Assembly: GCF_030384885.1 (NCBI RefSeq)
Contig: NZ_CP128613.1
Length of the DNA stretch: 64,000 nucleotides
Source of the DNA: Escherichia coli
GTDB lineage: Bacteria; Pseudomonadota; Gammaproteobacteria; Enterobacterales; Enterobacteriaceae
Direction: 5' to 3' (one strand)
In this document: piece by piece, positions 1 to 64,000 of the stretch
Layout: each line of letters begins with the position of its first letter
Numbering within the stretch: position 1 is the first letter of the stretch
Notes under the pieces: generated by a model
Databases searched by the model: none
Told to the model about the DNA's origin: nothing
What the model saw: the letters and a program-made list of their open reading frames with translations, nothing else
Made by a program: the position numbers and the translations under genes

Positions 1-663
1 CTGGTTGAACGTGGTACGCAAGGTAAAGTAATGACCGTTCTGCCAGGCCAGGCGGCGCAGGTTAGAAAAACTTTCGCGTTCATCGAGCGCGTTGGCCTGT
101 TGCAACATCTCTGCGCGACGTGAATCAACAATGTCGCTGACGGTCGATTCTTTAAATCCGGAGGTGAGATCTTTGAGGGGTAGGGTCGAGATCAGTACCA
201 GACTGTTATCCTGACCATTCAGGTAATACATCGACCACGGTATATTTTCTGCGCCCCATAACGTGTCCAGATAGGTGGACATCCGTTGAGTCATCTCAAG
301 CGTTGAGTTGTCGTGAGAGCCAAAGATTAACGCTTCCGTTTTGCGGCGTGGTTTTTCCAGATAGTAGACATCCTGTTTCAGGCGCGTCTCTTGTAAACCT
401 TCGCCGGAGGAGGGGGAAGTCGTCGCGGCAATGTTGTCGTAAATCTGCCAGGTCACATAACGCCAGGTATCGACGCGCTTTTGGATAGCGTGGGTAATGT
501 CGACAATCTGGTAACTTTTATCTTTCAGCCAGGCGTTAACGGCGCTTTGTACCATTACACCCATCGTCACCAGTAACACAATGATCAACAGTAAAAAGAA
601 GCGGGTAATGCTCCCCGGTAGGAGTGAAAAGCGGGTCGTGGCCGTTGTCTCTTTCTGACGCAT
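1..663 (-). CDS. rcsD: Phosphotransfer intermediate protein RcsD, N-terminal 221 codons (gene continues past window start)
   Basis: Minus-strand ATG at 661-663; hand translation gives MRQKETTATTRFSLLPG; frame runs to the window edge; divergent from micF/ompC as in E. coli. Confidence 0.8.
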   Translation of the reverse strand, partial: MRQKETTATTRFSLLPGSITRFFLLLIIVLLVTMGVMVQSAVNAWLKDKSYQIVDITHAIQKRVDTWRYVTWQIYDNIAATTSPSSGEGLQETRLKQDVYYLEKPRRKTEALIFGSHDNSTLEMTQRMSTYLDTLWGAENIPWSMYYLNGQDNSLVLISTLPLKDLTSGFKESTVSDIVDSRRAEMLQQANALDERESFSNLRRLAWQNGHYFTLRTTFNQ

Positions 664-974
664 TCGTGTTTATGACCTGTTAAAACTTCGCGAAGTGATA
701 GGGCAGTATAAAGGGTACATTGTGAAATTCCAGACTCTTACCTGATTGATGATTCTCTATTCTCCCGTGATATTTATCATCCTGCATTGGGGGAAATAGA
801 TGTACAAGCGCCATTTTGCTGTACAAATAACCGACAAAAAGCCTAACGAAATTAATTGCAAATAAACGAAGATTGCTGGAAATTATGCTGATGTTAATTA
901 TTTGTGAAATAGTTAACAAGCGTTATAGTTTTCCTGTGGTAGCACAGAATAATGAAAAGTGTGTAAAGAAGGGT

Positions 975-1067
975 AAAAAAAACCGGATGCGAGGCATCCG
1001 GTTGAAATAGGGGTAAACAGACATTCAGAAATGAATGACGGTAATAAATAAAGTTAATGATGATAGC
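975..1067 (-). ncRNA. micF: MicF antisense sRNA (represses ompF translation)
   Basis: Minus-strand sequence matches recalled micF (GCTATCATCATTAACTTTATTTATTACCGTCATTCATTTCTGAATGTC ... hairpin + U-run), divergent from ompC. Confidence 0.85.
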
Positions 1068-1221
1068 GGGAGATATTCTAGTTGCGAGTGAAGGTTTTGT
1101 TTTGACATTCAGTGCTGTCAAATACTTAAGAATAAGTTATTGATTTTAACCTTGAATTATTATTGCTTGATGTTAGGTGCTTATTTCGCCATTCCGCAAT
1201 AATCTTAAAAAGTTCCCTTGT

Positions 1222-1290
1222 ATTTACATTCTGAAACATCTATAGCGATAAATGAAACATCTTAAAAGTTTTAGTATCATATTCGTGTTG
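1222..1290 (+). promoter_or_regulatory. ompC promoter region with OmpR-box-like repeats (TTTACATTCTGAAACATCTA, AAATGAAACATCTTAAAAG)
   Basis: Tandem GAAACATCT-containing direct repeats about 110-180 nt upstream of the ompC ATG; matches recalled OmpR C1-C3 architecture. Confidence 0.6.
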
Positions 1291-1386
1291 GATTATTCTG
1301 CATTTTTGGGGAGAATGGACTTGCCGACTGATTAATGAGGGTTAATCAGTATGCAGTGGCATAAAAAAGCAAATAAAGGCATATAA

Positions 1387-2502
<1,116 letters not shown>

Positions 2503-2520
2503 TCTCGATTGATATCGAAC

Positions 2521-2544
2521 AAAGGGCCTGCGGGCCCTTTTTTC
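2521..2544 (+). terminator. Rho-independent terminator after ompC
   Basis: GC hairpin aaagGGCCtgcgGGCCc followed by TTTTTT. Confidence 0.8.
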
Positions 2545-2613
2545 ATTGTTTTCAGCGTACAAACTCAGTTTTTTGGTGTACTCTTGCGACCGTTCGCATG
2601 AGGATAATCACGT

Positions 2614-3669
2614 ATGGAAATAAGCTTTACCCGCGTGGCACTGCTGGCTGCCGCGCTCTTCTTTGTTGGTTGCGATCAAAAACCACAACCCGCCAAAACC
2701 CACGCTATTGAAGTTACCGTTCTCGAAGGCAAAACCATGGGTACCTTCTGGCGTGCCAGCATTCCGGGCATTGACGCCAAACGCAGTGCCGAACTTAAAG
2801 AAAAGATTCAGACCCAGCTGGACGCTGACGATCAGCTGCTTTCGACCTATAAAAAAGATTCCGCGCTGATGCGCTTTAACGACTCGCAAAGTTTGTCGCC
2901 GTGGCCGGTAAGTGAAGCGATGGCCGATATCGTCACCACCTCGCTGCGCATTGGCGCAAGGACCGATGGTGCGATGGATATAACCGTCGGGCCGCTGGTG
3001 AATCTGTGGGGCTTTGGCCCGGAACAACAGCCGGTTCAAATTCCGAGCCAGGAACAAATTGATGCGATGAAAGCCAAAACCGGCTTACAGCACCTGACGG
3101 TCATTAATCAGTCGCATCAGCAATATCTGCAAAAAGACCTGCCGGATTTATATGTCGATCTCTCCACCGTCGGTGAAGGTTATGCGGCGGATCACCTGGC
3201 ACGCTTGATGGAGCAGGAAGGGATTTCCCGCTATCTGGTGTCGGTGGGCGGCGCGCTGAACAGCCGTGGTATGAACGGTGAAGGCCAGCCGTGGCGGGTA
3301 GCGATTCAAAAACCAACTGATAAAGAAAACGCGGTTCAGGCCGTGGTGGATATCAACGGTCATGGCATTAGCACCTCTGGCAGCTACCGTAACTATTACG
3401 AACTGGACGGCAAACGTCTTTCCCATGTTATCGATCCGCAAACCGGGCGTCCCATCGAACACAATCTGGTATCCGTGACGGTGATTGCCCCGACGGCGCT
3501 GGAAGCCGATGCCTGGGATACTGGCTTAATGGTACTGGGGCCGGAGAAAGCCAAAGAGGTTGTTCGCCGGGAAGGGCTGGCGGTTTACATGATCACCAAA
3601 GAAGGCGATAGCTTTAAAACCTGGATGTCGCCGCAGTTTAAAAGCTTCCTGGTGAGCGAAAAAAATTAA
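2614..3669 (+). CDS. apbE: FAD:protein FMN transferase (ApbE/Ftp lipoprotein)
   Basis: 351-aa ORF with lipoprotein signal (LLAAALFFVGC); position between ompC and ada. Confidence 0.9.
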   Translation: MEISFTRVALLAAALFFVGCDQKPQPAKTHAIEVTVLEGKTMGTFWRASIPGIDAKRSAELKEKIQTQLDADDQLLSTYKKDSALMRFNDSQSLSPWPVSEAMADIVTTSLRIGARTDGAMDITVGPLVNLWGFGPEQQPVQIPSQEQIDAMKAKTGLQHLTVINQSHQQYLQKDLPDLYVDLSTVGEGYAADHLARLMEQEGISRYLVSVGGALNSRGMNGEGQPWRVAIQKPTDKENAVQAVVDINGHGISTSGSYRNYYELDGKRLSHVIDPQTGRPIEHNLVSVTVIAPTALEADAWDTGLMVLGPEKAKEVVRREGLAVYMITKEGDSFKTWMSPQFKSFLVSEKN

Positions 3670-3675
3670 AGCGCA
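3661..3675 (+). promoter_or_regulatory. Ada box (AAAAATTAAAGCGCA) in the ada promoter
   Basis: AAAGCGCA core with upstream A-tract, about 70 nt upstream of ada start; overlaps apbE stop codon. Confidence 0.6.
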
Positions 3676-3742
3676 AGATTGTTGGTTTTTGCGTGATGGT
3701 GACCGGGCAGACTAAAGGCTATCCTTAACCAGGGAGCTGATG

Positions 3743-4807
3743 ATGAAAAACGCCACATGCTTAACTGACGATCAACGCTGGCAATCTGTCTTAGCCCGCG
3801 ACCCGAACGCCGACGGCGAATTCGTTTTCGCCGTGCGCACCACGGGTATCTTTTGCCGTCCGTCTTGCCGAGCCAGACATGCCTTGCGGGAAAATGTCTC
3901 CTTCTACGCAAATGCCAGCGAGGCACTCGCCGCCGGATTTCGCCCCTGCAAACGTTGTCAGCCAGACAAAGCCAATCCCCGGCAACATCGCCTTGATAAA
4001 ATTACCCACGCCTGCCGACTGCTGGAACAGGAAACTCCTGTAACGCTGGAAGCCTTAGCCGACCAGGTGGCGATGAGTCCGTTCCATCTGCATCGGTTGT
4101 TTAAAGCGACTACCGGAATGACGCCTAAAGCCTGGCAACAGGCCTGGCGCGCTCGCCGTTTGCGTGAATCGCTGGCGAAAGGGGAGAGCGTGACGACGTC
4201 TATTCTTAACGCCGGATTCCCCGACAGCAGCAGTTACTACCGCAAAGCTGACGAAACGCTGGGCATGACGGCTAAACAATTCCGTCATGGTGGCGAAAAT
4301 CTGGCGGTGCGTTACGCGCTGGCTGATTGTGAGCTGGGCCGTTGCCTGGTGGCAGAAAGCGAGCGGGGGATTTGCGCGATATTGCTGGGCGATGATGACG
4401 CGACGCTAATCAGCGAGTTGCAGCAGATGTTTCCCGCTGCCGACAACGCGCCTGCCGATCTGACGTTTCAGCAACATGTGCGCGAGGTGATCACCAGTCT
4501 GAATCACCGCGACACACCGCTGACGTTACCGCTGGATATTCGCGGCACCGCTTTTCAGCAACAAGTCTGGCAGGCACTGCGCACGATACCTTGCGGTGAA
4601 ACCGTCAGTTATCAGCAACTGGCAAACGCCATCGGCAAACCGAAAGCGGTACGTGCCGTTGCCAGCGCCTGTGCCGCTAACAAGCTAGCTATCGTAATAC
4701 CCTGTCATCGGGTAGTCCGTGGTGATGGCACACTTTCCGGTTACCGCTGGGGCGTGTCGCGCAAAGCGCAACTGCTGCGCCGCGAATCTGAACATGAGGA
4801 GAGGTAA
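3743..4807 (+). CDS. ada: Ada bifunctional regulator / O6-methylguanine-DNA methyltransferase
   Basis: ORF MKNATCLTDDQRW...; Cys-rich N-domain (FCRPSCRARH), C-terminal PCHRV active site; second ATG chosen for RBS spacing (first ATG at 3740). Confidence 0.95.
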   Translation: MKNATCLTDDQRWQSVLARDPNADGEFVFAVRTTGIFCRPSCRARHALRENVSFYANASEALAAGFRPCKRCQPDKANPRQHRLDKITHACRLLEQETPVTLEALADQVAMSPFHLHRLFKATTGMTPKAWQQAWRARRLRESLAKGESVTTSILNAGFPDSSSYYRKADETLGMTAKQFRHGGENLAVRYALADCELGRCLVAESERGICAILLGDDDATLISELQQMFPAADNAPADLTFQQHVREVITSLNHRDTPLTLPLDIRGTAFQQQVWQALRTIPCGETVSYQQLANAIGKPKAVRAVASACAANKLAIVIPCHRVVRGDGTLSGYRWGVSRKAQLLRRESEHEER

Positions 4808-5457
4808 TGTTGGATCTGTTTGCCGATGCTGAACCGTGGCAAGAGCCACTGGCGGCTGGTGCGGTGATTTTGCACCGTTTTGCTTTTAACGCTGCGGAGC
4901 AACTAATCCGCGATATTAATGACGTTGCCAGCCAGTCGCCGTTTCGCCAGATGGTCACCCCCGGGGGATATACCATGTCGGTGGCAATGACCAACTGTGG
5001 GCATCTGGGCTGGACGACCAATCGGCAAGGTTATCTCTATTCGCCCATTGATCCGCAAACAAATAAACCATGGCCCGCCATGCCGCAGAGTTTTCATAAT
5101 TTATGTCAACGTGCGGCTACGGCGGCGGGCTATCCAGATTTCCAGCCAGATGCTTGCCTTATCAACCGCTACGCTCCTGGCGCGAAACTGTCGCTGCATC
5201 AGGATAAAGACGAACCGGATCTGCGCGCGCCGATTGTTTCTGTTTCTCTGGGCTTACCCGCGATTTTTCAATTTGGCGGCCTGAAACGAAATGATCCGCT
5301 AAAAAGATTGTTGTTGGAACATGGCGATGTGGTGGTATGGGGCGGTGAATCGCGGCTGTTTTATCACGGTATTCAACCGTTGAAAGCGGGCTTTCATCCA
5401 CTCACCGCCGACTGCCGCTACAACCTGACATTCCGTCAGGCAGGTAAAAAAGAATAA
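4807..5457 (+). CDS. alkB: Alpha-ketoglutarate-dependent DNA dioxygenase AlkB
   Basis: 216-aa ORF; start overlaps ada stop by 1 nt (ada-alkB operon). Confidence 0.95.
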   Translation: MLDLFADAEPWQEPLAAGAVILHRFAFNAAEQLIRDINDVASQSPFRQMVTPGGYTMSVAMTNCGHLGWTTNRQGYLYSPIDPQTNKPWPAMPQSFHNLCQRAATAAGYPDFQPDACLINRYAPGAKLSLHQDKDEPDLRAPIVSVSLGLPAIFQFGGLKRNDPLKRLLLEHGDVVVWGGESRLFYHGIQPLKAGFHPLTADCRYNLTFRQAGKKE

Positions 5458-5532
5458 AAATAAGAATTATTATTGCTGTACGCGCGAAGATGTTTAAACT
5501 GCGGGCTGTAATTCATTGTCCGGGTTTTTTGC

Positions 5533-7176
5533 ATGGAACTTCTTGTACTTGTCTGGCGGCAGTATCGCTGGCCATTTATCAGTGTGATGGCGCTAAGCCT
5601 CGCCAGTGCGGCATTAGGCATTGGCTTAATTGCTTTTATCAATCAGCGCCTTATCGAAACGGCGGATACCAGTCTGCTGGTGTTGCCGGAGTTTCTCGGT
5701 TTATTGCTGCTGCTAATGGCGGTGACGCTAGGTTCGCAACTGGCGCTCACCACTCTGGGGCATCACTTCGTTTACCGACTGCGTAGCGAATTTATCAAGC
5801 GGATTCTCGATACTCACGTCGAGCGCATTGAACAACTTGGTAGCGCCTCGTTGTTGGCGGGGTTAACCAGCGATGTGCGCAATATCACCATTGCTTTTGT
5901 GCGTCTGCCGGAACTGGTGCAGGGGATCATTCTCACTATCGGTTCCGCGGCGTATTTGTGGATGCTATCGGGCAAAATGTTGCTGGTAACGGCTATCTGG
6001 ATGGCAGTCACCATCTGGGGTGGTTTTATACTGGTGGCGCGGGTGTACAAACATATGGCGACCCTGCGTGAAACCGAAGATAAGCTGTACACGGACTTTC
6101 AAACCGTACTCGAAGGGCGCAAAGAGCTGACTCTGAACCGTGAACGCGCCGAGTATGTGTTTAACAACCTCTACATTCCTGATGCGCAAGAGTATCGCCA
6201 TCATATTATCCGCGCAGACACCTTCCATCTTAGTGCTGTGAACTGGTCAAACATCATGATGCTGGGCGCAATCGGTCTGGTGTTCTGGATGGCGAACAGT
6301 CTCGGTTGGGCTGATACCAACGTTGCCGCGACCTATTCGTTGACGCTGTTATTCCTGCGTACGCCGCTGCTTTCGGCGGTTGGCGCATTACCGACGCTGC
6401 TGACGGCGCAGGTGGCGTTTAACAAGCTGAATAAATTCGAGCTCGCACCTTTCAAAGCTGAGTTTCCGCGTCCGCAGACGTTTCCCAACTGGCAAAGGCT
6501 GGAGCTGCGCAATGTTACGTTTGCTTATCAGGATAACGCGTTTTCCGTTGGGCCGATTAACCTCACCATTAAACGTGGCGAACTGCTGTTTCTGATTGGC
6601 GGCAACGGTAGCGGAAAATCGACACTGGCCATGTTGCTGACGGGCTTGTATCAACCACAAAGCGGCGAAATTTTGCTGGATGGCAAACCTGTCAGCGGCG
6701 AAAAACCGGAAGATTATCGCAAACTGTTTTCGGCAGTGTTTACCGATGTCTGGTTGTTTGATCAACTGCTGGGGCCGGAGGGGAAACCTGCTAACCCGCA
6801 ACTGGTTGAGAAGTGGCTGGCGCAGCTGAAAATGGCTCATAAGCTTGAGTTAAGCAACGGGCGTATTGTTAACCTGAAGTTATCAAAAGGGCAGAAAAAA
6901 CGCGTCGCGCTGTTGCTGGCGCTGGCAGAAGAACGCGATATTATCCTGTTGGATGAATGGGCGGCGGATCAGGACCCACACTTCCGTCGTGAGTTTTATC
7001 AGGTGCTGCTGCCGCTGATGCAGGAGATGGGTAAAACGATTTTCGCCATCAGTCATGATGATCATTACTTTATTCACGCTGACCGCCTGCTGGAAATGCG
7101 CAACGGGCTACTTAGCGAGCTGACAGGCGAAGAGCGCGATGCTGCTTCGCGTGATGCCGTTGCCCGGACGGCATAA
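5533..7176 (+). CDS. yojI: ABC transporter permease/ATPase fusion (microcin J25 efflux, YojI)
   Basis: 547-aa ORF; N-terminal TM domain, C-terminal Walker [10 protein letters not shown] and signature LSKGQKKR. Confidence 0.9.
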
Positions 7177-7381
7177 TATTTCGACGCTGACCTGGCGGAC
7201 TGCTGCCGCCAGGTCAATATTCTAAAAAAACCTTCGTTTCTAATAACCCTATAATTAATCAACGAAATTATAATGTTTCTAAAATTAGAATATAATTTAT
7301 AAACATTATTTAAATGTTGTTACTTAAGTGTTACCGTTGATGCCGCGCAAATCTCACCTGCAATAAAGCGACTAAAAGTAA

Positions 7382-9040
<1,659 letters not shown>

Positions 9041-9075
9041 TGATGTGCCACATCCGGCATGTTATGCCGGATGTG

Positions 9076-9167
9076 GCGTATGCTGATAAGACGCGCCAGC
9101 GTCGCATCAGTCAACCGGCTTGGGCGTTAGATGTCGGATGCGGCGTGACCGCCTTATCCGACCTACG
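9076..9167. repeat. REP / BIME palindromic elements between mqo and eco
   Basis: Two REP-like units (gcgtatgctgataagacgcgccagcgtcgcatcag; gtcggatgcggcgtgaccgccttatccgacctacg) preceded by a hairpin at 9048-9078. Confidence 0.7.
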
Positions 9168-9189
9168 GGGTGGAGCACTTCACGGCAGT

Positions 9190-9678
9190 TTAGAGGACTA
9201 CCGCGTTGTCAATTTTCTCTTCCGCCTTCCAGATGCGGTATTTCACATCTACATTGTCTGGCGTATACACCACGATCGGCAGCTTGCTGTTGTAACGCAG
9301 CATTCCAGCATCGCCCAGATACGCGGTGACAAATTTCTTCTCTTTCTTGCCATCCGGGCAGGCCATCATCGTGGAAACCGGCGAGCTAACTTTATCAAAG
9401 ACGTAATAATCATAGCCCCAGCCTTCCAGCGTTTTGCTTTCCAGCTTCCCGCCGAGACGATGCAAATTGCAATCGACTTCCAGCGTCTGACCGATTAACA
9501 GTTCTACTTTCAGGGTAGATTCATCTTCTTGCGGGGTTAACTGAATCACCTGACGCTTCATGCCTTTTTCAGCTTGCGGATAAGGCGCGATTTTTTCCAG
9601 TGGCTGGACGCTCTCTGCCGCCCAGGCGGAAGTGGTAGCGAAAGCGGCAAACAATACTGCAGGTAGAATGGTCTTCAT
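9190..9678 (-). CDS. eco: Ecotin (periplasmic serine protease inhibitor)
   Basis: 162-aa ORF with signal peptide [20 protein letters not shown]. Confidence 0.9.
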
Positions 9679-9899
9679 TGTTGTATTCCCTTCGTCATTT
9701 ATAGGTTTTCACCGATGATGTCGCTGAAGGTTAACATATTCATCAGATTTATTAATTTGCTTTATGAATAACTTAAAGAACATTCAGACAATTTTACCTG
9801 CTCTTTTAGTGTTAAATTCTGACGAGAGAACAAACCAGTAGAAATATCTCTGGTGAATTAATCGCTATATAAATGTGTTTATAACCATTTGAAATGTGA

Positions 9900-10084
9900 G
9901 CAAAAGCCCGTTTTTGCCACGCTTCCCGCCACTCTTTTGATCCTGCTACAGGTTTTACCTCGATCGGGGTATGCATCTTTGACACATCCTTTAATATCTT
10001 AGCGGCTATAAAAATGGCTTATTAATTATGCGGTTTATTTGGTCGCTCTCAATTTTCAGAGCGTATTAATGATGGAAGGTCAAT
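9900..10084 (+). promoter_or_regulatory. napF promoter/operator region (expected Fnr and NarP/NarL control)
   Basis: AT-rich 400-bp intergenic region upstream of napF; individual sites not resolved by eye. Confidence 0.35.
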
Positions 10085-10579
10085 GTGAAGATTGATGCAT
10101 CCCGTCGGGGCATACTCACTGGTCGCTGGCGCAAAGCCAGTAACGGTATCCGTCCGCCCTGGTCCGGTGATGAATCTCATTTTCTGACCCATTGCACCCG
10201 CTGTGACGCCTGTATTAATGCTTGTGAAAACAACATTCTGCAACGCGGCGCGGGGGGCTATCCGAGCGTTAATTTCAAAAATAACGAGTGCAGCTTCTGT
10301 TATGCCTGCGCGCAAGCTTGCCCCGAATCGCTATTTTCTCCGCGCCACACCAGGGCCTGGGATTTGCAGTTCACCATTGGGGACGCGTGCCTGGCGTATC
10401 AGTCAGTTGAATGCCGCCGCTGTCAGGATAGCTGTGAGCCAATGGCAATTATCTTTCGCCCGACGCTCTCCGGGATCTACCAGCCGCAACTTAATAGCCA
10501 ACTTTGCAACGGATGTGGAGCATGTGCAGCCAGCTGTCCGGTATCAGCCATAACTGCGGAGTATCTCCATGCACACTAA
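10085..10579 (+). CDS. napF: Ferredoxin-type protein NapF
   Basis: 164-aa ORF, GTG start, multiple CxxCxxCxxxCP 4Fe-4S motifs. Confidence 0.9.
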   Translation: MKIDASRRGILTGRWRKASNGIRPPWSGDESHFLTHCTRCDACINACENNILQRGAGGYPSVNFKNNECSFCYACAQACPESLFSPRHTRAWDLQFTIGDACLAYQSVECRRCQDSCEPMAIIFRPTLSGIYQPQLNSQLCNGCGACAASCPVSAITAEYLHAH

Positions 10580-10832
10580 CTGGCAAGTTTGCAGCCTGGT
10601 CGTGCAGGCCAAAAGCGAACGAATTTCAGACATCAGCACCCAACTGAACGCCTTTCCCGGCTGTGAAGTCGCTGTCAGCGACGCGCCGAGCGGTCAGTTG
10701 ATTGTGGTGGTGGAAGCAGAAGACAGCGAAACGCTGATCCAAACCATTGAGTCAGTACGCAACGTAGAGGGCGTGCTGGCGGTGTCGCTGGTTTATCACC
10801 AGCAGGAAGAGCAAGGTGAGGAAACACCATGA
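10569..10832 (+). CDS. napD: NapA chaperone NapD
   Basis: 87-aa ORF overlapping napF end and napA start. Confidence 0.85.
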
Positions 10833-13315
10833 AACTCAGTCGTCGTAGCTTTATGAAAGCTAACGCCGTTGCGGCCGCTGCGGCGGCTGCCGGTCTCAGC
10901 GTGCCGGGCGTTGCCCGCGCCGTTGTTGGTCAGCAGGAAGCCATTAAATGGGATAAAGCACCATGCCGTTTCTGCGGTACTGGTTGTGGCGTTCTGGTCG
11001 GAACGCAGCAGGGGCGTGTGGTGGCCTGTCAGGGCGACCCGGACGCACCGGTTAACCGTGGTCTGAACTGCATTAAGGGCTATTTCCTGCCCAAAATCAT
11101 GTACGGTAAAGACCGTTTGACGCAGCCGCTTCTGCGTATGAAAAACGGTAAATATGACAAAGAAGGCGAGTTCACCCCAATCACCTGGGATCAAGCCTTC
11201 GATGTGATGGAAGAAAAATTCAAAACTGCCCTGAAAGAAAAAGGGCCGGAATCGATCGGTATGTTCGGTTCTGGTCAGTGGACTATCTGGGAAGGTTATG
11301 CCGCGTCCAAGCTGTTCAAAGCGGGCTTCCGTTCGAACAACATCGACCCGAACGCGCGTCACTGTATGGCGTCGGCGGTAGTTGGCTTTATGCGTACCTT
11401 TGGTATGGATGAGCCGATGGGCTGCTATGACGACATCGAACAGGCTGACGCGTTTGTGCTGTGGGGCGCTAACATGGCGGAGATGCACCCGATTCTCTGG
11501 TCGCGCATCACCAACCGTCGTCTCTCTAACCAGAACGTCACCGTGGCGGTGCTTTCTACCTACCAGCATCGTAGCTTCGAGCTGGCGGATAACGGCATCA
11601 TCTTTACGCCACAGTCTGACCTGGTGATCCTGAACTACATCGCCAACTATATCATTCAAAACAACGCGATAAATCAGGACTTCTTTAGCAAACACGTTAA
11701 CCTGCGCAAAGGGGCGACGGACATCGGCTACGGTTTACGTCCGACCCATCCGCTGGAAAAAGCAGCGAAGAATCCAGGTTCTGACGCTTCCGAACCGATG
11801 AGCTTTGAAGATTACAAAGCCTTCGTTGCCGAGTATACGCTGGAAAAAACCGCTGAAATGACCGGCGTGCCGAAAGACCAGCTAGAACAACTGGCGCAGC
11901 TGTATGCCGATCCGAACAAGAAAGTCATCTCCTACTGGACGATGGGCTTCAACCAGCATACCCGTGGCGTGTGGGCCAACAACCTGGTCTACAACCTGCA
12001 CCTGCTGACCGGCAAAATTTCCCAGCCGGGTTGCGGTCCGTTCTCCCTGACCGGGCAGCCTTCCGCGTGTGGTACTGCGCGTGAAGTCGGCACCTTTGCT
12101 CACCGTCTGCCTGCGGACATGGTAGTGACCAACGAGAAACACCGTGATATCTGCGAGAAGAAGTGGAATATCCCGAGCGGCACCATTCCGGCGAAAATCG
12201 GCCTGCACGCGGTGGCACAGGACCGTGCGCTGAAAGACGGCAAACTGAATGTTTACTGGACCATGTGTACCAACAACATGCAAGCCGGGCCGAACATTAA
12301 TGAAGAGCGTATGCCGGGCTGGCGCGATCCGCGCAACTTTATCATCGTTTCCGATCCGTATCCGACAGTCAGTGCGCTGGCAGCCGACTTGATCCTGCCG
12401 ACCGCAATGTGGGTAGAAAAAGAGGGTGCTTACGGTAACGCCGAACGCCGTACTCAATTCTGGCGTCAGCAGGTACAGGCACCGGGCGAAGCGAAATCGG
12501 ATCTCTGGCAGTTAGTTCAGTTCTCCCGCCGCTTCAAAACTGAAGAAGTGTGGCCGGAAGAGTTGCTGGCGAAGAAACCGGAACTGCGTGGAAAAACGCT
12601 GTATGAGGTTCTGTATGCCACCCCGGAAGTGAGCAAATTCCCGGTATCCGAACTGGCAGAAGATCAGTTGAACGATGAATCCCGCGAGCTGGGCTTCTAT
12701 CTGCAAAAAGGGCTGTTCGAAGAGTATGCATGGTTTGGTCGCGGTCACGGTCACGATCTCGCGCCGTTCGATGACTACCACAAAGCGCGCGGTCTGCGCT
12801 GGCCGGTGGTTAACGGTAAAGAAACGCAGTGGCGTTATAGCGAAGGTAACGACCCGTACGTGAAAGCGGGTGAAGGCTACAAGTTCTACGGTAAACCGGA
12901 TGGCAAAGCGGTGATCTTCGCACTGCCGTTCGAACCGGCGGCGGAAGCACCGGATGAAGAGTACGATCTGTGGCTCTCTACCGGGCGTGTCCTGGAGCAC
13001 TGGCACACCGGCAGTATGACTCGCCGTGTACCGGAACTGCACCGTGCCTTCCCGGAAGCGGTCCTGTTTATTCATCCGCTGGATGCGAAAGCGCGCGATC
13101 TGCGTCGTGGCGACAAAGTGAAAGTGGTTTCTCGCCGTGGCGAAGTCATCTCGATTGTTGAAACGCGCGGTCGTAACCGTCCGCCGCAGGGCCTGGTGTA
13201 TATGCCGTTCTTCGACGCCGCACAGCTGGTTAACAAACTGACGCTGGATGCGACCGATCCGCTCTCGAAAGAGACGGACTTCAAGAAGTGTGCGGTCAAA
13301 CTGGAGAAGGTGTAA
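10829..13315 (+). CDS. napA: Periplasmic nitrate reductase catalytic subunit NapA
   Basis: 828-aa ORF; twin-arginine signal [11 protein letters not shown]; molybdopterin oxidoreductase Cys cluster CRFCGTGCG. Confidence 0.95.
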
Positions 13316-13321
13316 GCCATT

Positions 13322-14017
13322 ATGTCCCGGTCAGCGAAACCTCAAAATGGTCGCCGCCGCTTTCTGCGCGATGTCGTTCGCACAGCTGGCGGGCTGGCTG
13401 CCGTGGGTGTGGCGCTGGGGTTACAACAGCAAACCGCACGCGCATCTGGTGTGCGGTTGCGCCCGCCCGGAGCCATAAACGAGAACGCCTTTGCCAGTGC
13501 CTGCGTACGTTGCGGTCAGTGTGTTCAGGCTTGCCCTTACGACACCTTAAAACTGGCGACACTGGCCTCTGGCCTGTCGGCAGGTACGCCGTACTTTGTC
13601 GCGCGGGATATTCCTTGCGAAATGTGTGAGGACATTCCGTGCGCCAAAGTGTGCCCGAGCGGTGCGCTGGATCGAGAGATCGAATCGATCGACGACGCGC
13701 GGATGGGGCTGGCGGTGCTGGTGGATCAGGAGAACTGCCTCAACTTTCAGGGGCTGCGCTGCGATGTTTGCTATCGCGAATGCCCGAAAATTGATGAGGC
13801 AATCACCCTGGAGCTGGAGCGTAACACGCGTACCGGTAAGCACGCCCGTTTTCTGCCGACGGTTCACAGCGACGCCTGTACCGGCTGCGGTAAGTGCGAA
13901 AAAGTGTGCGTGCTGGAACAACCCGCAATCAAGGTGTTACCGCTGTCACTGGCGAAAGGGGAGTTAGGTCACCATTACCGCTTCGGCTGGCTGGAGGGGA
14001 ACAATGGCAAATCGTAA
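13322..14017 (+). CDS. napG: Ferredoxin-type protein NapG
   Basis: 231-aa ORF; Tat-like RRRFLRD; four 4Fe-4S Cys motifs. Confidence 0.9.
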
Positions 14018-14867
14018 ACGTGACGCCGGGCGCGAGGCGCTGGAGAAAAAAGGCTGGTGGCGCAGTCACCGTTGGCTGGTGTTGCGTCGCCTTTGTCAGT
14101 TCTTCGTGCTGGGAATGTTTTTGAGCGGCCCGTGGTTTGGTGTGTGGATCTTGCACGGCAACTACAGCAGTAGCTTGTTATTCGACACCGTTCCACTGAC
14201 CGATCCGCTGATGACGTTGCAAAGTCTTGCCAGCGGTCATCTGCCTGCCACGGTGGCGCTGACCGGTGCGGTGATTATCACCGTGCTCTACGCCCTGGCA
14301 GGAAAGCGATTATTTTGCAGCTGGGTCTGCCCGCTGAACCCGATTACCGATTTAGCAAACTGGTTACGCAGGCGTTTTGACCTCAATCAGTCTGCGACGA
14401 TCCCACGCCACATCCGCTACGTGCTGTTGGTGGTCATTCTGGTGGGTTCGGCCTTAACCGGCACGCTCATCTGGGAATGGATCAACCCCGTTTCCCTGAT
14501 GGGGCGCAGCCTGGTAATGGGATTCGGCAGCGGCGCGCTGCTTATTCTCGCGCTGTTTTTATTTGATCTACTGGTCGTTGAACACGGCTGGTGCGGGCAC
14601 ATTTGTCCGGTTGGTGCACTGTATGGCGTGCTGGGTAGTAAAGGTGTGATTACCGTTGCGGCCACCGATCGGCAGAAATGTAACCGCTGTATGGATTGTT
14701 TTCATGTTTGCCCGGAACCGCATGTGCTACGTGCCCCGGTGCTGGATGAACAAAGCCCGGTGCAGGTCACCAGCCGCGATTGCATGACGTGCGGTCGCTG
14801 CGTGGATGTCTGTTCTGAGGATGTATTTACAATAACTACACGATGGAGTTCGGGAGCGAAATCATGA
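14004..14867 (+). CDS. napH: Ferredoxin-type membrane protein NapH
   Basis: 287-aa ORF; TM helices plus C-terminal CxxCxxCxxxCP motifs. Confidence 0.9.
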
Positions 14868-15313
14868 AAAGCCATGACCTGAAGAAAGCGCTGTGTCAAT
14901 GGACGGCGATGCTGGCCCTGGTGGTAAGCGGCGCGGTTTGGGCGGCTAATGGCGTCGATTTTAGCCAGTCGCCGGAAGTATCCGGGACGCAGGAAGGGGC
15001 CATTCGGATGCCAAAAGAGCAGGATCGGATGCCGCTGAACTATGTGAATCAGCCGCCAATGATCCCGCATAGCGTTGAAGGTTATCAGGTAACGACCAAT
15101 ACCAACCGTTGCTTGCAATGCCACGGTGTCGAAAGCTATCGCACCACTGGCGCGCCGCGCATCAGTCCTACTCACTTTATGGACAGCGACGGCAAAGTGG
15201 GCGCAGAAGTGGCTCCACGTCGTTACTTCTGTCTGCAATGCCACGTGCCGCAGGCTGATACCGCGCCAATCGTGGGGAATACCTTTACCCCGTCAAAAGG
15301 TTACGGGAAATAA
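14864..15313 (+). CDS. napB: Diheme cytochrome c NapB
   Basis: 149 aa from ATG at 14864 (overlaps napH stop as ATGA); two CxxCH heme motifs (CLQCH). Confidence 0.9.
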   Translation: MKSHDLKKALCQWTAMLALVVSGAVWAANGVDFSQSPEVSGTQEGAIRMPKEQDRMPLNYVNQPPMIPHSVEGYQVTTNTNRCLQCHGVESYRTTGAPRISPTHFMDSDGKVGAEVAPRRYFCLQCHVPQADTAPIVGNTFTPSKGYGK

Positions 15314-15322
15314 GAGGTTATT

Positions 15323-15925
15323 ATGGGAAATTCTGACCGTAAGCCTGGTCTGATTAAGCGCCTGTGGAAATGGTGGCGTACCCCCAGCCGTCTGGCGCTA
15401 GGGACGCTGCTGTTGATCGGTTTTGTCGGCGGCATCGTTTTCTGGGGCGGCTTTAACACCGGGATGGAAAAAGCCAATACCGAAGAGTTCTGCATTAGCT
15501 GCCACGAAATGCGTAACACGGTGTATCAGGAATACATGGATTCCGTGCACTACAACAACCGTAGCGGCGTCCGTGCGACCTGTCCGGATTGTCACGTTCC
15601 GCACGAGTTTGTGCCGAAGATGATACGCAAGCTCAAAGCAAGTAAAGAGCTGTATGGTAAAATTTTTGGCGTTATTGACACGCCGCAGAAATTTGAAGCT
15701 CATCGCCTGACGATGGCACAGAATGAGTGGCGGCGCATGAAGGACAATAACTCGCAGGAGTGTCGTAACTGTCACAACTTCGAGTATATGGATACAACCG
15801 CCCAGAAATCAGTTGCCGCTAAGATGCACGACCAGGCGGTGAAAGATGGGCAAACCTGTATTGATTGCCATAAAGGGATAGCGCACAAGCTGCCCGATAT
15901 GCGCGAAGTCGAGCCAGGTTTTTAA
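15323..15925 (+). CDS. napC: Tetraheme cytochrome c NapC (NapC/NirT family)
   Basis: 200-aa ORF with four CxxCH motifs (CISCH, CPDCH, CRNCH, CIDCH). Confidence 0.9.
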   Translation: MGNSDRKPGLIKRLWKWWRTPSRLALGTLLLIGFVGGIVFWGGFNTGMEKANTEEFCISCHEMRNTVYQEYMDSVHYNNRSGVRATCPDCHVPHEFVPKMIRKLKASKELYGKIFGVIDTPQKFEAHRLTMAQNEWRRMKDNNSQECRNCHNFEYMDTTAQKSVAAKMHDQAVKDGQTCIDCHKGIAHKLPDMREVEPGF

Positions 15926-15937
15926 CAGGGTTATTGC

Positions 15938-16561
15938 GTGGGTATGCTTGAAGCCAGAGAGTTACTTTGCGAGCGGGATGAACGAACCTTATTTAGTGGC
16001 TTGTCATTTACGCTGAACGCAGGCGAGTGGGTACAAATCACCGGTAGCAACGGCGCGGGGAAGACAACGCTTCTCCGTTTGCTGACGGGGTTGTCTCGCC
16101 CTGACGCAGGCGAGGTTCTCTGGCAAGGGCAGCCCTTGCATCAGGTACGCGACAGCTACCATCAAAACCTGTTATGGATAGGCCATCAGCCGGGGATCAA
16201 AACCCGGCTGACGGCGTTAGAAAATCTGCACTTTTATCATCGCGATGGCGATACCGCACAATGTCTGGAAGCCCTGGCGCAGGCCGGGCTTGCCGGATTC
16301 GAAGATATTCCTGTAAATCAACTTTCTGCCGGGCAACAACGCCGCGTCGCTTTAGCGCGTCTGTGGCTGACCCGTGCCACGTTATGGATACTCGACGAGC
16401 CTTTTACCGCGATTGACGTTAACGGCGTCGATCGTCTGACCCAGCGTATGGCGCAGCATACGGAGCAGGGGGGGATTGTGATTCTGACTACCCACCAGCC
16501 GCTCAACGTTACTGAAAGTAAAATCCGCCGCATTTCACTGACGAAAACGAGGGCCGAATAA
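15938..16561 (+). CDS. ccmA: Heme exporter ATP-binding protein CcmA
   Basis: 207-aa ORF; Walker [10 protein letters not shown]; LSAGQQRR signature. Confidence 0.9.
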
Positions 16562-17220
16562 TGTTCTGGCGTATTTTCCGTCTTGAACTGCGCGTGGCGT
16601 TTCGCCATAGCGCCGAAATCGCCAACCCGCTGTGGTTCTTCCTGATTGTTATTACCCTTTTTCCGCTCAGTATCGGTCCGGAGCCGCAACTGCTCGCGCG
16701 TATTGCCCCTGGCATTATCTGGGTTGCAGCGCTGCTTTCATCCTTGCTGGCACTGGAACGACTGTTCCGTGACGATTTGCAGGACGGCAGTCTTGAACAA
16801 TTGATGTTGTTGCCGTTACCCTTGCCCGCCGTTGTGCTGGCGAAGGTGATGGCGCACTGGATGGTAACAGGTCTGCCGTTGCTCATCCTTTCGCCTCTGG
16901 TAGCAATGCTACTGGGAATGGATGTTTATGGCTGGCAAGTGATGGCGCTGACGCTGCTGCTGGGAACCCCAACGCTTGGTTTTCTCGGTGCACCGGGCGT
17001 GGCGCTGACAGTGGGACTTAAACGCGGTGGTGTGCTGCTCAGCATACTGGTGTTACCGCTGACTATCCCATTGCTCATCTTTGCCACCGCCGCGATGGAC
17101 GCGGCTTCGATGCATTTGCCCGTTGACGGGTATCTGGCAATTTTAGGCGCGTTGCTGGCAGGCACCGCGACATTAAGTCCTTTTGCGACGGCGGCAGCGT
17201 TACGAATCAGCATTCAATAA
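16561..17220 (+). CDS. ccmB: Heme exporter membrane protein CcmB
   Basis: 219-aa polytopic membrane ORF; ATG overlaps ccmA TAA by 1 nt. Confidence 0.9.
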   Translation: MFWRIFRLELRVAFRHSAEIANPLWFFLIVITLFPLSIGPEPQLLARIAPGIIWVAALLSSLLALERLFRDDLQDGSLEQLMLLPLPLPAVVLAKVMAHWMVTGLPLLILSPLVAMLLGMDVYGWQVMALTLLLGTPTLGFLGAPGVALTVGLKRGGVLLSILVLPLTIPLLIFATAAMDAASMHLPVDGYLAILGALLAGTATLSPFATAAALRISIQ

Positions 17221-17261
17221 CGCTGGATTACTGATTTTTGTTCGAGTCTGGTATCGAAACT

Positions 17262-17999
17262 ATGTGGAAAACACTGCATCAACTGGCGATCCCACCACGG
17301 CTGTATCAAATCTGTGGCTGGTTTATACCGTGGCTGGCAATTGCCAGTGTGGTCGTGCTTACCGTCGGCTGGATCTGGGGATTCGGCTTTGCTCCGGCTG
17401 ATTATCAGCAGGGAAATAGCTATCGCATTATCTACCTGCATGTGCCTGCGGCGATCTGGTCTATGGGCATTTATGCATCAATGGCGGTGGCGGCGTTTAT
17501 TGGCCTTGTCTGGCAGATGAAAATGGCCAACCTGGCGGTGGCGGCGATGGCCCCCATTGGTGCCGTATTTACCTTTATTGCCCTGGTTACCGGCTCTGCA
17601 TGGGGAAAACCGATGTGGGGCACCTGGTGGGTATGGGATGCACGCCTGACTTCTGAACTGGTGCTGCTGTTTTTGTATGTGGGTGTGATTGCCCTGTGGC
17701 ACGCCTTCGACGACCGCCGTCTGGCAGGCCGTGCGGCAGGTATTCTGGTGCTGATTGGCGTGGTGAACCTGCCGATTATTCATTACTCCGTGGAGTGGTG
17801 GAACACCCTGCATCAGGGATCAACGCGGATGCAGCAAAGTATCGATCCGGCGATGCGTTCGCCGCTGCGCTGGTCGATTTTTGGCTTCCTGCTGCTGTCT
17901 GCCACGCTGACGCTGATGCGGATGCGTAATTTAATTTTGCTGATGGAAAAACGCCGTCCGTGGGTGAGTGAACTGATACTGAAAAGAGGCCGTAAATGA
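17262..17999 (+). CDS. ccmC: Heme exporter protein CcmC
   Basis: 245 aa from ATG at 17262 (MWKTLHQLAIPP...); WGxxWxWD tryptophan-rich motif; track ORF begins at an upstream TTG. Confidence 0.9.
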   Translation: MWKTLHQLAIPPRLYQICGWFIPWLAIASVVVLTVGWIWGFGFAPADYQQGNSYRIIYLHVPAAIWSMGIYASMAVAAFIGLVWQMKMANLAVAAMAPIGAVFTFIALVTGSAWGKPMWGTWWVWDARLTSELVLLFLYVGVIALWHAFDDRRLAGRAAGILVLIGVVNLPIIHYSVEWWNTLHQGSTRMQQSIDPAMRSPLRWSIFGFLLLSATLTLMRMRNLILLMEKRRPWVSELILKRGRK

Positions 18000-18205
18000 C
18001 CCCTGCATTTGCTTCCTGGAATGAATTTTTCGCAATGGGCGGTTACGCCTTTTTTGTCTGGCTGGCGGTGGTGATGACCGTTATTCCGCTGGTGGTTTTG
18101 GTCGTGCACTCGGTGATGCAGCATCGCGCAATTCTGCGTGGCGTGGCGCAACAGCGGGCGCGTGAGGCGCGTTTACGTGCTGCGCAACAGCAGGAGGCTG
18201 CATGA
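17996..18205 (+). CDS. ccmD: Heme exporter small subunit CcmD
   Basis: 69-aa ORF with 4-nt overlaps to ccmC and ccmE. Confidence 0.85.
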
Positions 18206-18681
18206 ATATTCGCCGTAAAAACCGCTTGTGGATTGCCTGTGCCGTGCTGGCGGGGCTGGCGCTGACTATCGGCCTGGTGTTGTATGCGCTGCGCTCGAAT
18301 ATCGATCTTTTTTATACGCCGGGGGAAATTCTCTACGGCAAGCGTGAAACTCAACAGATGCCGGAAGTCGGTCAGCGTCTGCGCGTTGGCGGGATGGTAA
18401 TGCCGGGTAGCGTACAGCGCGATCCCAATTCGCTGAAAGTAACGTTCACCATTTACGACGCTGAAGGCTCAGTGGATGTCTCTTACGAAGGCATTTTGCC
18501 GGATCTGTTCCGTGAAGGGCAGGGCGTTGTGGTGCAGGGTGAACTGGAAAAAGGCAATCATATCCTCGCGAAAGAAGTGCTGGCGAAACACGATGAAAAC
18601 TACACGCCGCCAGAAGTCGAGAAAGCGATGGAAGCTAATCACCGTCGCCCGGCGAGTGTTTATAAGGACCCAGCATCATGA
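18202..18681 (+). CDS. ccmE: Cytochrome c-type biogenesis heme chaperone CcmE
   Basis: 159-aa ORF with N-terminal TM anchor. Confidence 0.9.
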
Positions 18682-20621
18682 TGCCAGAAATTGGTAACGG
18701 ACTGCTATGCCTGGCGCTAGGAATTGCGCTGTTGCTGTCCGTGTATCCGCTATGGGGCGTGGCGCGCGGGGATGCGCGCATGATGGCTTCTTCGCGCTTG
18801 TTTGCCTGGCTGCTATTTATGTCTGTGGCTGGCGCATTTCTGGTGCTGGTCAATGCTTTCGTGGTGAATGACTTTACTGTCACCTATGTTGCCAGCAACT
18901 CCAATACCCAGCTTCCGGTGTGGTATCGCGTAGCGGCAACCTGGGGTGCGCATGAAGGCTCGCTACTGCTGTGGGTGCTGCTGATGAGCGGCTGGACCTT
19001 TGCGGTGGCGATTTTTAGTCAGCGTATTCCGCTAGATATTGTGGCCCGTGTACTGGCGATAATGGGGATGGTCAGTGTCGGCTTTTTGTTGTTCATTCTC
19101 TTTACCTCTAACCCGTTCTCACGCACGTTGCCGAACTTCCCGATTGAAGGGCGCGATCTTAACCCGCTGTTGCAGGATCCAGGGCTGATCTTCCATCCGC
19201 CTCTGCTCTATATGGGGTACGTCGGTTTCTCGGTGGCGTTTGCTTTTGCCATTGCTTCTTTGCTGAGTGGGCGTCTGGACAGCACTTACGCACGCTTTAC
19301 CCGTCCGTGGACGCTGGCGGCGTGGATCTTCCTGACGCTCGGCATTGTGCTCGGTTCCGCATGGGCCTATTACGAACTCGGCTGGGGCGGCTGGTGGTTC
19401 TGGGATCCGGTAGAAAACGCCTCGTTTATGCCGTGGCTGGTGGGGACTGCGCTGATGCACTCACTGGCGGTCACTGAACAACGCGCCAGCTTCAAAGCGT
19501 GGACATTACTGCTGGCAATCAGTGCCTTCTCGTTGTGTCTGTTGGGGACTTTCCTCGTGCGTTCCGGCGTGCTGGTATCGGTACACGCGTTTGCGTCTGA
19601 TCCGGCGCGCGGTATGTTTATCCTCGCTTTTATGGTGCTGGTGATTGGCGGTTCGCTGCTGCTGTTTGCCGCGCGTGGACACAAAGTTCGCTCACGCGTA
19701 AACAATGCGCTGTGGTCGCGGGAATCTCTGCTGTTAGCGAACAACGTTTTGCTGGTCGCCGCAATGCTGGTGGTATTGCTGGGGACGCTGCTGCCGCTGG
19801 TGCACAAGCAACTGGGACTGGGCAGCATTTCGATTGGCGAACCGTTCTTCAACACCATGTTTACCTGGCTGATGGTGCCGTTTGCGCTACTGCTGGGTGT
19901 CGGTCCTCTGGTGCGCTGGGGGCGCGATCGCCCACGTAAAATCCGCAATTTATTGATTATCGCCTTCATCTCTACGCTGGTGCTGTCTCTGCTGTTGCCG
20001 TGGCTGTTCGAAAGCAAAGTTGTGGCGATGACGGTGCTCGGCCTGGCAATGGCCTGCTGGATTGCGGTGCTGGCAATTGCGGAAGCTGCGCAGCGTATTT
20101 CACGCGGCACGAAAACCACCTTTAGTTATTGGGGCATGGTGGCGGCTCACCTGGGGCTGGCAGTAACAATTGTTGGTATTGCCTTTAGCCAGAACTATAG
20201 CGTTGAGCGTGATGTGCGCATGAAGTCCGGCGATAGCGTCGATATTCATGAATATCGCTTCACCTTCCGTGATGTCAAAGAGGTGACTGGCCCGAACTGG
20301 CGCGGCGGTGTGGCGACTATCGGCGTAACGCGCGATGGCAAGCCGGAAACGGTGCTGTATGCGGAAAAACGTTATTACAACACTGCAGGGTCGATGATGA
20401 CCGAAGCGGCGATTGACGGCGGCATCACGCGTGACCTGTACGCCGCGCTCGGTGAAGAGCTGGAAAACGGCGCGTGGGCTGTGCGTCTTTACTACAAACC
20501 GTTTGTTCGCTGGATTTGGGCGGGCGGGCTGATGATGGCGTTGGGCGGGCTGCTGTGCCTGTTTGATCCTCGCTATCGTAAGCGCGTGAACCCGCAGAAA
20601 ACTGCGCCGGAGGCTGTATGA
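18678..20621 (+). CDS. ccmF: Cytochrome c-type biogenesis protein CcmF
   Basis: 647-aa polytopic ORF with W-rich motif [12 protein letters not shown]. Confidence 0.9.
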
Positions 20622-21175
20622 AGCGCAAAGTATTGTTAATTCCTTTGATTATCTTCCTGGCGATTGCCGCGGCGCTGCTGTGGCAGCTGGCGCGTAATGC
20701 CGAAGGGGATGATCCGACCAATCTGGAATCGGCGCTCATTGGCAAGCCGGTGCCGAAGTTTCGCCTCGAATCACTGGACAACCCGGGGCAGTTTTATCAG
20801 GCGGATGTGCTGACTCAGGGCAAACCAGTGCTGCTTAACGTCTGGGCGACCTGGTGTCCGACCTGCCGTGCGGAACATCAATATCTGAATCAGCTTTCTG
20901 CGCAGGGCATCCGAGTGGTCGGCATGAACTATAAAGACGATCGCCAGAAGGCAATCAGCTGGCTGAAAGAGCTGGGCAATCCTTACGCACTAAGCCTGTT
21001 TGATGGCGACGGCATGTTAGGGCTGGATCTCGGTGTCTATGGTGCACCAGAAACGTTCCTCATCGACGGCAACGGCATCATTCGCTATCGCCATGCGGGT
21101 GATCTCAATCCCCGCGTCTGGCAAGAAGAGATCAAGCCGCTGTGGGAGAAATACAGTAAGGAGGCCGCACAATGA
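20618..21175 (+). CDS. ccmG: Thiol:disulfide interchange protein CcmG (DsbE)
   Basis: 185-aa ORF; thioredoxin motif WCPTC. Confidence 0.9.
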   Translation: MKRKVLLIPLIIFLAIAAALLWQLARNAEGDDPTNLESALIGKPVPKFRLESLDNPGQFYQADVLTQGKPVLLNVWATWCPTCRAEHQYLNQLSAQGIRVVGMNYKDDRQKAISWLKELGNPYALSLFDGDGMLGLDLGVYGAPETFLIDGNGIIRYRHAGDLNPRVWQEEIKPLWEKYSKEAAQ

Positions 21176-22224
21176 GGTTTTTATTGGGCGTGCTGATGCT
21201 GATGATCTCCGGCTCAGCGCTGGCGACCATCGACGTGTTGCAGTTTAAAGATGAAGCACAGGAACAACAGTTTCGTCAGCTTACTGAAGAACTGCGCTGC
21301 CCGAAATGCCAGAATAACAGCATTGCTGATTCCAACTCGATGATTGCCACCGACCTGCGCCAGAAAGTGTACGAACTGATGCAGGAAGGTAAAAGCAAGA
21401 AAGAGATTGTCGATTATATGGTGGCGCGCTATGGCAACTTCGTCACTTACGACCCGCCGTTAACGCCGCTGACCGTGCTGCTGTGGGTGCTTCCGGTAGT
21501 GGCTATTGGCATTGGCGGTTGGGTCATTTACGCCCGTTCGCGGCGTCGGGTACGCGTGGTGCCGGAAGCGTTTCCTGAACAAAGCGTGCCGGAAGGTAAG
21601 CGTGCCGGATATGTTGTTTATCTGCCGGGTATTGTGGTGGCGTTAATTGTGGCTGGCGTCAGCTACTACCAGACCGGCAATTATCAGCAGGTGAAAATCT
21701 GGCAGCAGGCCACGGCACAGGCGCCGGCGTTATTGGACAGGGCGCTGGATCCGAAAGCCGATCCGCTCAACGAAGAAGAGATGTCCCGCCTTGCGCTGGG
21801 GATGCGTACTCAACTGCAAAAAAATCCGGGAGATATAGAAGGCTGGATTATGTTGGGACGCGTTGGCATGGCGCTGGGTAACGCCAGTATCGCCACCGAT
21901 GCATACGCCACTGCGTATCGCCTCGATCCGAAGAACAGTGATGCCGCACTCGGATACGCTGAAGCGTTGACTCGTTCATCTGATCCCAACGACAACCGCC
22001 TCGGCGGCGAACTGCTACGCCAGTTGGTGAGAACGGACCATAGCAATATCCGTGTGTTAAGCATGTATGCGTTTAATGCCTTTGAGCAGCAGCGATTTGG
22101 CGAAGCCGTTGCCGCGTGGGAGATGATGTTGAAACTCTTACCTGCCAACGATACTCGCCGTGCGGTGATTGAACGTAGTATCGCGCAGGCGATGCAACAC
22201 TTATCACCACAGGAGAGTAAATAA
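21172..22224 (+). CDS. ccmH: Cytochrome c-type biogenesis protein CcmH (CcmH-CcmI fusion)
   Basis: 350-aa ORF; LRCPKCQ motif; TPR-like C-terminal half. Confidence 0.9.
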   Translation: MRFLLGVLMLMISGSALATIDVLQFKDEAQEQQFRQLTEELRCPKCQNNSIADSNSMIATDLRQKVYELMQEGKSKKEIVDYMVARYGNFVTYDPPLTPLTVLLWVLPVVAIGIGGWVIYARSRRRVRVVPEAFPEQSVPEGKRAGYVVYLPGIVVALIVAGVSYYQTGNYQQVKIWQQATAQAPALLDRALDPKADPLNEEEMSRLALGMRTQLQKNPGDIEGWIMLGRVGMALGNASIATDAYATAYRLDPKNSDAALGYAEALTRSSDPNDNRLGGELLRQLVRTDHSNIRVLSMYAFNAFEQQRFGEAVAAWEMMLKLLPANDTRRAVIERSIAQAMQHLSPQESK

Positions 22225-22283
22225 GAACAAGCCCGATGGTGATGCCATTGGGCCAGACTGATGGCAAAGTGCGCTTTGTTTAT

Positions 22284-22381
22284 GCCAGATGCGGCGTAAA
22301 CGCCTTATTCAGCCTACAAAATCGTGCGAACTCAATACATTGCTCGATCCGCGTAGGCCTGATAAGCGTAGCGCATCAGGC
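22284..22381. repeat. REP / BIME pair between ccmH and narP
   Basis: gccagatgcggcgtaaacgccttattcagcctac and inverted cgtaggcctgataagcgtagcgcatcaggc. Confidence 0.75.
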
Positions 22382-22405
22382 AGTTTTGCGTTTGTCATCA
22401 ATATC

Positions 22406-22438
22406 AGCCCGAGGGTAAATCCATCGGGCTATTTTTTT
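22406..22438 (+). terminator. Rho-independent terminator at end of the nap-ccm transcript
   Basis: Hairpin agcccgagggtaaatccatcgggct followed by TTTTTTT; T-run abuts the narP stop. Confidence 0.65.
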
Positions 22439-23084
22439 ATTGTGCCCCACGTTGTTGCAGGAACAGAATGGTGGCCGCCACGCGTGAGCGGACATTGAGT
22501 TTACGCAGCAGATTGCGAATGTGTACTTTTACTGTCTGCTCGGAAATATTCAACACAGAGGCAATCTGTTTATTTGACAGCCCTTGTGCCAGCTCGTGCA
22601 GAACATCCAGCTCGCGCTCCGTCAGCACGCTGAAGGGATCTTCTTCCGCGCCAAACATTTCACGTTCACGTAAGTACTGATTGACGCGTTCGCTAAAGAC
22701 TTTGCTGCCTTTCGCTCCGGCACGAATCGCTTCCAGCAACACTTCCGGGTCGCTGTCTTTCAACAGATAACCGTCTGCGCCTGCGTCTATCAGCGCAAAG
22801 ACATCGCTGGAGGCATCTGATACGGTCAGGATAATAATTTGCGCGGTAACGCCATCCCTGCGCAAGGCATTGAGGGTATCCAGGCCACTCATACCTTTCA
22901 TATTGAGATCCAGCAAGATCACGTCGATATCCAGTCTATTCGCCAGATCGATAGCACTTGCGCCGTCGCCCGCTTCGGCGACCACTTCAAAGCCAGGATC
23001 AAGTTCCAGTAACTGACGAACACCGCGTCGCATAAGTGGATGATCATCCACAATCATCACCTGAAAAGGCGTTGCTTCAGGCAT
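22437..23084 (-). CDS. narP: Nitrate/nitrite response regulator NarP
   Basis: 215 aa from ATG at 23082-23084 (MPEATPFQVMIVDDHPLMRRG...); receiver domain plus LuxR-type HTH. Confidence 0.9.
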   Translation of the reverse strand: MPEATPFQVMIVDDHPLMRRGVRQLLELDPGFEVVAEAGDGASAIDLANRLDIDVILLDLNMKGMSGLDTLNALRRDGVTAQIIILTVSDASSDVFALIDAGADGYLLKDSDPEVLLEAIRAGAKGSKVFSERVNQYLREREMFGAEEDPFSVLTERELDVLHELAQGLSNKQIASVLNISEQTVKVHIRNLLRKLNVRSRVAATILFLQQRGAQ

Positions 23085-23402
23085 AGTAGTCTCCTGAGGT
23101 TTTATTAGAATCATTATGTTTGAGCGTAGCGTTGGTAACGCTACCAGGCGCGTGAATGTTACCCCATTTTATGTATGGACATGTAGTGAAAACTACAACC
23201 TTGTCTTTTGCTTTGGCATCATTTTCATTATAAAGACGGAATTTTGCATCAACTTCCCATCAAGAAAAACAACTAAAAAATCAATCACAATACATGTGCA
23301 TTTCTTTAAACAGTTTTTAAAAACTGACTCCGGGTATGGCGCTATGGGTATTTTCAGTACCCAATGCTTTTACAGCAATTAATTTCATAGGATGAAAGAT
23401 TA

Positions 23403-36090: not shown

Positions 36091-37116
36091 CTACACCGCC
36101 TTATTAGGATCAAATGCGTCGCGGACGGCTTCACCAATAAAGATCAGCAAAGACAACAATATCGCCACCGACAAGAAGGCGGTGATCCCAAGCCACGGGG
36201 CCTGAAGGTTATTTTTCCCTTGTAACAGCAGTTCGCCGAGTGACGGTGAACCGAGCGGCAGACCGAAGCCGAGGAAATCGAGTGAGGTCAGGGTGGTGAT
36301 CGAACTACATAAAATAAACGGTAAAAAGGTGAGGGTAGCGACCATGGCATTTGGCAACATATGACGCAGGATGATACTGCGATCGCTGACGCCAAGCGCC
36401 TGCGCCGCACGGATGTAGTCGAAATTACGGGTACGTAAAAACTCCGCCCGCACCACGCCGACCAGACTCATCCAGCCAAACAAGACGGTAATTGCCAACA
36501 GCCACCAGAAGTTAGGCTGTACGACGCTGGAAAGTAAAATAATCAAAAACAGCGTCGGCATCCCCGACCATACTTCAATAAAACGTTGCCCCCAGAGATC
36601 GATTTTACCGCCATAATAGCCTTGTAGCGCCCCCGCCAACACGCCCATCACGCTGGAGCAGAGGGTCAGCATCAGGCCAAACAGAACTGAGATCCGCGTG
36701 CCATAGAGAATGCGCGCCAGCACATCGCCGCCATTGGCATCCGTTCCCAGCCAGTTTTGCCGGGAGGGTGGAGAAGGGAAGGGCTTATCGGTAGCAAAGT
36801 TGATACTGGTAGCACCAAAGCGAATCGGTGCCCACAGTACCCAGCCTTTATCTTCCAACCGCTGTTTCAGCCACGGGTCCTGATAATCAGCCTGGCTTGC
36901 CAGCGGGCCGCCAAAATCGCTTTCGCTGTAGTTTTTCAACAACGGGAAATACCAACTGCCGTCATAACGTACCAGCAACGGTTTATCGTTGGCGATAAGT
37001 TCAGAACACAAACTCAAACCAAATAAGACGAGGAAAATCCATAACGACCAGTAGCCGCGACGGTTATGACGAAAACGCGCCCAACGGGCCTGATTGACGG
37101 GGCTGAGTCGCGACAT
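36091..37116 (-). CDS. yejE: Peptide ABC transporter permease YejE
   Basis: 341-aa membrane ORF of the ABC permease family. Confidence 0.9.
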   Translation of the reverse strand: MSRLSPVNQARWARFRHNRRGYWSLWIFLVLFGLSLCSELIANDKPLLVRYDGSWYFPLLKNYSESDFGGPLASQADYQDPWLKQRLEDKGWVLWAPIRFGATSINFATDKPFPSPPSRQNWLGTDANGGDVLARILYGTRISVLFGLMLTLCSSVMGVLAGALQGYYGGKIDLWGQRFIEVWSGMPTLFLIILLSSVVQPNFWWLLAITVLFGWMSLVGVVRAEFLRTRNFDYIRAAQALGVSDRSIILRHMLPNAMVATLTFLPFILCSSITTLTSLDFLGFGLPLGSPSLGELLLQGKNNLQAPWLGITAFLSVAILLSLLIFIGEAVRDAFDPNKAV

Positions 37117-38210
37117 TAACGTCCCTCAAAATCTATACGCGGATCGACCAGCGTATAGCTGATATCACTGACAATATTCAGCAGCAGGCCAATCAGGGTG
37201 AAAATATACAAGGTACCAAACATTACAGGATAATCGCGCGAGACGGTCGCTTCGTAGCCCAGTAAGCCAAGACCATTGAGTGAAAACATCACCTCAATCA
37301 GCAGCGAGCCGGTAAAAAACATGCTGATAAACGTCGCCGGAAAACCGGCAATCACCAGCAGCATGGCGTTGCGGAACACATGTTTCCAGAGAATATTTTT
37401 TTCACTTACCCCTTTCGCACGGGCGGTCACCACGTATTGCTTGCGCACTTCATCAAGGAATGAGTTTTTTGTCAGCATGGTCAGCGCCGCAAAGCCGCCA
37501 ATCACCGTCGCCAGCACCGGCAGCGTGATATGCCACAGATAATCGGTGATTTTCTGATACCACGGCAGCGAATCAAAGTTAGCGGAAACCAGGCCGCGCA
37601 GAGGGAACAGGTCGAAATAGCTGCCGCCCGCGAAGAAGACAATCAGCAGGATGGCAAACAAAAAGGCCGGAATGGCGTAGCCGATGATGATAAATGCGCT
37701 ACTCCAGACGTCAAAGCGGCTACCATTATAAACAGCTTTGCGAATACCCAGCGGAATCGACACCAGATAGATAATCAGCGTGCTCCACAATCCGAGGGTG
37801 ATGGAAACCGGCAGACTGTCTTTAATCAGCGTCAGCACCGAGGCGCTGCGAAACAGGCTATCGCCAAAATCAAAGCGGATGTAGTCCCAGAGCATTTTGA
37901 AGTAACGTTCGTGGATCGGCTTATCAAAACCGTAGCGATGAGTGATCTCGGCGATCACTTCTGGATCTAATCCGCGTCCGCCACGGTAATTACTGTCGCT
38001 GATATTGCCGACGCCCGTTTGTGCATGGCTGGCACGAACACCTTCACCGCCAGCGCCGGGTAATACTCCGGCATTACCAAACTCAATGGCGGCGATGGCC
38101 TGGTCGACCGGACCGCCAGGCGCAATTTGCACGATGAAAAAGTTGATAGTGATAATCGCCCATAACGTTGGGATCACCAGCAACAGACGGCGAATCAGAT
38201 AAGCGCCCAT
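37116..38210 (-). CDS. yejB: Peptide ABC transporter permease YejB
   Basis: 364-aa membrane ORF; start overlaps yejE stop region. Confidence 0.9.
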
Positions 38211-40025
38211 CTACTCTCCCTGTTGTCTGGCTGACGGCAGTTTCGTCGCTTTATTAACGTCATACCACCAGGTATCGATACCCAGGCTGTAAACAGGGCG
38301 CACTGCGGGTTGAGAGAATTTATCCCACCAGGCGAGACGGTCTTCCGCCATATACCACATTGGCAGCATGTAATAATTCCACGTTAATACGCGATCCAGT
38401 GCTCGCCCCAACGGCAGTAATTTTTCTTTATTTCCCTGCGCGGCAATAATTTGGTTGATCAGCGAGTCGATAACCGGACTTTGCACGCCGGGGGCATTAT
38501 AAGTGGAGTTGATATATTCCGATGACCAGGAAATCTGTAAATCGGAACTGGGCCACGGCATCGCCCGCCATACGCGCGGCATCATGTCATAGTCGCGACT
38601 GCGCATGCGGTTGGTGATTTGCGAGTTATCCACCTTGCGAATGTCCATGTTGATACCCAGCCGTTGCAGGCTGTGCTGGAACGGTAATACCCACTGACTA
38701 TTGCTGCTTGCGGGAAGCAATAATTCAAAGCTGAGAGGCTGACCCGTTGTGGCATTAACGCGTTGCTGACCCTTTAGCACCCAGCCCGCTTCATTGAGAA
38801 GTTTGTCGGCTTTTAACAGGTTGTCACGATCGTAGCCATCGCCTTTCGATACCGGCGGCTGGTAGATTTGTGTGAAGACTTCTGGCGGAAGATCTTTTTT
38901 CATTGGTGCCAGAAGCACCAGCTCCGCGGCGTCGGGGTAATTTCTGGCTGCGTATTCGGTATTCTGAAAATAACTGTTCGTGCGACTCCAGGCATTGTAA
39001 AACAACGCCTTGTTCATCCATTCAAAGTCAAAGGCGAGAGTGATCGCTTCCCGGACCCGGCGATCGCTGAATACCGGACGTTGGATATTAAACGCCAGCC
39101 AGCGCGTATCCTGGGCTGATTCGTTCTTTTGCTCATCTTTGATGATGTATTTCTTATCGAAATTTTTACCGGTATAGCGCGTGGCCCAGTTTTTGGCGTC
39201 GTTTTCCATACGCAAATCAAATGCACCGGCTTTAAACGCTTCAAAGGCGACATTATCATCGAGGTAGTAATCGTAGCGAATGGTGTCGAAATTCCAGCGT
39301 CCACGGTTTACCGGTAAGTTTGCTGCCCAGTAATCTTTCACGCGGGAATAGACAATATTTTGCCCCATTTTCCAGGACGTAATTCGGTACGGACCACTGG
39401 CAAGCGGAGGCGTGGCGATCGGATCGCTAAGTTTGTGATTCTTCCAGTACTTTTCTGGAAATACCGGCAGCGAAAACAGGCTCAGCATATCTTCTTTGCC
39501 GGGTTTCGCTAACTCAATACGCACGGTTAATGGTGCAATGGCTTTGACGGTGGTGCCTTTGTAGACCAGACGAAATTGCGGCACGCCTTCGGTCATAAAT
39601 TTTTGAAAAGTAAACTCTACATCGCGGGCAGTAATGGGGGAACCATCATGAAAACGGGCGCGCGGATTAATTGCGACCTCCACCCAGGAATAATCGTCAG
39701 CATAGCGCGCACTTTCGGCAATCAGCGGATAATAACTACCTGGCTCGTCATCGGAAGTAGTAAATAGCGTGTCGTACAGCTGCTCGGTGCGTGCGCCTGC
39801 GTTGCCGCGCAGTGCATAGCGGTTGAAATTATCGAAGGTGCCGAGGGCTGACAACGTTATCTGCCCACCTTTTGGCGCGGCGGGGTTCACATAATCAAAA
39901 TGGTTGAAATTAAACGCGTACCGGGGTTCGCCCAGTACCGCAAAGGCATAGCTTTCCTTGATAGCCTGCGCCTGCGCACCAAAGGTGAACAGAGCGATAA
40001 ACAGCAGCAGTATGCGCACAATCAT
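38211..40025 (-). CDS. yejA: Periplasmic oligopeptide-binding protein YejA
   Basis: 604 aa from ATG at 40023-40025 ([21 protein letters not shown]...); track ORF begins at an upstream TTG. Confidence 0.9.
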
Positions 40026-40106
40026 CTGCAACAGATTTCCTTTTACTCATCATTAGCCGCAAACCGGCATGCTTTCACTATGAATAATAAGGGACGTAAG
40101 CACGCC

Positions 40107-41663
40107 TTACCACTGCGGCGTATACGGTTTCTTCAGCCAGCGGACAAAATCGTCCAGCGGTAATGGGCGACTGATCCAGTAGCCTTGCATGAAATTAACG
40201 CCGCGTTCGCTTAGCCATCGCGCCTGTTCCGGCGTTTCAACCCCTTCAGCAACCGTCAGCATATTGAGACGTTTCGCCAGCGTCAGCACCGCGTCAAGTA
40301 CGGGTGAAGTGATCGTTTCCGTACCGATGGCGTTGATAAATCCACGATCAATTTTCAGATAATCGAGCGTAAAACGCTCAAGATAGATAAGCGCGCTGTG
40401 CCCGGTGCCAAAGTCATCAATAGCAATTTCAACGCCGACTGAATGCAGCCAGGCGAAGAGTTGCGTGGCTTCTTGCTCTTTCAACATATCGCGCTCGGTA
40501 ATTTCCAGCACAATCTGGAAATGATGTGCGGGCAGGCAAGTGAGCAGTTTCTGGATATCAGCTTTAAAGCTTTCGCTATGCAGATGGTCCGGCGCAATGT
40601 TAATGCCAAATTTGACGCCTACCGGCAGTACTTTTTCTAATTCTGCGGCATCGCGGGCAATTAACTCAAACAGGTGCTGAGTCAGCGGCACAATCATCTT
40701 TTGCGATTCGGCAAAGTTGATGAAGGCATCCGGGGGAATTTCTCCCGCTACAGGATGCCGCCAGCGTAGTAGTACTTCCAGGCCTGTTACCCGCAAAGCT
40801 TGTGTATCAACCACCGGTTGATATACCACGTAAAATTGTTCGCGCTTGATGGCGGTCATGATTTCTCTGCCCGGTCGCATACGCACGCTCATCAGGTAAT
40901 AGCAGAGAAGTCCAACCATTGTTCCACTCATGCCGCCCAGTAAAAATGCATACCACACATCGTTCCATGTCCAGTCATCCGCATAAAGCCGAACGGTCAG
41001 AGGAATGCCCGCAATTTTAGTTTCACGGACCGGCATGTCGGTTAATTCATTAACATTCATCAAACGTGACGAAAAGGTAGATAGCGCAGTATTGCCAATA
41101 ATGAGGGCGACGCCATCGTAATCTTCCTGCCGTGAACTATAAAAGAGAGAAGGCGTCAGGTTGAGATTCAGAGCGGCAAACACGCCGCTATTTTTCAGCA
41201 AAGGGTTGCGATACCAGATGACGATTGCGGGTTTGTTCGGCACCATCGGCGTGCCGGGTAAGATCGCCATATCGACGTTTTTATTAATGTCGAGCGCCGG
41301 AATCAATTCATTGAGTGGAATGTCCATCTCACCAGTCGCAGATGAACAGAATGTCTTTTTATCTTTCACCAGCACAAACGTACGGACATTCATACTAAAC
41401 GCCGCACGGGCGGTCAGTTCGGGGTTAGCTTGCTGACAAGTATCTAAGGTCAGCGGCTGGAGCCGGTCAGTAGTGGATTTCAGGTCGGCAAAATAGGTAT
41501 CGAGATACTTTTGTACGTCGGTAATCAGTGTGTCGTATTTGACTTCGTGCTTATGCCAGGCCACTAAAAACTGAAGGCAGCTCACCAGTATCGCAATCAT
41601 CACGCCTGCAACAATGCAGGTAAGCAGGAGCTTACGTCCAGAATTGGGAGCGCGTATGAACAT
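40107..41663 (-). CDS. pdeN: Cyclic-di-GMP phosphodiesterase PdeN (Rtn), EAL domain
   Basis: 518-aa ORF with N-terminal TM/periplasmic domain and C-terminal EAL-type domain. Confidence 0.85.
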   Translation of the reverse strand: MFIRAPNSGRKLLLTCIVAGVMIAILVSCLQFLVAWHKHEVKYDTLITDVQKYLDTYFADLKSTTDRLQPLTLDTCQQANPELTARAAFSMNVRTFVLVKDKKTFCSSATGEMDIPLNELIPALDINKNVDMAILPGTPMVPNKPAIVIWYRNPLLKNSGVFAALNLNLTPSLFYSSRQEDYDGVALIIGNTALSTFSSRLMNVNELTDMPVRETKIAGIPLTVRLYADDWTWNDVWYAFLLGGMSGTMVGLLCYYLMSVRMRPGREIMTAIKREQFYVVYQPVVDTQALRVTGLEVLLRWRHPVAGEIPPDAFINFAESQKMIVPLTQHLFELIARDAAELEKVLPVGVKFGINIAPDHLHSESFKADIQKLLTCLPAHHFQIVLEITERDMLKEQEATQLFAWLHSVGVEIAIDDFGTGHSALIYLERFTLDYLKIDRGFINAIGTETITSPVLDAVLTLAKRLNMLTVAEGVETPEQARWLSERGVNFMQGYWISRPLPLDDFVRWLKKPYTPQW

Positions 41664-41763
41664 GATTCCGTTAATTTCCTGAAATTACGACAACATTTAA
41701 AAGATAACAATGACCGGACTATAGCCTGGATCAAGACGCGGAAACATCATTTTCTCTGATGAA

Positions 41764-41797
41764 TGAAAACAAAAAAGCACTGCCTAAGCAGTGCTTT
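41764..41797 (-). terminator. Rho-independent terminator downstream of mepS
   Basis: Minus strand: AAGCACTGCttagGCAGTGCTT followed by TTTTGTTTT. Confidence 0.75.
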
Positions 41798-41843
41798 CAG
41801 TTAACTCGTCAGGATAGCCAAGGGATTGCATCCAAACGGTTTA

Positions 41844-42410
41844 TTAGCTGCGGCTGAGAACCCGGCGTGCTTCGTTGTAACGCTTCTTCCAGTACGGTTC
41901 ATTCATGCTGGAAATAATAACACCACTGCTGGTGGAAGCATGGACAAACTGATTGTTGCCGATATAAATACCGACATGGCGTCCCGTTGAACCGGCGCGG
42001 AACAGAACTAAATCACCCGTACGCAAATTACTGCGGGAAACAGATTTACCCATTTCCTGCTGTTCGTAAGTCGAACGCGGAAGTTCTAAGCCAAATTGCT
42101 CACGGAATGTACGCTGTACGAAACCAGAACAATCGATACCTTTTTTAGTGCTGCCGCCCAGACGATAGCGTACGCCTTTCCAGTCAGCATACTGATCCAT
42201 AATTCGCGATTTTACGTCGACATTACGAACCAGGTTTTCAAATTCATCCTGAGAAGCTTGCAGTGATGATGTTTCACTACCCACTGCACGTGTCTCAGGA
42301 TGCATATTCTTTGCGGTGTTATTTGCACTACATGCAGAAAGCAGAACCGCTACTGCAATCGCGGGGATCCCGCGCAAGATATATCTCAAAATCGGTTGAG
42401 ATTTGACCAT
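41844..42410 (-). CDS. mepS: Peptidoglycan endopeptidase MepS (Spr), NlpC/P60 lipoprotein
   Basis: 188-aa ORF; lipobox LLSAC; catalytic Cys in GIDCSGFVQ. Confidence 0.9.
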
Positions 42411-42822
42411 GTTGTTTGTTTTCCCTTGAAGTCCTTAACGACAAATATCGTTATAAAAAAATGCCAAGCGACACGAGACTAATTACCTGGGCATGTTGAA
42501 ACAATTCCTTAAGGCCAAATCTGTGGACTAACGCACAAAATTATATGCTGTGAGGATAATCTACCGCCGAGGCAAAACGAGTTCGAGATTACCCGATTGG
42601 TGCGGTCTTGGCGAGTGGTTTTACATGATTTTTTATAAGAAAAAGTGATACAGAAAGTTAATAAGCGGGATTGGTCAATTAAAGTACGATTGAGTGAAAC
42701 GCATACAATCCATTCATTTACTTAGGGAATGATTTTTGTGTTCGATGAAAGAAAGCAAAGGCGCACATCATCAGGAATATCCTTACTATAAAAATAAACC
42801 TGATGATGTTAATTACCGTGAG

Positions 42823-43536
42823 TTATTTGTTTTGGAAATGTTTGTTTTTTCCCGGTAGTGATTTGTCAAAAAAGGTGATTAATCGATCACTTAATGGCGT
42901 CAGCAACATCCAGGGCAAACCAATCAATATCACGGTCATCGAACCAACAATGATGTCAGTAAACCAGTGTGCACCAATCATTACTCTGGGAAATGCAAAA
43001 ACCACAAAAATAATAAGGGCGATAAGGCCTGCGACTTTGCCGAAATAACGCCACATGAATGCCGAAAAAATAAGCAGCATCATGCCGTGATCGCCGGGAA
43101 AGCTGTCTCGTGAGGCATCTTTCGTGGGGATAGGGAGCAGTTCGCTGACGCGGTTAATATTGGCAAAAGTTAATGTTGGGCTGGCCCGTTTTACAGGAAT
43201 TAATGCCTGTCCCAGTTGGTTTAAGACCACTGCAGTTAATAGCATGACGAGGCCAATAATCACGATACGTCGTCGGCCTGGGGCGTTTTCTTTCAGCCAG
43301 AAACTCAGCATCAACATTCCCATTGCCAGCAGTGAACAACCGTCGAAGGCACGATTATTGGTCAATGCAACCAGCCACAAAAAGGCCTTACTTTCGACCA
43401 GTTTCTGATTAAAAAAATAAAAAATATCCGCATCAATCGGCAACCAGAATCCATGATTAACGGGAATATACCAGGAAAGAAACAGCGCGAGGCCGACAAT
43501 ATTCAACAACACTATTTGCGGCAAATTTTTAATCAT
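42823..43536 (-). CDS. lpxT: Lipid A 1-diphosphate synthase LpxT (PAP2 family)
   Basis: 237 aa from ATG at 43534-43536 (MIKNLPQIVLLNIVG...); PAP2 membrane phosphatase fold. Confidence 0.85.
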   Translation of the reverse strand: MIKNLPQIVLLNIVGLALFLSWYIPVNHGFWLPIDADIFYFFNQKLVESKAFLWLVALTNNRAFDGCSLLAMGMLMLSFWLKENAPGRRRIVIIGLVMLLTAVVLNQLGQALIPVKRASPTLTFANINRVSELLPIPTKDASRDSFPGDHGMMLLIFSAFMWRYFGKVAGLIALIIFVVFAFPRVMIGAHWFTDIIVGSMTVILIGLPWMLLTPLSDRLITFFDKSLPGKNKHFQNK

Positions 43537-43574
43537 ATTTTCTCTAATTATCTTACTGAAAAACGCAGGCAACC

Positions 43575-44561
43575 TTACGCGGTAGTCGCTAAACGAAGCT
43601 TCAACAGCGCGCTCTGCAAAGCATTCCAGTCAGCTTCGCTGCTGGAAATCAGCTCAATACGACTGTCCGGTGGAGCAACGTTTTGCGTTTCAATGTGCAG
43701 GTCATCGCCCTGACGGTTGATTCGCACCAGCCCTTCGGGAATACGCATCACGCCTTTGACGCGTTCCACCGGTGCAAGTCGCGCCCATTCCAGAATGCCA
43801 ATGGTGTCGAATACCGTATCAGCGTCGAATATCCAGCCACAGGCCTGATGCCCTTGTCCACTGTTCAGACTGCGACGCCAGCGTTGATGCTCTGGCAGGC
43901 TTAACGCTGCTAACCCTTTTTTCACGCTATGCTGATGAGAATGCGCCGCGCTGGCGGGCAACTCGGCTAAATTGCGTCGTGGCAAATCCAGAAGATGACC
44001 GTCAATTTTCCCATGCTCGCTGTGAATTAATTGCCGATCGCCACCATTTTGCTGCCACCAGCGCTGTAGCGCTTGCTCACTTTCGGGCGTCGCACGGTCG
44101 GATTTATTGGCGACAATAATGTCTGCGGCAGCCAGCTGGTCACGGAAGTTTTCATTGCTGGCGCTTTTTTCGTCCAGCAGCAGGCGTGGATCGAGAATGC
44201 ACAACGTGGCGCGCAGATCTATCCACGGTTCATACACGGGCGCGGTTAAGAGATCGAGGATCTGTTTCGGATGGCCCAGCCCGGTCGGCTCTATCAACAA
44301 GCGGTCTGGTTTTCCCTGACGCAGTAAGGTATTCAACCCTACCTGCATGGGTAAACCATTAACGCAGCACATACAGCCGCCGGGGATCTCTTTCAACAAT
44401 GCGCCGCTATCGGCGAGCAAAGCACCATCAATTCCGACTTCCCCAAATTCATTAACCAGTACCGCCCATTTTTCGTTGGGATCTTTATGGGCTAACAGAT
44501 GAAGAATCGACGTAGTTTTCCCGCTGCCGAGAAAACCGGTGATGAGGTTGGTCCTGGTCAC
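43575..44561 (-). CDS. yeiR: COG0523 (CobW-like) zinc-binding GTPase YeiR
   Basis: 328-aa ORF; Walker A GFLGSGKTT; CxCC motif GGCMCC. Confidence 0.9.
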   Translation of the reverse strand: MTRTNLITGFLGSGKTTSILHLLAHKDPNEKWAVLVNEFGEVGIDGALLADSGALLKEIPGGCMCCVNGLPMQVGLNTLLRQGKPDRLLIEPTGLGHPKQILDLLTAPVYEPWIDLRATLCILDPRLLLDEKSASNENFRDQLAAADIIVANKSDRATPESEQALQRWWQQNGGDRQLIHSEHGKIDGHLLDLPRRNLAELPASAAHSHQHSVKKGLAALSLPEHQRWRRSLNSGQGHQACGWIFDADTVFDTIGILEWARLAPVERVKGVMRIPEGLVRINRQGDDLHIETQNVAPPDSRIELISSSEADWNALQSALLKLRLATTA

Positions 44562-44678
44562 AACGGCTCCGCAATACTCTTAAAAGTTAACTGAGCGTTA
44601 ATCCTGGCTAAAAAAGGCAGAAAAGAGAAGGGGAGAGCGGACGAAGGCGAGCTTCATCCGCTTTAACCGCAGAAATCG

Positions 44679-46145
44679 TTAAATTTTGAGGGTGTTTAAT
44701 AGCGCCTGATGCGCGCCGAATTGTACGATTTGTTGCCAGGCTTGTTCGATAGCCTGCACAAAATGCGGGTTATCTGGCAGATCATCACCGAAAACTTCAC
44801 GCAGAGAAAGCAGGGCGGTTACGCGTTGTTCACTGCTACTGCCCGCAACAAGTTCGCAAATTTTATCGCTAAGCGGATCGCGAACATCAATGGCATTTCC
44901 GGCATCATCAACGCCGCTGACGTAACGCATCCAGCCTGCAACGCCTAATGCCAGCAACGACCAGTCCGTTTCGCGCGCCAGATGTATGCGAATACCTGCC
45001 AGCATACGTTGCGGTAATTTCTGGCTACCATCCATTGCGATTTGCCAGGTCTTATGTTTCAGCGCCGGGTTAGCAAAACGTGCAATTAACTTATCTGCAT
45101 ATTGTGTTAAATCGACATCTTTAATTCGCAGTGTCGGCGCTTGCTCATCCAGCATTAATGCTCTGGCGGCATGGCGAAATGCGCGATCCTGCATGCAATC
45201 GCTGATGTGGGCGAATCCTGAGAGGTAACCCAGATAAGCGAGAAAAGAGTGGCTTCCATTAAGCATACGCAGTTTCATCTCTTCCCATGGCAGAACATCA
45301 TTCACCATTTGTACACCGGCGACTTCCCAGGCTGGACGCCCTGCAACGAAGTTATCTTCCACTACCCACTGGATAAACGGCTCGCAGCTAATTGCACAGG
45401 GATCATTCACGCCCAGATGCTGGCTAATTTCTGCCAGCGACTCGTCGGTTGCTGCCGGAACAATGCGGTCGACCATGGTTCCCGGAAAACTGACGTGTTC
45501 TTTTATCCACCCGGCGAGTTCTGGTGAACGTTTTTCCGCCATCCCCTGCACCGCGTTTTTCACCACATGGCCATTGTCGGGAATATTGTCGCAGGAGAGT
45601 ACGGTAAACGGTGCAAGGCCGCGTTCACGGCGTCGTTTCAGTGCTTCGACGAGAATACCCGGAGCGGAGTGAGGTTCTTCAGGATTTTGAAGATCGTGAA
45701 TAATCCGCGGATTGCTGGTGTCGAGTGCACCGGTGGCCGGGTCAATACAATAGCCTTTTTCGGTAATCGTCAGGGAAACAATTGCCACCTGTGGCTCGCA
45801 AAATTTCTCAATAATTGCCGCTAAGGAATCCAGTTTTGCATTCAGGCATTCGTGAACGGCACCGACAATTATCGCCTGATTGCCGTCCGCACCTTTCTCC
45901 AGCACGGTATATAAATGGTTCTGTGCGCGGAGCTGGCTCATCAGTTGATCGCCGCTGAACAAGCTGATCTCACAGATCCCCCAGTCGCCGCCCTGGGCAT
46001 TCAGCACACGATCGGTCAGTAACGCCTGATGTGCGCGGTGAAAGGCTCCGAAGCCAAAATGAACGATACGTGATTGCAACTGCTGGCGATCGTAGCGTGG
46101 AGCGTGTACCTGAGGCGGGAGCGTAGCGGAGGCGATTGTATTCAT
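44679..46145 (-). CDS. yeiQ: Mannitol dehydrogenase-family oxidoreductase YeiQ
   Basis: About 488 aa; start taken at ATG 46143-46145 (MNTIAS...); track ORF begins 3 codons upstream at a GTG. Confidence 0.85.
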   Translation of the reverse strand: MNTIASATLPPQVHAPRYDRQQLQSRIVHFGFGAFHRAHQALLTDRVLNAQGGDWGICEISLFSGDQLMSQLRAQNHLYTVLEKGADGNQAIIVGAVHECLNAKLDSLAAIIEKFCEPQVAIVSLTITEKGYCIDPATGALDTSNPRIIHDLQNPEEPHSAPGILVEALKRRRERGLAPFTVLSCDNIPDNGHVVKNAVQGMAEKRSPELAGWIKEHVSFPGTMVDRIVPAATDESLAEISQHLGVNDPCAISCEPFIQWVVEDNFVAGRPAWEVAGVQMVNDVLPWEEMKLRMLNGSHSFLAYLGYLSGFAHISDCMQDRAFRHAARALMLDEQAPTLRIKDVDLTQYADKLIARFANPALKHKTWQIAMDGSQKLPQRMLAGIRIHLARETDWSLLALGVAGWMRYVSGVDDAGNAIDVRDPLSDKICELVAGSSSEQRVTALLSLREVFGDDLPDNPHFVQAIEQAWQQIVQFGAHQALLNTLKI

Positions 46146-46321
46146 AGGAGTCACGTCTTAGTAACGATTAATTAACAATGACAGTGTAAAGTTATATGAC
46201 AGCAATTGAAATTGGTCTGGATTGTTAATGCGATGAAGTGTGAGGGCGATCAATCAACGAGTGAATATTGCGGGCGTAAGGTGTTCAGGAAGCGCAAAAT
46301 AGAAGATTGGTATAATAAATT

Positions 46322-46352
46322 AAAAAAGGGACAGTCTGAGCTATCCCTTTTC
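46322..46352. terminator. Hairpin terminator downstream of yeiP
   Basis: aaaaaaGGGACAGtctgagCTATCCCttttct. Confidence 0.55.
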
Positions 46353-46367
46353 TGCATGCGGCTGAAG

Positions 46368-46940
46368 TTAGTCAGCACGCCCCATATAACGGCGTTCTTC
46401 GATATGGATACGAATTTTTTCGCCCGGGCTTAAGTATTCTGGTACCTGAATCACCAGACCAGTGCTCAATGTCGCCGGTTTGTTACGGGCGCTGGCAGAT
46501 GCCCCTTTGATGCCTGGTGCGGTTTCAACGATTTCCAGATCAACGGTCTGCGGCAGCTCAAGCGCCAGCAGTTGACCGTCCCAGGTCAGCACCTGCATGT
46601 CCGGCATGCCGCCCTCAGGCATAAACAGCAACTCTTCTTCAATCTGATCTTTGGTGAAGGTATACGGGGTATAGTCTTCTTTATCCATAAAGACATATTC
46701 GTTACCATCGACATAGGAGAAGTCAACGTAACGGCGGGTCAGCGTCACGGTGTCAACGATATCATCACCTTTGAAACGCTCTTCTACTTTCAGCCCGGTA
46801 CGGACATCAGAAAAACGCATTTTGTACAGCGTAGCGGCACCGCGGGCAGTGGGCGACTGAATATCAATGTCCTTAACCAGCAGCAGTTTGCCGTTGTAAT
46901 TCAGTACCATACCTTTTTTAATTTCGTTCGCTCTTGGCAT
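46368..46940 (-). CDS. yeiP: Elongation factor P-like protein YeiP (EfpL)
   Basis: 190 aa from ATG at 46938-46940 ([22 protein letters not shown]...); track ORF carries an 85-codon upstream extension. Confidence 0.9.
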
Positions 46941-47094
46941 CGAAAAATTCCTGTAGTCGAAAATGTCAAAAATATCGCGACAAAGTACTCGCGACGGGCC
47001 TTTCGGGCAAGTGGTATTCGCACTTTTGCTGGTGCAAAAAAGGTGGTACTGTGCGCGCTCATCAATCCGGTGGTTAACCTTAAGAGAACAACGT

Positions 47095-47349
47095 ATGGAA
47101 TGCCGTCCGGGTTGCGGGGCGTGTTGCACTGCCCCTTCAATTTCCAGCCCTATTCCCGGTATGCCAGATGGCAAGCCCGCCAATACGCCCTGCATTCAGC
47201 TTGATGAGTATCAGCGCTGTAAAATTTTCACCTCGCCACTGCGGCCGAAAGTCTGTGCAGGCTTACAAGCCAGCGCTGAAATGTGCGGTAACTCGCGTCA
47301 GCAGGCAATGACCTGGCTTATCGAGCTGGAAATGCTGACCGCGCCTTAA
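47095..47349 (+). CDS. yeiW: UPF0153 Cys-cluster protein YeiW
   Basis: 84 aa from ATG at 47095 ([14 protein letters not shown]...); stop overlaps the setB stop on the opposite strand. Confidence 0.8.
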
Positions 47350-48527
47350 ACATCTTTAATCCGCAGTAAGCAAAACAGAGTGGCGATAATCATCACCATC
47401 GCAAACCAGAACACAGCGTGATAATTCCAGATCTCGGCGACGATGCCCGCCACAGATCCTGCGATGATCCAGCCCACGCGCGACGTGTTGGTATAGAGCG
47501 TGGTGGCTGAACCTGCCTGACCGGGCATCAAATCCTGAAAATAGAGCATCCCGATGCCGCCCAGAATGCCAATAAAAATAGCATTTAGCAGCTGCAAGCC
47601 CAACAGAATGACAGGTGAATGCGCCATCAGCATTCCTGCGTAAAAACAGACGCCACCCACGGCAGCAACGCGCATTAAGAAACGCTTACCCAGACGTTTG
47701 GCGAAATATCCGGCAATCAACATGGTCGGGATTTCCAGCCCGGCGGCGGTCCCCATCATCACGCCTGCCAGTTTCTCGGGAAGATGCAGTTCGTTGATAA
47801 TAAATAGCGGCATGTTGATGATGTACAGGCTGTTCGAGCCCCACATCAATGTACAAATGACAAACAGCAGCAGCGTATCGCGACGGTTACGGCGCAGCGC
47901 TTCAACCGTGCCGGTCGCCAGCGGAAGCTCTTTTTGCATCGACGGTAAAAACAGCCACACCATCACGCCGCAAACAATAAACGCTACCGCTGCGCTCAGA
48001 TACATTACCGTAAAGCTGAAACCCATCGCTAAGGCATAAGCCAGTGGCGGGCCAATGACCCATGCCAGTGAAACCTGAGCGCGTAAAAAAGAGCTGAACA
48101 TCACCGCCTCACGTCCGGTTTTGTCGGCATGTTCACGTGCAAGGGCAAACATTTGCGGGTTAGCGGTCGAGCCAAAGCTGCTAAGAAAGACGCCAACGAA
48201 TAGCAAAACAAAGTAGTTGCGATTCCAGGCAAAAAGGGTGCAGGCCAGCACGCCTAACAGGCAGCAAAAGACAATCAGCGATTTGCGATCGCCGCGCTTA
48301 TCAGAGCGCCCGGCGAGAAACTGACTGACCAGAATCCCAATGACAGCGCTGCCGGTAAAGAAGAATCCCACCATCGCCGGACGGGCATGTACTTCATCGG
48401 TAAGGAAAATACTGAGTGTCGGGGTTTGCAGAGCGCCCGCAATACCGGTGAGAAAGGCAACGATTAAAAACGCCGTCGAGGTCAGGTCAAACGATTTCGC
48501 GCTGGAGACTGCGGGGGAGTTATGCAT
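47346..48527 (-). CDS. setB: Sugar efflux MFS transporter SetB
   Basis: 393-aa 12-TM ORF. Confidence 0.9.
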
Positions 48528-48794
48528 GCTGGTCGATCACTGGAAGATGAAGACGCGGAGTTTACGCTGCTTGTCAGTAAATAAACAGACAGCAAAATCA
48601 AAAGCGCCACGAATAATCAAAATGCCATTTCACTCTTGCTGATTGTCTGCTGACGCTGCTGAATTGAAATTACTGACCACGGATTTTCCCATCAGCAATT
48701 CGGAAAAATGACAAAAAATTGTGCAGCACATCAAACTTTTGTTCATAACTTTACGGCTTTCCTTGCGTGCTGAAACAGAAGTATTATGCTTTCT

Positions 48795-48806
48795 TGAAAC
48801 GTTTCA
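48795..48806. promoter_or_regulatory. Cra (FruR) operator, distal site of the fruB promoter
   Basis: Perfect palindrome TGAAACGTTTCA about 90 nt upstream of fruB. Confidence 0.8.
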
Positions 48807-48862
48807 GCGCGATCTTGTCTTTAACCCTAAGCCAGGTTGGCGCTTTTTTTCTCATAGAAGCT

Positions 48863-48874
48863 GAATCGTTTCAA
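48863..48874. promoter_or_regulatory. Cra (FruR) operator, proximal site of the fruB promoter
   Basis: TGAATCGTTTCA within gctgaatcgtttcaattcagc, about 25 nt upstream of fruB. Confidence 0.8.
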
Positions 48875-48894
48875 TTCAGCAAGAGAGGAGAACT

Positions 48895-50025
48895 ATGTTC
48901 CAGTTATCCGTACAGGACATCCATCCGGGCGAAAAGGCCGGAGACAAAGAAGAGGCGATTCGCCAGGTCGCTGCGGCGCTGGTGCAGGCCGGTAATGTAG
49001 CTGAAGGCTACGTCAATGGCATGCTGGCGCGCGAACAGCAAACCTCTACGTTCCTCGGCAATGGTATTGCTATTCCACACGGCACTACCGACACCCGCGA
49101 TCAGGTGCTGAAAACCGGCGTTCAGGTATTTCAGTTCCCGGAAGGTGTCACCTGGGGTGACGGCCAGGTAGCGTACGTGGCGATCGGTATTGCTGCCAGC
49201 TCGGATGAACATCTGGGTCTGTTACGCCAGCTGACCCACGTACTGAGCGATGATTCCGTTGCTGAACAGCTGAAGTCAGCAACGACAGCAGAAGAACTTC
49301 GCGCATTGCTGATGGGCGAAAAGCAGAGTGAGCAGCTGAAGCTCGATAACGAAATGCTGACGCTGGATATTGTCGCCAGCGATCTGCTGACGCTTCAGGC
49401 GCTTAACGCTGCGCGTCTGAAAGAAGCAGGGGCAGTTGACGCCACCTTCGTCACTAAAGCCATCAATGAACAACCGCTGAACCTCGGACAGGGCATCTGG
49501 CTGAGCGATAGCGCTGAAGGCAATTTGCGTAGCGCGATTGCGGTAAGCCGTGCGGCAAATGCTTTTGATGTGGACGGCGAAACGGCAGCCATGCTGGTGA
49601 GTGTGGCGATGAATGACGATCAGCCCGTCGCGGTTCTTAAGCGTCTCGCTGATTTGTTGCTCGACAATAAAGCTGACCGTTTGCTGAAAGCGGATGCGGC
49701 AACGTTGCTGGCGCTGCTGACCAGCGATGATGCGCCGACCGACGACGTGTTAAGCGCGGAGTTTGTGGTGCGCAATGAACACGGCCTGCATGCTCGTCCA
49801 GGTACCATGCTGGTCAATACTATTAAACAATTTAACAGTGATATTACCGTGACAAACCTTGATGGCACCGGCAAACCGGCAAACGGACGTAGTCTGATGA
49901 AAGTTGTGGCACTTGGCGTTAAGAAAGGTCATCGCCTACGCTTTACCGCCCAGGGTGCAGATGCTGAGCAGGCGCTGAAAGCCATTGGCGACGCTATCGC
50001 TGCTGGTCTTGGGGAGGGCGCATAA
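48895..50025 (+). CDS. fruB: Fructose PTS multiphosphoryl transfer protein FruB (EIIA-M-FPr)
   Basis: 376-aa ORF; EIIA-like N-domain and C-terminal HPr-like domain (GLHARPG). Confidence 0.95.
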
Positions 50026-50963
50026 TGAGCAGACGTGTTGCTACTATCACCCTTAATCCGGCTTATGACCTTGTTGGTTTCTGCCCGGAAATTGAACGCG
50101 GCGAAGTGAACCTGGTGAAAACCACCGGTCTGCATGCGGCGGGTAAAGGCATCAACGTGGCCAAAGTATTAAAAGACCTGGGGATTGATGTCACCGTTGG
50201 CGGCTTCCTCGGTAAAGACAATCAGGATGGTTTTCAGCAACTGTTCAGCGAGCTGGGCATTGCCAACCGTTTCCAGGTTGTACAGGGGCGCACCCGAATT
50301 AACGTTAAGCTGACGGAAAAAGACGGCGAAGTGACCGACTTCAACTTCTCGGGTTTTGAAGTTACCCCCGCCGACTGGGAACGCTTTGTGACTGATTCTC
50401 TGAGCTGGCTCGGTCAGTTCGATATGGTCTGTGTCAGCGGAAGCTTACCGTCAGGCGTCAGCCCGGAAGCGTTCACCGACTGGATGACTCGCCTGCGTAG
50501 TCAGTGTCCTTGCATTATCTTTGATAGTAGCCGTGAAGCGTTAGTGGCAGGTTTGAAAGCGGCACCGTGGCTGGTGAAACCTAACCGCCGCGAGCTGGAA
50601 ATCTGGGCGGGCCGTAAACTGCCTGAAATGAAAGATGTGATTGAAGCTGCGCATGCGCTGCGTGAACAAGGTATCGCGCATGTCGTTATTTCACTGGGTG
50701 CCGAAGGCGCGCTTTGGGTTAATGCCTCCGGCGAATGGATCGCCAAACCACCGTCAGTCGATGTCGTAAGCACCGTTGGCGCAGGGGATTCTATGGTTGG
50801 TGGCCTGATTTATGGCTTGCTGATGCGTGAATCCAGTGAACACACACTGCGTCTGGCGACAGCTGTTGCAGCCCTGGCGGTAAGTCAAAGCAATGTGGGT
50901 ATTACCGATCGTCCGCAGTTGGCCGCAATGATGGCGCGCGTCGACTTACAACCTTTTAACTGA
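50025..50963 (+). CDS. fruK: 1-phosphofructokinase FruK
   Basis: 312-aa ORF, pfkB family (GAGDSMVGG); start overlaps fruB stop by 1 nt. Confidence 0.95.
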   Translation: MSRRVATITLNPAYDLVGFCPEIERGEVNLVKTTGLHAAGKGINVAKVLKDLGIDVTVGGFLGKDNQDGFQQLFSELGIANRFQVVQGRTRINVKLTEKDGEVTDFNFSGFEVTPADWERFVTDSLSWLGQFDMVCVSGSLPSGVSPEAFTDWMTRLRSQCPCIIFDSSREALVAGLKAAPWLVKPNRRELEIWAGRKLPEMKDVIEAAHALREQGIAHVVISLGAEGALWVNASGEWIAKPPSVDVVSTVGAGDSMVGGLIYGLLMRESSEHTLRLATAVAALAVSQSNVGITDRPQLAAMMARVDLQPFN

Positions 50964-50979
50964 CAGCAGGAGAGGCATA

Positions 50980-52671
50980 ATGAAAACGCTGCTGATTATT
51001 GACGCTAATCTCGGTCAGGCACGCGCCTATATGGCGAAGACCCTGCTGGGCGCGGCGGCGCGAAAAGCAAAACTGGAAATCATCGACAATCCGAACGACG
51101 CTGAAATGGCGATTGTTCTCGGTGATTCCATCCCGAACGACAGCGCGCTGAACGGTAAAAATGTCTGGCTGGGCGATATTTCCCGGGCAGTTGCGCACCC
51201 TGAGCTGTTCCTGAGTGAAGCCAAAGGCCATGCGAAACCTTACACTGCACCGGTCGCTGCGACAGCACCAGTTGCCACCAGCGGTCCGAAACGCGTAGTT
51301 GCGGTGACAGCTTGCCCGACTGGCGTAGCACACACATTTATGGCGGCTGAAGCCATTGAAACCGAAGCGAAAAAACGTGGCTGGTGGGTGAAAGTTGAAA
51401 CCCGTGGTTCTGTTGGCGCGGGTAATGCGATCACCCCTGAAGAAGTAGCCGCAGCGGATCTGGTGATTGTGGCGGCAGATATCGAAGTGGATCTGGCGAA
51501 ATTTGCTGGTAAACCGATGTATCGCACCTCTACCGGTCTGGCGCTGAAGAAAACCGCGCAGGAACTGGATAAAGCGGTTGCTGAAGCAACGCCGTATGAA
51601 CCGGCGGGCAAAGCTCAAACAGCGACCACTGAAGGTAAGAAAGAGGGTGCAGGCGCTTACCGTCACTTGCTGACGGGCGTCTCTTACATGCTGCCGATGG
51701 TCGTTGCAGGTGGTCTGTGTATCGCGCTTTCTTTTGCTTTTGGTATCGAAGCGTTTAAAGAGCCGGGTACGTTGGCAGCGGCGCTGATGCAGATTGGTGG
51801 TGGTTCAGCCTTTGCGCTGATGGTGCCGGTACTGGCAGGTTACATAGCCTTCTCCATTGCCGATCGTCCGGGTCTCACGCCGGGTCTGATTGGCGGTATG
51901 CTGGCGGTCAGCACCGGTTCTGGCTTCATTGGGGGTATTATTGCGGGCTTCCTGGCTGGTTACATTGCGAAGTTAATCAGTACGCAACTGAAACTGCCAC
52001 AGAGTATGGAGGCGCTGAAACCGATCCTGATCATTCCGCTAATTTCCAGTCTGGTGGTCGGTCTGGCGATGATCTACCTGATCGGTAAACCGGTTGCTGG
52101 CATTCTCGAAGGGTTGACTCACTGGCTGCAGACCATGGGGACTGCGAATGCGGTTCTGCTGGGGGCGATCCTCGGTGGCATGATGTGTACTGACATGGGC
52201 GGTCCGGTAAATAAAGCAGCGTACGCATTCGGTGTGGGTCTGCTGAGTACTCAAACCTATGGCCCGATGGCGGCGATTATGGCGGCAGGTATGGTGCCAC
52301 CGCTGGCAATGGGTCTGGCAACAATGGTGGCGCGTCGCAAATTCGACAAAGCGCAGCAGGAAGGTGGCAAAGCCGCTCTGGTTCTTGGTCTGTGCTTTAT
52401 TTCGGAAGGTGCAATTCCGTTTGCTGCTCGTGATCCGATGCGTGTGCTGCCGTGTTGTATCGTTGGTGGGGCGCTGACTGGCGCAATCTCAATGGCGATT
52501 GGTGCGAAACTGATGGCACCGCACGGTGGTCTGTTTGTTCTGCTGATCCCTGGCGCTATTACGCCGGTACTGGGTTACCTGGTAGCAATTATTGCCGGTA
52601 CGCTGGTGGCGGGTTTGGCCTATGCCTTCCTGAAACGTCCGGAAGTGGACGCAGTAGCGAAAGCAGCGTAA
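50980..52671 (+). CDS. fruA: Fructose PTS EIIB'BC component FruA
   Basis: 563-aa ORF; EIIB Cys motif VTACPTGVAHTFMA; multi-TM EIIC domain. Confidence 0.95.
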   Translation: MKTLLIIDANLGQARAYMAKTLLGAAARKAKLEIIDNPNDAEMAIVLGDSIPNDSALNGKNVWLGDISRAVAHPELFLSEAKGHAKPYTAPVAATAPVATSGPKRVVAVTACPTGVAHTFMAAEAIETEAKKRGWWVKVETRGSVGAGNAITPEEVAAADLVIVAADIEVDLAKFAGKPMYRTSTGLALKKTAQELDKAVAEATPYEPAGKAQTATTEGKKEGAGAYRHLLTGVSYMLPMVVAGGLCIALSFAFGIEAFKEPGTLAAALMQIGGGSAFALMVPVLAGYIAFSIADRPGLTPGLIGGMLAVSTGSGFIGGIIAGFLAGYIAKLISTQLKLPQSMEALKPILIIPLISSLVVGLAMIYLIGKPVAGILEGLTHWLQTMGTANAVLLGAILGGMMCTDMGGPVNKAAYAFGVGLLSTQTYGPMAAIMAAGMVPPLAMGLATMVARRKFDKAQQEGGKAALVLGLCFISEGAIPFAARDPMRVLPCCIVGGALTGAISMAIGAKLMAPHGGLFVLLIPGAITPVLGYLVAIIAGTLVAGLAYAFLKRPEVDAVAKAA

Positions 52672-52826
52672 TAAAAGGTGTGTTACAGGGCAGAAATTTC
52701 CTGCCCTGTAACATTTGATGAGCGCAAAGGGAATGACCAGTTTGTGAATGTAATTTTATGAATTTAAATGGTTTTATCTTTCAGTAGAAACCTGAAATGT
52801 TCATCAAACACTAAGGTTATTTCCTC

Positions 52827-52854
52827 AAGGGCAGATTATTTTCTGCCCTTTTTA
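52827..52854 (+). terminator. Rho-independent terminator after fruA
   Basis: aaGGGCAGattattttCTGCCCttttt; a weaker hairpin also at 52681-52713. Confidence 0.8.
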
Positions 52855-53093
52855 GTGTTCCTGTTCTGTGCATCCCGTCACAAATTCCTCACTTTTGTAA
52901 TTCAGGCATTTAATCGCATTTTGTGAGCCTGCTCAAATCTGCCCATTTTGCCTCTCTGGCGGCAATTTACTTTACGTAAAACATGCATACTATGAGCACA
53001 TGTTTAAATATGAACACATGTTTAAACCGTCTTTGCAGTATCTATATTCTTGTGGATTGACAGGGTTGGTAATTTTTTACCAGAGGACGTGCT

Positions 53094-54035
53094 ATGCGCG
53101 AAAAGGATTATGTCGTAATTATAGGCTCGGCGAATATTGATGTCGCCGGATATTCACATGAATCATTAAATTATGCGGATTCAAATCCAGGTAAAATAAA
53201 ATTTACGCCTGGTGGGGTAGGGCGCAATATTGCACAAAACCTGGCGTTGCTGGGTAATAAAGCCTGGCTACTGAGCGCCGTAGGCAGTGATTTTTATGGT
53301 CAATCGCTGCTAACGCAAACCAATCAATCTGGCGTTTATGTCGATAAATGCCTGATTGTGCCGGGAGAAAATACGTCGAGCTATTTATCATTACTCGATA
53401 ATACCGGTGAAATGCTGGTTGCTATAAATGACATGAATATTAGCAACGCTATTACAGCTGAATATCTCGCACAGCACCGTGAATTTATTCAGAGGGCAAA
53501 GGTCATTGTCGCGGACTGTAATATCAGTGAAGAGGCACTGGCATGGATTCTGGATAATGCCGCCAACGTACCCATATTTGTCGATCCTGTTTCTGCGTGG
53601 AAATGTGTCAAAGTGCGCGACCGTCTAAATCTGATCCACACTCTCAAGCCAAACCGCCTTGAAGCGGAAACCCTGAGTGGGATTGCGCTGTCAGGGCGTG
53701 AAGATGTGGCAAAGGTTGCCGCCTGGTTCCATCAACATGGCCTGAACCGCCTGGTGCTGAGCATGGGCGGTGATGGTGTTTATTACAGTGATATCGGCGG
53801 TGAAAGTGGTTGGTCTGCGCCGATTAAAACCAATGTCATTAATGTTACCGGAGCGGGCGATGCCATGATGGCGGGACTTGCTTCGTGTTGGGTAGACGGA
53901 ATGCCGTTTGCCGAATCTGTTCGTTTCGCACAGGGATGTTCGTCAATGGCGCTCTCCTGTGAATACACCAATAACCCCGATTTATCGATTGCCAACGTTA
54001 TATCGTTAGTGGAGAACGCAGAATGTCTGAATTAA
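53094..54035 (+). CDS. psuK: Pseudouridine kinase PsuK (YeiC), pfkB family
   Basis: 313-aa ORF with TGAGDAMMAG motif; AT-rich coding sequence. Confidence 0.85.
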   Translation: MREKDYVVIIGSANIDVAGYSHESLNYADSNPGKIKFTPGGVGRNIAQNLALLGNKAWLLSAVGSDFYGQSLLTQTNQSGVYVDKCLIVPGENTSSYLSLLDNTGEMLVAINDMNISNAITAEYLAQHREFIQRAKVIVADCNISEEALAWILDNAANVPIFVDPVSAWKCVKVRDRLNLIHTLKPNRLEAETLSGIALSGREDVAKVAAWFHQHGLNRLVLSMGGDGVYYSDIGGESGWSAPIKTNVINVTGAGDAMMAGLASCWVDGMPFAESVRFAQGCSSMALSCEYTNNPDLSIANVISLVENAECLN

Positions 54036-54961
54036 AAATTTCCCCTGAATTATTACAAATTTCCCCGGAAGTGCAGGACGCTTTAAAAAACAAAAAACCG
54101 GTTGTGGCACTGGAATCGACAATTATTTCTCACGGGATGCCATTCCCGCAAAATGCTGAGACGGCAATTGAAGTAGAAGACACAATTCGTAAGCACGGTG
54201 CTGTACCTGCAACAATCGCCATTATTGGTGGTGTCATGAAAGTAGGTTTGAGCAAAGAAGAAATTGAATTGTTAGGCCGTGAAGGACATAACGTGACGAA
54301 AGTCAGTCGCCGTGATTTACCTTTTGTCGTTGCCGCAGGAAAAAATGGCGCGACCACCGTTGCTTCAACGATGATTATCGCGGCACTGGCAGGAATTAAA
54401 GTATTTGCAACGGGGGGGATTGGTGGTGTGCATCGCGGTGCGGAACATACATTCGATATTTCTGCCGATTTACAGGAACTGGCAAATACTAATGTCACCG
54501 TTGTTTGTGCCGGTGCAAAATCTATTCTCGATTTAGGATTAACAACAGAATATTTAGAAACCTTCGGTGTACCGTTAATTGGCTATCAGACAAAAGCGCT
54601 GCCTGCGTTTTTCTGCCGTACCAGCCCATTTGAAGTCAGTATTCGCCTTGATAGTGCCACGGAAATCGCTCGTGCAATGGCAGTGAAATGGCAAACCGGT
54701 TTGAACGGCGGCCTGGTAGTGGCGAATCCGATCCCGGAGCAGTTTGCGATGCCGGAGGAATCTATCAATGCAGCCATAGATCAAGCTGTCGCCGAAGCCG
54801 AAGAGCAGGGCGTTATTGGTAAAGAAAGTACACCGTTCCTGCTGGCTCGTGTTGCTGAACTGACCGGTGGTGACAGCCTGAAATCCAACATCCAACTGGT
54901 GTTCAACAACGCCATTCTGGCGAGCGAAATTGCCAAAGAATACCAGCGTCTCGCGGGTTAA
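54023..54961 (+). CDS. psuG: Pseudouridine-5'-phosphate glycosidase PsuG (YeiN)
   Basis: 312-aa ORF overlapping psuK end by 13 nt. Confidence 0.85.
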   Translation: MSELKISPELLQISPEVQDALKNKKPVVALESTIISHGMPFPQNAETAIEVEDTIRKHGAVPATIAIIGGVMKVGLSKEEIELLGREGHNVTKVSRRDLPFVVAAGKNGATTVASTMIIAALAGIKVFATGGIGGVHRGAEHTFDISADLQELANTNVTVVCAGAKSILDLGLTTEYLETFGVPLIGYQTKALPAFFCRTSPFEVSIRLDSATEIARAMAVKWQTGLNGGLVVANPIPEQFAMPEESINAAIDQAVAEAEEQGVIGKESTPFLLARVAELTGGDSLKSNIQLVFNNAILASEIAKEYQRLAG

Positions 54962-55054
54962 TTTCTGACGGGCAGAAAGCCGTCGCCCGTACTGATCATA
55001 CATACCAAAACCTGGCGCTAACGCCGGGTTTACTGGCATGAAAGGAAAATCATT

Positions 55055-56292
55055 ATGGATATAATGAGAAGTTTGGTGGGTATGGTGGTATTGCTGGCAA
55101 TTGCATTCTTATTGTCAGTGAATAAAAAAGGTATCAGCATACGCACGGTCGGGGCTGCATTGCTGCTGCAAATCGCTATTGGTGGCATTATGCTCTACTT
55201 CCCACCGGGAAAATGGGCAGTAGAGCAGGCGGCATTAGGCGTGCATAAAGTGATGTCTTACAGTGATGCCGGTAGCGCCTTCATTTTTGGTTCGCTGGTT
55301 GGGCCGAAAATGGATGTCCTGTTTGATGGCGCGGGCTTTATCTTCGCCTTTCGCGTACTTCCGGCAATTATTTTCGTCACAGCGCTCATCAGCCTGCTGT
55401 ACTACATTGGCGTGATGGGGCTGCTAATCCGCATTCTTGGCAGTATTTTTCAGAAAGCCCTCAACATCAGCAAAATCGAATCTTTTGTTGCGGTTACCAC
55501 TATTTTCCTCGGGCAAAATGAGATCCCGGCGATCGTTAAACCGTTTATCGATCGCATGAATCGCAACGAGCTATTTACGGCAATTTGTAGCGGGATGGCG
55601 TCCATTGCCGGTTCGATGATGATTGGTTATGCCGGAATGGGCGTACCAATTGACTACCTGTTAGCGGCATCGCTGATGGTATTTTGTTTGCACGTATTCT
55701 TAGCCCAGCCACCGAGCCTTCGCAGGTGACATTTGAAAATCTGTCGTTCAGCGAAACGCCGCCAAAAAGCTTTATCGAAGCGGCGGCGAGCGGTGCGATG
55801 ACCGGGTTGAAAATCGCCGCTGGTGTGGCGACGGTGGTAATGGCGTTTGTGGCAATTATTGCGCTGATCAACGGCATTATCGGCGGAATTGGTGGCTGGT
55901 TTGGTTTTTCCAATGCCTCTCTGGAAAGTATTTTTGGCTATGTGCTGGCACCGCTGGCGTGGATCATGGGCGTGGACTGGAGTGATGCCAACCTTGCGGG
56001 TAGCCTGATTGGGCAGAAACTGGCGATTAACGAATTCGTCGCTTACCTGAGTTTCTCCCCATACCTGCAAACGGGCGGCACGCTGGAAGTGAAAACCATT
56101 GCGATTATCTCCTTTGCGCTTTGTGGTTTTGCTAACTTTGGTTCTATCGGTGTTGTCGTTGGGGCGTTTTCGGCTATTTCGCCAAAACGCGCGCCGGAAA
56201 TCGCTCAGCTTGGGTTACGGGCGTTGGCAGCAGCAACGCTTTCAAACCTGATGAGTGCGACCATTGCCGGGTTCTTTATTGGTTTAGCTTGA
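55055..56292 (+). pseudogene. psuT: Nucleoside (putative pseudouridine) transporter PsuT/YeiM, frameshifted into two ORFs (55055-55729 and 55684-56292)
   Basis: The two ORFs are in different frames and together span 1238 nt versus 1251 nt for intact paralog nupX; by-eye alignment places a 13-nt gap between 55679 and 55680. Confidence 0.7.
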
Positions 56293-56299
56293 GTTTCAT

Positions 56300-56338
56300 T
56301 GCCGGATGTACGCGCTTATTAAGCGTTGCATCCGGCAA
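56300..56338. terminator. REP-like palindromic hairpin between convergent psuT and yeiL
   Basis: tTGCCGGATGtacgcgcttattaagcgttgCATCCGGCAa. Confidence 0.55.
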
Positions 56339-56360
56339 TCGCGCTATTCCAGATTATTTT

Positions 56361-57020
56361 TTACTGCATCATCCCGGAGAATTTATTCTCCGGGTCCATC
56401 TCCAGCGCCAGCCCTAACAACTGCTTTCTGTTTTTAATCAGATACCCTTTCTTGCTTTTAATTAATAAACCGTCATGAATGAATTGCGCGAGAACATATA
56501 AAAGATGTCGATAAGAAACGCCCAAATACTCTGCCGCTTGCGTATGCTTTTCTTGATAAAGATCACCTTCCTGCGAGAGTAATATAAAAGCTGCCAGGCG
56601 ATTCATTAACGGAAATGATTGATTCTGAGTTAAAGAAACAATATTACGATAATTTTTATGACTTAAGGTGACGCAGAGTTTTCGTAAAAATAGCGTATCG
56701 TTTAATAACAGCGGGCGGTAATGTTTCATAGGGAGCGCAAGGCACCAACACTCTTCAATCGCCTGTACCGCTCGTGGTTCATGATCTTTATCGATTAACT
56801 CAATCTCGCCAATAAAACAGGGTGCAGCAAAGAAATCAATCAGCGACACGCGACCATTAGCAAGCGTGGCGTAAAGCCTGGCGCGGCCTCGCGTCAGGTA
56901 AAACAGCCATGACGGCTGTTGCCCTTCCTGCACAATGTAGTCACGCGCTAAAAAATGAAACAGCCGTGTATCGGCTGAAACATCCGTTGAAAAGCAATCC
57001 TTATACGCGGACTCACTCAT
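56361..57020 (-). CDS. yeiL: Crp/Fnr-family transcriptional regulator YeiL (Nsr)
   Basis: 219 aa from ATG at 57018-57020 ([13 protein letters not shown]...); cNMP-binding-like domain and C-terminal HTH. Confidence 0.85.
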
Positions 57021-57188
57021 CAATTGCTGCTTAAGATCATTATTGTGGATTTCTTTCACGATGTTTATCCGCTATGAGATTTCTCATATTTAGCATACGT
57101 ACGCTGTTGTTAAGATTCAATCATCGGCCCGGTCGAATTTTCTTTGCTGTAGAAAAAATAACGCAACTGGAAACAGAGGAAATAAACA

Positions 57189-58130
57189 ATGGAAAAGAGA
57201 AAAATTATTCTGGATTGTGATCCGGGTCATGATGATGCTATTGCCATAATGATGGCCGCGAAACATCCGGTGATTGATTTATTAGGTATCACTATTGTGG
57301 CGGGGAATCAAACCCTCGATAAAACATTAATTAATGGCCTGAATGTTTGCCAGAAACTGGAGATTAATGTTCCGGTTTATGCGGGGATGCCGCAACCCAT
57401 TATGCGTCAACAAATCGTTGCCGATAATATTCACGGTGAAACCGGACTTGATGGCCCGGTATTCGAGCCGCTGACCCGCCAGGCAGAAAGTACCCATGCG
57501 GTGAAATATATCATCGATACCCTGATGGCAAGCGATGGCGATATCACTCTGGTGCCGGTTGGTCCGCTTTCAAATATCGCGGTGGCAATGCGTATGCAGC
57601 CCGCAATCCTGCCGAAAATCCGTGAAATTGTACTGATGGGCGGCGCTTACGGTACTGGCAACTTCACCCCATCTGCCGAGTTCAACATCTTTGCTGACCC
57701 GGAAGCGGCACGTGTGGTGTTCACCTCCGGCGTTCCATTAGTAATGATGGGCCTCGATCTCACCAACCAGACCGTTTGCACCCCGGACGTGATTGCACGA
57801 ATGGAAAGGGCAGGCGGCCCTGCCGGAGAGCTGTTCAGCGACATCATGAACTTCACTCTCAAAACTCAGTTCGAAAACTACGGCCTGGCTGGCGGCCCGG
57901 TGCATGACGCCACCTGTATCGGTTATCTGATTAACCCCGATGGCATTAAAACCCAGGAGATGTACGTCGAAGTGGACGTCAACAGTGGCCCTTGTTACGG
58001 GCGTACCGTCTGCGACGAGCTGGGCGTTCTTGGCAAGCCCGCCAATACCAAAGTCGGCATCACTATTGATACCGACTGGTTCTGGGGATTAGTCGAAGAG
58101 TGCGTGCGCGGCTACATCAAAACCCATTAA
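57189..58130 (+). CDS. rihB: Pyrimidine-specific ribonucleoside hydrolase RihB (YeiK)
   Basis: 313-aa ORF with N-terminal DCDPGHDDA nucleoside hydrolase motif. Confidence 0.9.
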
Positions 58131-58229
58131 GTGTTGATAACAAGCCGGGACAGTATCGCAAGATGCAAGCCTGGCTATTTCTGATGGGCAGAAAGCCGTC
58201 GCCCAAAATGACATGAAGAGATAATAACT

Positions 58230-59480
58230 ATGGATGTCATGAGAAGTGTTCTGGGAATGGTGGTACTGCTGGCAATTGCGTTTTTGCTGTCAGTAAACAA
58301 GAAGAAGATCAGCCTGCGTACCGTTGGCGCGGCGTTAGTGTTACAGGTCGTGATTGGCGGCATTATGCTTTGGTTACCGCCAGGGCGTTGGGTCGCAGAA
58401 AAAGTCGCTTTTGGCGTGCATAAAGTGATGGCGTACAGCGACGCAGGTAGCGCATTTATCTTCGGTTCTCTGGTTGGACCGAAAATGGACACCTTATTTG
58501 ATGGCGCAGGATTTATCTTTGGTTTCAGGGTATTACCGGCAATTATCTTCGTTACAGCACTGGTGAGTATTCTCTACTACATCGGTGTGATGGGGATCTT
58601 AATTCGCATTCTCGGCGGTATATTCCAGAAAGCGTTAAATATCAGCAAGATCGAGTCATTCGTCGCGGTCACTACCATTTTCCTCGGGCAAAACGAAATT
58701 CCGGCAATCGTCAAACCCTTTATCGATCGTCTGAATCGCAATGAATTATTTACAGCGATTTGTAGCGGGATGGCCTCGATTGCTGGTTCGACAATGATTG
58801 GTTACGCCGCACTGGGCGTGCCTGTGGAATATCTGCTGGCGGCATCGTTAATGGCTATCCCTGGCGGGATCTTGTTTGCCCGCATGTTAAGTCCGGCTAC
58901 GGAATCTTCGCAGGTTTCCTTTAATAACCTCTCTTTCACCGAAACACCGCCAAAAAGCATTATTGAAGCCGCTGCTACAGGGGCAATGACCGGGCTGAAA
59001 ATCGCTGCAGGTGTGGCGACAGTGGTGATGGCATTTGTCGCCATCATTGCGTTGATCAACGGTGTTATCGGCGGCGTTGGTGGCTGGTTTGGTTTTGAAC
59101 ATGCCTCGCTGGAGTCCATTTTAGGTTACCTGCTGGCCCCGCTGGCGTGGGTGATGGGGGTTGACTGGAGTGATGCGAATCTTGCCGGGAGTTTGATTGG
59201 ACAGAAACTGGCGATTAATGAATTTGTCGCTTACCTCAATTTCTCACCTTATCTGCAAACAGCTGGCACTCTGGATGCTAAAACCGTGGCGATTATTTCC
59301 TTCGCGTTGTGCGGATTCGCTAACTTTGGTTCTATCGGGGTGGTGGTTGGCGCATTTTCTGCGGTTGCGCCACACCGTGCGCCGGAAATCGCCCAGCTTG
59401 GTTTACGCGCGCTGGCGGCGGCGACACTTTCTAACCTGATGAGTGCCACCATTGCAGGATTCTTTATTGGCTTAGCGTAG
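58230..59480 (+). CDS. nupX: Nucleoside permease NupX (YeiJ), CNT family
   Basis: 416-aa intact ORF; close paralog of the psuT reading frames. Confidence 0.9.
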   Translation: MDVMRSVLGMVVLLAIAFLLSVNKKKISLRTVGAALVLQVVIGGIMLWLPPGRWVAEKVAFGVHKVMAYSDAGSAFIFGSLVGPKMDTLFDGAGFIFGFRVLPAIIFVTALVSILYYIGVMGILIRILGGIFQKALNISKIESFVAVTTIFLGQNEIPAIVKPFIDRLNRNELFTAICSGMASIAGSTMIGYAALGVPVEYLLAASLMAIPGGILFARMLSPATESSQVSFNNLSFTETPPKSIIEAAATGAMTGLKIAAGVATVVMAFVAIIALINGVIGGVGGWFGFEHASLESILGYLLAPLAWVMGVDWSDANLAGSLIGQKLAINEFVAYLNFSPYLQTAGTLDAKTVAIISFALCGFANFGSIGVVVGAFSAVAPHRAPEIAQLGLRALAAATLSNLMSATIAGFFIGLA

Positions 59481-59496
59481 TGCGCGAGTTATGAGC

Positions 59497-59530
59497 CGGA
59501 TAAGACGCGGTCAAGCGTCGAATCCGGCAA
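59497..59530. terminator. REP-like palindromic hairpin between convergent nupX and yeiI
   Basis: GCCGGATaagacgcggtcaagcgtcgaATCCGGC. Confidence 0.5.
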
Positions 59531-59535
59531 GATTG

Positions 59536-60624
59536 TTACACCATCGGCACTAATGAAAGCGCGTTATCGGCAGACAGGGTAGGGTTGTTTAAGCTGCCGC
59601 TGGCGCGTGAAATTGCCGCGCAGGCCATCGCAAAACGGGCACTATCACGGAAACTGCTTCCTTCCAGAAAGCTATACACCAGGCCCGCCATAAAACCATC
59701 GTCAGCACCAAAACTGTCTACCGTCGTATGCGCTGGCGCAGTCAGCAAAAATTGTTCGCCATCCTTTTGGCTGCAATAAACAGACTCATCGGGCAAATAA
59801 ACAAACAGTTGCTGAACGCCTTGCTGATGCAACGCATTCACTGCGGCATTACGATCAGCATCGCGGGTTATCGGCTGGCCCCATAAAATTTCCAGCTCCG
59901 GCAAAGTGGGTTTCAGAGTGTGAATATGCGCCAGCCAGTGTTTGATTTTGCCCGCTTTGAATTCTGAAACGGTATCGACAAACACCGGGATTTCATCAGC
60001 GAGGGTAAAGACCCACTCCAGCGCCTCGGCTGTCAGGTTGCAATCAGCCAGTACCACGCCCGCATGACGAAGTAAATCGCGCGACCCGTTCAGTAGTTGC
60101 GGTGTCAACTGATCCAGCAGATGGGTATCGTTAATCGCCAGCACGGTTTGATCGTCTCGATTGGCAATTGCCAGATACGTCGATGTGCTTTGACCATGTA
60201 AACGAACGCAGCCGGAGACATTCACGCCGGCGCGGCGCGTTTCTTCCAGGAGCATTTCGCCATAAAAGTCATCGCCAATCACTGAAAGCAAATGGACGTC
60301 GCGGCCTAACAGCGCCAGATTGTGGGCGATATTGCGTCCAACGCCGCCTGCCGAGCAATGAATTGTACCGGGATGAGAAGCCGCTTGCGGGTAACGGATA
60401 TCCGCCATCCCGCGAATATCCATATTGATTGTCCCCACCACTACGCAGTATTCCTGCTCGGTGAGAATGTAACCTTTGCCTTTAATCCGACCTTTGCGCA
60501 TTAAATCCATAATATGCGCTGCAACACGCGAACGGCTGATTTGCAGCATATCCGCAATTTCGTTCTGCTGAATCAGCGGGTTACGCCTTAATATTGCAAG
60601 GATCTCCTTCTCCCGGTTATTCAT
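59536..60624 (-). CDS. yeiI: Putative sugar/nucleoside kinase with N-terminal HTH domain YeiI
   Basis: 362-aa ORF; N-terminal HTH (EILAILRRNPLIQQNEIADMLQISRSRV) fused to a pfkB-type kinase domain. Confidence 0.85.
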   Translation of the reverse strand: MNNREKEILAILRRNPLIQQNEIADMLQISRSRVAAHIMDLMRKGRIKGKGYILTEQEYCVVVGTINMDIRGMADIRYPQAASHPGTIHCSAGGVGRNIAHNLALLGRDVHLLSVIGDDFYGEMLLEETRRAGVNVSGCVRLHGQSTSTYLAIANRDDQTVLAINDTHLLDQLTPQLLNGSRDLLRHAGVVLADCNLTAEALEWVFTLADEIPVFVDTVSEFKAGKIKHWLAHIHTLKPTLPELEILWGQPITRDADRNAAVNALHQQGVQQLFVYLPDESVYCSQKDGEQFLLTAPAHTTVDSFGADDGFMAGLVYSFLEGSSFRDSARFAMACAAISRASGSLNNPTLSADNALSLVPMV

Positions 60625-60626
60625 CT

Positions 60627-61484
60627 TCAGGCTACCGCTTTTTCAGTTTGTTGCGCTTTCAGCCAGGCGATCTCTTCTGCCCAGATATCCGGGTTGATGG
60701 TTTCAAGGATCAGCGGAATGCCGTCGAAACGGTCGTCCTGCATGATCCAGCGGAACGCATCATGACCGATATTGCCTTCACCGAGGCTATGATGGCGGTC
60801 AACGCGGCTGCCAAAGGTGCTTTTCGCATCGTTAAGGTGCATCCCGCGCAGATACTTAAAGCCGACAATACGGGCAAAATCCGCGAACGTTTTCTCGCAT
60901 TCGGCAGGAGTACGCAAATCATACCCGGCAGCAAAAGCATGGCAGGTATCAATGCAGACGCCGACGCGGGATTTATCTTCCACGCCGTCGATAATCGCCG
61001 CGAGATGTTCGAATTTAAACCCTAAATTGCTGCCCTGACCGGCGGTGTTTTCAATCACCGCTGTCACACCTTGAGTTTTATCCAGCGCAATGTTGATGGA
61101 TTCGGCAATACGCGCAAGGCAATCCTCTTCTGAAATCTGCATCAGATGGCTGCCAGGGTGGAAGTTGAGCAAAGAAAGCCCCAGCTGTTCGCAACGCTGC
61201 ATTTCATCTATAAACGCATCGCGCGATTTTTCCAGAGCTTCAGCGACCGGATGTCCGAGGTTAATCAGATAACTGTCGTGGGGAAGAATTTGCGCCGATG
61301 TGTAGTGATATTTTTCACAGGCGGCTTTGAATTCATCGATGGTTTGCGTCGTGAGCGGTGCGGCACGCCACTGACGTTGGTTTTTGGTGAACAAGGCAAA
61401 CGCGGTTGCGTCGATTTCGGCGGCGCGAATTGCGGCATTTGCCAGACCGCCAGCAGCACTAACGTGCGCTCCAATGTATTTCAT
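60627..61484 (-). CDS. nfo: Endonuclease IV (AP endonuclease)
   Basis: 285-aa [42 protein letters not shown]... Confidence 0.95.
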
Positions 61485-61557
61485 GCGAGGACTCCTGTTA
61501 AACCCGCTGGAGGAAAACGGTAATGATAGCGGGTTAACAGGAGCAAGATGTAGTGGT

Positions 61558-62607
61558 TTATGCGATGACGCTTTGAATCACATAGTTAATCGCACCACCA
61601 CCAACAATCAGCCAGGCAAACAGTACCAGAGCCATCAGCAGAGGTTTCGCCCCGGCTTTTTTCAGCGCGCTGACGTGAGTGGTCAGACCCAGCGCCGCCA
61701 TCGCCATTGCCAGCAGGAAGGTATCCAGCGTTACCAGCATATTCACTACGCTCTGCGGTAACAGGTGGAACGAGTTAAAGATGGCAACTACGATGAACAA
61801 GATGGCAAACCACGGAATAGTGATTTTGCTTTTCTCGCCGCTGTTCGCCCCAGACAGCTGTTTAACACGCGCCGCCAGCAGGATGAGGAACGGAGCCAGC
61901 ATCATCACGCGCAGCATTTTGGAAATAACTGCTGCGTTTTCTGCATCCGGGCTGATGGCATGACCTGCCGCCACCACCTGCGCCACTTCGTGCACAGTAG
62001 AACCAATGTAGATACCGAAAGTTTCCGGACTAAACCATTGAGACATCAGCGGATATATCGCCGGGTAGAGGAAAATCGCGACGGTCCCGAAGATAACAAC
62101 GGTTGCAACAGCCACGGTTACTTTACTGGCTTCCGCTTTCACTACCGGCTCAGTCGCCAGTACCGCGGCAGCACCACAGATACTGCTACCGGCACCGATC
62201 AACCAGCTGGTGTGCTTATCCAGACCAAACACTTTCTGCCCCAGGAAGCAAGCCAGCAGGAAGGTACTGGACAGCGTCAACACGTCAATGATGATCCCAC
62301 TGATACCGACATCGGCAATTTGCGAGAACGTCAGACGGAAGCCATAAAGAATGATACCCAGACGTAATAAATATTGCTTGGCAAACAGCACGCCACCGTC
62401 ACAGCTTTTCCAGATGTGCGGATAGATGGTGTTGCCTAAAACCATCCCCAACAAGATTGCGAGGGTGAGGGCACTAAACCCGGCACCCGCAACCGCGGGA
62501 ATGGAACCACCCCACAGGGCGACCCCGGTGATAACTGCACTCAGGGCTAACCCCGGAATAAAATGCCACAGTGTACGATGTTGTTTCTGTAAGGTGATAT
62601 TCGTCAT
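61558..62607 (-). CDS. yeiH: UPF0324 inner membrane protein YeiH
   Basis: 349-aa polytopic membrane ORF, divergent from yeiE. Confidence 0.85.
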
Positions 62608-62705
62608 AACCCTCTCCTTTAACCGGGCATAAGGTTACGACTAACTGGTTTAAAAATAAAATTGATTATATATTTATAATCAATCTTTATAAGTGGTAAG
62701 CGACT

Positions 62706-63587
62706 ATGCACATCACCCTCCGGCAGTTGGAAGTTTTTGCAGAAGTATTGAAAAGTGGATCAACCACCCAGGCGTCGGTGATGCTGGCGTTGTCGCAATC
62801 AGCAGTGAGCGCAGCCTTGACTGACCTGGAAGGGCAGCTTGGCGTGCAACTGTTTGATCGCGTGGGGAAAAGACTGGTTGTTAATGAACACGGGCGGCTG
62901 CTCTATCCGCGTGCGTTGGCACTGCTTGAACAGGCGATTGAAATCGAACAACTGTTTCGCGAAGACAACGGCGCGATTCGTATCTATGCCAGTAGTACTA
63001 TCGGTAACTACATTCTGCCTGCAGTCATTGCCCGTTATCGCCATGATTATCCGCAGTTGCCGATTGAACTTAGCGTTGGGAACAGCCAGGACGTGATGCA
63101 AGCGGTGCTGGATTTCCGCGTTGATATTGGCTTTATTGAAGGACCGTGCCACAGCACTGAAATCATCTCTGAACCGTGGCTGGAAGACGAGCTGGTGGTT
63201 TTCGCCGCGCCGACTTCGCCGTTGGCTCGTGGTCCGGTCACCTTAGAGCAGCTGGCCGCTGCGCCGTGGATCCTGCGTGAACGCGGTTCCGGCACGCGGG
63301 AGATTGTCGATTATCTGTTGCTGTCACATTTACCGAAGTTTGAGATGGCGATGGAGTTAGGTAACTCCGAGGCAATCAAACATGCGGTGCGTCATGGATT
63401 GGGAATTAGTTGCCTGTCGCGACGGGTCATTGAAGATCAATTGCAGGCAGGCACATTAAGTGAAGTTGCGGTCCCTCTGCCGCGCCTGATGCGTACGTTG
63501 TGGCGTATACATCATCGGCAAAAACACCTTTCCAACGCGCTACGGCGCTTTCTGGACTATTGCGATCCCGCGAATGTACCGCGTTAA
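62706..63587 (+). CDS. yeiE: LysR-type transcriptional regulator YeiE
   Basis: 293-aa ORF; N-terminal LysR HTH ([38 protein letters not shown]). Confidence 0.9.
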
Positions 63588-63791
63588 GTTGCTGTACAAG
63601 AACATGCTGGTGCTGTGTCGATTTCGTGACGCAGCGCCCGCAGCATGCATTCGCCAGAAAAGAGATTGGCTGCTTTACTTATAATCCCGGGGCGATCATG
63701 AAGGTGTCTTATAACCGTGTATTTCTGCCGGAAGGATTGCCAATCGTCTGCTACAATCGCGCCTCATTTTTAAGATGGATAGCATTTTTGT

Positions 63792-64000
63792 ATGGTTTCC
63801 GAAACTAAAACCACAGAAGCGCCGGGCTTACGCCGTGAATTAAAGGCGCGTCACCTGACGATGATTGCCATTGGCGGTTCCATCGGTACAGGTCTTTTTG
63901 TTGCCTCTGGCGCAACGATTTCTCAGGCAGGTCCGGGCGGGGCATTGCTCTCGTATATGCTGATTGGCCTGATGGTTTACTTCCTGATGACCAGTCTCGG
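63792..64000 (+). CDS. lysP: Lysine-specific permease LysP, N-terminal part (continues past window end)
   Basis: ATG at 63792 then MVSETKTTEAPGLRRELKARHLTMIAIGGSIGTGLF... open to window edge; APC-family signature. Confidence 0.85.
   Translation, partial: MVSETKTTEAPGLRRELKARHLTMIAIGGSIGTGLFVASGATISQAGPGGALLSYMLIGLMVYFLMTSL

Follow-up and report, generated by a model that had tools for sequence, protein, structure and literature searches.

YojI and YejABEF of Escherichia coli: Two Core ABC Transporters With Microcin Phenotypes on One 64-kb Chromosomal Stretch

Introduction

Does the presence of two microcin-related ABC transporters of opposite direction, the exporter gene yojI and the importer operon yejABEF, on one stretch of Escherichia coli DNA carry a functional message, or do both loci simply share a place on the map? 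The stretch, called here the window, covers 64 kb of the E. coli chromosome from rcsD to lysP. An earlier note had described both loci as housekeeping genes and the pairing as a remark on function instead of a new system.

Microcin J25 (MccJ25) is exported by YojI together with TolC, as PMC10233263, PMC8277102 and PMC10926693 state with reference to Delgado 2005, and this efflux goes back to essentially one primary report. For YejABEF, deletion of any yej gene leads to microcin C resistance, and the system carries peptides of about 7-13 residues or longer (PMC10924461). A natural yejB frameshift has been found in microcin C-resistant isolates (PMC10926693). The two microcins follow different routes into the cell, since MccJ25 enters via FhuA, TonB and SbmA and microcin C via OmpF and YejABEF (PMC10233263). 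These microcin phenotypes are the only demonstrated activities of YojI and Yej and are not established physiological roles.

We conclude that YojI and YejABEF are very probably unrelated, already characterised core ABC transporters of E. coli that share the window by map position. The identity, intactness, domains, fold and core status of the genes and the absence of microcin genes derive from the present analysis, the transport activities from the literature.

Results

The Window and Its Genomic Setting

The window is nearly identical to positions 230845-294844 of E. coli 2013C-4282 (99.97% identity, 5 mismatches, 2 indels). In this annotated genome 61 features match the window, all of them ordinary chromosomal genes, and all annotated genes from rcsD to lysP are accounted for. 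The K-12 chromosome is collinear with the window at 96-97% nucleotide identity. The annotated starts and stops of yojI and of the yej genes agree exactly with the coordinates given in the earlier note.

A gap of 27,323 bp separates yojI from the yej operon, and the two loci lie on opposite strands. The interval holds 28 protein genes and one tRNA gene (tRNA-Pro), including mqo, eco, the nap operon, the ccm operon, narP, yejO, yejM, radD and bcr. With ccmAB, located between the other two, the window contains three ABC systems. The 4.6-Mb genome of E. coli encodes roughly 70 ABC systems, or about one per 64-kb window. An enrichment of ABC systems in the window (n = 3) was considered and rejected, and two such systems within 64 kb are no more than chance expectation. 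Searches for promoter and terminator consensus motifs near yojI and yejABEF yielded about as many matches as shuffled sequence does and are uninformative.

YojI Is an Intact Member of Its Equivalog Family

The yojI gene (5533..7176, plus strand) is an uninterrupted open reading frame encoding an ABC half-transporter of 547 amino acids, whose transmembrane domain lies at the N terminus and whose ATP-binding domain lies at the C terminus. The protein matches the NCBIfam YojI equivalog model NF007813 with 1049 bits over residues 1-546 of 547 (cut-off 604). It also belongs to the subfamily TIGR01194 ('cyclic peptide export ABC transporter'), with 367.2 bits against a cut-off of 286.2. Pfam recognizes the transmembrane region and one ABC_tran domain (104 bits). 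Hydropathy confines the hydrophobic segments to residues 1-300, and the ATP-binding motifs follow: Walker A (GGNGSGKST) at 356, signature (LSKGQ) at 450, Walker B (LLDEW) at 472 and H-loop (SHD) at 507.

Of 5,426 complete E. coli genomes, 5,421 carry the gene, never on a plasmid, and in this number of genomes RefSeq labels the corresponding stretch 'microcin J25 efflux ABC transporter YojI'. High-identity 'plasmid' matches to YojI proved to be mislabelled chromosomes or fragments (e.g., 'plasmids' of 4.9 Mb) and provide no evidence of mobility. The order alkB - yojI - mqo is common to the window, K-12, 2013C-4282 and Citrobacter werkmanii; the E. coli arrangement of yojI is thus kept in Citrobacter.

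YejABEF Is an Intact Peptide Importer Operon

On the minus strand, the operon order yejA-yejB-yejE-yejF is intact and the genes abut each other (38211/38210, 37116/37116, 36091/36089), with the yejE start overlapping the yejB stop by one base. The first gene, yejA (38211..40025), encodes a periplasmic cluster-C peptide-binding protein of 604 amino acids, whose sole hydrophobic segment is the signal-peptide-like stretch of residues 1-19. YejA carries the Pfam domain SBP_bac_5 (221 bits). No NCBIfam model reached its cut-off for this protein; from residue 20 to residue 604 it matches, over the full length, the mature E. coli YejA of the crystal structures 8fsr, 7z6f and 7atr (1346 bits). The two permease subunits are YejB (37116..38210, 364 amino acids; NF011712 with 793.3 bits, cut-off 445; Pfam BPD_transp_1) and YejE (36091..37116, 341 amino acids; NF011596 with 778.9 bits, cut-off 439; Pfam BPD_transp_1 and OppC_N). 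The ATPase YejF (34500..36089, 529 amino acids; NF011713 with 1096.3 bits, cut-off 834) consists of two fused ATP-binding domains, both matched by Pfam ABC_tran, with Walker A motifs at 42 and 319, Walker B motifs at 177 and 446 and no membrane segment. At least 5423 of the 5426 complete E. coli genomes carry the operon, which is never found on a plasmid.

Names, Directions and the Absence of Microcin Genes

If the open reading frames belonged to other transporter families, the names yojI and yejABEF would be wrong. The probability of this is negligible. We found nothing in its favor, and such an assignment fails because the NCBIfam, Pfam and YejA-structure matches all agree with the names. 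Scores lie far above the equivalog cut-offs, the genes are 96-97% identical to their K-12 counterparts at the nucleotide level with the same synteny, and YejA corresponds to solved structures. The homology check that the earlier note had proposed therefore leaves its identification of both loci (5533-7176 and 34500-40025) in place. The opposite transport directions it had mentioned are likewise borne out by architecture: YojI has the fused transmembrane and nucleotide-binding domains of an exporter, whereas Yej has the parts of an importer, namely a binding protein, a pair of permeases and an ATPase with two nucleotide-binding domains.

To look for microcin genes, we used as queries the microcin C precursor, MRTGNAN, and the MccJ25 core peptide. 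A six-frame search of the window revealed neither MRTGNAN (up to 1 mismatch) nor the MccJ25 core peptide (up to 8 mismatches), and the gene inventory of the near-identical genome 2013C-4282 contains no mcj genes and no microcin production or immunity cluster. The statement of the earlier note that microcin biosynthesis and immunity genes are absent from the window holds.

Fold of YojI

A PDB sequence search with the YojI transmembrane domain alone gave no significant match (best E = 0.11), and McjD was not among the five PDB matches at E <= 10. Since this domain thus has no significant match among solved structures, the fold was tested by structure prediction. An AlphaFold2 model built from an alignment of 75 sequences (pLDDT 92.1, pTM 0.84) shows long helices that extend as far as residue 301, with the ATP-binding domain after them. 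Foldseek relates this model to TM287/288, MsbA, PCAT1 and TmrAB with TM-scores of 0.78-0.82 at an identity of at most 21%, and the siderophore importers YbtPQ and IrtAB also appear among its matches. On the basis of the predicted model, YojI is a half-transporter with a type IV ABC exporter fold, which presumably forms a homodimer and passes through an alternating-access cycle.

Relatives of YojI Adjoin Siderophore Genes

Relatives of YojI were gathered by tblastn of plasmid records, an exhaustive profile search, in which 2,398 representatives had E <= 1e-30, and a genome scan. The latter yielded at least 80 loci, of which roughly half matched the ATP-binding domain only and were ignored. Outside the Enterobacteriaceae, all 12 informative relatives at 44-64% identity among the matches listed adjoin genes for siderophore transport or synthesis, and seven of these 12, again among the matches listed, lie in or beside Fhu-type ferric-hydroxamate uptake operons. 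Ten of the siderophore-adjacent relatives were scored against NF007813, and all ten pass its equivalog cut-off.

The arrangement is well illustrated by Aeromonas caviae (64% identity), in which a TonB-dependent receptor gene and the YojI-like gene are followed by FhuC-, FhuD- and FhuB-like genes; here, FhuB scores above its equivalog cut-off and the best model for the receptor is FhuA. The YojI-like gene of Marinobacter daqiaonensis (62%) is divergent from FhuD- and FhuB-like genes, that of Vreelandella aquamarina (63%) adjoins a FhuC-like gene, and Vibrio bivalvicida (45%) has FhuC, FhuD, FhuB, the YojI-like gene and an NRPS gene in that order. Among the metagenomic representatives, P0004, P0008 and P0010 combine the YojI-like gene with FhuCDB-like genes and a receptor, P0002 shows a receptor, the YojI-like gene and then a SIP reductase, and in P0005 and P0011 the receptor is located immediately upstream. 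Azotobacter has the order ECF sigma factor, YojI-like, MbtH and NRPS, and the Methylomagnum gene is accompanied by a receptor and PepSY. No siderophore genes were found in the neighborhood of P0013; P0009 lies on a short contig and adds nothing to the picture. At 30-41% identity, most relatives are located within NRPS clusters for hydroxamate siderophores.

Iron Control of yojI

The 75-bp spacer between alkB and yojI contains a predicted Fur-box-like array, AATAAAAATAAGAATTATTATTGCT (5453..5477), in which three overlapping stretches agree with the Fur box GATAATGATAATCATTATC at 13/19, 13/19 and 12/19 positions. A score of 13 is reached at only 25 of the roughly 64,000 positions of the window, and we regard 5453-5477 as a putative Fur site. 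Citrobacter werkmanii has the same motif, and stronger sites are found before YojI-like genes of Vibrio bivalvicida (16/19), Methylomagnum (14/19) and Vreelandella (14/19).

According to the literature, Fur targets yojI directly in both MG1655 and CFT073 (PMC7157518), and the gene is derepressed under iron limitation (PMC7157518, PMC10164565) and falls into the Fur-2 iModulon together with fhuA, fhuC, fhuD and fhuF (PMC10164565). PMC7157518 groups yojI under 'proteins of unknown function', and its supplementary table gives what appear to be expression ratios of about 9 and 11. In a paper of 2026, YojI is still among the proteins without an assigned function.

Discussion

The yojI and yejABEF loci of the window are already known, textbook core genes whose annotations mention their microcin phenotypes, and both are ordinary and intact. 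The view of the earlier note that it described function instead of a new system thus stands. The term 'housekeeping' holds only in part. Both loci belong to the core genome (>99.9% of 5,426 complete genomes), yet both systems are dispensable, and the word does not suit yojI because the gene is controlled by Fur, of which it is a direct target.

Both transporters can be placed in a simple working model. As a homodimeric type IV exporter, YojI would turn from an inward-facing to an outward-facing state upon ATP binding and hydrolysis; the outward-facing form would expel a cytoplasmic substrate, which would then leave the cell through TolC. The one demonstrated substrate is MccJ25, an RNA-polymerase inhibitor, whose intracellular level YojI lowers. 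YejABEF is an Opp/Dpp-type importer, in which YejA binds peptides of ~7-13 residues or more in the periplasm and docks on the YejB/YejE permease pair, while YejF powers import. Microcin C hijacks this route and is then processed to a toxic aspartyl-adenylate analogue. The practical use of the two loci lies in susceptibility prediction: in this strain, sensitivity to microcin C is to be expected from the intact yejABEF operon and a baseline tolerance to microcin J25 from the intact yojI gene.

It could be supposed that YojI and YejABEF work as a functional pair, one exporting and the other importing the same peptide-like metabolite, and that the shared window reflects this link. In favor of this, the genome that carries representative P0028 and a plasmid of Vibrio harveyi both show a YojI-like gene directly followed by YejA-, YejB-, YejE- and YejF-like genes and a nitroreductase gene, in a cluster that adjoins a TonB-dependent receptor and NRPS genes. 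The Yej-like proteins of this cluster, 33-47% identical to those of the window, find their best NCBIfam matches in the Yej models, but they score below the Yej cut-offs. Moreover, the adjacency is limited to one marine subclade and to 2 of about 49 family loci examined among the matches listed. The known substrates of YojI and Yej differ, and no report of shared regulation was found in the literature searched. In E. coli, the co-location must be considered incidental because the two microcins use different routes and because 27 kb of unrelated genes separate the loci, which lie on opposite strands. We therefore see no sign of a functional YojI-Yej link in E. coli and consider such a pair highly improbable; the co-location carries no functional message. 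The marine lineage slightly weakens the word 'unrelated', as a YojI-like gene directly preceding yejABEF-like genes indicates that the two families can be used together.

A second reading concerns YojI only. The transporter might primarily serve iron or siderophore transport, with MccJ25 efflux as a side activity, and in one version the exported compounds would be used or altered hydroxamate siderophores, desferri-ferrichrome for instance. On this reading the gene would still be yojI, but calling its product a microcin-related transporter would mislead. Several observations point in this direction: the siderophore genes beside all 12 informative relatives of 44-64% identity among the matches listed, the equivalog scores of the ten that were scored, the NRPS hydroxamate-siderophore clusters around most of the more distant relatives, membership in TIGR01194, the Fur-2 iModulon and direct Fur control, the Fur-box-like sites upstream of yojI and several relatives (up to 16/19) and the fact that FhuA is the MccJ25 receptor. 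Since MccJ25 enters through FhuA and relatives of YojI adjoin Fhu-type operons, YojI may natively handle hydroxamate siderophores. Against this, gene neighborhood is circumstantial, yojI of E. coli has alkB and mqo as its neighbors and is not near fhuACDB, and the fold relatives YbtPQ and IrtAB are importers, so that in Fhu operons the function might be something other than export. Siderophore import as by YbtPQ and IrtAB may indeed be an alternative role for the YojI relatives. Overall, we hold a primary siderophore function to be possible rather than probable.

A more specific form of the siderophore reading can be formulated, with support from equivalogs in fhu-type operons (Aeromonas, Marinobacter, Vreelandella, Vibrio and several uncultured lineages), the strong Fur repression of yojI in E. 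coli and the Fur-box-like array. In E. coli, FhuF releases the iron (PMC11357680), and in Pseudomonas the recycling of ferrichrome follows its acylation (Hannauer 2010, as cited in PMC11322547). E. coli YojI could be an orphaned member of a hydroxamate-siderophore transporter family that, as an exporter of the inner membrane, recycles iron-free or acetylated ferrichrome-type siderophores after FhuF has acted. MccJ25 would enter by mimicking ferrichrome at FhuA, and its efflux by YojI would be a by-product of the same resemblance to the native substrate. We rate this scenario as unlikely, though worth pursuing. A search of a limited literature collection returned no paper tying YojI to Fhu operons, ferrichrome or PvdE, nor YejABEF to siderophores. 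This siderophore lead for YojI, to which neighborhoods and Fur control both point, is what the analysis adds to existing knowledge. If true, siderophore handling would explain why a chromosomal pump recognizes a FhuA-targeting lasso peptide, and it would supply a missing step in the recycling of ferrichrome.

Comparison With Known Systems

The closest reference for both loci is E. coli K-12. Its YojI (b2211) has the same length of 547 amino acids, the same neighbors (alkB upstream, mqo downstream), 540 of 547 identical residues and the same ATP-binding motifs. The seven substitutions in the window protein (I159V, V166I, A303E, A316T, T322R, Q391K and Q526L) touch no catalytic motif; A303E, located in the interdomain linker, is absent from both K-12 and the closest genome, 2013C-4282. 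K-12 YejABEF, for which YejA structures are available (7atr, 7z6f, 8fsq-8fss), shows the same gene order and the same tight spacing. Here, YejB is identical, and YejE, YejF and YejA differ by 4, 7 and 10 substitutions, respectively, which are strain-level only and affect no ATP-binding motif. The 11-residue self-binding motif of YejA is present in the window protein.

McjD, the plasmid-encoded ABC transporter for microcin J25 export and immunity (PDB 4PL0), shares with YojI the type IV exporter fold class, and both have the same substrate and the same TolC dependence (PMC8277102). Yet, YojI is not a close relative of McjD. It falls into TIGR01194 instead, has no McjD among the PDB matches of its transmembrane domain at E <= 10 and no mcjABC genes nearby, and the mcjABCD cluster that accompanies a McjD-type immunity exporter is missing. 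The siderophore exporters within TIGR01194, such as PvdE of the pyoverdine clusters, are a further point of reference: YojI passes the cut-off of the subfamily and its relatives at 30-41% identity occur in NRPS hydroxamate-siderophore clusters, whereas E. coli yojI itself stands without a biosynthetic or siderophore-transport neighbor.

YejABEF, finally, shares the five-part design of the Opp/Dpp/Nik peptide-nickel importers and of the Yej systems of Sinorhizobium, Brucella and Salmonella. The Pfam families common to Yej and the Opp/Dpp/Nik importers are SBP_bac_5, BPD_transp_1 in two permeases and ABC_tran. Yej differs from Opp/Dpp/Nik in its single ATPase polypeptide with two ATP-binding domains and in a larger binding protein with a 35-residue N-terminal extension (PMC10924461). 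All of these importers, Yej systems included, are promiscuous in the uptake of peptides and peptide antibiotics.

YojI Relatives and Their Genomic Neighborhoods

YojI-equivalog genes lie within or next to Fhu-type ferric-hydroxamate uptake operons at seven of the inspected loci surrounding YojI relatives in other bacteria (each in its own coordinates): L012 of Aeromonas caviae (7838-15362), L019 (2178-9547), L027 (108-7678), L029 (3489-11614), L033 (6872-11662), L034 (7783-10252) and L036 (6279-11623). The operons comprise FhuC-, FhuD- and FhuB-like genes together with a TonB-dependent siderophore receptor, and the YojI-like proteins encoded there pass the equivalog cut-off (NCBIfam NF007813, 604 bits) with 44-64% identity to YojI of the window. 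In the window itself, the spacer between alkB and yojI carries a predicted Fur-box-like array (5453-5477) with 13/19, 13/19 and 12/19 matches to the Fur consensus, which is also kept in Citrobacter. Published Fur ChIP and expression data include yojI in the direct Fur regulon (PMC7157518), and the predicted array fits this placement.

A different association is encoded on Vibrio harveyi plasmid p.N8T11-A (L006/L010, 5830-13529) and at locus L013 (10001-17704). Here, a YojI-like exporter is clustered on one strand with YejA-, YejB-, YejE- and YejF-like importer components and a nitroreductase, next to genes for a TonB-dependent receptor, TauD, MbtH and large NRPSs. In the annotation of p.N8T11-A the yejE-like gene appears split.

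The YojI family extends beyond single-length exporters and also comprises tandem double-length forms and far longer fusion proteins with extra domains. Among the representative proteins of the profile search, P0014-P0022 and P0038 measure approximately 1100 amino acids, and P0053, P0082, P0103 and P0114 approximately 1350-1400 amino acids.

RNA Elements

Three RNA elements were located on the minus strand of the window, i.e., the MicF sRNA upstream of ompC (975-1068), tRNA-Pro(GGG) (26099-26175) and an L25 ribosomal-protein leader (29893-29918). MicF represses OmpF. Since OmpF is the porin through which microcin C crosses the outer membrane (PMC10233263), MicF adds a third microcin-relevant element to yojI and yejABEF.

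Strain and Lineage Differences

Within yojI, the window differs from the closest complete genome, 2013C-4282, at one base only: an A replaces C at 6440, and the resulting substitution, A303E, falls in the segment that links the membrane domain to the ATP-binding domain. K-12 shares the Ala of 2013C-4282. The yojI of another complete genome, 2020CK-00188, likewise differs from that of the window by a single base. Compared to 2013C-4282, a 13-bp deletion (55676-55677) breaks psuT into two ORFs (55055-55729 and 55684-56292), and psuT, which encodes a putative pseudouridine transporter, is probably a pseudogene in this strain. The ccmA gene (15938-16561; 207 codons) is open in the window, held in frame by a run of seven Gs (16468-16474), whereas 2013C-4282 has six Gs and an annotated frameshift; the discrepancy stems from a homopolymer prone to slippage or else from a sequencing error in the 2013C-4282 record.

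Because identity with K-12 is merely 96-97% along the whole window and only 2 of 5,421 complete genomes carry a yojI at least 99% identical (next best 98.0%), the strain belongs to an E. coli lineage that is both rare and divergent. Between mqo and eco, the window has one copy of the naRNA4 (CssrE) repeat of approximately 113 bp (9081-9193), compared to five tandem copies at this site in K-12, and the autotransporter gene yejO (23403-25997), interrupted by IS5 in K-12, is an intact ORF of 864 codons.

Follow-up and report, generated by a model that had tools for sequence, protein, structure and literature searches.

REP/BIME elements between three convergent gene pairs of an Escherichia coli chromosome and terminator hairpins repeated beside BIME-1

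Background

We report that three intergenic spacers in a 64-kb stretch of an Escherichia coli chromosome (the whole stretch of DNA that was analysed, referred to as the window) very probably carry members of the E. coli REP/BIME family, i.e. short non-autonomous imperfect palindromes of 3' untranslated spacers. The identity and architecture of these elements, their extragenic position between convergent genes and their variation among strains are documented here. Specifically, the spacer between mqo and eco holds a BIME-2, which gains and loses whole tandem units, the spacer between ccmH and narP holds a BIME-1, which is present or absent as a block, and the spacer between yejK and rplY holds a lone Y REP, which is fixed. 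Moreover, BIME-1 units at several loci are bordered on both sides by copies of one terminator hairpin, and we tentatively discuss how such an arrangement might have arisen.

BIME-2 is composed of y and z2 REPs in tandem, with a copy number that differs among strains, while BIME-1 (RIP/RIB) is composed of y and z1 REPs and a long L linker with an IHF site, in single copy (PMC3333891; PMC8266576). Among strains, BIME-1 is known to be present or absent, in contrast to the highly length-polymorphic BIME-2; the sites studied here match this published variation, and that part of our findings is therefore already known (PMC1187871). The TnpA-REP transposase binds and cleaves REP in a strand-specific manner that requires both GTAG and the bulge described for the REP stem (PMC8266576), and how REP/BIME elements arrive at new locations has yet to be fully established (bioRxiv 10.64898/2026.03.23.713779).

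Methods

To locate REPs, both strands were compared with the GTAG-first consensus sequences of Y (35 nt), Z1 (30 nt) and Z2 (37 nt), and matches were scored by semi-global edit distance; REP naming and lengths have been given as y 35, z1 29 and z2 37 nt (PMC8266576). As a measure of chance, the window was shuffled 20 times with its dinucleotide composition preserved, and the best matches were recorded. A simple promoter/terminator scan was too strict for hairpins with mismatches or long loops, and RNA folding was used instead. The RefSeq entry for K-12, NC_000913.3, has no annotated repeat features, and K-12 REP numbers were taken from the supplement of a bioRxiv preprint; REP157 and REP159 are absent from this supplement and these two names were deduced by us.

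For the analysis of BIME-1 borders, species-representative genomes were scanned with a pattern of the BIME-1 right flank (GTTTTGCGTTTGTCATCAATATC), and 48 loci were recovered. Units were delimited by local alignment and orthologues were collapsed, which left 27 independent single-copy loci. As a control for repeats in the flanks we used 702 mismatched left/right pairings.

Results

Five REPs at three convergent junctions

The window is E. coli chromosome with the gene order rcsD-ompC ... mqo|eco ... nap-ccm|narP ... yejK|rplY ... fru, psu, yeiE-lysP, and the sequence closest to it is NZ_CP027579.1 (strain 2013C-4282), which differs by 5 substitutions, a 1-bp indel and a 13-bp deletion. Convergent gene pairs enclose all three sites, with stop codons as follows.

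9038-9040, mqo stop codon
9190-9192, minus strand, eco stop codon
22222-22224, ccmH stop codon
22437-22439, minus strand, narP stop codon
29444-29446, yejK stop codon, convergent with rplY

The consensus scan identified exactly five canonical REPs in the 64-kb window, at 0-4 edits from the Y, Z1 or Z2 consensus. Since the best matches in the 20 shuffles were at least 9 edits away for Y, at least 7 for Z1 and at least 10 for Z2 (overall range 7-12), the five elements lie far beyond chance. Neither the consensus scan nor an inverted-repeat scan detected further REPs in the 64 kb. A preliminary description of this DNA had proposed REP palindromes after mqo, ccmH and yejK and had named a formal consensus scan as the check; all five matches fall at its coordinates, at 0-4 edits compared with at least 7 in shuffles. 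It had also regarded the sites as marking operon ends, in agreement with their location between convergent genes and beside published bidirectional terminators.

The GTAG foot is present in four of the five REPs (9163-9166, 22314-22317 and 29496-29499, all read as CTAC, and 22353-22356). It is missing from the Z2 REP at 9077, which has GTAT instead, and from the relics after psuT and nupX. Minimum-free-energy folds have the REP internal loop or bulge in every copy, with a weakened outer stem in the Y REP at 22283. REP sequences are dispersed: a 210-nt query covering the BIME-1 spacer matches at least 39-74 places per genome (5425 records), and a 651-nt query matches a median of 19 places per genome.

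A BIME-2 of one unit between mqo and eco

9043-9081, terminator hairpin with a perfect 18-bp stem and a 3-nt loop, 3 nt past the mqo stop codon (inverted-repeat scan)
9077-9113, plus strand, Z2 REP, 3 edits (at least 10 in shuffles), fold with a 2-nt bulge
9114-9131, 18-nt tail-to-tail linker from Z2 to Y, recurring at the corresponding position of the tandem units in K-12 and other strains
9132-9166, minus strand, Y REP, 3 edits (at least 9 in shuffles), fold -19.1 kcal/mol, z = -3.85
9167-9189, 23-nt head-side linker that completes the BIME-2 unit and ends at the eco stop codon

The BIME-2 in the window is one 113-bp unit (Z2 and Y, 9077-9189) and the whole spacer measures 149 bp, compared with 714 bp in K-12, in which the annotated counterpart is REP161. 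K-12 has six tandem 113-bp units, each made up of Z2, an 18-nt linker, an inverted Y and a 23-nt linker, and the sampled alleles contain 1, 2, 3, 5 or 6 units in perfect register. Apart from the single unit of the window, these were distributed as follows.

Two units: L007
Three units: L008 and L013
Five units: L010
Six units: K-12, L009, L011, L012 and L014

The one-unit length was observed in 3505 of 5421 genomes. In the nearest relative's two-unit allele both units carry the same lineage-specific base, which points to a recent local duplication or conversion. The degenerate GTAG head of Z2 (GTAT) recurs in the first unit of every allele examined (10 alleles), and the Y REP at 9132-9166 is a locus-specific variant with a compensatory change in the stem (GTCGGAT...ATCCGAC). 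With its Y/Z2 alternation, short linkers and a tandem number that varies among strains, the mqo/eco element is a BIME-2 as defined.

The hairpin at 9043-9081 folds at -27.8 kcal/mol (z = -6.35) and its arms look like REP tail halves (TGCCGGATGTGGCG). As a REP candidate it was rejected, having neither GTAG nor bulge and being listed as a terminator in K-12, where its orthologue is the eco:mqo bidirectional terminator, 9 nt from REP161. The start at 9076 given in the preliminary description thus cuts into a hairpin that is not a REP, while the REP positions themselves stand.

A BIME-1 between ccmH and narP

22231-22254, left terminator hairpin (GCCCGATGG TGATG CCATTGGGC), 6 nt past the ccmH stop codon, fold -16.8 kcal/mol, z = -4.6
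22255-22282, BIME-1 left flank (AGACTGATGGCAAAGTGCGCTTTGTTTA), inverted repeat of the right flank (terminal inverted-repeat alignment)
22283-22317, minus strand, Y REP, decayed, 4 edits, weak fold of -9.3 kcal/mol, z = -1.6
22318-22352, L linker of 35 nt with an IHF-type core (ACTCAATACATTG) at 22330-22342
22353-22382, plus strand, Z1 REP, 0 edits, invariant in five BIME-1 copies
22383-22405, BIME-1 right flank (GTTTTGCGTTTGTCATCAATATC), kept in paralogues
22406-22438, right terminator hairpin (AGCCCGAGGG TAAAT CCATCGGGCT) followed by a T-run, fold -15.2 kcal/mol, z = -3.65

The repeated unit covers 151 bp (22255-22405) and consists of a flank of approximately 27 nt, Y, L, Z1 and a 23-nt flank, with Y and Z1 head to head. 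Its terminal inverted repeats are AGATTGTTGACAAA and the reverse complement of TTTGTCATCAGTCTC, also given as AGAYTGWTGACAAA, and the whole BIME-1 folds as one long hairpin (-65 kcal/mol). The Y-L-Z1 part aligns with four other BIME-1 copies, and the left flank is kept in the paralogous copies at arcC/yqeB, fepA/entD and satP/mog. The candidate IHF core ACTCAATACATTG has one mismatch to the classical consensus WATCAANNNNTTR, as do the K-12 copy and the family consensus. Taken together, the inverted Y and Z1 around L, the single copy and the presence or absence as a block make the ccmH/narP element a BIME-1 by definition. The preliminary description had located it correctly, at 22284-22381; the repeated unit is wider than this and is in addition framed by the hairpins at 22231-22254 and 22406-22430.

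The K-12 counterpart is annotated as REP160, and decay of the element has gone further in the window than in K-12: Y is 4 edits from consensus, L has extra changes and the alignment score is 238 vs 258. In the Y REP at 22283 two stem pairs are broken in the window lineage, while the K-12 copy is canonical. BIME-1 is present at this junction in 1504 of 5425 genomes, and the remainder (72%) have a 34-bp spacer that is 178 bp shorter and in which the left hairpin (22231-22254) is the sole hairpin. When the K-12 spacer is compared with genomes that lack BIME-1 here, the best paralogous match elsewhere extends over spacer positions 31-181 (86-90% identity), which gives a dispersed unit of approximately 151 bp.

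The K-12 orthologue of the left hairpin is a published bidirectional terminator adjoining REP160. On the other side, the right hairpin proper extends over 22406-22430 and its T-run overlaps the narP stop codon. The two hairpins are direct repeats of each other (score 14 vs a null maximum of 12).

A solitary Y REP between yejK and rplY

29465-29499, minus strand, solitary Y REP, 2 edits, fold -19.8 kcal/mol, z = -6.3
29538-29571, bidirectional intrinsic terminator of yejK and rplY (A-run, CCCCGC-loop-GCGGGG, T-run; inverted-repeat scan), fold -17.9 kcal/mol, not a REP

The Y REP starts 18 nt past the yejK stop codon, has a compensatory stem change (GCCAGAT...ATCTGGC) and lies 38 nt upstream of the shared terminator, the K-12 orthologue of which is listed as the rplY:yejK bidirectional terminator. 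From the numbering alone it should be REP159 of K-12. At this junction the simple promoter/terminator scan gave a single odd call, on the minus strand. The junction is conserved in 5423 of 5425 genomes, and in the comparison across strains this REP, unlike the elements at the other two sites, is fixed.

Relics after psuT and nupX

56298-56339, near-perfect hairpin after psuT, without GTAG and without bulge, fold -27.9 kcal/mol, z = -7.4
59492-59529, plus strand, REP relic after nupX, 8 edits from Z2 (at least 10 in shuffles), fold -23.7 kcal/mol

The hairpin after psuT (56308-56337) is 8 edits from Z1, i.e. at chance level, and fails the consensus test, and by alignment it is orthologous to K-12 REP158. 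A four-way alignment suggests that it is the left arm of a first inverted REP fused to the right half of a second. Both alleles appear to be common when judged by identity bands: approximately 2951 records match at 90% or more (window-like) and 2466 at 80-90% (K-12-like).

The relic after nupX combines a Y-type stem, a Z2-like loop and a REP-type bulge with a GTAG that has mutated to TGAG, and in the consensus test its hairpin (59493-59529) is marginal, just better than any shuffle. In K-12, nupX is followed by a two-REP cluster (an inverted Z1-like REP, a linker and a GTAG REP); the window keeps the second of these REPs only, the first REP and the linker being absent. Most of the listed genomes have the spacer length of the window, and a K-12-like subset is approximately 50 bp longer.

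The earlier wording for these two palindromes, related to REP and degenerate, is right by orthology to REP158 and to the two-REP cluster, even though the psuT hairpin fails the consensus test; in both the GTAG head is lost. Its further statements hold as well: the elements are of the REP type (REP161 at mqo/eco and REP160 at ccmH/narP in K-12), they are typical enterobacterial repeats in the sense of ordinary, already described E. coli REP/BIME that match published biology, and strains do differ at these sites by insertions (1-6 BIME-2 units at mqo/eco, BIME-1 present or absent at ccmH/narP).

Terminator hairpins repeated at the borders of BIME-1

In the empty ccmH/narP allele one terminator hairpin is followed by a T-run; in the full allele the 151-bp unit comes after this hairpin, and between the unit and the T-run the hairpin is present once more, in direct orientation. 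The same was observed at arcC/yqeB, where full and empty alleles differ in length by 179 bp, and at satP/mog: empty alleles have a single hairpin and full alleles a pair, each locus with a hairpin of its own. The 48 loci recovered in the pattern scan belong to E. albertii, E. whittamii, other Escherichia lineages and Pseudocitrobacter. Direct repeats in the flanks exceed the 99th percentile of the control in 15 of the 27 independent loci, and at 10 of the 27 they exceed the control maximum. These repeats are 14-30 nt long, each being one whole hairpin; the left repeat lies 0-3 nt and the right repeat 0-5 nt from the unit, with an A-run on the left and a T-run on the right. The pattern has exceptions, e.g. 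fepA/entD.

Insertion of BIME-1 into the loop of a hairpin was considered and rejected, as both flanks are complete hairpins and not halves.

Escherichia sp. MOD1-EC7003 has unit and hairpin modules in tandem arrays of 5-6 copies. More than one kind of hairpin occurs within some of the arrays, and one and the same hairpin was observed on five contigs.

Discussion

Possible functions of the REPs in the three spacers

Published properties of the REP family suggest several roles for the elements described here, each of which would apply by analogy. The REP stem-loops in the 3' untranslated region of each convergent mRNA may impede 3'-to-5' exonucleases, and they may also act as partial, Rho-assisted terminators. 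A dual role as terminators and stabilisers has been put forward for REPs, and convergent pairs with a REP are expressed at higher levels than matched pairs without; the effects vary with context, with no uniform change in half-lives (bioRxiv 10.64898/2026.03.23.713779). At the DNA level, the Y REP of the mqo/eco BIME-2 could be a preferred gyrase site, since y REPs of BIME-2 are cleaved by gyrase (PMC6379681), and the L linker of the ccmH/narP BIME-1 might bind IHF, as has been found for the BIME-1 linker (PMC3333891). The family as such may have been spread and reshaped by the TnpA-REP/RAYT tyrosine transposase acting on single-stranded GTAG-tagged hairpins, and reshaped as well by replication slippage or unequal recombination between units.

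By the same analogy, not all copies in the window would behave alike. The Z2 REP at 9077, which is without GTAG, and the Y REP at 22283, with its decayed stem, are probably no longer substrates for the transposase, and as RNA structures both may be weak. The relics after psuT and nupX should be inert if judged by the GTAG and bulge requirement of TnpA-REP.

It is also possible, if not the more probable reading, that the elements are essentially neutral or selfish remnants that are tolerated in convergent spacers and useless to the flanking genes. In favour of this reading, presence/absence and copy number are polymorphic with no obvious consequence, and GTAG, stems and bulges are decaying in the lineage of the window (Z2 at 9077, Y at 22283 and the two relics). 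That 72% of the genomes manage without the ccmH/narP BIME-1 argues against a strong selected role at that junction, and the genome-wide comparison in the preprint cited above found that half-lives do not differ. The solitary Y REP after yejK speaks for the opposite, being kept in 5423 of 5425 genomes with its pairing retained through a compensatory change. So do the higher expression of REP-bearing convergent pairs relative to matched pairs without REP (bioRxiv 10.64898/2026.03.23.713779) and the binding of gyrase and IHF documented for the family (PMC6379681; PMC3333891).

Origin of the repeated hairpins

For the borders of BIME-1 we tentatively propose that BIME-1 could be an element of approximately 151 bp, bounded by inverted repeats, that inserts at the base of an intrinsic-terminator hairpin and thereby duplicates the whole hairpin (14-30 nt). 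The paired full and empty alleles of the three loci, the flank repeats at 15 of the 27 loci and the arrays of MOD1-EC7003 support this proposal. That this description is correct in all its parts, i.e. real, made by insertion and undescribed before, we consider doubtful; taken singly, we have high confidence that the pattern of flank repeats is real and moderate confidence that the repeats were made at insertion. Our survey of the searchable literature, outside of which key papers of the 1990s lie, gave no description of a hairpin or target duplication at BIME-1, and we do not claim novelty with confidence. Insertion could proceed through nicking at the foot of an extruded structure or, during replication, through a switch to another template and back across the hairpin, and loss of BIME-1 could follow from recombination between the two hairpin copies. 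Both convergent transcripts would then cross BIME-1 and terminate at the far hairpin; the terminator listed beside the ccmH stop codon in K-12 agrees with such termination.

The reverse polarity, in which the allele with BIME-1 is the older one at ccmH/narP and deletions between its two direct hairpin copies, already in place, gave rise to the 34-bp alleles, appears to us somewhat unlikely. It has support from the junction itself: the two hairpin copies offer 9-11 bp of identical sequence for slipped-strand deletion, their loops have diverged, which suggests age, and the BIME-1 is common to K-12, the divergent lineage of the window and the species representative E69. A survey from 1997 reportedly worded such polymorphisms as "Excisions of a whole BIME-1", which favours deletion. 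Deletion accounts for the loss of the unit, but it gives no reason for the presence of a locus-specific hairpin on both of its sides, and the recurrence of this layout at 15 of 27 independent loci, with other hairpins, points to duplication upon arrival of the unit. The duplication by insertion that we tentatively propose, if true, would explain how transcription units can have BIME-1 at their 3' ends and still terminate and, if its footprint is reproducible, would provide a concrete and testable constraint on the insertion mechanism.

Two further readings of the sites

The mqo/eco site matches the Rfam family naRNA4 (RF02564) at 9081-9163 on the minus strand with 60.2 bits, reaching the gathering score of 59.5, and could be taken for the gene of a naRNA4-type nucleoid-associated small RNA, which would bind HU, bridge REP cruciforms and condense the chromosome. 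The naRNA model derives from the BIME-2 REP325, which also has the Z2/Y composition (PMC4550694). naRNA4 is the only Rfam family derived from REP. Since its model is in effect a Z2-Y REP pair, the match supports REP identity and not an RNA gene; the score is a mere 0.7 bits over the threshold, and any Z2-Y pair would do alike. The simple promoter scan detected no promoter-like site near the BIME-2, and a unit number of 1 to 6 among strains is odd for a dosage-sensitive RNA gene. The role of naRNA4 as an expressed, HU-binding RNA has itself been contested in a 2026 preprint (bioRxiv 10.64898/2026.03.23.713779), and we consider a small RNA gene at this site highly improbable.

That the palindromes have no relation to the REP family, being either intrinsic terminators of the adjacent genes or G+C-rich inverted repeats that arose by chance, can practically be dismissed: genuine non-REP terminator hairpins do lie beside all three sites (9043-9081, 22231-22254, 22406-22438 and 29538-29571) and the psuT hairpin matches the REP consensus at chance level only, but five elements are 0-4 edits from a 30-37-nt consensus against at least 7 in shuffles, these five are without T-runs, the simple terminator-pattern scan gave no terminator-like site in the stretches it covered around the mqo/eco and ccmH/narP sites, and REP sequences recur at 39 or more places per genome.

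For practical purposes, labelling the three spacers as REP/BIME helps annotation and marks transcript ends, and differences in assembly and length among strains are to be expected at mqo/eco and ccmH/narP.

Comparison with known systems

The mqo/eco element resembles REP161 of K-12, which is of the same class as REP325 (yjdM/yjdN), in its alternating Z2 and Y, its short linkers and its extragenic position between convergent genes; it differs from REP161 in having a single unit, a Z2 without GTAG and a locus-specific Y at 3 edits. The yejK/rplY REP is a 35-nt bulged GTAG hairpin in a 3' untranslated region like any ordinary solitary Y REP, with nothing notable to set it apart. Similarly, the ccmH/narP element corresponds to K-12 REP160, with Y and Z1 head to head, a 35-nt L, an IHF-type core, a length of approximately 150 bp and a single copy.

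REPIN/RAYT systems share with BIME-1 the GTAG-tagged hairpins in inverted pairs, and the whole BIME-1 as one long hairpin is REPIN-like; the enzyme proposed to mobilise them is TnpA-REP, and the window contains no rayt/yafM gene. In contrast to IS200/IS605 elements, which insert without target duplication, BIME-1 units can be flanked by direct repeats of 14-30 nt. Group IIC introns insert after intrinsic terminators and, like BIME-1, are placed directly beside a terminator stem-loop; as carriers of a ribozyme and a reverse transcriptase they are wholly different elements, and we know of no hairpin duplication caused by them. Finally, BIME-1 shares with MITEs the terminal inverted repeats, a length of approximately 150 bp, the lack of coding capacity, the dispersal and the direct repeats in the flanks. 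Target duplications of MITEs, set by a DDE transposase, are a few bp long and fixed in length (5 bp in one example; PMC3184786), and REPs, according to a 2011 review, "do not display MITE signatures". The repeat at BIME-1 is a whole hairpin of variable length, 14-30 nt, and we therefore do not file BIME-1 as a classical MITE.

Terminator hairpins and BIME-1 units

The 151-bp BIME-1 unit usually lies between two directly repeated terminator hairpins of 14-30 nt, whose sequence is specific to the locus, as seen for the window site together with the compared loci L016, L018, L019, L020 and L021-L068. The copies in the window lie at:
22231-22254, hairpin copy on one side of BIME-1
22406-22430, hairpin copy on the other side
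Empty alleles, i.e. those lacking BIME-1 (three loci), carry one hairpin copy only, and at 15 of 27 independent loci the repeats flanking BIME-1 score above the 99th percentile for mismatched control pairs.

Escherichia sp. MOD1-EC7003 has modules of BIME-1 plus hairpin in tandem, five to six per array and with a period of 167-182 bp, as if unit and hairpin together now act as a repeated module. The arrays are:
L048, 11505-12384
L054, 7459-8292
L067, 6228-7222
L055 and L057, further arrays
Five contigs of this strain share the hairpin AGGCCGAACCCGGCCTC, and the hairpins between units differ within some of the arrays.

A two-unit BIME-2 allele

The mqo/eco allele of strain EC42405 (L007, 342-603) has two BIME-2 units, and this strain is closely related to the window strain (99.0% identity over the query used for L007). 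Both units carry the identical lineage-specific base (CATCAGTCAACC), which indicates that one unit became two by duplication, or that the units were converted, in the recent past.

Divergence and annotation of the window lineage

The window lineage is unusually divergent when compared over positions 1-25000: only two of 5,426 genomes reach at least 99% identity to these first 25 kb, followed by a few at approximately 98%, and the rest of the matches listed go down to approximately 96%. In the three REP spacers, identity to typical strains is 94-96%. Rfam matches at the gathering score were:
975-1068, minus strand, MicF sRNA, upstream of ompC
26102-26175, minus strand, tRNA-Pro
29893-29918, minus strand, L25 ribosomal-protein leader, upstream of rplY

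At 16468, within ccmA, the window has one G more than NZ_CP027579.1, whose annotation marks ccmA as frameshifted; because the window ORF (15938-16561) is intact with the extra G, that frameshift may be a sequencing error. The autotransporter gene yejO (23403-25997) is also intact, and is disrupted by IS5 in K-12. Relative to NZ_CP027579.1, 13 bp are missing at 55676 in psuT, and as this deletion breaks the gene into two ORFs (55055-55729 and 55684-56292), psuT is probably a pseudogene in the window sequence. Finally, psuT and nupX are paralogues, and their 3' ends with the REPs that follow (56200-56372 and 59388-59550) appear swapped or remodelled among strains. Gene conversion between the two paralogues is suggested by sequence comparison, since the psuT end in the window (TTAGCTTGAGTTTCATTGCC) agrees with the nupX end of K-12 and not with its psuT end.

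Follow-up and report, generated by a model that had tools for sequence, protein, structure and literature searches.

Overlapping and conserved gene junctions in the nap-ccm operon of Escherichia coli are consistent with translation in coupled blocks

The segment from position 10085 to 22224 (+ strand) of the 64,000-nucleotide stretch of DNA analysed here (the window) holds the chromosomal Escherichia coli operon napFDAGHBC-ccmABCDEFGH (aeg-46.5), whose products make up the periplasmic nitrate reductase and the cytochrome c maturation system, and most of its genes overlap with the next one. The stop-start overlaps are genuine and conserved and have the form typical of translationally coupled genes, and the operon as a whole is probably best explained by blocks of coupled genes, with termination-reinitiation as the most likely mechanism within them. 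This explanation builds on the gene identities, the geometry and conservation of the junctions, the Shine-Dalgarno (SD) motifs and the lack of internal terminators, from which we infer both coupling and its mechanism. The 15-gene operon is well known and, like the frequent occurrence of ATGA/TGATG overlaps in E. coli, already textbook-level, and the finding is hence correct but ordinary and mostly a confirmation. A preceding reading of the window by its sequence only had likewise called the overlaps expected biology, in agreement with known E. coli overlaps (PMC6728339, PMC10666635).

The operon comprises 15 consecutive genes in the order napF-D-A-G-H-B-C-ccmA-B-C-D-E-F-G-H (Table 1), as obtained from the open reading frames and a junction script, with concordant RefSeq annotation. 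In a profile search all 15 products match the expected NCBIfam or Pfam models, with NCBIfam scores above each model's curated cut-off; CcmH was instead assigned by Pfam PF03918 and PF23914, which identify it as a fusion of CcmH with a CcmI-like TPR domain, as stated for E. coli (PMC10457321). The gene identities, order and coordinates proposed by the sequence-only reading were thus correct. RefSeq annotation further places eco and yojO upstream and the convergent narP downstream, which represents a chromosomal context. The region is near-identical (essentially 100%) to NZ_CP027579.1, likewise near-identical to strain 2013C-4282, and shows 97.1% nucleotide identity and the same annotation in K-12 (b2208-b2194), where the same 15 genes are found in the same order between the same flanks and each protein differs by 0-3 amino acids. 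At 13 of the 14 junctions K-12 has the same sequence, save for a single substitution upstream of ccmF/ccmG, whereas ccmA/ccmB reads GCATGATG (-4) in K-12 and GAATAATG (-1 with the ATG start) in the window. The 3' hairpin of K-12 also has a T-run that is 2 nt shorter, and its yejO is interrupted by IS5, whereas the downstream yejO of the window is intact.

Table 1. Features of the nap-ccm operon and its flanks (negative values, overlap in nt; positive values, spacer in nt; SD dG, anti-SD binding energy)
Feature	Position	Strand	Start and junction	Support
Predicted FNR-type site	9937..9950	+		read from sequence
Predicted NarP/NarL 7-2-7 heptamer pair	9956..9971	+	TACCTCG-AT-CGGGGTA	read from sequence
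napF	10085..10579	+	GTG start, 164 aa	TIGR00402 equivalog, 248 bits; RefSeq; SD dG -6.2
napD	10569..10832	+	-11 with napF	NF007840 aligned 1-87 of 87
napA	10829..13315	+	-4 (ATGA) with napD	TIGR01706, 1655 bits
napG	13322..14017	+	+6 from napA	NF007012, 416 bits
napH	14004..14867	+	-14 with napG	NF007013 aligned from residue 2; strong SD, dG -9.8
napB	14864..15313	+	-4 (ATGA) with napH	NF008609 aligned 1-149 of 149
napC	15323..15925	+	+9 from napB	NF007906 aligned 1-200 of 200
ccmA	15938..16561	+	GTG start, +12 from napC	NF010061, 332 bits; weak SD, dG -3.3
ccmB	16561..17220	+	from ATG 16561, -1 (TAATG) with ccmA	TIGR01190, 317 bits
ccmB-ccmC spacer	17221..17261	+	41 nt, the only sizeable gap	
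ccmC	17262..17999	+	ATG, no SD match	TIGR01191; SD dG -3.0, background level
ccmD	17996..18205	+	-4 (ATGA) with ccmC	TIGR03141
ccmE	18202..18681	+	-4 (ATGA) with ccmD	NF009635
ccmF	18678..20621	+	-4 (ATGA) with ccmE	TIGR00353, 1017 bits
ccmG/dsbE	20618..21175	+	-4 (ATGA) with ccmF	NF011941 aligned 1-185 of 185
ccmH	21172..22224	+	-4 (ATGA) with ccmG	PF03918 and PF23914
Structured 3' region	22231..22438	+		REP-like repeats, then hairpin, then T7 run

The lengths of the overlaps depend on the start codons, of which those of napD, napH, napB, napC, ccmE and ccmG are backed by full-length NCBIfam matches. A longer napB frame from 14843 was discarded, as the full-length NF008609 alignment favours ATG 14864, and so was a ccmC start at TTG 17238, since all 34 loci compared share the MWK... 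start at ATG 17262. Two codons downstream of its GTG start, ccmA contains an in-frame ATG (15944); in Citrobacter, some lineages retain the ATG alone and others the GTG alone. When compared with the annotated operon of NZ_CP027579.1, as the sequence-only reading had suggested, all starts agree except that of ccmB, which is called from ATA there. Differing start codons, which that reading had named as a possible refutation, were hence not found if this ATA/ATG question is left aside.

The exception goes back to a G>A change at 16560, by which the usual ATGATG of K-12 and most relatives becomes ATAATG, a rare change that shifts the ccmB overlap from -4 to -1. Called from ATA 16558 as in RefSeq, ccmB overlaps ccmA by 4 nt and encodes 220 aa. 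Since AUA initiates at about 0.1-3% of the level of AUG and the ATG follows immediately, ATA 16558 is unlikely as the main start and ATG 16561 is far more likely the functional one; the ATA annotated for this lineage appears to be an artefact of homology and should be read as an annotation caveat. Judged by its sequence, the allele retains a geometry predicted to be competent for coupling. As a natural ATG>ATA variant, it would be a ready-made test of coupling at -4 versus -1.

With these starts, ten of the 14 junctions overlap, eight of them by 4 nt (seven) or 1 nt and the other two, napF/napD and napG/napH, by 11 and 14 nt. The junction script reproduced every overlap that had been reported from the sequence, namely -11 and -4 (ATGA) at napF/napD and napD/napA, -14 and, using ATG 14864, -4 (ATGA) at napG/napH and napH/napB, the 1-nt TAATG at ccmA/ccmB using ATG 16561, and -4 (ATGA) at each of the five junctions from ccmC/ccmD to ccmG/ccmH. 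The description of the operon as tightly packed stands for these ten junctions but not throughout: packing is non-uniform, and napA/napG (+6), napB/napC (+9), napC/ccmA (+12) and ccmB/ccmC (+41) do not overlap. The enrichment of overlaps exceeds chance, as only 4 of the 31 other co-directional annotated pairs in the window overlap (Fisher p = 2e-4) and as junctions between -8 and +6 account for 9/14 in the operon versus 24% across the E. coli genome (binomial p = 1.4e-3). The -11 and -14 overlaps fall outside the experimentally tested -4/-1 class.

It could be argued that such overlaps arise passively as genomes become compact and start and stop codons turn over, and that each gene is translated independently from its own SD without any regulatory role. 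Start or stop shifts alone can create overlaps (PMC3887535), and a junction that lies within two coding frames is hard to change, a constraint that could partly explain conservation. However, we consider this explanation unlikely, as the overlap frequency lies well above both the window and the genome background, as the single-base change in the window takes ccmB from -4 to -1 and not away from the stop, and as four of the five native E. coli pairs tested are coupled (PMC6728339). It is further opposed by the conservation of the junctions, which stay at -4, -1 or 0 across genera while neighbouring spacers span 11 to 188 nt.

This conservation emerges from a survey of 42 Enterobacterales loci including Escherichia, Citrobacter, Klebsiella, Providencia, Yersinia, Edwardsiella and others, in which the overlapping junctions stay at -4 or -1 (or -11, -14) with almost invariant lengths. 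In the nap part, the spacing of the window is kept at napF/napD (-11) in 21/23 loci, at napD/napA (-4) in 18/23, with -20 in Providencia, at napA/napG (+6) in 22/23, at napG/napH (-14) in 25/26, and at both napH/napB (-4) and napB/napC (+9) in 23/26. In the ccm part, ccmC/ccmD is -4 or -1 in 37/39 loci, ccmD/ccmE in 40/42 (0 in the other two) and ccmF/ccmG in 40/40, and an overlap of -4 is found for ccmE/ccmF in 39/41 loci and for ccmG/ccmH in 28 loci directly and in nine more after the query was split. By contrast, the napC/ccmA spacer varies between species from 6 to 27 nt and the ccmB/ccmC spacer, compared in 34 loci, over the range given above, with REP-like insertions in Citrobacter and Klebsiella. 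The operon thereby illustrates how coupling-type junctions appear frozen across Enterobacterales and two presumably uncoupled spacers free to evolve.

An SD match precedes 13 of the 15 starts, all 13 within the top ~8% of anti-SD binding energies of the operon; the exceptions are ccmA and ccmC, the genes that follow the variable spacers, which hints that module boundaries coincide with weak translation starts. At all eight -4/-1 junctions the SD lies in the 3' end of the upstream gene with an anti-SD dG of -5.8 or lower, a range reached by the top ~8% of the background. Each downstream cistron that overlaps is preceded by an SD of its own, and independent initiation could therefore supply much of its translation, as for the overlapping bioB/bioF pair, which is initiated de novo (PMC6728339); these points favour passive overlaps. 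For E. coli it has been proposed that local mRNA structure blocks de novo initiation at the internal SD. The predicted unpaired probability at -15 to +4 of the starts is not distinguishable from that of the operon background (p = 0.18) and gives no sign of masked ribosome-binding sites that would enforce coupling. Predicted start-region structure no greater than background would suit passive overlaps, yet the modelled accessibility is neutral on such masking, for or against.

Transcription would start mainly at an FNR- and NarP-activated napF promoter and end in a structured, T-rich region before narP. The predicted FNR-type site upstream of napF (TTGATcctgCTACA) is centred at 9943.5, and the predicted NarP/NarL site has its centre 20 bp further downstream. 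Darwin and Stewart reportedly placed the napF sites at -64.5/-44.5, and we take the predicted motifs, including the 20-bp spacing of the two putative sites, to match this K-12 architecture; if the NarP/NarL site is centred at -44.5, the transcription start presumably falls near 10008. Activation of napF by FNR and NarP has been described (PMC9262595). At the other end, the structured region has a fold energy of -91 kcal/mol (z = -5.7) and contains a hairpin GCCCGA...TCGGGC (22407-22429) followed by a T7 run (22432-22438) that abuts the stop of the convergent narP; it probably represents the operon terminator. An Rfam scan of 9000-23500 gave no match inside the operon and REP-type matches outside only, naRNA4 at 9081-9163 and, weakly, ES036 at 22318-22360.

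Co-transcription of all 15 genes is indirectly suggested by gaps of at most 41 nt, by terminator-like sites at chance level and by the literature. A consensus scan of the operon yielded 21 terminator-like sites versus 17.3 +/- 4.4 expected; strong internal terminators, which the sequence-only reading had regarded as a potential refutation, are thus not indicated. Could nap, ccmAB and ccmC-H nevertheless be two or more independent transcription units, whose packing would reflect adjacency only? The non-overlapping junctions of variable length fall exactly at napC/ccmA and ccmB/ccmC, and in Providencia napC is directly followed by ccmC, without ccmAB. In addition, Tanapongpipat et al. reportedly found in 1998 a second, weak ccmA promoter inside napC, and the 15 genes may hence not always form one transcript. 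Other bacteria also carry ccm apart from nap (PMC10937671). We nevertheless regard separate units as highly improbable, given that gaps of 12 and 41 nt leave too little room for both a terminator and a promoter, that a consensus scan detected no consensus-like + strand promoter in either napC or the ccmB-ccmC spacer, and that several papers handle nap and ccm as a single, FNR-dependent operon (PMC2634741, PMC10937671, PMC3946193, PMC3893208). An FNR-like sequence in napC (TTGATTGCCATAAA, 15861-15874) was rejected as an internal ccmA promoter element: the C-I-D-C-H haem-binding motif is encoded there, and the site is conserved along with the coding sequence.

On such a transcript, the coupled blocks would be napF-D-A, napG-H-B (closely followed by napC at +9), ccmA-B and ccmC-D-E-F-G-H. 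At a -4 (ATGA) or -1 (TAATG) junction, a ribosome that finishes the upstream gene would most likely reinitiate at once on the overlapping start, aided by the SD that lies within the upstream gene's end, and the partners NapD/NapA, NapG/NapH, CcmA/CcmB, CcmC-D-E and CcmF-G-H would be made in fixed proportions at the same place. Searching the literature for coupled translation of nap or ccm genes gave no direct measurement at any junction; the sequence-only reading had considered the overlaps consistent with coupling, and the E. coli pairs tested elsewhere lend this view support by analogy. In E. coli, -4 and -1 are the commonest overlap configuration, four of five native -4 pairs are strictly coupled, reinitiation drops by 80-100% at +38 nt, and overlaps are over-represented in genes for heteromeric complex subunits (PMC6728339, PMC10666635). 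Free CcmB in excess is harmful, and the position of its gene in the ccmABCD operon has been argued to secure stoichiometry (PMC11868835).

The variable napC/ccmA and ccmB/ccmC junctions, which precede weakly initiating cistrons, would probably reset translation between modules. One could speculate that they are deliberately uncoupled and join the coupled blocks, a tentative idea that we find rather doubtful. Both show weak initiation signals, vary freely in length and accept REP insertions, and together they bound the ccmAB cassette that is missing at the equivalent Providencia locus. If they set a lower CcmCD:CcmAB synthesis ratio, this would be relevant to the dispute over a Ccm(AB)2CD or a Ccm(ABCD)2 stoichiometry.

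The coupled pairs described by Huber et al. (2019, 2023), hyfHI, astDB, ydbH-ynbE as well as menDH, share the ATGA or TAATG/TGATG geometry, and as in nap-ccm the SD lies inside the upstream gene and the products are complex subunits or partners. Unlike these pairs, which do not include nap or ccm, nap-ccm has the two longer overlaps. Three of its junctions fall in or near (+6) the E. coli class of +9 to +12, which Huber et al. considered to be initiated independently or coupled otherwise. Stand-alone ccmABCDE(FGHI) System I operons, such as those of Vibrio natriegens, Shewanella and Yersinia, arrange the ccm genes in the same order, and in the loci examined from Yersinia and Edwardsiella -4/-1 overlaps are present from ccmC onward, as in the window. 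Unlike in E. coli, these operons are not fused to nap, and they contain separate ccmH and ccmI genes with an overlap of 4 or 1 nt in place of the one fused ccmH (PMC10457321).

The fifteen consecutive open reading frames on the + strand form the napFDAGHBC-ccmABCDEFGH (aeg-46.5) operon, a feature that is already known. RefSeq annotates them as napF, napD, napA, napG, napH, napB, napC, ccmA, ccmB, ccmC, ccmD, ccmE, ccmF, dsbE (ccmG) and ccmH, between eco plus a small yojO-like gene on the upstream side and the convergent narP on the downstream side, and every operon product scores far beyond the curated threshold of its NCBIfam model. The genes and the arrangement given by the sequence-only reading recur in this annotation and in K-12 MG1655 (b2208-b2194; 97.1% nucleotide identity, 0-3 amino-acid differences per protein). 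With a query coverage of at least 80%, a 12.3-kb query spanning the 15 frames had matches in 5,417 of 5,426 complete E. coli genomes; the top match was NZ_CP027579.1 (strain 2013C-4282, human stool) with essentially 100% identity. The CcmH protein carries a Pfam CcmH domain together with a CcmH/CycH TPR domain, which agrees with the description of E. coli CcmH as a CcmH-CcmI fusion (PMC10457321).

Junction distances were calculated directly from the window sequence and agree with every overlap size reported in the earlier reading.

Gene junctions of the operon in the window and in related loci (nt; negative values, overlap; positive values, spacer)
Junction	Window	Sequence	Related loci
napF/napD	-11		-11 in 21/23
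napD/napA	-4	ATGA	
napA/napG	+6		+6 in 22/23
napG/napH	-14		-14 in 25/26
napH/napB	-4	ATGA	
napB/napC	+9		+9 in 23/26
napC/ccmA	+12		6 to 27
ccmA/ccmB	-1	TAATG	-4 or -1 candidates in 33/34
ccmB/ccmC	+41		11 to 188, 23 different lengths
ccmC/ccmD	-4	ATGA	-4 or -1 in 37/39
ccmD/ccmE	-4	ATGA	-4 or -1 in 40/42; 0 in remaining two
ccmE/ccmF	-4	ATGA	-4 in 39/41
ccmF/ccmG	-4	ATGA	-4 or -1 in 40/40
ccmG/ccmH	-4	ATGA	-4 in 9/11 with split ccmH/ccmI

Independent support for the starts comes from family-profile alignments, which begin at residue 1 or 2 in NapD, NapH, NapB, NapC, CcmE and CcmG, and from the ccmC start (MWK...), which is kept in 34/34 related loci where it was examinable. A longer napB frame was ruled out by profile alignment. 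For ccmA, with its tandem in-frame starts, certain Citrobacter lineages have the ATG only (with a stop immediately before it) and others the GTG only (ATG changed to ATA), so that conservation does not settle which start E. coli uses and hence whether the napC/ccmA distance would be +12 or +18.

What goes beyond the expected is, first, a sequence variant affecting the ccmB start, with the questionable annotation that results from it. K-12 and nearly all relatives have ATGATG at the ccmA/ccmB junction, whereas the window has ATAATG, a G>A change by which the ccmA stop becomes TAA instead of TGA and, simultaneously, ATA replaces the first ccmB ATG. This allele is rare: among 5,420 genomes, the 75-nt junction has an exact match in one and a one-base difference in three, and ATAATG is also present in strains MFDS1022581 and 2020CK-00188. 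RefSeq nevertheless starts ccmB at the ATA, giving a 4-nt overlap and a 220-aa product equal to WP_000971730.1. Since initiation at AUA in E. coli reaches roughly 0.1-3% of that at AUG (bioRxiv 10.1101/063800) and an ATG follows directly, the functional start is most likely this ATG, as the sequence-only reading had taken it, and the RefSeq call looks like homology-carried annotation. The TAATG arrangement of the window occurs naturally in Yersinia.

Overlapping junctions are enriched in the operon (10/14, against 4/31 other annotated co-directional pairs in the window; Fisher p = 2e-4), and none of these 31 pairs has a 4-nt overlap. Similarly, 9/14 operon junctions lie within -8 to +6 nt, compared with 24% of unidirectional pairs genome-wide in E. 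coli (PMC10666635; binomial p = 1.4e-3). From our point of view, conservation is the stronger argument that the geometry reflects more than chance. The 15 window proteins were mapped onto 42 loci encoding CcmE relatives from Escherichia, Citrobacter, Leclercia, Klebsiella, Providencia, Franconibacter, Yokenella, Yersinia, Edwardsiella and Edaphovirga; junction outliers came mostly from loci with truncated or out-of-frame gene matches, and assembly frameshifts are suspected behind most of them. In place of the fused E. coli gene, Franconibacter, Yokenella, Yersinia, Edwardsiella and Edaphovirga (loci L034-L041, L043, L045, L049) carry ccmH and ccmI as two genes, with a -4 or -1 start candidate for ccmI at the ccmH stop; the fused gene could have arisen through loss of that stop.

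Huber et al. found four of five native E. coli pairs with 4-nt overlaps to be strictly coupled by termination-reinitiation, usually with a contribution of the Shine-Dalgarno motif (PMC6728339), and raising the distance to +38 nt lowered reinitiation by 80-100% (PMC10666635). As we found no measurement of coupling in nap or ccm in the literature searched, we infer it for the eight -4/-1 junctions by analogy with these pairs; it would link NapD to NapA, NapH to NapB and CcmA to CcmB, and join CcmC-D-E-F-G-H in a chain. The same authors showed that overlaps are over-represented among heteromeric-complex subunits (PMC10666635). A functional rationale for CcmAB coupling is that excess CcmB in free form is harmful and expels haem, and its place in the ccmABCD operon has been argued to secure correct stoichiometry (PMC11868835). 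The conserved -11 and -14 overlaps fall outside the class tested by Huber et al. These authors view E. coli junctions of their '+9 to +12' class, here the +9 and +12 junctions, as parts of polycistronic units in which initiation is probably independent; the +6 junction lies just under that range. Independent initiation of the cistrons from embedded Shine-Dalgarno sites is a viable rival explanation for the overlapping genes. The anti-Shine-Dalgarno hybridisation energy upstream of 13/15 starts is among the best ~8% of all operon positions (ccmE, ccmG, ccmH and napH among the best 0.5%), and the predicted accessibility of start regions is not distinguishable from background, with no sign of structure masking internal ribosome-binding sites. 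The overlaps noted in the sequence-only reading are correct, and its interpretation, consistency with translational coupling, is sound and conventional.

The starts outside the best ~8%, ccmA (GTG start, dG -3.3) and ccmC (dG -3.0), are the first cistrons past the two variable, non-overlapping spacers; that weak starts coincide with the two evolutionarily flexible junctions was likewise not expected. In Citrobacter and Klebsiella (L012-L024, L032, L033, L044-L048), the ccmB-ccmC spacer measures 70-144 nt through REP-like palindromic elements (gtaggccggataaggcg...). The short motif gagtctggtgactgaa immediately 5' of the ccmC ATG is conserved. A further unexpected finding is an equivalent locus without ccmAB: in four Providencia loci (L028-L031, about 8862-9055), napC is followed by a ~193-nt spacer and directly by ccmC-H, and neither strand holds ccmA or ccmB within 10 kb. 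The Edaphovirga locus (L043) likewise begins at ccmC.

Several papers handle nap and ccm as a single FNR-dependent operon. Within it, terminator-like hairpins are not in excess (21 versus 17.3 +/- 4.4 expected from shuffled sequence), and a scan found no consensus-like + strand promoter in napC or before ccmC. Tanapongpipat et al. (1998) reportedly described a weak FNR-independent promoter of ccmA within napC. A near-consensus FNR/CRP-type palindrome in the 3' part of napC was rejected, as its bases are simply codons for C-I-D-C-H, the fourth haem-binding motif. Upstream of napF, the putative FNR-type and NarP/NarL sites lie 20 bp apart centre to centre, a spacing that fits the -64.5/-44.5 arrangement reportedly described by Darwin and Stewart and would place the transcription start near 10008. 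According to PMC9262595, napF is activated by FNR and NarP and antagonised by NarL. The nearby promoter-like element, directed away from napF to the yojO-like frame, matches an entry in PMC3946193 for a constitutive yojO promoter.

Positions of features in the window
Feature	Position	Strand	Sequence
Operon	10085-22224	+	
REP-type repeats, upstream	9081-9163		
yojO-like small ORF	9812-9976		
Putative FNR-type site	9937-9950		TTGATcctgCTACA
Putative NarP/NarL 7-2-7 site	9956-9971		TACCTCG-AT-CGGGGTA
Promoter-like element	10025-10052	-	TTGAGA-16-CATAAT
Longer napB frame (rejected)	from 14843		
FNR/CRP-type palindrome (rejected)	15861-15874		TTGATTGCCATAAA
ccmA tandem starts	15938-15946		GTG-GGT-ATG
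ccmA G run	16462-16468		seven G
ccmA/ccmB allele	16558-16563		ATAATG
RefSeq ccmB start	16558		ATA
G>A change	16560		
ccmB start, most likely	16561		ATG
ccmC start	17262		ATG
Predicted pairing, 5' arm	22231-22239		GCCCGATGG
REP-type repeats, downstream	22278-22375		
Predicted pairing, 3' arm	22421-22429		CCATCGGGC
yejO	23403-25997		
psuT deletion	55677		13 nt
psuT frames	55055-55729, 55684-56292		

The region 3' of ccmH is strongly structured (z = -5.7). It holds REP-like repeats as well as a hairpin (GCCCGA...TCGGGC) with a trailing run of seven T that enters the narP stop codon, and the predicted fold pairs two distant arms across the REP region; a role as operon terminator is plausible. The operon has REP-type repeats on both sides: between mqo and eco there is an naRNA4 (RF02564) match that passes the gathering score, and between ccmH and narP there are weaker REP/ES036 matches.

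Compared with NZ_CP027579.1, the complete 64-kb window shows 5 substitutions, a 1-nt insertion and a 13-nt deletion, the latter splitting psuT (NupC/NupG nucleoside transporter) into two frames; the window therefore derives from a genome or assembly version that is slightly different. The G run of ccmA is the same as in K-12; NZ_CP027579.1 has six G, probably a homopolymer error of that assembly, and its ccmA is flagged as a frameshifted pseudogene. The autotransporter gene yejO (864 aa) is intact in the window, whereas the K-12 copy is a pseudogene interrupted by IS5.

Follow-up and report, generated by a model that had tools for sequence, protein, structure and literature searches.

When two convergent genes share their last bases, is the arrangement a device by which one gene controls the other, or simply a compact way for two reading frames to end? 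The junction between yeiW and setB of Escherichia coli raises this question. The original prediction placed the stop codons of both genes within a single TTAA, reasoned that the two transcripts must overlap at their 3' ends with no room for a terminator between them, and proposed a possible site of antisense or convergent-transcription interference. We followed it up in a 64,000-nucleotide stretch of an E. coli genome (contig NZ_CP128613.1; hereafter, the window), in orthologous loci, and in published transcriptome data.

The yeiW and setB stop codons are interlocked in TTAA

In the window, yeiW (47095-47349, + strand) encodes an 84-aa YkgJ/CxxCxxCC cysteine-cluster protein ending in ...LTAP*, and setB (48527-47346, - strand) encodes a 393-aa MFS sugar efflux transporter ending in ...RIKDV*, with ORF, RefSeq annotation, and Pfam in agreement for both. 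The yeiW stop is TAA at 47347-47349 and the setB stop is TAA on the strand complementary to 47346-47348. The coding sequences thus share 4 nt, the TTAA at 47346-47349 that is read on both strands in the context gcgccTTAAacatc, and the central TA (47347-47348) is common to both stops. Position 47346 is the third base of both YeiW Pro84 and the setB stop, and position 47349 is the third base of both the yeiW stop and SetB Val393. Sequence, ORFs, and RefSeq coordinates all bear out the interlocked stops as they had been described.

The RefSeq annotations of strain 2013C-4282 (yeiW 277938-278192, setB 278189-279370) and K-12 MG1655 (setB 2263863-2265044, yeiW 2265041-2265295) contain the identical 4-nt overlap, and the 2.4 kb at the locus are 100% identical to strain 2013C-4282. 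The segment is single copy in 5413 of 5426 complete E. coli genomes, and the gene order here is yeiQ(-), yeiP(-), yeiW(+), setB(-), fruBKA(+). In the program-made ORF list a longer frame opens at 46963, but the annotated yeiW start is 47095. Elsewhere in the window lies ccmA (15939-16561, +), which RefSeq treats as a frameshifted pseudogene in the identical strain 2013C-4282.

This geometry has been described before. Among prokaryotic gene overlaps, 4 bp is the most frequent length (Lillo & Krakauer 2007, PMC2174442), and the tetramers of convergent pairs are TTAA, CTAA, TTAG, and CTAG; for E. coli, that survey gave 58 convergent overlaps, and a predicted intrinsic terminator was found for only 20% of such convergently overlapping genes. 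We observe every feature of this YTAR class at the junction, namely, a convergent 4-nt overlap of coding sequences, a TTAA tetramer, and two genuine genes whose stops are both used. The yeiW/setB pair does not differ essentially from the published class, in which the coding sequences likewise converge, the stops share TA within a YTAR tetramer, and terminators necessarily lie within the partner's coding sequence; what is added here is conservation in about 44 species and outer bases confined to Y and R. Within the window, one of the eight convergent pairs overlaps. YTAR tetramers occur 502 times in the window versus 727 expected, a count that is uninformative. The convergent ends of yejG(+) and yejF(-), at about 34496-34500, lie 3 nt apart, and this pair is also found on the published ExcludonFinder list (PMC12288877).

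Both genes are real and both stops are used

With respect to the coding sequences themselves, YeiW scores 31.5 bits with Pfam PF03692 (CxxCxxCC; cutoff, 23), SetB scores 151 bits with MFS_1, and the neighboring YeiP carries three EF-P domains (Pfam). A scan of one genome per species yielded 567 YeiW relatives confirmed by tblastn, with 65 to 96% identity over the full length, distributed over Enterobacterales, Burkholderiales, and others; the best 80 of these 567 loci were kept, and the constraint analysis was based on 34 orthologous loci in which both yeiW and setB align without gaps. Across these 34 loci SetB can be aligned end to end (residues 1-393), and entropy at codon positions 1, 2, and 3 amounts to 0.40, 0.29, and 1.30 bits for yeiW and to 0.33, 0.17, and 1.14 bits for setB. 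The C-termini ...TAP* (YeiW) and ...(R/K)I(K/R)D(V/I)* (SetB) are kept throughout, and this alignment shows purifying selection on both protein ends.

The columns of the tetramer are equally restricted in the 34 orthologs: position 47346 is T in 21 and C in 13, positions 47347 and 47348 are invariably T and A, and position 47349 is A in 32 and G in 2. The last SetB codon is Val (GTN) in 28/34 orthologs and Ile (ATH) in 6/34. Only Y is therefore seen at 47346 and only R at 47349, although the codons Pro CCN, Val GTN, and Ile ATH tolerate other bases. This is exactly what the partner's stop demands, indicating that both stops are used and are under selection. The use of a different stop, which would have spoken against the prediction, is thus not what the conserved C-termini and the Y/R-restricted outer bases point to, and the stop assignment holds.

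These data also dispose of the idea that the overlap is an annotation artefact, with yeiW being no real gene or SetB ending elsewhere. The shortness of yeiW (84 aa) and its late addition to the K-12 annotation (locus tag b4502) would fit such an artefact, but the Pfam score above threshold, the confirmed full-length relatives, the strong constraint at codon positions 1 and 2 of yeiW, and the conservation of both stops and both C-termini with Y/R-only outer bases effectively refute it, and we consider it to have hardly any chance of being correct.

The overlap is widely conserved and repeatedly lost

Convergent setB adjoins yeiW in 54 of the best 80 species-level loci, and the exact 4-nt overlap is kept in 44 of these 54 (26 TTAA, 16 CTAA, 1 TTAG, and 1 CTAG). 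The genera concerned are Escherichia, Citrobacter, Kluyvera, Enterobacter, Kosakonia, Raoultella, Buttiauxella, Cedecea, Pluralibacter, Superficieibacter, and Rahnella. In Rahnella (loci L058, L059, L071, and L076; about 3252-3291), the SetB alignment stops 12 codons before the stop codon; the SetB tail is longer or different there, yet setB and yeiW again share a 4-nt YTAR overlap at their ends.

In the remaining 10 species, the stops are 5 to 32 nt apart, the overlap is 13 or 28 nt long, or an insertion of 322 or 1759 nt is present. Among the species with gaps are Klebsiella oxytoca, K. indica, and Citrobacter sp. MGH106; in the last of these, a short palindromic insert AGAGCC...GGCTCT leaves a 19-nt gap between the stops (locus L031, 3256-3274). 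In locus L040 the yeiW stop is TGA, the setB stop is lost, and the overlap has grown to 28 nt. The two insertions separate setB from yeiW in a Buttiauxella assembly (L053, 3256-5014; 1759 nt) and in Edaphovirga (L068; 322 nt), and Salmonella enterica has the opvAB operon, a horizontal acquisition, between the two genes (PMC12902445). Taken by itself, the junction is a repeated insertion site, with Salmonella opvAB, Buttiauxella, Edaphovirga, and Citrobacter sp. MGH106 as cases. Because of opvAB in Salmonella and the gaps, longer overlaps, and insertions in the 10 species, we regard the setB/yeiW junction as stable but dispensable.

A simple origin can be proposed for the tetramer. The reverse complement of Y-T-A is T-A-R, and therefore a pyrimidine followed by TAA or TAG automatically provides a stop on the opposite strand in one frame; a convergent ORF that reached its neighbor in that frame would end exactly 4 nt inside it. 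Once formed, the overlap persists since the central TA is fixed by both stops, while the outer bases, which are silent third positions of the partner, are limited only to Y and R. The column counts show that this dual constraint alone suffices to explain the persistence of the tetramer. The exact retention of the 4-nt overlap, including that in Rahnella, could also reflect selection for the overlap itself, as conservation of this kind fits both explanations.

Furthermore, we see no sign of additional information encoded at the junction. Third-position entropy is 1.10 for the last 7 codons of yeiW and 1.16, 0.99, and 0.86 over the last 30 codons of setB, compared with gene-wide means of 1.30 (yeiW) and 1.14 (setB) and lows of 0.72 to 0.83 elsewhere. 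There is thus no extra synonymous constraint by the junction among the 34 ungapped orthologs, and since the junction values fall within the gene-wide range, nothing extra appears to be encoded there. A scan of positions 44000-50500 against Rfam (E <= 1) gave zero matches.

No intrinsic terminator is found at the junction

The claim that there is no space for a terminator between the genes follows directly from the TTAA overlap, and because no terminator fits, the full-length mRNA of each gene runs antisense into the other. We observe no convincing terminator further downstream either. On the + strand, the 500 nt downstream of the yeiW stop are free of terminator-like motifs in 34/34 orthologs; on the - strand, such a motif within yeiW, downstream of the setB stop, occurs in only 1 of 34 (L030). 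The fold of 47330-47470 (+) has a z-score of -2.1, owed partly to an AU-only palindrome TTAAA/TTTAA that arises from the codons Lys-Ile plus the stop, and the fold of the setB 3' extension (-) has a z-score of +0.35. With these values, neither 3' extension is credible as a terminator, and the junction's own AU-only palindrome, TTAAACATCTTTAA, is too weak to act as one.

A bidirectional intrinsic terminator, that is, a G+C-rich hairpin between an A-tract and a U-tract, is likewise not what we find at the junction. Bidirectional terminators (Ju et al. 2019), so far as they are described where PMC7815308 cites them, also end two convergent transcripts in little space; the yeiW/setB pair differs from that description in that no space separates the genes and no hairpin is bordered by an A-tract and a U-tract.

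The untranslated 3' extension of yeiW, antisense to the setB 3' end (47350-47480, +), is C rich and G poor, with a C/G ratio of 1.5 to 1.65 in 78-nt windows over the first ~130 nt after the yeiW stop, a composition that marks it as a putative Rho-loading region. The supplements of Adams 2021 (PMC7815308) contain no Rho-termination entry naming yeiW or setB.

A transcript 3' end lies inside yeiW

Published Term-seq data place a strong 3' end within yeiW itself, at MG1655 2265251/2265250 (-), 44 nt on as counted from the first start-codon base, with an average of 66368 reads in LB at an OD of 0.4 (PMC7815308). Its intrinsic-terminator score is 6.97, where values of at least 3 suggest intrinsic termination, and its Rho score of 1.36 is nonsignificant; the main text of that study contains no discussion of it. 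The end maps to position 47139 of the window, directly after the hairpin GGGGCGTGTTGCACTGCCCC with its tail TTCA (47116-47139, +; yeiW codons 8-15), which a consensus terminator scan had also picked. The hairpin spans +22 to +41 and encodes Gly-Ala-Cys-Cys-Thr-Ala-Pro of the CxxCxxCC motif.

The 56-nt stretch 47095-47150 folds at -19.5 kcal/mol, with a z-score of -0.5. Most orthologs form some hairpin there since the Gly-Ala...Ala-Pro codons (GGNGC/GCNCC) are self-complementary; the pairing register is different and the U-rich tail is not conserved. As the register and the U-tail differ among orthologs and the E. coli z-score is -0.5, we rejected the hairpin as a conserved attenuator. In E. 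coli it is a putative premature terminator or processing stop that would limit yeiW transcription into setB, and the end at +44 could represent a translation-sensitive attenuator or a short stable RNA. The earlier reasoning about the transcripts was therefore right in one part and too broad in another: the overlap of full-length mRNAs stands, whereas part of yeiW transcription ends upstream, at +44, and for this reason never reaches setB. Transcripts ending before the overlap had been named as evidence that would speak against the prediction, and this holds for that part.

The MG1655 tables of the same study give no Term-seq 3' end for setB or at or near the junction (PMC7815308), and the SMRT-Cappable-seq supplements mention neither yeiW nor setB. 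Beyond setB, the fruB leader contains a weak hairpin followed by a T7 tract, AAGCCAGGTTGGCGCTTTTTTT (about 48829-48851, +), 44 nt upstream of the fruB ATG (48895). This hairpin lies between two palindromes, cttgaaacgtttcag (about 48794-48808) and gctgaatcgtttcaattcagc (about 48861-48881), which we take to resemble Cra/FruR operators. A very strong "orphan" Term-seq 3' end is recorded at it (MG1655 2263539, -; 218310-431335 reads; PMC7815308). We obtained no Rfam match for this site in the fruB leader, and our literature search found no paper on it.

Transcript overlap is documented, and interference is a candidate

The setB-yeiW pair is one of 165 convergent excludons of MG1655 reported with ExcludonFinder (NAR 2025, PMC12288877), which calls a pair when its transcription units, as defined by RNA-seq, overlap in 50% or more of 58 MG1655 data sets. 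Transcript overlap is therefore documented for this pair, and the complementarity of full-length yeiW and setB mRNAs at their 3' ends, which follows from the geometry, agrees with this RNA-seq overlap. With the overlap annotated, its class described, and the pair itself on an excludon list, the yeiW/setB overlap is already known.

Vanillin raises yeiW 9-fold on arrays, and a reporter with the yeiP-yeiW intergenic region responds with a 4.3-fold increase; setB is not mentioned in that study (PMC5291986). Direct RNA-seq coverage around the yeiW 3' end site is low, with 26 to 27 reads per 800 nt (PMC7815308).

From these observations the following course of transcription can be outlined. Transcripts of yeiW that pass the +44 hairpin would be untranslated after the stop, with no intrinsic terminator ahead, and, judging from base composition and the lack of hairpins, would most likely be terminated by Rho within the C-rich stretch that lies antisense to the end of setB. 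Transcripts of setB would run antisense through yeiW toward yeiP with heterogeneous ends and may occasionally reach yeiP. Collisions of RNA polymerases should be rare in standard media, and any mutual interference would be a by-product, probably weak at the low expression seen, and not the reason for the overlap. In principle, convergent pairs may interfere through polymerase collision or RNase III (PMC7154746), and the excludon listing together with the inducibility of yeiW suggests that interference could matter under other conditions. The proposed antisense or convergent-transcription interference is accordingly retained as a possibility, in the rank of a candidate.

The yeiP-yeiW intergenic region

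The intergenic region on the other side of yeiW contains a promoter-like element (46974-47011, -), recognized as a conserved motif and as a terminator-like match. It consists of a -35-like TTGCCC (47010-47005), a 17-nt spacer, and a -10-like TACTTT (46987-46982), and in its general form reads -35 TTGCCY, 17 nt, -10 TAnTTT. The motif CTTGCCTGAA..CGAGTAnTTTG.CGCGATATTTT is kept in nearly every Enterobacterales locus, among them several from Pantoea/Erwinia that lack setB. A consensus promoter scan of the window did not report the element. It is most likely the promoter of yeiP (EfpL).

An inverted repeat at 46995-46974 overlaps this element. In Escherichia and Kosakonia the repeat has the form TCGCGA-N8-TCGCGA, a palindrome that may serve as a regulator site. 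The terminator-like match at the same position is present in Escherichia and a few other genera, and its stem is not conserved. Since the motif also occurs in loci without setB and the stem is unconserved, we rejected the 46995-46974 hairpin (-) as a setB terminator.

Weighing the alternatives

Two readings give the missing terminator a function. According to one, its absence was selected and the pair is a functional excludon, in which colliding RNA polymerases and/or cleavage by RNase III let transcription of one gene repress the other; SetB, for instance, would fall when stress induces yeiW, with the +44 hairpin gating antisense entry into setB. The place of setB-yeiW among the 165 convergent pairs of the MG1655 excludome (PMC12288877), the vanillin response of the yeiW promoter region (9-fold on arrays, 4.3-fold in the reporter; PMC5291986), and the recognition of convergent pairs without an intervening terminator as an excludon type (PMC7154746) are all consistent with it, as is the terminator-like 3' end inside yeiW, which could serve as the gate. 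The conserved 4-nt overlap (44/54 species) may be counted on the same side, but it is fully explained by the dual stop-codon constraint, and synonymous constraint by the junction is not raised. Furthermore, few reads cover the locus, neither the +44 hairpin nor its U-tail is kept as a terminator beyond Escherichia, and the genes have been separated without apparent consequence in Salmonella (opvAB), Klebsiella oxytoca, K. indica, and Citrobacter sp. MGH106. We therefore consider a functional excludon unlikely. Like the convergent excludons of the concept of Sesto et al. 2013 (PMC7154746, PMC12288877), setB and yeiW are neighbors whose convergent mRNAs overlap at the 3' ends; the defining outcome of an excludon is mutually exclusive expression by interference or RNase III, whereas setB-yeiW has been listed purely on RNA-seq coverage. 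The E. coli convergent pair mscL-arfA, also on the ExcludonFinder list, offers a comparison: as far as its account in PMC10070815 goes, antisense crosstalk there likewise affects a membrane protein and the regulation is experimentally supported, while setB/yeiW is known by its overlap only. A more elaborate version, in which a translation-sensitive yeiW terminator gates stress-induced (aldehyde, vanillin) transcription into setB, lowers SetB via collision or RNase III, and forms a conserved module whose overlap is kept across Enterobacteriaceae for this coupling, is improbable in our judgment.

The other reading extends the setB transcript, which would pass antisense through yeiW into yeiP and couple the three genes as a noncontiguous operon. 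The order setB(-)/yeiW(+)/yeiP(-), with only 405 nt from the setB stop to the yeiP start, invites this idea; yeiW contains no convincing setB terminator, and the sole Escherichia match (46995-46974) coincides with the promoter-like element. It resembles the menE-menC-MW1733-ytkD-MW1731 arrangement of Staphylococcus aureus (PMC7154746) in that an opposite-strand gene, yeiW, lies between the codirectional setB and yeiP, but the fit is one of layout alone, and yeiP has its own conserved promoter-like element. In addition, the three noncontiguous operons that ExcludonFinder gives for MG1655 do not include setB-yeiW-yeiP (PMC12288877), the divergent yeiW/yeiP pair is present in many taxa without setB, and the antisense stretch of setB transcripts across yeiW, being untranslated, should be open to Rho. 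Such coupling thus appears very improbable.

We are left, with fair certainty, with an ordinary junction at which two unrelated housekeeping or accessory genes meet compactly, tail to tail, their stops interlocked in a YTAR tetramer. The arrangement is not unusual enough to need a special explanation.

What the junction means for the family

Should yeiW and setB prove to be a functional excludon after all, one more regulated convergent pair would stand beside the 165 E. coli candidates, and a sugar efflux pump would be linked to a stress-inducible cysteine-cluster protein. As an ordinary junction, the overlap is of little significance and opens no long-standing question. It is, in turn, a clean textbook case of complementary stops locking two convergent genes into a 4-nt overlap, in which the stop of one partner restricts an otherwise free third codon position of the other to Y or R across the history of a bacterial family.

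Follow-up and report, generated by a model that had tools for sequence, protein, structure and literature searches.

What does the near-perfect repeat in front of the E. coli pseudouridine operon represent, and which protein might act through it? The repeat lies between fruA and psuK in the 64-kb stretch of E. coli DNA analysed here (the window), where the genes are ordered fruB-fruK-fruA-psuK-psuG-psuT, followed by yeiL (minus strand), rihB, nupX and yeiI (minus strand). The first gene of the operon, psuK (53094-54035, plus strand), encodes a pseudouridine kinase without a DNA-binding domain, psuG (54023-54961, plus strand) a pseudouridine-5'-phosphate glycosidase, and psuT (55055-56292, plus strand) a nucleoside transporter that is disrupted in this strain by a 13-bp deletion after 55677. 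An earlier note on this DNA, which had identified these genes correctly, read the repeat as a transcription-factor operator and named the two nearby regulator-like genes as candidates: yeiL (56361-57059, minus strand), whose product belongs to the CRP/FNR family, and yeiI (59536-60624, minus strand), whose product joins a winged helix to a PfkB domain resembling pseudouridine kinase and is the repressor that we propose below.

The 11-mer ACATGTTTAAA occurs on the plus strand at 52998-53008 and again at 53016-53026, 18 bp from start to start, just as the earlier note had described, and the exact match extends beyond the 11-mer to 12 nt, CACATGTTTAAA. Both copies are contained in an 18-bp tandem duplication (52991-53026, plus strand; 2.0 copies, 17 of 18 positions identical), whose units, TATGAGCACATGTTTAAA and TATGAACACATGTTTAAA, are reported by Tandem Repeats Finder with 94% matches. 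When the fruA-psuK intergenic region was shuffled 3000 times with its dinucleotides preserved, 9 of the shuffles produced an exact direct repeat of 12 nt or more within 40 bp. The surroundings are AT-rich, again as previously claimed: the spacer measures 422 bp (fruA ends at 52671 and psuK starts at 53094) and has 37.7% G+C, compared with 51.3% for the whole window. A terminator-like hairpin behind fruA, at 52681-52713, delimits the psuK regulatory region on its upstream side, and a second hairpin lies within the spacer at 52827-52850. The intergenic stretch is 100% identical to that of E. coli strain 2013C-4282, and the repeat region is identical in K-12.

Head-to-tail units that agree at 17 of 18 positions look like the outcome of a recent duplication, and their near-identity is confined to one Escherichia haplotype; both features would suit a neutral slippage product without function. 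The population data and the comparison between genera nevertheless make this reading highly improbable. All 4210 full-length E. coli matches to the K-12-type sequence are 101 bp long, with identities of at least 95%, the sole exception in length among the matches listed being an IS1 insertion, and none of the 4210 genomes carries an allele with one or three copies of the 18-bp unit. A variable-number tandem repeat was rejected on this constancy of copy number. A second, 80-90% divergent psuK haplotype is found in 965 E. coli genomes; its representative SCU-111 carries GAACATGTGTTT and GAACACGTGCTC at the corresponding positions, and it shows what is actually retained when the direct repeat is lost.

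Alignment of the 300 bp upstream of psuK from 12 genomes (including E. coli, two other Escherichia species, E. albertii, four Citrobacter, two Buttiauxella and a Raoultella-labelled metagenome-assembled genome) places the repeat region in the best-conserved block, as a pair of palindromes and not as a direct repeat. The conserved unit consists of two 12-bp palindromes of the form RAACA-NN-TGTTY, 18-19 bp apart. We refer to the E. coli copies as candidate operator sites O1 (52994-53005, GAGCACATGTTT) and O2 (53012-53023, GAACACATGTTT), which lie 18 bp apart. In E. coli SCU-111, E. albertii, Citrobacter (where the sites read GAACACGTGTTT and GAACATGTGCTC) and Buttiauxella the direct repeat is gone and both palindromes are kept. 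Since SCU-111 has the palindromes without the direct repeat, the near-perfect tandem copy is, from the sequence comparison, a homogenised form, specific to one lineage, of an older two-site arrangement; slippage would at most have homogenised a second site that already existed.

The same architecture extends far beyond these close relatives. We scanned upstream regions from 12 lineages for pairs of RAACANNTGTTY at an offset of 18 or 19, with significance assessed by 2000 dinucleotide shuffles, and in 10 of the 12 no more than 7 of the 2000 shuffles equalled the best pair. The pair-bearing lineages are Escherichia, Citrobacter, Buttiauxella, Salmonella, Affinibrenneria, Yersinia, Serratia, Pasteurella, Shewanella and Aliivibrio, and they span four orders of Gammaproteobacteria: Enterobacterales, Pasteurellales, Alteromonadales and Vibrionales. 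O1 and O2 read, respectively, AAACATATGTTT and GAAAATGCGCTC in Salmonella, AAACAAGTGTTC and GGTCATATGTTT in Affinibrenneria, AGACACATGTTT and AAACAAGTGTCC in Yersinia, AAACTCATGTTT and AAACAAGTGTCC in Serratia, AAACAAAAGTTG and AAACAGGTGTTG in Pasteurella, AAACAAAAGTTT and AAACATATGTTT in Shewanella, and AAACAATAGTTA and GAACATATGTTT in Aliivibrio. Self-complementarity within a site averages 8.1 of 12 positions over 28 sites from 14 promoter sequences, which represent the 10 lineages, E. coli and Citrobacter contributing more than one sequence each. O1 and O2 are 18 bp apart in some promoters and 19 bp in others, yet the 2-bp centre of each palindrome is fixed, so that the 12-mer appears to be the binding unit.

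Such pairs are also rare by chance: 0.01 would be expected in the 64-kb window, which contains the psuK promoter pair, with a single mismatch, and one other, inside yeiE. The scan of the E. coli window found no similar motif upstream of yeiI/nfo or between yeiL and rihB, rihB and nupX, or psuG and psuT. The missing counterparts upstream of yeiI/nfo, rihB and nupX count against the repressor model developed below.

Conservation in orthologous promoters favours function, and the comparison across genera thus upholds the earlier note in its central claim of an operator, while replacing the direct repeat, which is specific to one E. coli haplotype, by the palindrome pair retained in 10 of 12 lineages as the conserved unit. 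The repeat is best regarded as the E. coli form of a putative two-site operator, an assignment for which the support is comparative; the literature searched contained no EMSA, footprint or ChIP data for sites in the psuK promoter.

The predicted position of the two sites relative to the likely promoter would be consistent with this assignment. The predicted -35 hexamer TTTACT (52966-52971, plus strand) and -10 hexamer TACTAT (52988-52993, plus strand) are separated by a 16-bp spacer, and the -10 ends directly at O1. In the 12 aligned promoters the flanking ATTTAC and the TA..AT of the -10 are invariant, and Salmonella and Yersinia share the same geometry, with O1 immediately after the -10. From the positions of the hexamers we infer that transcription would start at about 53000, and therefore that O1 would occupy -6 to +6 and O2 +13 to +24. 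The short palindromes that had been noticed in the region are present, TTACGTAA at 52972-52979 and ATGCAT at 52983-52988, but both fall in the spacer between -35 and -10 and neither is conserved outside Escherichia. Another promoter proposed by the scanner (-35 TTTAAA at 53021-53026, -10 TATATT at 53043-53048) was set aside because its -10 is not conserved outside Escherichia and because an adaptive mutation, discussed below, falls in the upstream hexamer.

Further upstream, at 52922-52937, lies a CRP-like site, TGTGA-N6-TCAAA, that matches TGTGA-N6-TCACA at 9 of 10 core positions and whose TTGTGA and TCA.A are invariant in the 12 aligned promoters. Its centre, about -70.5 to -71.5 from the predicted start, would suit a class I activator site, and by this reading CRP may contribute to psuK expression. 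The literature searched held no CRP-binding data for psuK, and the CRP genomic SELEX paper includes neither psuK nor yeiC.

The predicted -35 hexamer coincides with a recurrently selected mutation, which supports the placement of the promoter independently. In its account of mouse-gut colonisation, PMC9509342 reports an A to C change at 2257444, in the psuK/fruA spacer, that increased in frequency in 5 of 7 mice; the authors assign it to the psuK promoter and describe altered psuK expression and altered growth both with and without pseudouridine. Data Set S1 of PMC7858067 lists a breseq psuK/fruA A to C change, intergenic (-126/+297), which that study records in three of four long-term stationary cultures, and also puts the position among the differences between the parental strains and the reference; the parallelism seen there may thus be partly standing variation. 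Treating the two reports as one site assumes an offset of 1978 bp between K-12 reference versions. Position -126 corresponds to 52968 of the window, a mapping checked on MG1655, where it is the third T of TTTACT. Read on the gene strand, the mutation replaces T by G and creates TTGACT, a classic improvement of the predicted -35, 26 bp upstream of O1. The SNP itself is already published, and its reading as a -35 up-mutation placed just ahead of an operator, which would follow from the predicted promoter, is new here: the portions of PMC9509342 and PMC7858067 that deal with it describe no operator, repeat or regulator.

With a start near 53000 the two sites would lie at the beginning of the psuK leader, and the element could act as RNA or single-stranded DNA. 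Any palindrome present twice can pair with its own second copy; a hairpin between O1 and O2 might therefore form and affect stability, elongation or translation, with the palindromes incidental. The E. coli leader (53000-53100) does fold better than shuffled sequences (z = -3.6), with an 11-bp stem pairing 53002-53012 and 53017-53027; in eight sequences RNAalifold predicts pairing between the two sites, and two-sided changes that keep the pairing are seen in Citrobacter FP75 and Yersinia. The register of the E. coli stem, however, differs from that in other genera, 15 of 22 departures from the consensus are uncompensated, and the two sites are no more complementary to each other (8.6 of 12 Watson-Crick) than each is to itself, an internal symmetry that is not needed for a hairpin. 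No Rfam family matches, the best hit (E = 0.011) being far below the gathering score, and the element accompanies a DNA-binding domain and is missing from two control operons, as described next. We consider an RNA or single-stranded DNA function unlikely on these grounds, and a double-stranded operator remains the preferred reading.

If the sites are an operator, the genes that accompany them point to its regulator. In Citrobacter and Buttiauxella a yeiI homologue directly follows psuT, without yeiL, rihB or nupX in between, and in Salmonella and Affinibrenneria psuK-psuG-psuT and a convergent yeiI form a module in unrelated chromosomal contexts. In Yersinia, Serratia, Xenorhabdus, Pasteurella, Shewanella, Aliivibrio and a Ruminococcaceae contig psuK does not exist as a gene of its own, and the first gene before psuG encodes a winged helix fused to a PfkB domain. 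All 12 lineages thus have the regulator gene either beside psuKGT or, in fused form, as the first gene ahead of psuG, and the site pair lies just upstream of the fusion gene in 5 of the 7 fusion lineages; the 12-lineage scan found no pair upstream in Xenorhabdus or the Ruminococcaceae contig, though the fusion protein is present in both, a point against the model. The pair was likewise absent from two control psuK-psuG-psuT operons, from Aeromonas jandaei and a Bartonella sp., chosen as having a PsuK without winged helix and no yeiI-like gene within 6 kb, although either genome might encode a yeiI elsewhere. Motif and regulator accordingly occur together in 10 of 12 lineages that have the regulator and the motif in 0 of 2 that do not, in a small sample confined to gene neighbourhoods.

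These neighbourhoods separate the two regulators that had been suggested by proximity. YeiL has some claim to the element: its gene adjoins psuT in E. coli, it combines a cNMP-binding domain with a Crp-type helix-turn-helix, and the inner halves of the two palindromes form TGTTT-N6-GAACA (53001-53016), a site with the 5-N6-5 geometry of CRP-type proteins that is present as TGTTY-N6-GAACA in all aligned Enterobacterales promoters. Yet yeiL is missing from the psuKGT-yeiI modules of Citrobacter, Buttiauxella, Salmonella and Affinibrenneria, which retain the sites, and the site-bearing operons of Yersinia, Serratia, Pasteurella, Shewanella and Aliivibrio contain no regulator-like domain other than the winged helix of the kinase. 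In Shewanella and Aliivibrio, moreover, the 12-bp palindromes are preserved although their inner halves are separated by N7 instead of N6, and no comparable site occurs in the yeiL-rihB intergenic region. Binding by YeiL therefore seems very improbable, and of the two proteins first put forward it is YeiI whose relatives the sites follow.

A regulator encoded elsewhere in the genome deserves slightly more weight, although we judge it improbable as well. The substrate is a nucleoside, binding by YeiI is itself a prediction, and a nucleoside-catabolism repressor such as DeoR or CytR, or some uncharacterised factor, might occupy the sites. The DeoR palindrome TGTT....AACA resembles the inner 16-mer at 53001-53016; aligned by eye, what we take to be the DeoR operator, the 16-bp palindrome TGTTAGAA.TTCTAACA, agrees with TGTTTAAATATGAACA at 12 of 16 positions. 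The conserved unit is, however, the 12-mer with its N2 centre, present twice, and not the 16-mer. Any such regulator would also have to track the winged-helix-PfkB protein across four orders and differing chromosomal contexts, and to be without its motif in the two operons that lack that protein. The neighbourhoods examined showed no association with deoR or cytR. Other known boxes were compared by eye, and those for PhoP, TyrR, NrdR, FabR and IHF were rejected on spacing or central-base requirements; a PhoP box, a TGTTTA direct repeat with a period of 11 bp, is at odds with copies 18 bp apart, the second of which reads TGCTCT in other genera.

The YeiI protein has the composition that a pseudouridine-responsive repressor would need. 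Pfam assigns HTH_24 to residues 1-48 (E = 1.2e-10) and PfkB to residues 58-348, and the AlphaFold model (pLDDT 90) shows a DNA-binding part of three helices and a wing, with pLDDT roughly 83-93. The kinase part of the model superposes on PsuK (7vtd) with a TM score of 0.96, and the nearest solved relative of YeiI is E. coli pseudouridine kinase (E = 2e-66); sequence and fold searches returned no solved structure that combines a winged helix with this kinase fold. Twelve residues of EcPsuK contact pseudouridine in its crystal structures (PMC9247573). Eleven of these are identical in YeiI, the exception being M114T, and the sensor domain could plausibly bind a metabolite of the pathway, judging from the sequence and the model.

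In YeiI the ligand pocket seems to survive and the catalytic motif to have decayed. Members of the YeiI group (E. coli, Salmonella, [Enterobacter] lignolyticus and Affinibrenneria) are 38-43% identical to PsuK, E. coli YeiI 38%, and they alone carry N187T/S and a change of GAGD to GADD or GADE. The fusions, in contrast, retain N187 and the GAGD anion-hole and catalytic motif (GCGD in the Ruminococcaceae protein). They are 54-59% identical to PsuK in Yersinia, Serratia, Xenorhabdus and Pasteurella and 38-45% in Shewanella, Aliivibrio and the Ruminococcaceae contig, and below about 60% identity the nearest relatives of PsuK are mostly winged-helix fusions. The recognition-helix region (ISRSxVAxHIxxL...KGxIKGKGY) is nearly invariant across the YeiI group and the fusions, which fits a shared DNA motif. 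NCBIfam names YeiI 'sugar kinase' (June 2026 release), and in the literature searched the protein appears solely as a hypothetical transcription factor or as a protein of unknown function; nor did that literature yield a psuKGT regulator, this operator or a PfkB-type regulator of this kind.

We suggest the following mechanism. psuKGT would be transcribed from a weak sigma-70 promoter, probably assisted by CRP, with O1 and O2 directly downstream of the -10. One YeiI dimer would sit on each palindrome, together covering about -6 to +24 and blocking initiation; one dimer per site is suggested by PsuK, which dimerises through its beta-thumb (PMC9247573). Pseudouridine or its 5'-phosphate would then bind the kinase-like domain and release YeiI. 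We think it probable that this model, with a double operator and YeiI, in preference to YeiL, as a pseudouridine-sensing repressor, is correct as a whole; among its parts, the binding of YeiI to the sites, repression in place of activation, the identity of the ligand and the dependence on CRP are what we infer from sequence.

The geometry of the sites deserves separate mention. The half-site centres lie 7 bp apart within each palindrome, which is tight for a winged-helix dimer, and the 18-bp spacing between O1 and O2 does not correspond to an integral number of helical turns. Each of these points counts against the model.

Several known systems provide precedents for parts of this scheme. The ROK repressors NagC, Mlc and B. 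subtilis XylR join an N-terminal winged helix to a ligand sensor with a sugar-kinase fold. They are catalytically inactive regulator paralogues beside active kinases, as YeiI would be, and repress catabolic or transport operons, as we propose for YeiI. Their kinase fold, however, is of the ASKHA (actin-like) type, whereas that of YeiI is of the PfkB/ribokinase type, nearest to pseudouridine kinase, and the sequence and architecture of the operators differ. BirA and NadR carry an N-terminal winged helix or helix-turn-helix on an active metabolic enzyme and control their own pathway, much as the fusions of Yersinia, Serratia, Pasteurella, Shewanella and Aliivibrio may do. The enzyme families of BirA and NadR are unrelated to YeiI, and in E. 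coli, unlike in those proteins, the functions of enzyme and regulator appear to be divided between PsuK and YeiI. The product of the BirA reaction is, moreover, a co-repressor, whereas the ligand of YeiI would be expected to be an inducer. Archaeal RbkR, a riboflavin kinase fused to a winged helix, autoregulates its pathway and likewise couples a small-molecule kinase to a DNA-binding domain, but it differs in kinase fold, domain of life and motif. DeoR and CytR repress nucleoside uptake and catabolism together with CRP, as may happen at psuK; the proteins themselves are unrelated to YeiI.

The simplest history for this distribution would begin with a bifunctional kinase-repressor encoded by the first gene of the operon, as may still be the case in Yersinia, Serratia, Pasteurella, Shewanella and Aliivibrio. 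A duplication in the Enterobacteriaceae would then have left PsuK with the enzyme and without the winged helix, and YeiI with the winged helix and the ligand pocket and a degenerate catalytic motif. Joined to the regulatory model, this history leads to a broader proposal, which to our mind has about an even chance of being right in all its parts. The YeiI family would be an uncharacterised class of one-component regulators with a PfkB fold and the first dedicated sensors of pseudouridine, a modified RNA nucleoside. In Yersinia, Serratia, Pasteurella, Shewanella and Aliivibrio among the Gammaproteobacteria, and on a Firmicute contig where no sites were found, kinase and repressor would be one protein; in the Enterobacteriaceae they would have separated into PsuK and a kinase-dead YeiI, with the double operator retained, and the -35 up-mutation selected in the gut would out-compete repression.

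The enzymes encoded by psuK and psuG are known, and the literature searched did not contain their regulator; if the model is true, yeiI, still an uncharacterised y-gene, would be assigned a function. The division of labour between PsuK and YeiI would be a directly testable example of subfunctionalisation, and a repressor and operator responsive to pseudouridine could serve as a biosensor part for strains that produce it. The psuK promoter is among the most repeatable targets of selection during colonisation of the mouse gut by E. coli K-12, and is altered in long-term stationary culture as well; knowing its repressor would explain why a -35 up-mutation is favoured there.

A single-nucleotide change that has been selected recurrently in E. 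coli, A to C at position -126 relative to psuK, is known both from evolution in the mouse gut (PMC9509342) and from long-term stationary phase (PMC7858067). This published SNP corresponds to position 52968 of the window and lies exactly within the predicted -35 hexamer of the psuK promoter (52966-52971), where it converts TTTACT to TTGACT. The adjoining predicted operator is interrupted in one of the comparison loci: in E. coli VE-T9, an IS1 element is inserted within the predicted site pair, at the equivalent of window position ~53004/53005, separating the native promoter and the upstream site O1 from the downstream site O2 and psuK. The psuK-yeiI stretch occurs in E. coli as two deeply divergent haplotypes, with psuK 80-90% identical in 965 E. 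coli genomes and yeiI 80-90% identical in 2012. In E. coli SCU-111, one of the strains with the divergent psuK haplotype, nupX is moreover reduced to a remnant.

For the gene encoding the winged-helix-PfkB fusion protein of Yersinia and Serratia, the start codon has been called at a position within O1 (ACACATGTTT; L015 position 7001 and L018 position 5001, respectively). The true start is likely to be nine codons downstream of the called one, at MTSREKQIL, and the public models of these fusion genes are therefore probably overlong.

The operator motif is also matched elsewhere in the window. The yeiE gene (62706-63587) contains a second motif pair, GAACAGGCGATT and GAACAACTGTTT, at 62928-62957, with 18-bp spacing and two mismatches summed over both sites. 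Pairs of this kind are expected only 0.01 times per 64 kb; the yeiE pair is, however, located inside coding sequence and may be a chance occurrence. A lone exact copy of GAACACATGTTT, with no partner site, is found in the yejB coding sequence at 37374-37385 and is probably fortuitous.

Downstream of fruA, two terminator-like hairpins (52681-52713 and 52827-52850) are spaced ~113 nt apart and have the arms AGGGCAGA and TCTGCCCT in common. A hypothetical protein is annotated in the fruA-psuK spacer of some genomes. Elsewhere, ccmA (window equivalent ~15939-16561) is described as frameshifted in the annotation of strain 2013C-4282.

Within the operon, psuT (55055-56292) lacks 13 bp, GGCGATCCCTGGT, at 55677/55678 when compared with K-12 and with strain 2013C-4282, which is identical to the window over the stretches compared. 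Because this deletion cuts the reading frame into two ORFs of 224 and 202 amino acids, psuT, the transporter gene of the operon, is probably a pseudogene in the strain from which the window derives.

Follow-up and report, generated by a model that had tools for sequence, protein, structure and literature searches.

A composite reading of the psuKGT–yeiL–rihB–nupX–yeiI region of Escherichia coli, with YeiI as a predicted pseudouridine-responsive repressor of psuKGT

Gene content of the locus

We analyzed a 64,000-nucleotide stretch of an E. coli chromosome (hereafter the window), in which positions 53094-60624 hold the already known psuKGT–yeiL–rihB–nupX–yeiI region, found in 5,425 of 5,426 complete E. 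coli genomes. The original prediction for this DNA had named psuK, psuG, psuT, yeiL, rihB, nupX and yeiI, and its gene content and coordinates are borne out.

The first gene, psuK (53094-54035, plus strand), encodes a PfkB-family pseudouridine kinase without a helix-turn-helix (HTH) domain (NCBIfam NF007355, 710 bits), and residue comparison places in PsuK the GAGD motif and all contact residues of EcPUKI. The pseudouridine-5'-phosphate glycosidase gene psuG (54023-54961, plus strand) is assigned by PF04227 (E = 6e-133) and the RefSeq annotation. The CNT transporter gene psuT (55055-56292, plus strand) is a pseudogene in the window, its reading frame split by a 13-bp deletion at 55677 into ORFs at 55055-55729 and 55684-56292. 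Relative to NZ_CP027579 the lost bases are TGGCGATCCCTGG, with TGG microhomology flanking the deletion, which is carried by none of the 5,426 complete E. coli genomes searched and is private to the genome of the window. The psuT paralogue nupX (58230-59480, plus strand) has Nucleos_tra2_N, Gate and Nucleos_tra2_C in one intact ORF, as does psuT of the nearest relative, and both intact proteins also match TIGR00804. PsuT and NupX are members of the NupX/PsuT/vcCNT subgroup of the CNT (NupC) family, in which NupX transports uridine and cytidine weakly and PsuT shows no uptake of uridine, cytidine or xanthosine (PMC11241209).

Between the two transporters lie yeiL (56361-57059, minus strand; NF007707, 416 bits), encoding a CRP/FNR-family regulator with a cNMP-binding domain (PF00027) and a C-terminal Crp-type HTH (HTH_Crp_2, PF13545), and the pyrimidine ribonucleoside hydrolase gene rihB (57189-58130, plus strand; NF007417, 725 bits; PF01156). 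Their divergent region contains the palindrome TATGAGATTTCTCATA (57073-57088), with this one exact match in the window. It is invariant in Escherichia, Citrobacter, Phytobacter, Entomohabitans, Yokenella and Hafnia, and the Enterococcus counterpart GTGAGAATTCTCAT occupies the identical place. We propose it as a candidate YeiL box, RTGAG-N4-CTCAT; its ATGAG-N4-CTCAT form shares the 5-N4-5 geometry of the FNR site TTGAT-N4-ATCAA but differs from it in half-site sequence.

The last gene, yeiI (59536-60624, minus strand), starts 2 nt past the nfo stop codon and encodes a winged HTH (PF13412 HTH_24, E = 1.2e-10, residues 1-48) joined to a PfkB domain (PF00294, E = 1.3e-67, residues 58-348). The NCBIfam PsuK model gives YeiI 254.7 bits, below its cut-off of 540.

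Transporter duplication and gene order

The region had been read as two mirror-arranged paralogous cassettes, produced around yeiL by one old segmental duplication of which the hairpins behind the transporters would be relics. Part of this holds. The transporters are indeed highly similar (intact PsuT of the nearest relative versus NupX, 364/416 or 87.5% amino acid and 78.5% nucleotide identity, without gaps), 200/200 bootstraps unite Enterobacteriaceae PsuT and NupX in a single clade, and psuT and nupX arose by an old duplication, E. coli PsuT and NupX being sisters in 0/200. Third-codon-position identity between psuT and nupX is 0.52, comparable to the 0.51-0.55 seen when E. coli genes are set beside their Citrobacter or Klebsiella orthologues and higher than the 0.41-0.43 for Serratia or Yersinia.

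A duplication of whole cassettes is not supported. The arrangement is not a mirror image: psuKGT shares the plus strand with rihB-nupX, so that the transporters are direct repeats and only the two kinases, which are homologous, are inverted. PsuG (PF04227) and RihB (PF01156) have unrelated folds, and PsuK and YeiI, at 39% amino acid identity (120/305), are not a close paralogue pair; the kinase pair is far older or faster-evolving than the transporter pair. Where a segmental duplication should leave at least two collinear gene pairs of comparable divergence, only the transporters pair closely (39% versus 87.5%, inverted kinases, unrelated glycosidase and hydrolase).

Gene order points the same way. 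We compared 80 loci collected by similarity to YeiI, a sample outside which genomes with psuK but without YeiI fall. In 22 of 29 Enterobacteriaceae loci, psuK-psuG-psuT is directly convergent with yeiI in the absence of yeiL-rihB-nupX, and yeiI adjoins psuT wherever that module is missing. Conversely, Hafnia alvei carries yeiL<>rihB-CNT at an unrelated locus, where its transporter shares 85-89% identity with those Enterobacteriaceae transporters that were included in the comparison and 71% with Hafnia's own psu transporter; a NupX clade including this copy receives moderate support (133/200 bootstraps). Independent occurrence of the cassettes in other genomes had been named beforehand as the observation that would speak against duplication, and these loci show it. 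Because 22/29 loci lack the module and Hafnia has it elsewhere, yeiL-rihB-nupX, with its own conserved palindrome, is an insert between psuT and yeiI, and for the same reason yeiI belongs with the psu operon and not with rihB-nupX. The module was found in 6/29 Enterobacteriaceae loci and additionally in Yokenella, a second Phytobacter ursingii strain and E. coli IAI1, and its presence varies between strains of C. amalonaticus and P. ursingii.

Hairpins beside the transporters

REP-like hairpins lie between convergent psuT and yeiL (56300-56338), where the structure is a probable bidirectional terminator, and between convergent nupX and yeiI (about 59495-59529). The structures, confirmed at 56301-56336 and 59495-59528, have folding energies of -28.3 and -23.7 kcal/mol, respectively (z about -5.4 and -5.6), and are the only two matches in the 64 kb to GCCGGAT..ATCCGGC (0.01 expected), the core of the imperfect palindromes of REP elements. 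REPs are typically flanked by a conserved GTAG/CTAC tetranucleotide that is used in RAYT recognition. Unlike them, the window hairpins are single copies and the tetranucleotide is absent beside both; the hairpin of strain SCPM-O-B-8794 has it (CGTAGGCCGGATAAG).

That hairpins of related type follow both transporters is correct, but their mutual likeness in the window is ordinary among REP-type hairpins (rank 9 of 28) and bears no testimony to duplication. The 3' flanks of the transporters do align past the hairpin core in Phytobacter and certain E. coli strains, which, together with the transporter identity and the inverted homologous kinases, speaks for a cassette duplication; set against the direct orientation of the transporters, the unequal divergence of the pairs, the 22 contrary gene orders and the free-standing Hafnia module, we consider that origin very improbable. 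In every genus a GC-rich hairpin separates the transporter from the gene convergent with it, but its sequence differs, and only Escherichia and the C. freundii group have one of REP type. The psuT-yeiI spacer of E. albertii closely matches the nupX-yeiI hairpin of the window, being nearly the same sequence. Because the other genera carry unrelated GC-rich hairpins there, the conserved feature is a terminator-like hairpin, not a REP.

The psuK promoter and a dual operator

The psuK promoter (52966-52993, plus strand) consists of a -35 element TTTACT (52966-52971), a 16-nt spacer and a -10 element TACTAT (52988-52993), kept as TTTAC[T/A] and TAnnAT throughout the Enterobacteriaceae and also in Morganella. 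The assignment is supported by an intergenic(-126/+297) SNP repeatedly selected during long-term stationary phase (PMC7858067), since this T-to-G change falls at 52968 and turns the -35 into TTGACT, a promoter-up change. A CRP-like site, TGTGAGCCTGCTCAAA (52922-52937, plus strand), with its center near -70.5 relative to the inferred start of transcription, is a candidate by consensus match alone; its TGTGA-N6-TCAnA block is kept in 22 aligned Enterobacteriaceae psuK upstream regions. A small stem-loop, TGGTA-ATTTTT-TACCA (53067-53082, plus strand), adjoins the psuK Shine-Dalgarno sequence, with at least one compensatory double change at all 6 predicted pairs across 18 genera and a weak energy of -4.07 kcal/mol (RNAalifold).

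Just 3' of the -10 element, AACA-N2-TGTT occurs twice, 18 bp apart (52995-53022, plus strand; box 1 AGCACATGTT, 52995-53004; box 2 AACACATGTT, 53013-53022), forming a dual operator that we predict to be the site of YeiI. With a consensus drawn by eye from the same sequences before the scan, 75 such pairs were found in 1.55 Mb versus 0-4 per shuffle, a control for chance whose reach does not include another factor binding there. In the 260 nt preceding the psu lead kinase, 27/28 Enterobacteriaceae loci have a pair, which there occupies the promoter of the HTH-less psuK, as do 29/39 other loci, 10 falling below the box threshold; this amounts to 56 of 67 psuG-linked loci, all retrieved through their HTH-PfkB gene. 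Upstream of other genes the pair was absent (0/29 for yeiI, 0/6 for rihB, 0/6 for yeiL and 0/34 for the transporters). The dual operator accompanies HTH-PsuK in three orders; Shewanella has the same boxes. At the sequence level, a conserved candidate operator thus co-occurs with an HTH-PfkB protein.

YeiI and its HTH-bearing relatives

The HTH-PfkB fusion had been called an unusual architecture; it is in fact the majority form, present in 110 of the 143 kinase-family sequences compared (141 representatives of 50%-identity clusters plus E. coli YeiI and PsuK). Outside the Enterobacteriaceae, an HTH-kinase stands immediately 5' of psuG in Serratia, Yersinia, Hafnia, Photorhabdus and Morganella, and also in Gilliamella, Pasteurellaceae, Neisseriales, Shewanella and a Ruminococcaceae MAG. 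The HTH-PsuK proteins of Yersiniaceae, Hafniaceae, Morganellaceae, Pasteurellaceae, Neisseriales and Shewanella share the two-domain architecture of YeiI, and those leading psuG(-psuT) operons have an HTH 62-72% identical to that of YeiI and the same dual operator at the psu promoter. Unlike YeiI, they are first in the operon and keep the canonical GAGD, presumably acting as enzyme and regulator; YeiI, the sole HTH-bearing paralogue in the Enterobacteriaceae, is unlinked from the promoter, convergent and GADD. YeiI and Enterobacteriaceae PsuK each form a monophyletic group (200/200 bootstraps), and the kinase-domain tree makes them sisters in 0/200; the kinase duplication may therefore predate the Enterobacteriaceae, or YeiI may have been acquired. 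The HTH is 93% conserved within the YeiI clade versus 79% for the kinase domain, and 72% versus 48% identical between YeiI and Yersiniaceae/Hafnia HTH-PsuK.

The best PDB match to YeiI is the PfkB fold of EcPUKI/PsuK (7VKP, E = 2e-66, residues 55-359; PMC9061257), whereas the 54-residue N-terminal winged HTH is covered by no solved structure. Equivalents of Asn14, Asp16, Ser30, Tyr97, Asn112, Asn143, Lys170, Lys185 and Asp256 are all kept, among them the hallmark pseudouridine base readers Ser/Thr30, Asn143 and Lys170 (PMC9061257), invariant in 28/28 YeiI orthologues, which also keep the Lys185 and Asp256 equivalents. YeiI departs from EcPUKI in the G-x-G-D anion-hole/catalytic-base motif, which reads GADD with the catalytic Asp itself kept (28/28 orthologues and all three E. 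coli allele classes), and in Thr for Met114 (28/28). GAGD with M114 is found in 53/53 HTH-PsuK and in 26/27 tabulated HTH-less PsuK, the 27th being mis-flagged. All 32 HTH-less relatives have GxGD, and catalytic motifs are degenerate in 18 HTH-bearing cluster representatives versus 0/32 HTH-less ones. In P0103, a relative 42% identical to YeiI, the catalytic Asp and Lys185 are lost (GIDN); its gene is likewise convergent, beside an HTH-less psuK-psuG-CNT operon bearing the dual box.

YeiI has no assigned function in PMC9061257 and PMC12506659. With the catalytic Asp and Lys185 retained, it may still phosphorylate something, and two readings build on this. YeiI could be bifunctional, a weak or conditionally expressed pseudouridine kinase that is also a repressor, like the single HTH-PsuK elsewhere: apart from the anion-hole Gly, it keeps all side chains for substrate and catalysis, and a machine-learning predictor returns EC 2.7.1.83. 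We hold this to be unlikely. According to PMC12506659, citing Preumont 2008, a psuK mutant cannot use pseudouridine despite yeiI, so YeiI does not replace PsuK in vivo and is not a redundant kinase; moreover, the third-position G-to-D change occurs in no HTH-less family member, and evolution has been faster in the kinase domain than in the HTH.

Alternatively, YeiI could be an active kinase that phosphorylates some other nucleoside, perhaps a modified one, with the HTH serving another target while another factor binds the psuK operator. The retained catalytic residues, the M114T change within the base pocket and the deep allelic divergence of the kinase domain within E. coli fit such a role, yet the base readers are invariant, the operator travels with HTH-PsuK and P0103 lacks catalytic residues. 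What is conserved next to yeiI is nfo and the gene for the psu (or nupX) transporter; yeiI has no glycosidase or hydrolase as operon partner and no dual box of its own. We rank this reading marginally below the bifunctional one.

Proposed model

We favor, at a probability of roughly 0.6, a composite region of two self-contained, independent nucleoside-utilization modules without mirrored duplication, in which YeiI is a trans-acting, pseudouridine-responsive repressor of psuKGT. Gene orders, phylogeny, and motif and residue conservation are its observed basis; DNA binding, repression, inducer and catalytic status of YeiI are predicted from them. The first module is the pseudouridine system, with psuKGT predicted to be transcribed from a CRP-type promoter that has the two boxes in its start region, plus the downstream convergent yeiI immediately after nfo. 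The second, yeiL<>rihB-nupX, is a unit for the hydrolysis and uptake of pyrimidine nucleosides that brings a CRP/FNR-type regulator and a conserved palindrome of its own. Only some lineages have it between psuT and yeiI, and its transporter derives from an Enterobacteriaceae psuT that was duplicated.

Kinase-derived repressors and 'trigger enzymes' provide precedents: ROK-family NagC/Mlc versus NagK/Glk, and BirA, NadR and PutA. In kinase-derived repressors, a sugar or nucleoside kinase fold with an N-terminal HTH serves as ligand sensor for the cognate catabolic operon, and paralogues divide the enzyme and regulator roles. Unlike NagC/Mlc, YeiI has a ribokinase-like PfkB fold, not ROK/ASKHA, and its role is predicted. 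In most Proteobacteria sampled, a single HTH-PsuK would be both kinase and autoregulator bound to the boxes. On the simplest reading, a gene duplication in the Enterobacteriaceae left a PsuK that lost the HTH and remained the enzyme, and a YeiI that kept the HTH and the pseudouridine pocket while its anion-hole motif changed from GAGD to GADD. One YeiI dimer per box would block RNA polymerase; pseudouridine, or its 5'-phosphate, in the PfkB pocket would drive the inter-subunit closure documented for EcPUKI, misaligning the N-terminal HTHs and releasing the DNA.

More broadly, and with somewhat less confidence though still on balance in favor, we suggest that PUKI-family HTH-PfkB proteins are widespread uncharacterized pseudouridine-responsive repressors that began as bifunctional proteins on the dual AACA-N2-TGTT operator; several lineages would have decayed to ligand-sensing pseudokinases, and in the Enterobacteriaceae the two roles would have been divided, with PsuK as the enzyme and YeiI as the sensor and repressor. 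The locus itself is known; the assignment of YeiI as regulator of the psu operon is new and testable. If true, the E. coli y-gene yeiI would gain a function and the psu operon its missing regulator.

Gene content and conservation of the psuK-yeiI locus

The psuK-yeiI locus itself is textbook E. coli and already known. The interval 53094-60624 is found in 5,425 of 5,426 complete E. coli genomes, with strain 2013C-4282 as the nearest match: a single substitution and a 13-bp indel separate the two across 7,531 bp. Downstream of fruBKA, the genes psuK, psuG and psuT converge on yeiL; yeiL is divergent from rihB and nupX, which in turn converge on yeiI, nfo and yeiH. All gene assignments in the interval are backed by Pfam and NCBIfam, and both genes and hairpins lie where the original prediction had placed them. 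In the window, psuT (55055-56292) is a pseudogene, frameshifted at 55677 by a 13-bp deletion (TGGCGATCCCTGG, with TGG microhomology). The deletion is private to the window: it was seen in no complete E. coli genome among 5,426, and it could also reflect faulty assembly of the source genome.

Across E. coli strains the locus is a mosaic. The yeiI allele (59536-60624 in the window) is 80-90% identical in nucleotides to that of the window in 2,012 genomes and 60-80% identical in 48 others; the neighbouring nfo reaches 95% identity or more in all of them. In strain IAI1, yeiI has 81% identity, falling to 64% mid-gene, and psuG and psuT are 90% and 88% identical to the window (54023-56292). Every yeiI allele class retains the helix of the helix-turn-helix (HTH) domain and the GADD motif discussed below. 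The yeiI start codon lies 2 nt past the nfo stop (60624-60627), a gap of 0 nt in Phytobacter and Yokenella. The adjacency is kept in all Enterobacteriaceae loci, suggesting that yeiI is probably co-transcribed with endonuclease IV.

A single transporter gene was duplicated

The interval had been described as two mirror-arranged paralogous cassettes around yeiL, derived from an old segmental duplication. We used the intact psuT of the nearest relative to compare the transporters. PsuT and NupX are indeed highly similar, with 87.5% amino acid identity (364/416) without gaps and 78.5% nucleotide identity. The sequence does not otherwise fit mirrored cassettes: psuKGT and rihB-nupX all lie on the plus strand, so the transporters are direct repeats 3.2 kb apart and the kinases alone are inverted. 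PsuG has the Indigoidine_A fold and RihB the unrelated IU-nucleoside hydrolase fold, and YeiI is, in its kinase part, homologous to PsuK but distant, at 39% identity (120/305). The duplication idea therefore holds for psuT/nupX and fails for whole cassettes.

In neighbour-joining trees (Kimura distances, rooting uncertain), Enterobacteriaceae PsuT and NupX form one clade in 200/200 bootstraps, excluding the psu transporters of Yersinia, Serratia, Hafnia, Morganella and Xenorhabdus. The two E. coli transporters are sisters in no replicate. By codon position, psuT and nupX are identical at 0.88 (first), 0.95 (second) and 0.52 (third) of sites. The third-position value equals that between psuT of E. 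coli and of Citrobacter, Klebsiella or Leclercia (0.51-0.55) and exceeds that between E. coli and Serratia or Yersinia (0.41-0.43). Recent gene conversion is ruled out by a uniform level of identity across the gene (69-85% in each 100 nt). Taken together, clade support, third-position identity and the lack of a conversion tract argue that a single gene, psuT, was duplicated and then joined to yeiL-rihB; on the sequence comparison, the event would date to about the divergence of the core Enterobacteriaceae genera.

We also considered, and rejected, a recombinant deletion between psuT and nupX as the origin of the transporter gene of E. albertii. Its stop codon and spacer alone look nupX-like; the gene is psuT-like over its full length, informative sites being psuT-type at 169 positions and nupX-type at 59, and its 3' end does not change over to nupX.

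The two hairpins that follow the transporters (56300-56338 and 59497-59530) had been read as further relics of the duplication. Both are real, and they are the sole GCCGGAT..ATCCGGC palindromes within the 64 kb. Scored with 28 REP-type hairpins of the fetched loci as reference, the two flanks in the window resemble each other to an ordinary degree (rank 9/28), making the hairpins uninformative about duplication. In other strains the psuT flank is nearer to the nupX flank than in the window. A GC-rich hairpin separates the transporter from the convergent gene in every genus; Escherichia and the C. freundii group are the sole ones in which it is of REP type. An Rfam scan of 52500-61500 at E ≤ 1 returned one chance sub-threshold match and none for the hairpins.

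yeiL-rihB-nupX is a portable module

A YeiI profile scan with one genome per species yielded 80 loci, whose neighbours were mapped by tblastn; being fetched through YeiI similarity, the sample covers genomes with a YeiI-like gene rather than all those with psuK. At 22 of the 29 Enterobacteriaceae loci, fruA-psuK-psuG-psuT converges on yeiI-nfo-yeiH-yeiE with psuT and yeiI directly adjacent. These include Citrobacter, Enterobacter, Klebsiella michiganensis, K. spallanzanii, Leclercia, Kosakonia, Buttiauxella, Pseudocitrobacter and E. albertii. At Enterobacteriaceae loci, yeiL-rihB-nupX is found only in Escherichia, Phytobacter diazotrophicus, Entomohabitans, Yokenella, one of two C. amalonaticus and one of two P. 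ursingii.

In Hafnia alvei, yeiL, rihB and a transporter gene occur together at an unrelated locus. Identity of this transporter to the NupX and PsuT of Enterobacteriaceae that were compared is 85-89%, and only 71% to the psu-linked transporter of Hafnia itself. In bootstraps it joins NupX 133 times out of 200 and never appears as sister of the psu-linked copy. In Enterococcus, a YeiL that is 58-60% identical (homologues include that of Enterococcus malodoratus, locus L083, and sequences P0229-P0240) is encoded divergently from an IU-nucleoside hydrolase operon that continues with genes for a PfkB kinase and a Bmp/ABC transporter, implying cross-phylum transfer of the regulator-hydrolase pair. 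The two cassettes thus occur independently in other genomes, an outcome that the original prediction had named as refuting it. These gene orders indicate that yeiL and rihB, with or without the transporter, form an autonomous, transferable module, and that yeiI belongs with the psu side.

The yeiL-rihB spacer contains a perfect palindrome, TATGAGATTTCTCATA (57073-57088), which has no other exact match in the window. It is invariant in all Enterobacterales modules (six genera), including the relocated Hafnia copy; the Enterococcus counterpart is GTGAGAATTCTCAT. Its 5-N4-5 geometry suits a CRP/FNR protein, making it a candidate YeiL box, and we found no description of it in the literature searched. 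NupX carries uridine and cytidine weakly and PsuT carries neither (PMC11241209), which fits a role of rihB-nupX in pyrimidine-nucleoside salvage.

HTH-bearing kinases and a predicted dual operator at psu promoters

The fusion of a PfkB kinase to an HTH had been considered unusual. It is in fact common: an N-terminal HTH is present in 110 of 143 sequences (141 representatives of 50%-identity clusters, together with YeiI and PsuK of E. coli). Beyond the Enterobacteriaceae, a single HTH-kinase gene lies directly upstream of psuG, usually with a CNT gene next, in Serratia, Yersinia, Hafnia, Photorhabdus, Xenorhabdus, Morganella, Gilliamella, Pasteurellaceae, Neisseriales, Shewanella and one Ruminococcaceae MAG. 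The catalytic motif has degenerated (to GAAS, GASS, GIDN and others) in 18 HTH-bearing clusters; no such case is seen among the 32 HTH-less sequences. One 42%-identical relative of YeiI, P0103, lacks the catalytic Asp, Lys185 and Asn14 and is convergent to an HTH-less psuK-psuG-CNT operon with a dual box at its promoter. At Xenorhabdus loci (L064, L066, L069, L071, L073-L079, L081), a second HTH-PfkB paralogue stands alone; no psuG neighbour was detected, several of the contigs being short. In most of these paralogues Tyr97 is replaced by Cys, and some have dual-box-like sites 300-470 nt upstream.

The dual box consists of two AACA-N2-TGTT boxes preceding the lead kinase genes at 18-bp spacing (19 in Neisseriales and Shewanella). 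With a consensus derived from the same sequences as those scanned, 75 pairs were found in 1.55 Mb, against 0-4 per shuffle in 20 composition-preserving shuffles. The pair lies at most 260 nt upstream of HTH-less psuK in 27/28 Enterobacteriaceae and of HTH-psuK elsewhere in 29/39. Conversely, it is absent upstream of yeiI (0/29), rihB (0/6), yeiL (0/6) and the transporters (0/34). Cra, CytR and PurR were ruled out as owners of the boxes, which differ from the consensus sequences of these regulators and which accompany HTH-PfkB genes even in Shewanella and Neisseriales, whose loci have no fru operon next to them.

In the window the boxes (52995-53004 and 53013-53022) lie directly past the -10 element of a conserved psuK promoter (-35 TTTACT at 52966, -10 TACTAT at 52988). 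Their overlap with the inferred transcription start indicates repression. A SNP at -126 from psuK (window 52968) was fixed repeatedly during 1,200-day stationary-phase cultures, where it appeared in three populations (PMC7858067). It turns the -35 TTTACT into TTGACT, an up-mutation, and thereby independently supports the promoter assignment. In the same experiment nupX (58230-59480) gained repeated A375P changes (PMC7858067), and both the psu and nupX modules appear to be under selection in starvation.

Two further elements accompany this promoter. A CRP-like site at 52922-52937, roughly 70 nt ahead of the inferred start, reads TGTGAGCCTGCTCAAA in the window and TGTGATTCTGTTCATA in Citrobacter and Enterobacter, and suggests catabolite control of pseudouridine catabolism. 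A short stem-loop at 53067-53082 abuts the psuK Shine-Dalgarno sequence; its energy is weak, its 6/6 pairs covary through compensatory changes across genera, and it possibly serves in translational control or mRNA stabilisation.

YeiI as a candidate repressor of psuKGT

In Enterobacteriaceae, PsuK has no HTH, the psuK promoter still has the operator, and the sole HTH-bearing paralogue is YeiI. The YeiI HTH is 72% identical to that of the Yersiniaceae and Hafnia HTH-PsuK. Within the YeiI clade the HTH is conserved at 93% and the kinase domain at 79%, and the recognition helix ISRSRVA-HIM is unchanged even in the 42%-identical relative. No solved structure covering the YeiI HTH was found.

The ribose-binding and base-reading residues of E. 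coli PsuK (EcPUKI; roles from PMC9061257), namely Asn14, Asp16, Ser30, Tyr97, Asn112, Asn143 and Lys170, are kept in 28/28 YeiI orthologues, as are Lys185 and Asp256. All 28 also have GADD in place of the anion-hole motif GAGD and Thr in place of Met114. The canonical GAGD and Met114 are present in all 53 HTH-PsuK and in 26/27 of the tabulated HTH-less PsuK, the remaining entry being mis-flagged. A psuK mutant is unable to use pseudouridine (PMC12506659), which indicates that YeiI is no spare kinase. EcPUKI undergoes a large, Ser30-triggered inter-subunit closure induced by pseudouridine (PMC9061257). In YeiI, such a ligand-driven closure would offer an allosteric route from pseudouridine to the N-terminal HTHs.

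Given an operator without an HTH in PsuK, together with these features of YeiI, we propose that YeiI is a pseudouridine-responsive repressor of psuKGT; from the comparisons we infer its DNA binding, the direction of regulation, the inducer and its catalytic status. YeiI and Enterobacteriaceae PsuK form one group in 0/200 bootstraps of a neighbour-joining tree whose rooting is uncertain. We found no paper assigning a function to YeiI, whose listed function is still "unknown", nor does the literature searched describe any regulator of pseudouridine catabolism.

The specific assignments proposed for YeiI and the two operators are testable, and the YeiI hypothesis is concrete: it names the protein, its 28-bp operator, the likely inducer and a G-to-D substitution that serves as a diagnostic mark. 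It would explain the machine-learning mis-assignment of YeiI as a pseudouridine kinase, and it bears on strains engineered for pseudouridine (mRNA therapeutics), in which psu genes are already manipulated. The neighbourhood picture is also corrected, in that the three genes yeiL-rihB-nupX form a portable module that has a candidate operator of its own. On the YeiI hypothesis, PsuK and YeiI would be a clean example of an enzyme and a regulator parting after gene duplication.

Follow-up and report, generated by a model that had tools for sequence, protein, structure and literature searches.

Two transporter genes of Escherichia coli, psuT and nupX, are preceded by almost the same 28 nucleotides, and the question raised by this locus is what that sequence is and how its two copies have come to be so alike. 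Both genes lie in the window, the whole 64 kb stretch of DNA that was analysed, in the order psuK-psuG-psuT, yeiL (opposite strand) and rihB-nupX, with gene names that follow RefSeq as annotated in matching E. coli genomes. They are paralogs of the CNT family, and their proteins share 88% amino acid identity, while the coding DNA is 77–81% identical and the four-fold degenerate (neutral) sites 46–53% identical. The DNA of the window shares about 95% identity with most E. coli and 99.7% with strain 2013C-4282, and its psuT is broken by a 13-bp deletion after position 55677.

The repeated 28-mer

A sequence-only reading of this DNA had drawn attention to the 28-mer in the psuT leader and to a copy with one mismatch in the nupX leader, and both were found where it had placed them (Table 1). 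The single difference is a C in copy 1 that is a T in copy 2, and the copies are spaced 3216 bp apart. Copy 1 opens with the final A of the psuG stop codon (TAA, 54959-54961), and from the ends of the copies it is 66 nt to the ATG of psuT (55055) and 25 nt to that of nupX (58230). No further match with up to three mismatches occurs in the 64 kb window, nor did any appear at that threshold in 100 dinucleotide shuffles of it, and at the neutral rate of the paralogs an identity of 27/28 would have a probability of about 5e-7 per position. Blast searches of complete E. coli genomes matched the 28-mer in 5424 of 5426, with a median of two matching sites per genome (range 1–3), and the matches listed all lie at the psuG-psuT or the rihB-nupX junction. 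A dispersed repeat (REP/BIME, ERIC, BoxC) or a CRISPR repeat is ruled out by this copy number and by the confinement to those junctions.

Table 1. Positions of the 28-mer copies, leader elements and transporter genes in the window.
Feature	Position	Strand	Description
28-mer, copy 1 (psuT leader)	54961..54988	+	ATTTCTGACGGGCAGAAAGCCGTCGCCC
5' flank of the psuT 28-mer	54961..54967	+	ATTTCTG; identical to 58177-58183
H1, psuT copy	54968..54990	+	isolated fold -11.1 kcal/mol; covariance model 44 bits
H1 stem, psuT copy	54968..54973 with 54985..54990	+	A-CGGGC with GCCCG-U
H1 loop, psuT copy	54974..54984	+	AGAAAGCCGUC, 11 nt
Linker, psuT leader	54991..55007	+	ACUGAUCAUACAUACCA; C/A-rich, G-poor, between H1 and H2
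H2, psuT leader	55008..55031	+	AAACCUGGCG-CUAA-CGCCGGGUUU; RNAalifold consensus, leader alignments
psuT	55055..56292	+	CNT-family transporter gene behind copy 1; disrupted here
H0	58143..58176	+	AGCCGGG...CCUGGCU; directly 3' of rihB, immediately 5' of nupX H1; fold
28-mer, copy 2 (nupX leader)	58177..58204	+	ATTTCTGATGGGCAGAAAGCCGTCGCCC
H1, nupX copy	58185..58205	+	fold -8.3 kcal/mol; covariance model match
H1 stem, nupX copy	58185..58189 with 58201..58205	+	UGGGC with GCCCA
H1 loop, nupX copy	58190..58200	+	AGAAAGCCGUC, identical to the psuT H1 loop
nupX	58230..59480	+	paralogous CNT transporter gene behind copy 2

The H1 stem-loop and its conservation

The leaders compared came from two sets. 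The first was independent of the motif and consisted of the loci of NupX relatives, with one genome per species, together with contigs of selected homologues. The second comprised 107 metagenome stretches, found with a pattern made of the 3' arm of H2 (a second hairpin of the leader, described below) and the start-codon region, without H1; Escherichia was excluded from it by choice. A hairpin, H1, was found in 45 of the 46 distinct leaders of psuT/nupX-type genes, in about 12 genera of Enterobacteriaceae (Escherichia, Citrobacter, Salmonella, Klebsiella, Kluyvera, Leclercia, Enterobacter, Buttiauxella, Superficieibacter, Dryocola and Entomohabitans), as well as in the isolate 'H11S18' and in metagenome leaders. 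The sequence-only reading had proposed that the motif is a functional cis element and that its absence from orthologous leaders would refute this; the motif is kept in orthologous leaders of both paralogs across the family, and a functional element is likely.

The H1 consensus is Y-GGGC, an 11-nt loop and GCCC-R, with a G+C-rich stem of 5–7 bp. Even within the window the closing pair shows a compensatory change, with C-G before psuT and U-A before nupX. Across the 44 distinct 37-mers of alignment A3, 219 of the 220 cells of the 5-bp core are paired; columns 9-29 form C-G in 36, U-A in 6 and U.G in 2, pair 10-28 is G-C in 40 and A-U in 4, and the outer pair 8-30 is G-C in 15, A-U in 13 and G.U in 2. 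None of 500 shuffles matched the observed percentage paired or the covariation score, a control that is not to be read as a probability, and registers slid by 1–3 columns gave only 32–52% pairing. Many of the sequences come from close relatives, and the independent compensatory events are few, roughly 4–6. The same reading had suggested that GACGG...CCGTC pairs, and here it was mistaken: the bases at the centre of that helix (columns 10–21) fail to pair in 14 of 20 distinct sequences and do not covary. Another Escherichia palindrome, TTTCTG/CAGAAA, was rejected at 59% of cells paired, and both helices are confined to Escherichia. The more general suggestion by that reading of a leader RNA structure is the best reading of the motif, with the conserved YGGGC/GCCCR helix closing the 11-nt loop as that structure.

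The core contains four G.U wobbles on the + strand against one A.C mismatch, and the polymorphisms of H1 within E. coli are wobbles too. Since the wobbles are G.U on the + strand, the strand that folds is the mRNA sense strand. This bears on the possibility of an operator, also raised by the sequence-only reading. Such a DNA site would be the inverted repeat CGGGC-N11-GCCCG, bound by a transcription factor that controls an internal promoter of the transporter genes. The stem sequence itself is strongly conserved, not just its complementarity, and the regulators yeiL and yeiI (HTH domain) are encoded nearby in many loci, as an operator would suggest. However, the wobbles are strand-asymmetric, G.U rather than A.C, the genome of E. 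hormaechei contains both a GGGC/GCCC and an AGGC/GCCT version, and the half-sites, at 15 bp centre to centre, would face opposite sides of the helix. The conserved bases of the 'spacer' are asymmetric, no conserved -35/-10 elements lie nearby, and H1 also occurs in loci without yeiL or yeiI. An operator is therefore disfavoured and very improbable. Compensatory and sense-strand wobble changes in orthologues and paralogues are the generic signature of a structured cis-acting mRNA element, and by this comparative evidence H1 is a predicted member of that broad class of leader elements.

The constraint on H1 extends beyond its pairing. The loop is 11 nt long in every instance, with the pattern nGnnnGCnGUn, and positions 2, 6, 7, 9 and 10 have an entropy of 0.15 bits or less, compared with 1.0–1.7 bits at positions 3, 4 and 8. 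In the same 45 long leaders the H2 tetraloop has 0.9–1.9 bits and the linker between the hairpins a mean of 1.24 bits. The sequence of the stem is itself near-fixed, as GGGC/GCCC, and a further pair is possible between loop positions 2 and 11 (G-C in 34, G.U in 6, A-U in 1), leaving a one-base bulge. A pattern of this kind is what would be expected of a site that is read by something, and not merely folded. The 5' flank of the 28-mer, by comparison, is not conserved outside Escherichia (columns 1–8 have a mean entropy of 1.54 bits in alignments A1 and A3).

The closeness of the two Escherichia copies is a separate matter. Paralogous H1 copies differ at about 5–6 of 21 positions in Kluyvera and about 9 of 21 in E. 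hormaechei; those of Escherichia differ at 1 of 28, including eight upstream bases that are free to vary between genera. The nupX copy of E. coli differs from those of Salmonella, Buttiauxella and Kluyvera at flank positions 2–3 and loop positions 3 and 8, and at all of these it has the state of E. coli psuT; the C at loop position 8 is specific to Escherichia. Probably, a short gene conversion took place between the leaders in the Escherichia lineage, the alternative being parallel change driven by a shared partner; in either case purifying selection over the long term lies beneath it, and the 27/28 identity is probably the product of this constraint together with that conversion. Conversion would account for the 27/28 match and not for the conservation across genera. 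The latter distinction matters for the idea that the element is without function, its identity being a by-product of duplication and recent conversion. The psuT-like derived states in E. coli nupX, and copies far more alike in Escherichia than in the paralog pairs of Kluyvera or E. hormaechei, would suit that idea, but H1 is kept in genera with a single paralog and in both paralogs where their loops have diverged, the compensatory changes are not explained by conversion, and the flanking homology that conversion needs is minimal. Cross-genus conservation has largely refuted it already, and it is the most improbable of the explanations considered. By these comparisons the 28-mer is an RNA stem-loop of ancestral origin, situated in the untranslated leaders of the two duplicated transporter genes, and H1 is evidently older than the duplication that gave rise to psuT and nupX.

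Leader architecture and distribution

The sequence around the motif had been described as diverged. In fact the psuT and nupX leaders are homologous over their full length, in the order H1, linker (AUCA..AUACC..AAA), H2 (AAACCUGGCG/CGCCGGGUUU) and CUGGCAUGAAGGnAAAUCAUU-AUG; what holds of that description is that they have been remodelled by deletions. The linker is partly conserved (AUCA...AUACC), is shortened or deleted in several lineages, and is nearly all gone from the nupX leader of the window. H2 is terminator-like, with an A-tract, a 10-bp stem and a run of only three to four U's, which are able to pair with the A-tract 5' of the stem. Every 'long' leader has H2, although its 3' arm was part of the metagenome search pattern and its invariance is partly an artefact of this. 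From the 'short' nupX leaders of E. coli (including the window), Salmonella, Buttiauxella and Kluyvera it has been lost, apparently through a deletion between CUGGC repeats. The place of H0 is taken in other genera by unrelated hairpins. H1 is the sole element kept in all forms of the leader, at 24–67 nt from the start codon, and is independent both of that distance and of H2.

In the PsuT/NupX subclade, psuG or rihB lies directly 5' of every transporter examined, and H1 is always intercistronic, between this enzyme gene and psuT or nupX, with which the operon ends. Its stem starts 7–10 nt past the psuG stop codon in psuT-type leaders, so that a ribosome terminating there would come into contact with it; the stem of nupX-type leaders lies 45–60 nt past the rihB stop, behind another hairpin of variable sequence. 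An intrinsic terminator was rejected for H1, which is followed by GUACUGAU, AAAAUGAC or CGAAUAUC and not by a run of U's, and which is absent from the terminator scan; no U-tract adjoins it on the reverse strand either. A promoter directly 5' of H1, which would make it a 5'-terminal stem, was also rejected, the AT-rich patches seen in some leaders being inconsistent. In the alignments and by RNAalifold, H1 showed no conserved alternative pairing, whether with H2, with the linker or with the Shine-Dalgarno sequence, and since no pairing with the latter or with H2 was found there is no evident switch. Antiterminator pairing between the 3' arm of H1 and the arms of H2 amounts to 4–5 bp in E. coli and is not conserved.

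These features weigh on the proposal of a very small riboswitch, with H1 as the sensor, or of an attenuator formed by H1 and H2, for a nucleoside-related metabolite such as pseudouridine or its phosphate. The genes serve nucleoside and pseudouridine uptake, the H1 loop has conserved unpaired bases, and in long leaders the terminator-like H2 with its U3-4 lies about 20 nt 3' of H1. PreQ1-I is a precedent for an aptamer built of a 5-bp stem and a loop of about 11 nt. On the other hand, no conserved pseudoknot partner for the loop was found, and its position 8 varies with no change in the candidate partners; short nupX leaders that lack H2 still keep H1, the linker varies in length and is sometimes deleted, and there is no Rfam match. 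A riboswitch of this type is improbable. Its usual architecture, an aptamer with mutually exclusive pairings, was not found, H1 being a single hairpin. An H-type pseudoknot of the two overlapping palindromes was set aside as sterically implausible by reasoning, with loops of 0–1 nt, and a preQ1-like P2 between loop GGU(C) and a downstream ACC/GACC was rejected in view of the uncompensated variation at loop position 8.

A covariance model of H1 run over the window and 89 loci, 905 kb in total, recovered only training instances; two marginal matches were rejected, both inside coding sequences and one of them a palindrome. None was found 5' of NupC homologues of about 50% identity at some 70 loci (Vibrio, Pasteurellaceae, Halomonadaceae, Burkholderia and others). 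Co-occurrence of the motif with CNT-family transporters, a check named by the sequence-only reading, holds within the PsuT/NupX subclade only and not for these NupC homologues. In the nearest outgroup, 'Klebsiella sp. BIGb0407', where a homologue of 72% identity stands beside psuG, a different hairpin occupies the place of H1, and at the H1 position of Entomohabitans psuT there is an unrelated, perfect hairpin of 15 bp.

Rfam 15 gave nothing at H1 at E<=10 in positions 52000-61000. A match to isrJ in small-window scans reached 17.8 bits against a gathering score of 37 and was driven by H2, and weak matches to FsrA and to sRNA terminators likewise come from the terminator-like H2. A likeness to the tRNA D-arm was dropped on geometry or consensus. 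The literature search returned nothing describing H1 or the regulation of psuT or nupX, and as far as it and the Rfam searches went, H1 has apparently not been described before. Published 3'-end maps and Hfq interactomes (RIL-seq and Hfq-CLASH tables) contain no feature at H1; the interactome tables list only chimeras of CpxQ and CyaR with the coding regions, and Rho-dependent ends lie elsewhere. No gene was found to be a consistent co-occurring partner, yeiL and yeiI being missing from some H1 loci.

Possible roles of H1

Several known systems resemble H1 in part. Protein-dependent antitermination leaders (Klebsiella nasF/NasR, ANTAR targets and the RAT elements of BglG/SacY) are built like the long leaders in that a hairpin with conserved loop bases is followed by a linker and a terminator-like hairpin before the gene, a comparison of anatomy only. 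The loop of H1 has 11 nt whereas ANTAR targets are paired hexaloops; RAT elements overlap the terminator and H1 does not; and in contrast to such leaders the short nupX forms have no H2 and no antiterminator-protein gene is linked to H1. Intercistronic stabilisers, such as the REP hairpins of malEFG and the iscR-protecting hairpin of iscRSUA, are like H1 stable hairpins between the cistrons of a soluble enzyme and a membrane protein, independent of the distance to the ribosome-binding site. REP is a repeated element, however, whereas H1 occurs at a median of two sites per genome, which are paralogous to each other, and barriers of this kind need no constraint on loop or stem sequence, such as H1 has. 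H1 is, then, similar in general layout only to leaders of the nasF/NasR type and to stabiliser hairpins, and shows the defining features of neither.

PreQ1-I, the smallest known natural aptamer, shares with H1 a 5-bp stem that closes a loop of about 11 nt, conserved bases in this loop, an A-rich tail and a position 5' of a transporter or salvage gene. It differs in that no conserved tail-loop pairing (P2) was found for H1, which has no Rfam match and an unrelated sequence. A resemblance to the RfaH ops element (GGCGGTAGnnTG) was also seen, as the 3' part of the H1 loop and the start of the 3' arm (GCGGTCGC) agree with it at 7 of 10 specified positions, the equivalents of ops G5 and T6 being matched by the invariant G9 and U10 of the loop. 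Against the 12-nt ops consensus on the non-template strand, three bases of the H1 consensus aGCGGTCGCCCG deviate, at positions 1, 7 and 11 (ops G1, A7 and T11; alignment A3), and H1 was rejected as an ops site. The context of ops is the 5' leader of long envelope operons, while that of H1 is intercistronic, in small catabolic operons, and the resemblance is treated as chance.

The reading tentatively preferred here, and quite possibly correct, is that H1 is a recognition hairpin for a trans-acting partner that sets the output of the transporter separately from that of the enzymes. An ancestral leader was duplicated along with the transporter gene; H1 is the part of it that lies farthest 5' and is best kept, and it would serve as a sequence-specific recognition site on the mRNA. 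Its partner would most likely be a protein, a small RNA or a small ligand being less likely. Through H1, the expression of the transporter, by read-through at H2 where this is present, by decay or by translation, may be set apart from that of the co-transcribed enzymes. Some observations sit poorly with recognition: the published 3'-end and Hfq-interactome tables are empty at H1, no partner gene is consistently present, with yeiL/yeiI not in all H1 loci, the compensatory events that are independent number only about 4–6, and no alternative pairing of H1 with the Shine-Dalgarno sequence or H2 was found. The unrelated hairpins of Entomohabitans psuT and 'Klebsiella sp. BIGb0407' fit a generic function at least as well.

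Such a generic function defines the main rival, namely that H1 acts passively through its structure, as a barrier or processing element between the cistrons, so that enzyme and transporter would be unequally expressed with no specific partner involved. It might block 3'-exonucleases and stabilise the upstream enzyme mRNA, or act as a cap-like 5' stem on a processed transporter mRNA. The invariably intercistronic position, the unrelated hairpins at the same place in the two genomes just named, the single-stranded A/U/C-rich linker 3' of H1, which is potentially cleavable by RNase E, the variable distance to the start codon and the lack of alternative pairings found are all consistent with this. 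Yet a barrier needs neither a fixed 11-nt loop with five near-invariant bases nor a near-invariant GGGC/GCCC, in the same genomes the loop of H2 next to it is free to drift, and the stability of H1 is just moderate (-8 to -11 kcal/mol). A passive role is on balance rather unlikely, and if H1 is such a stabiliser it is an ordinary feature of operon architecture.

A more far-reaching reading can also be formulated, in which H1 is the recognition hairpin of a novel post-transcriptional regulator of pseudouridine and pyrimidine-nucleoside uptake in Enterobacteriaceae, either as a tiny metabolite-sensing RNA or as the target of an RNA-binding protein by which transporter synthesis would be coupled to the availability of nucleosides, with the 11-nt loop (nGnnnGCnGUn) as the determinant of specificity. 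This reading is unlikely. In E. coli and related bacteria psuKGT and rihB-nupX are poorly understood nucleoside-scavenging operons, and nothing was found on the control of their transporters. H1 is a candidate new entry for RNA-family databases, and it provides a concrete handle of 21 nt for finding how these transporters are controlled.

Condition of the transporter loci

In this strain, psuT (55055-56292), the transporter gene that closes psuK-psuG-psuT, carries a 13-bp deletion at window position 55677-55678 relative to a K-12-like E. coli locus (L001). The deletion breaks the gene into two ORFs (55055-55729 and 55684-56292), and psuT is probably a pseudogene here. H1, the conserved leader hairpin found upstream of both psuT and its paralog nupX, is intact in the psuT leader despite this deletion. 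In E. coli 13C1065T (L199), the 3' arm of the nupX H1 is one C shorter (GCCC to GCC) and rihB is truncated by IS1, and the damage to H1 fits a decay of the whole operon. E. albertii NBRC 107761 (L006) has a single transporter gene of the psuT/nupX type, in the order psuK-psuG-transporter and followed directly by yeiI and nfo, and lacks yeiL-rihB-nupX; this arrangement could be either the ancestral state or the product of a deletion between the two paralogs. A shortened region is also present in some E. coli genomes.

Resemblance of H1 to the RfaH ops element

Across most genera, the 3' portion of the H1 loop and the 3' arm that follows it read GCGGTCGCCCG. This stretch agrees with the RfaH ops element, GGCGGTAGnnTG, at seven of the ten specified positions, and it also matches the pause-like pattern G(-10)...C(-1)G(+1). 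H1 was nevertheless rejected as an RfaH ops element, as it departs from the ops consensus, and the resemblance is probably a matter of chance.

Repeats and start-codon hairpins

The tandem 18-bp repeat upstream of psuK overlaps a promoter-like site (53021-53048) and may be an operator for the psuKG(T) promoter. A second tandem repeat, a 19-nt near-repeat, falls in the psuK/psuG overlap region. The start codons of psuT and nupX each lie within a small hairpin, the partner strand of which is formed by codons 3-5, and AUCAUU, the 5' half of the start-codon hairpin, is kept in nearly all leaders.

Repeats, hairpins and the ops-like stretch in the window
Feature	Position	Details
Tandem 18-bp repeat, TATGAGCACATGTTTAAA / TATGAACACATGTTTAAA	52991-53026	70-100 nt 5' of psuK ATG (53094)
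Tandem 19-nt near-repeat, ATTAAAAATTTCCCCTGAA / ATTACAAATTTCCCCGGAA	54031-54070	5' end of psuG (ATG 54023)
Ops-like stretch of H1	54979-54989	Columns 19-29 of alignment A3 (44 distinct H1 37-mers)
psuT start-codon hairpin	55050-55067	UCAUUAU-GGAU-AUAAUGA
nupX start-codon hairpin	58208-58240	AUGACAU...AUGUCAU; SD and AUG enclosed

Small RNA contacts

Hfq-CLASH data from E. coli K-12 include chimeras that join CpxQ, the sRNA from the cpxP 3'UTR, to 5' portions of the psuT coding region and of the nupX coding region, as well as CyaR-nupX chimeras (PMC7213987 supplements). The PsuT and NupX transporters may thus be under sRNA control, though at a site other than H1.
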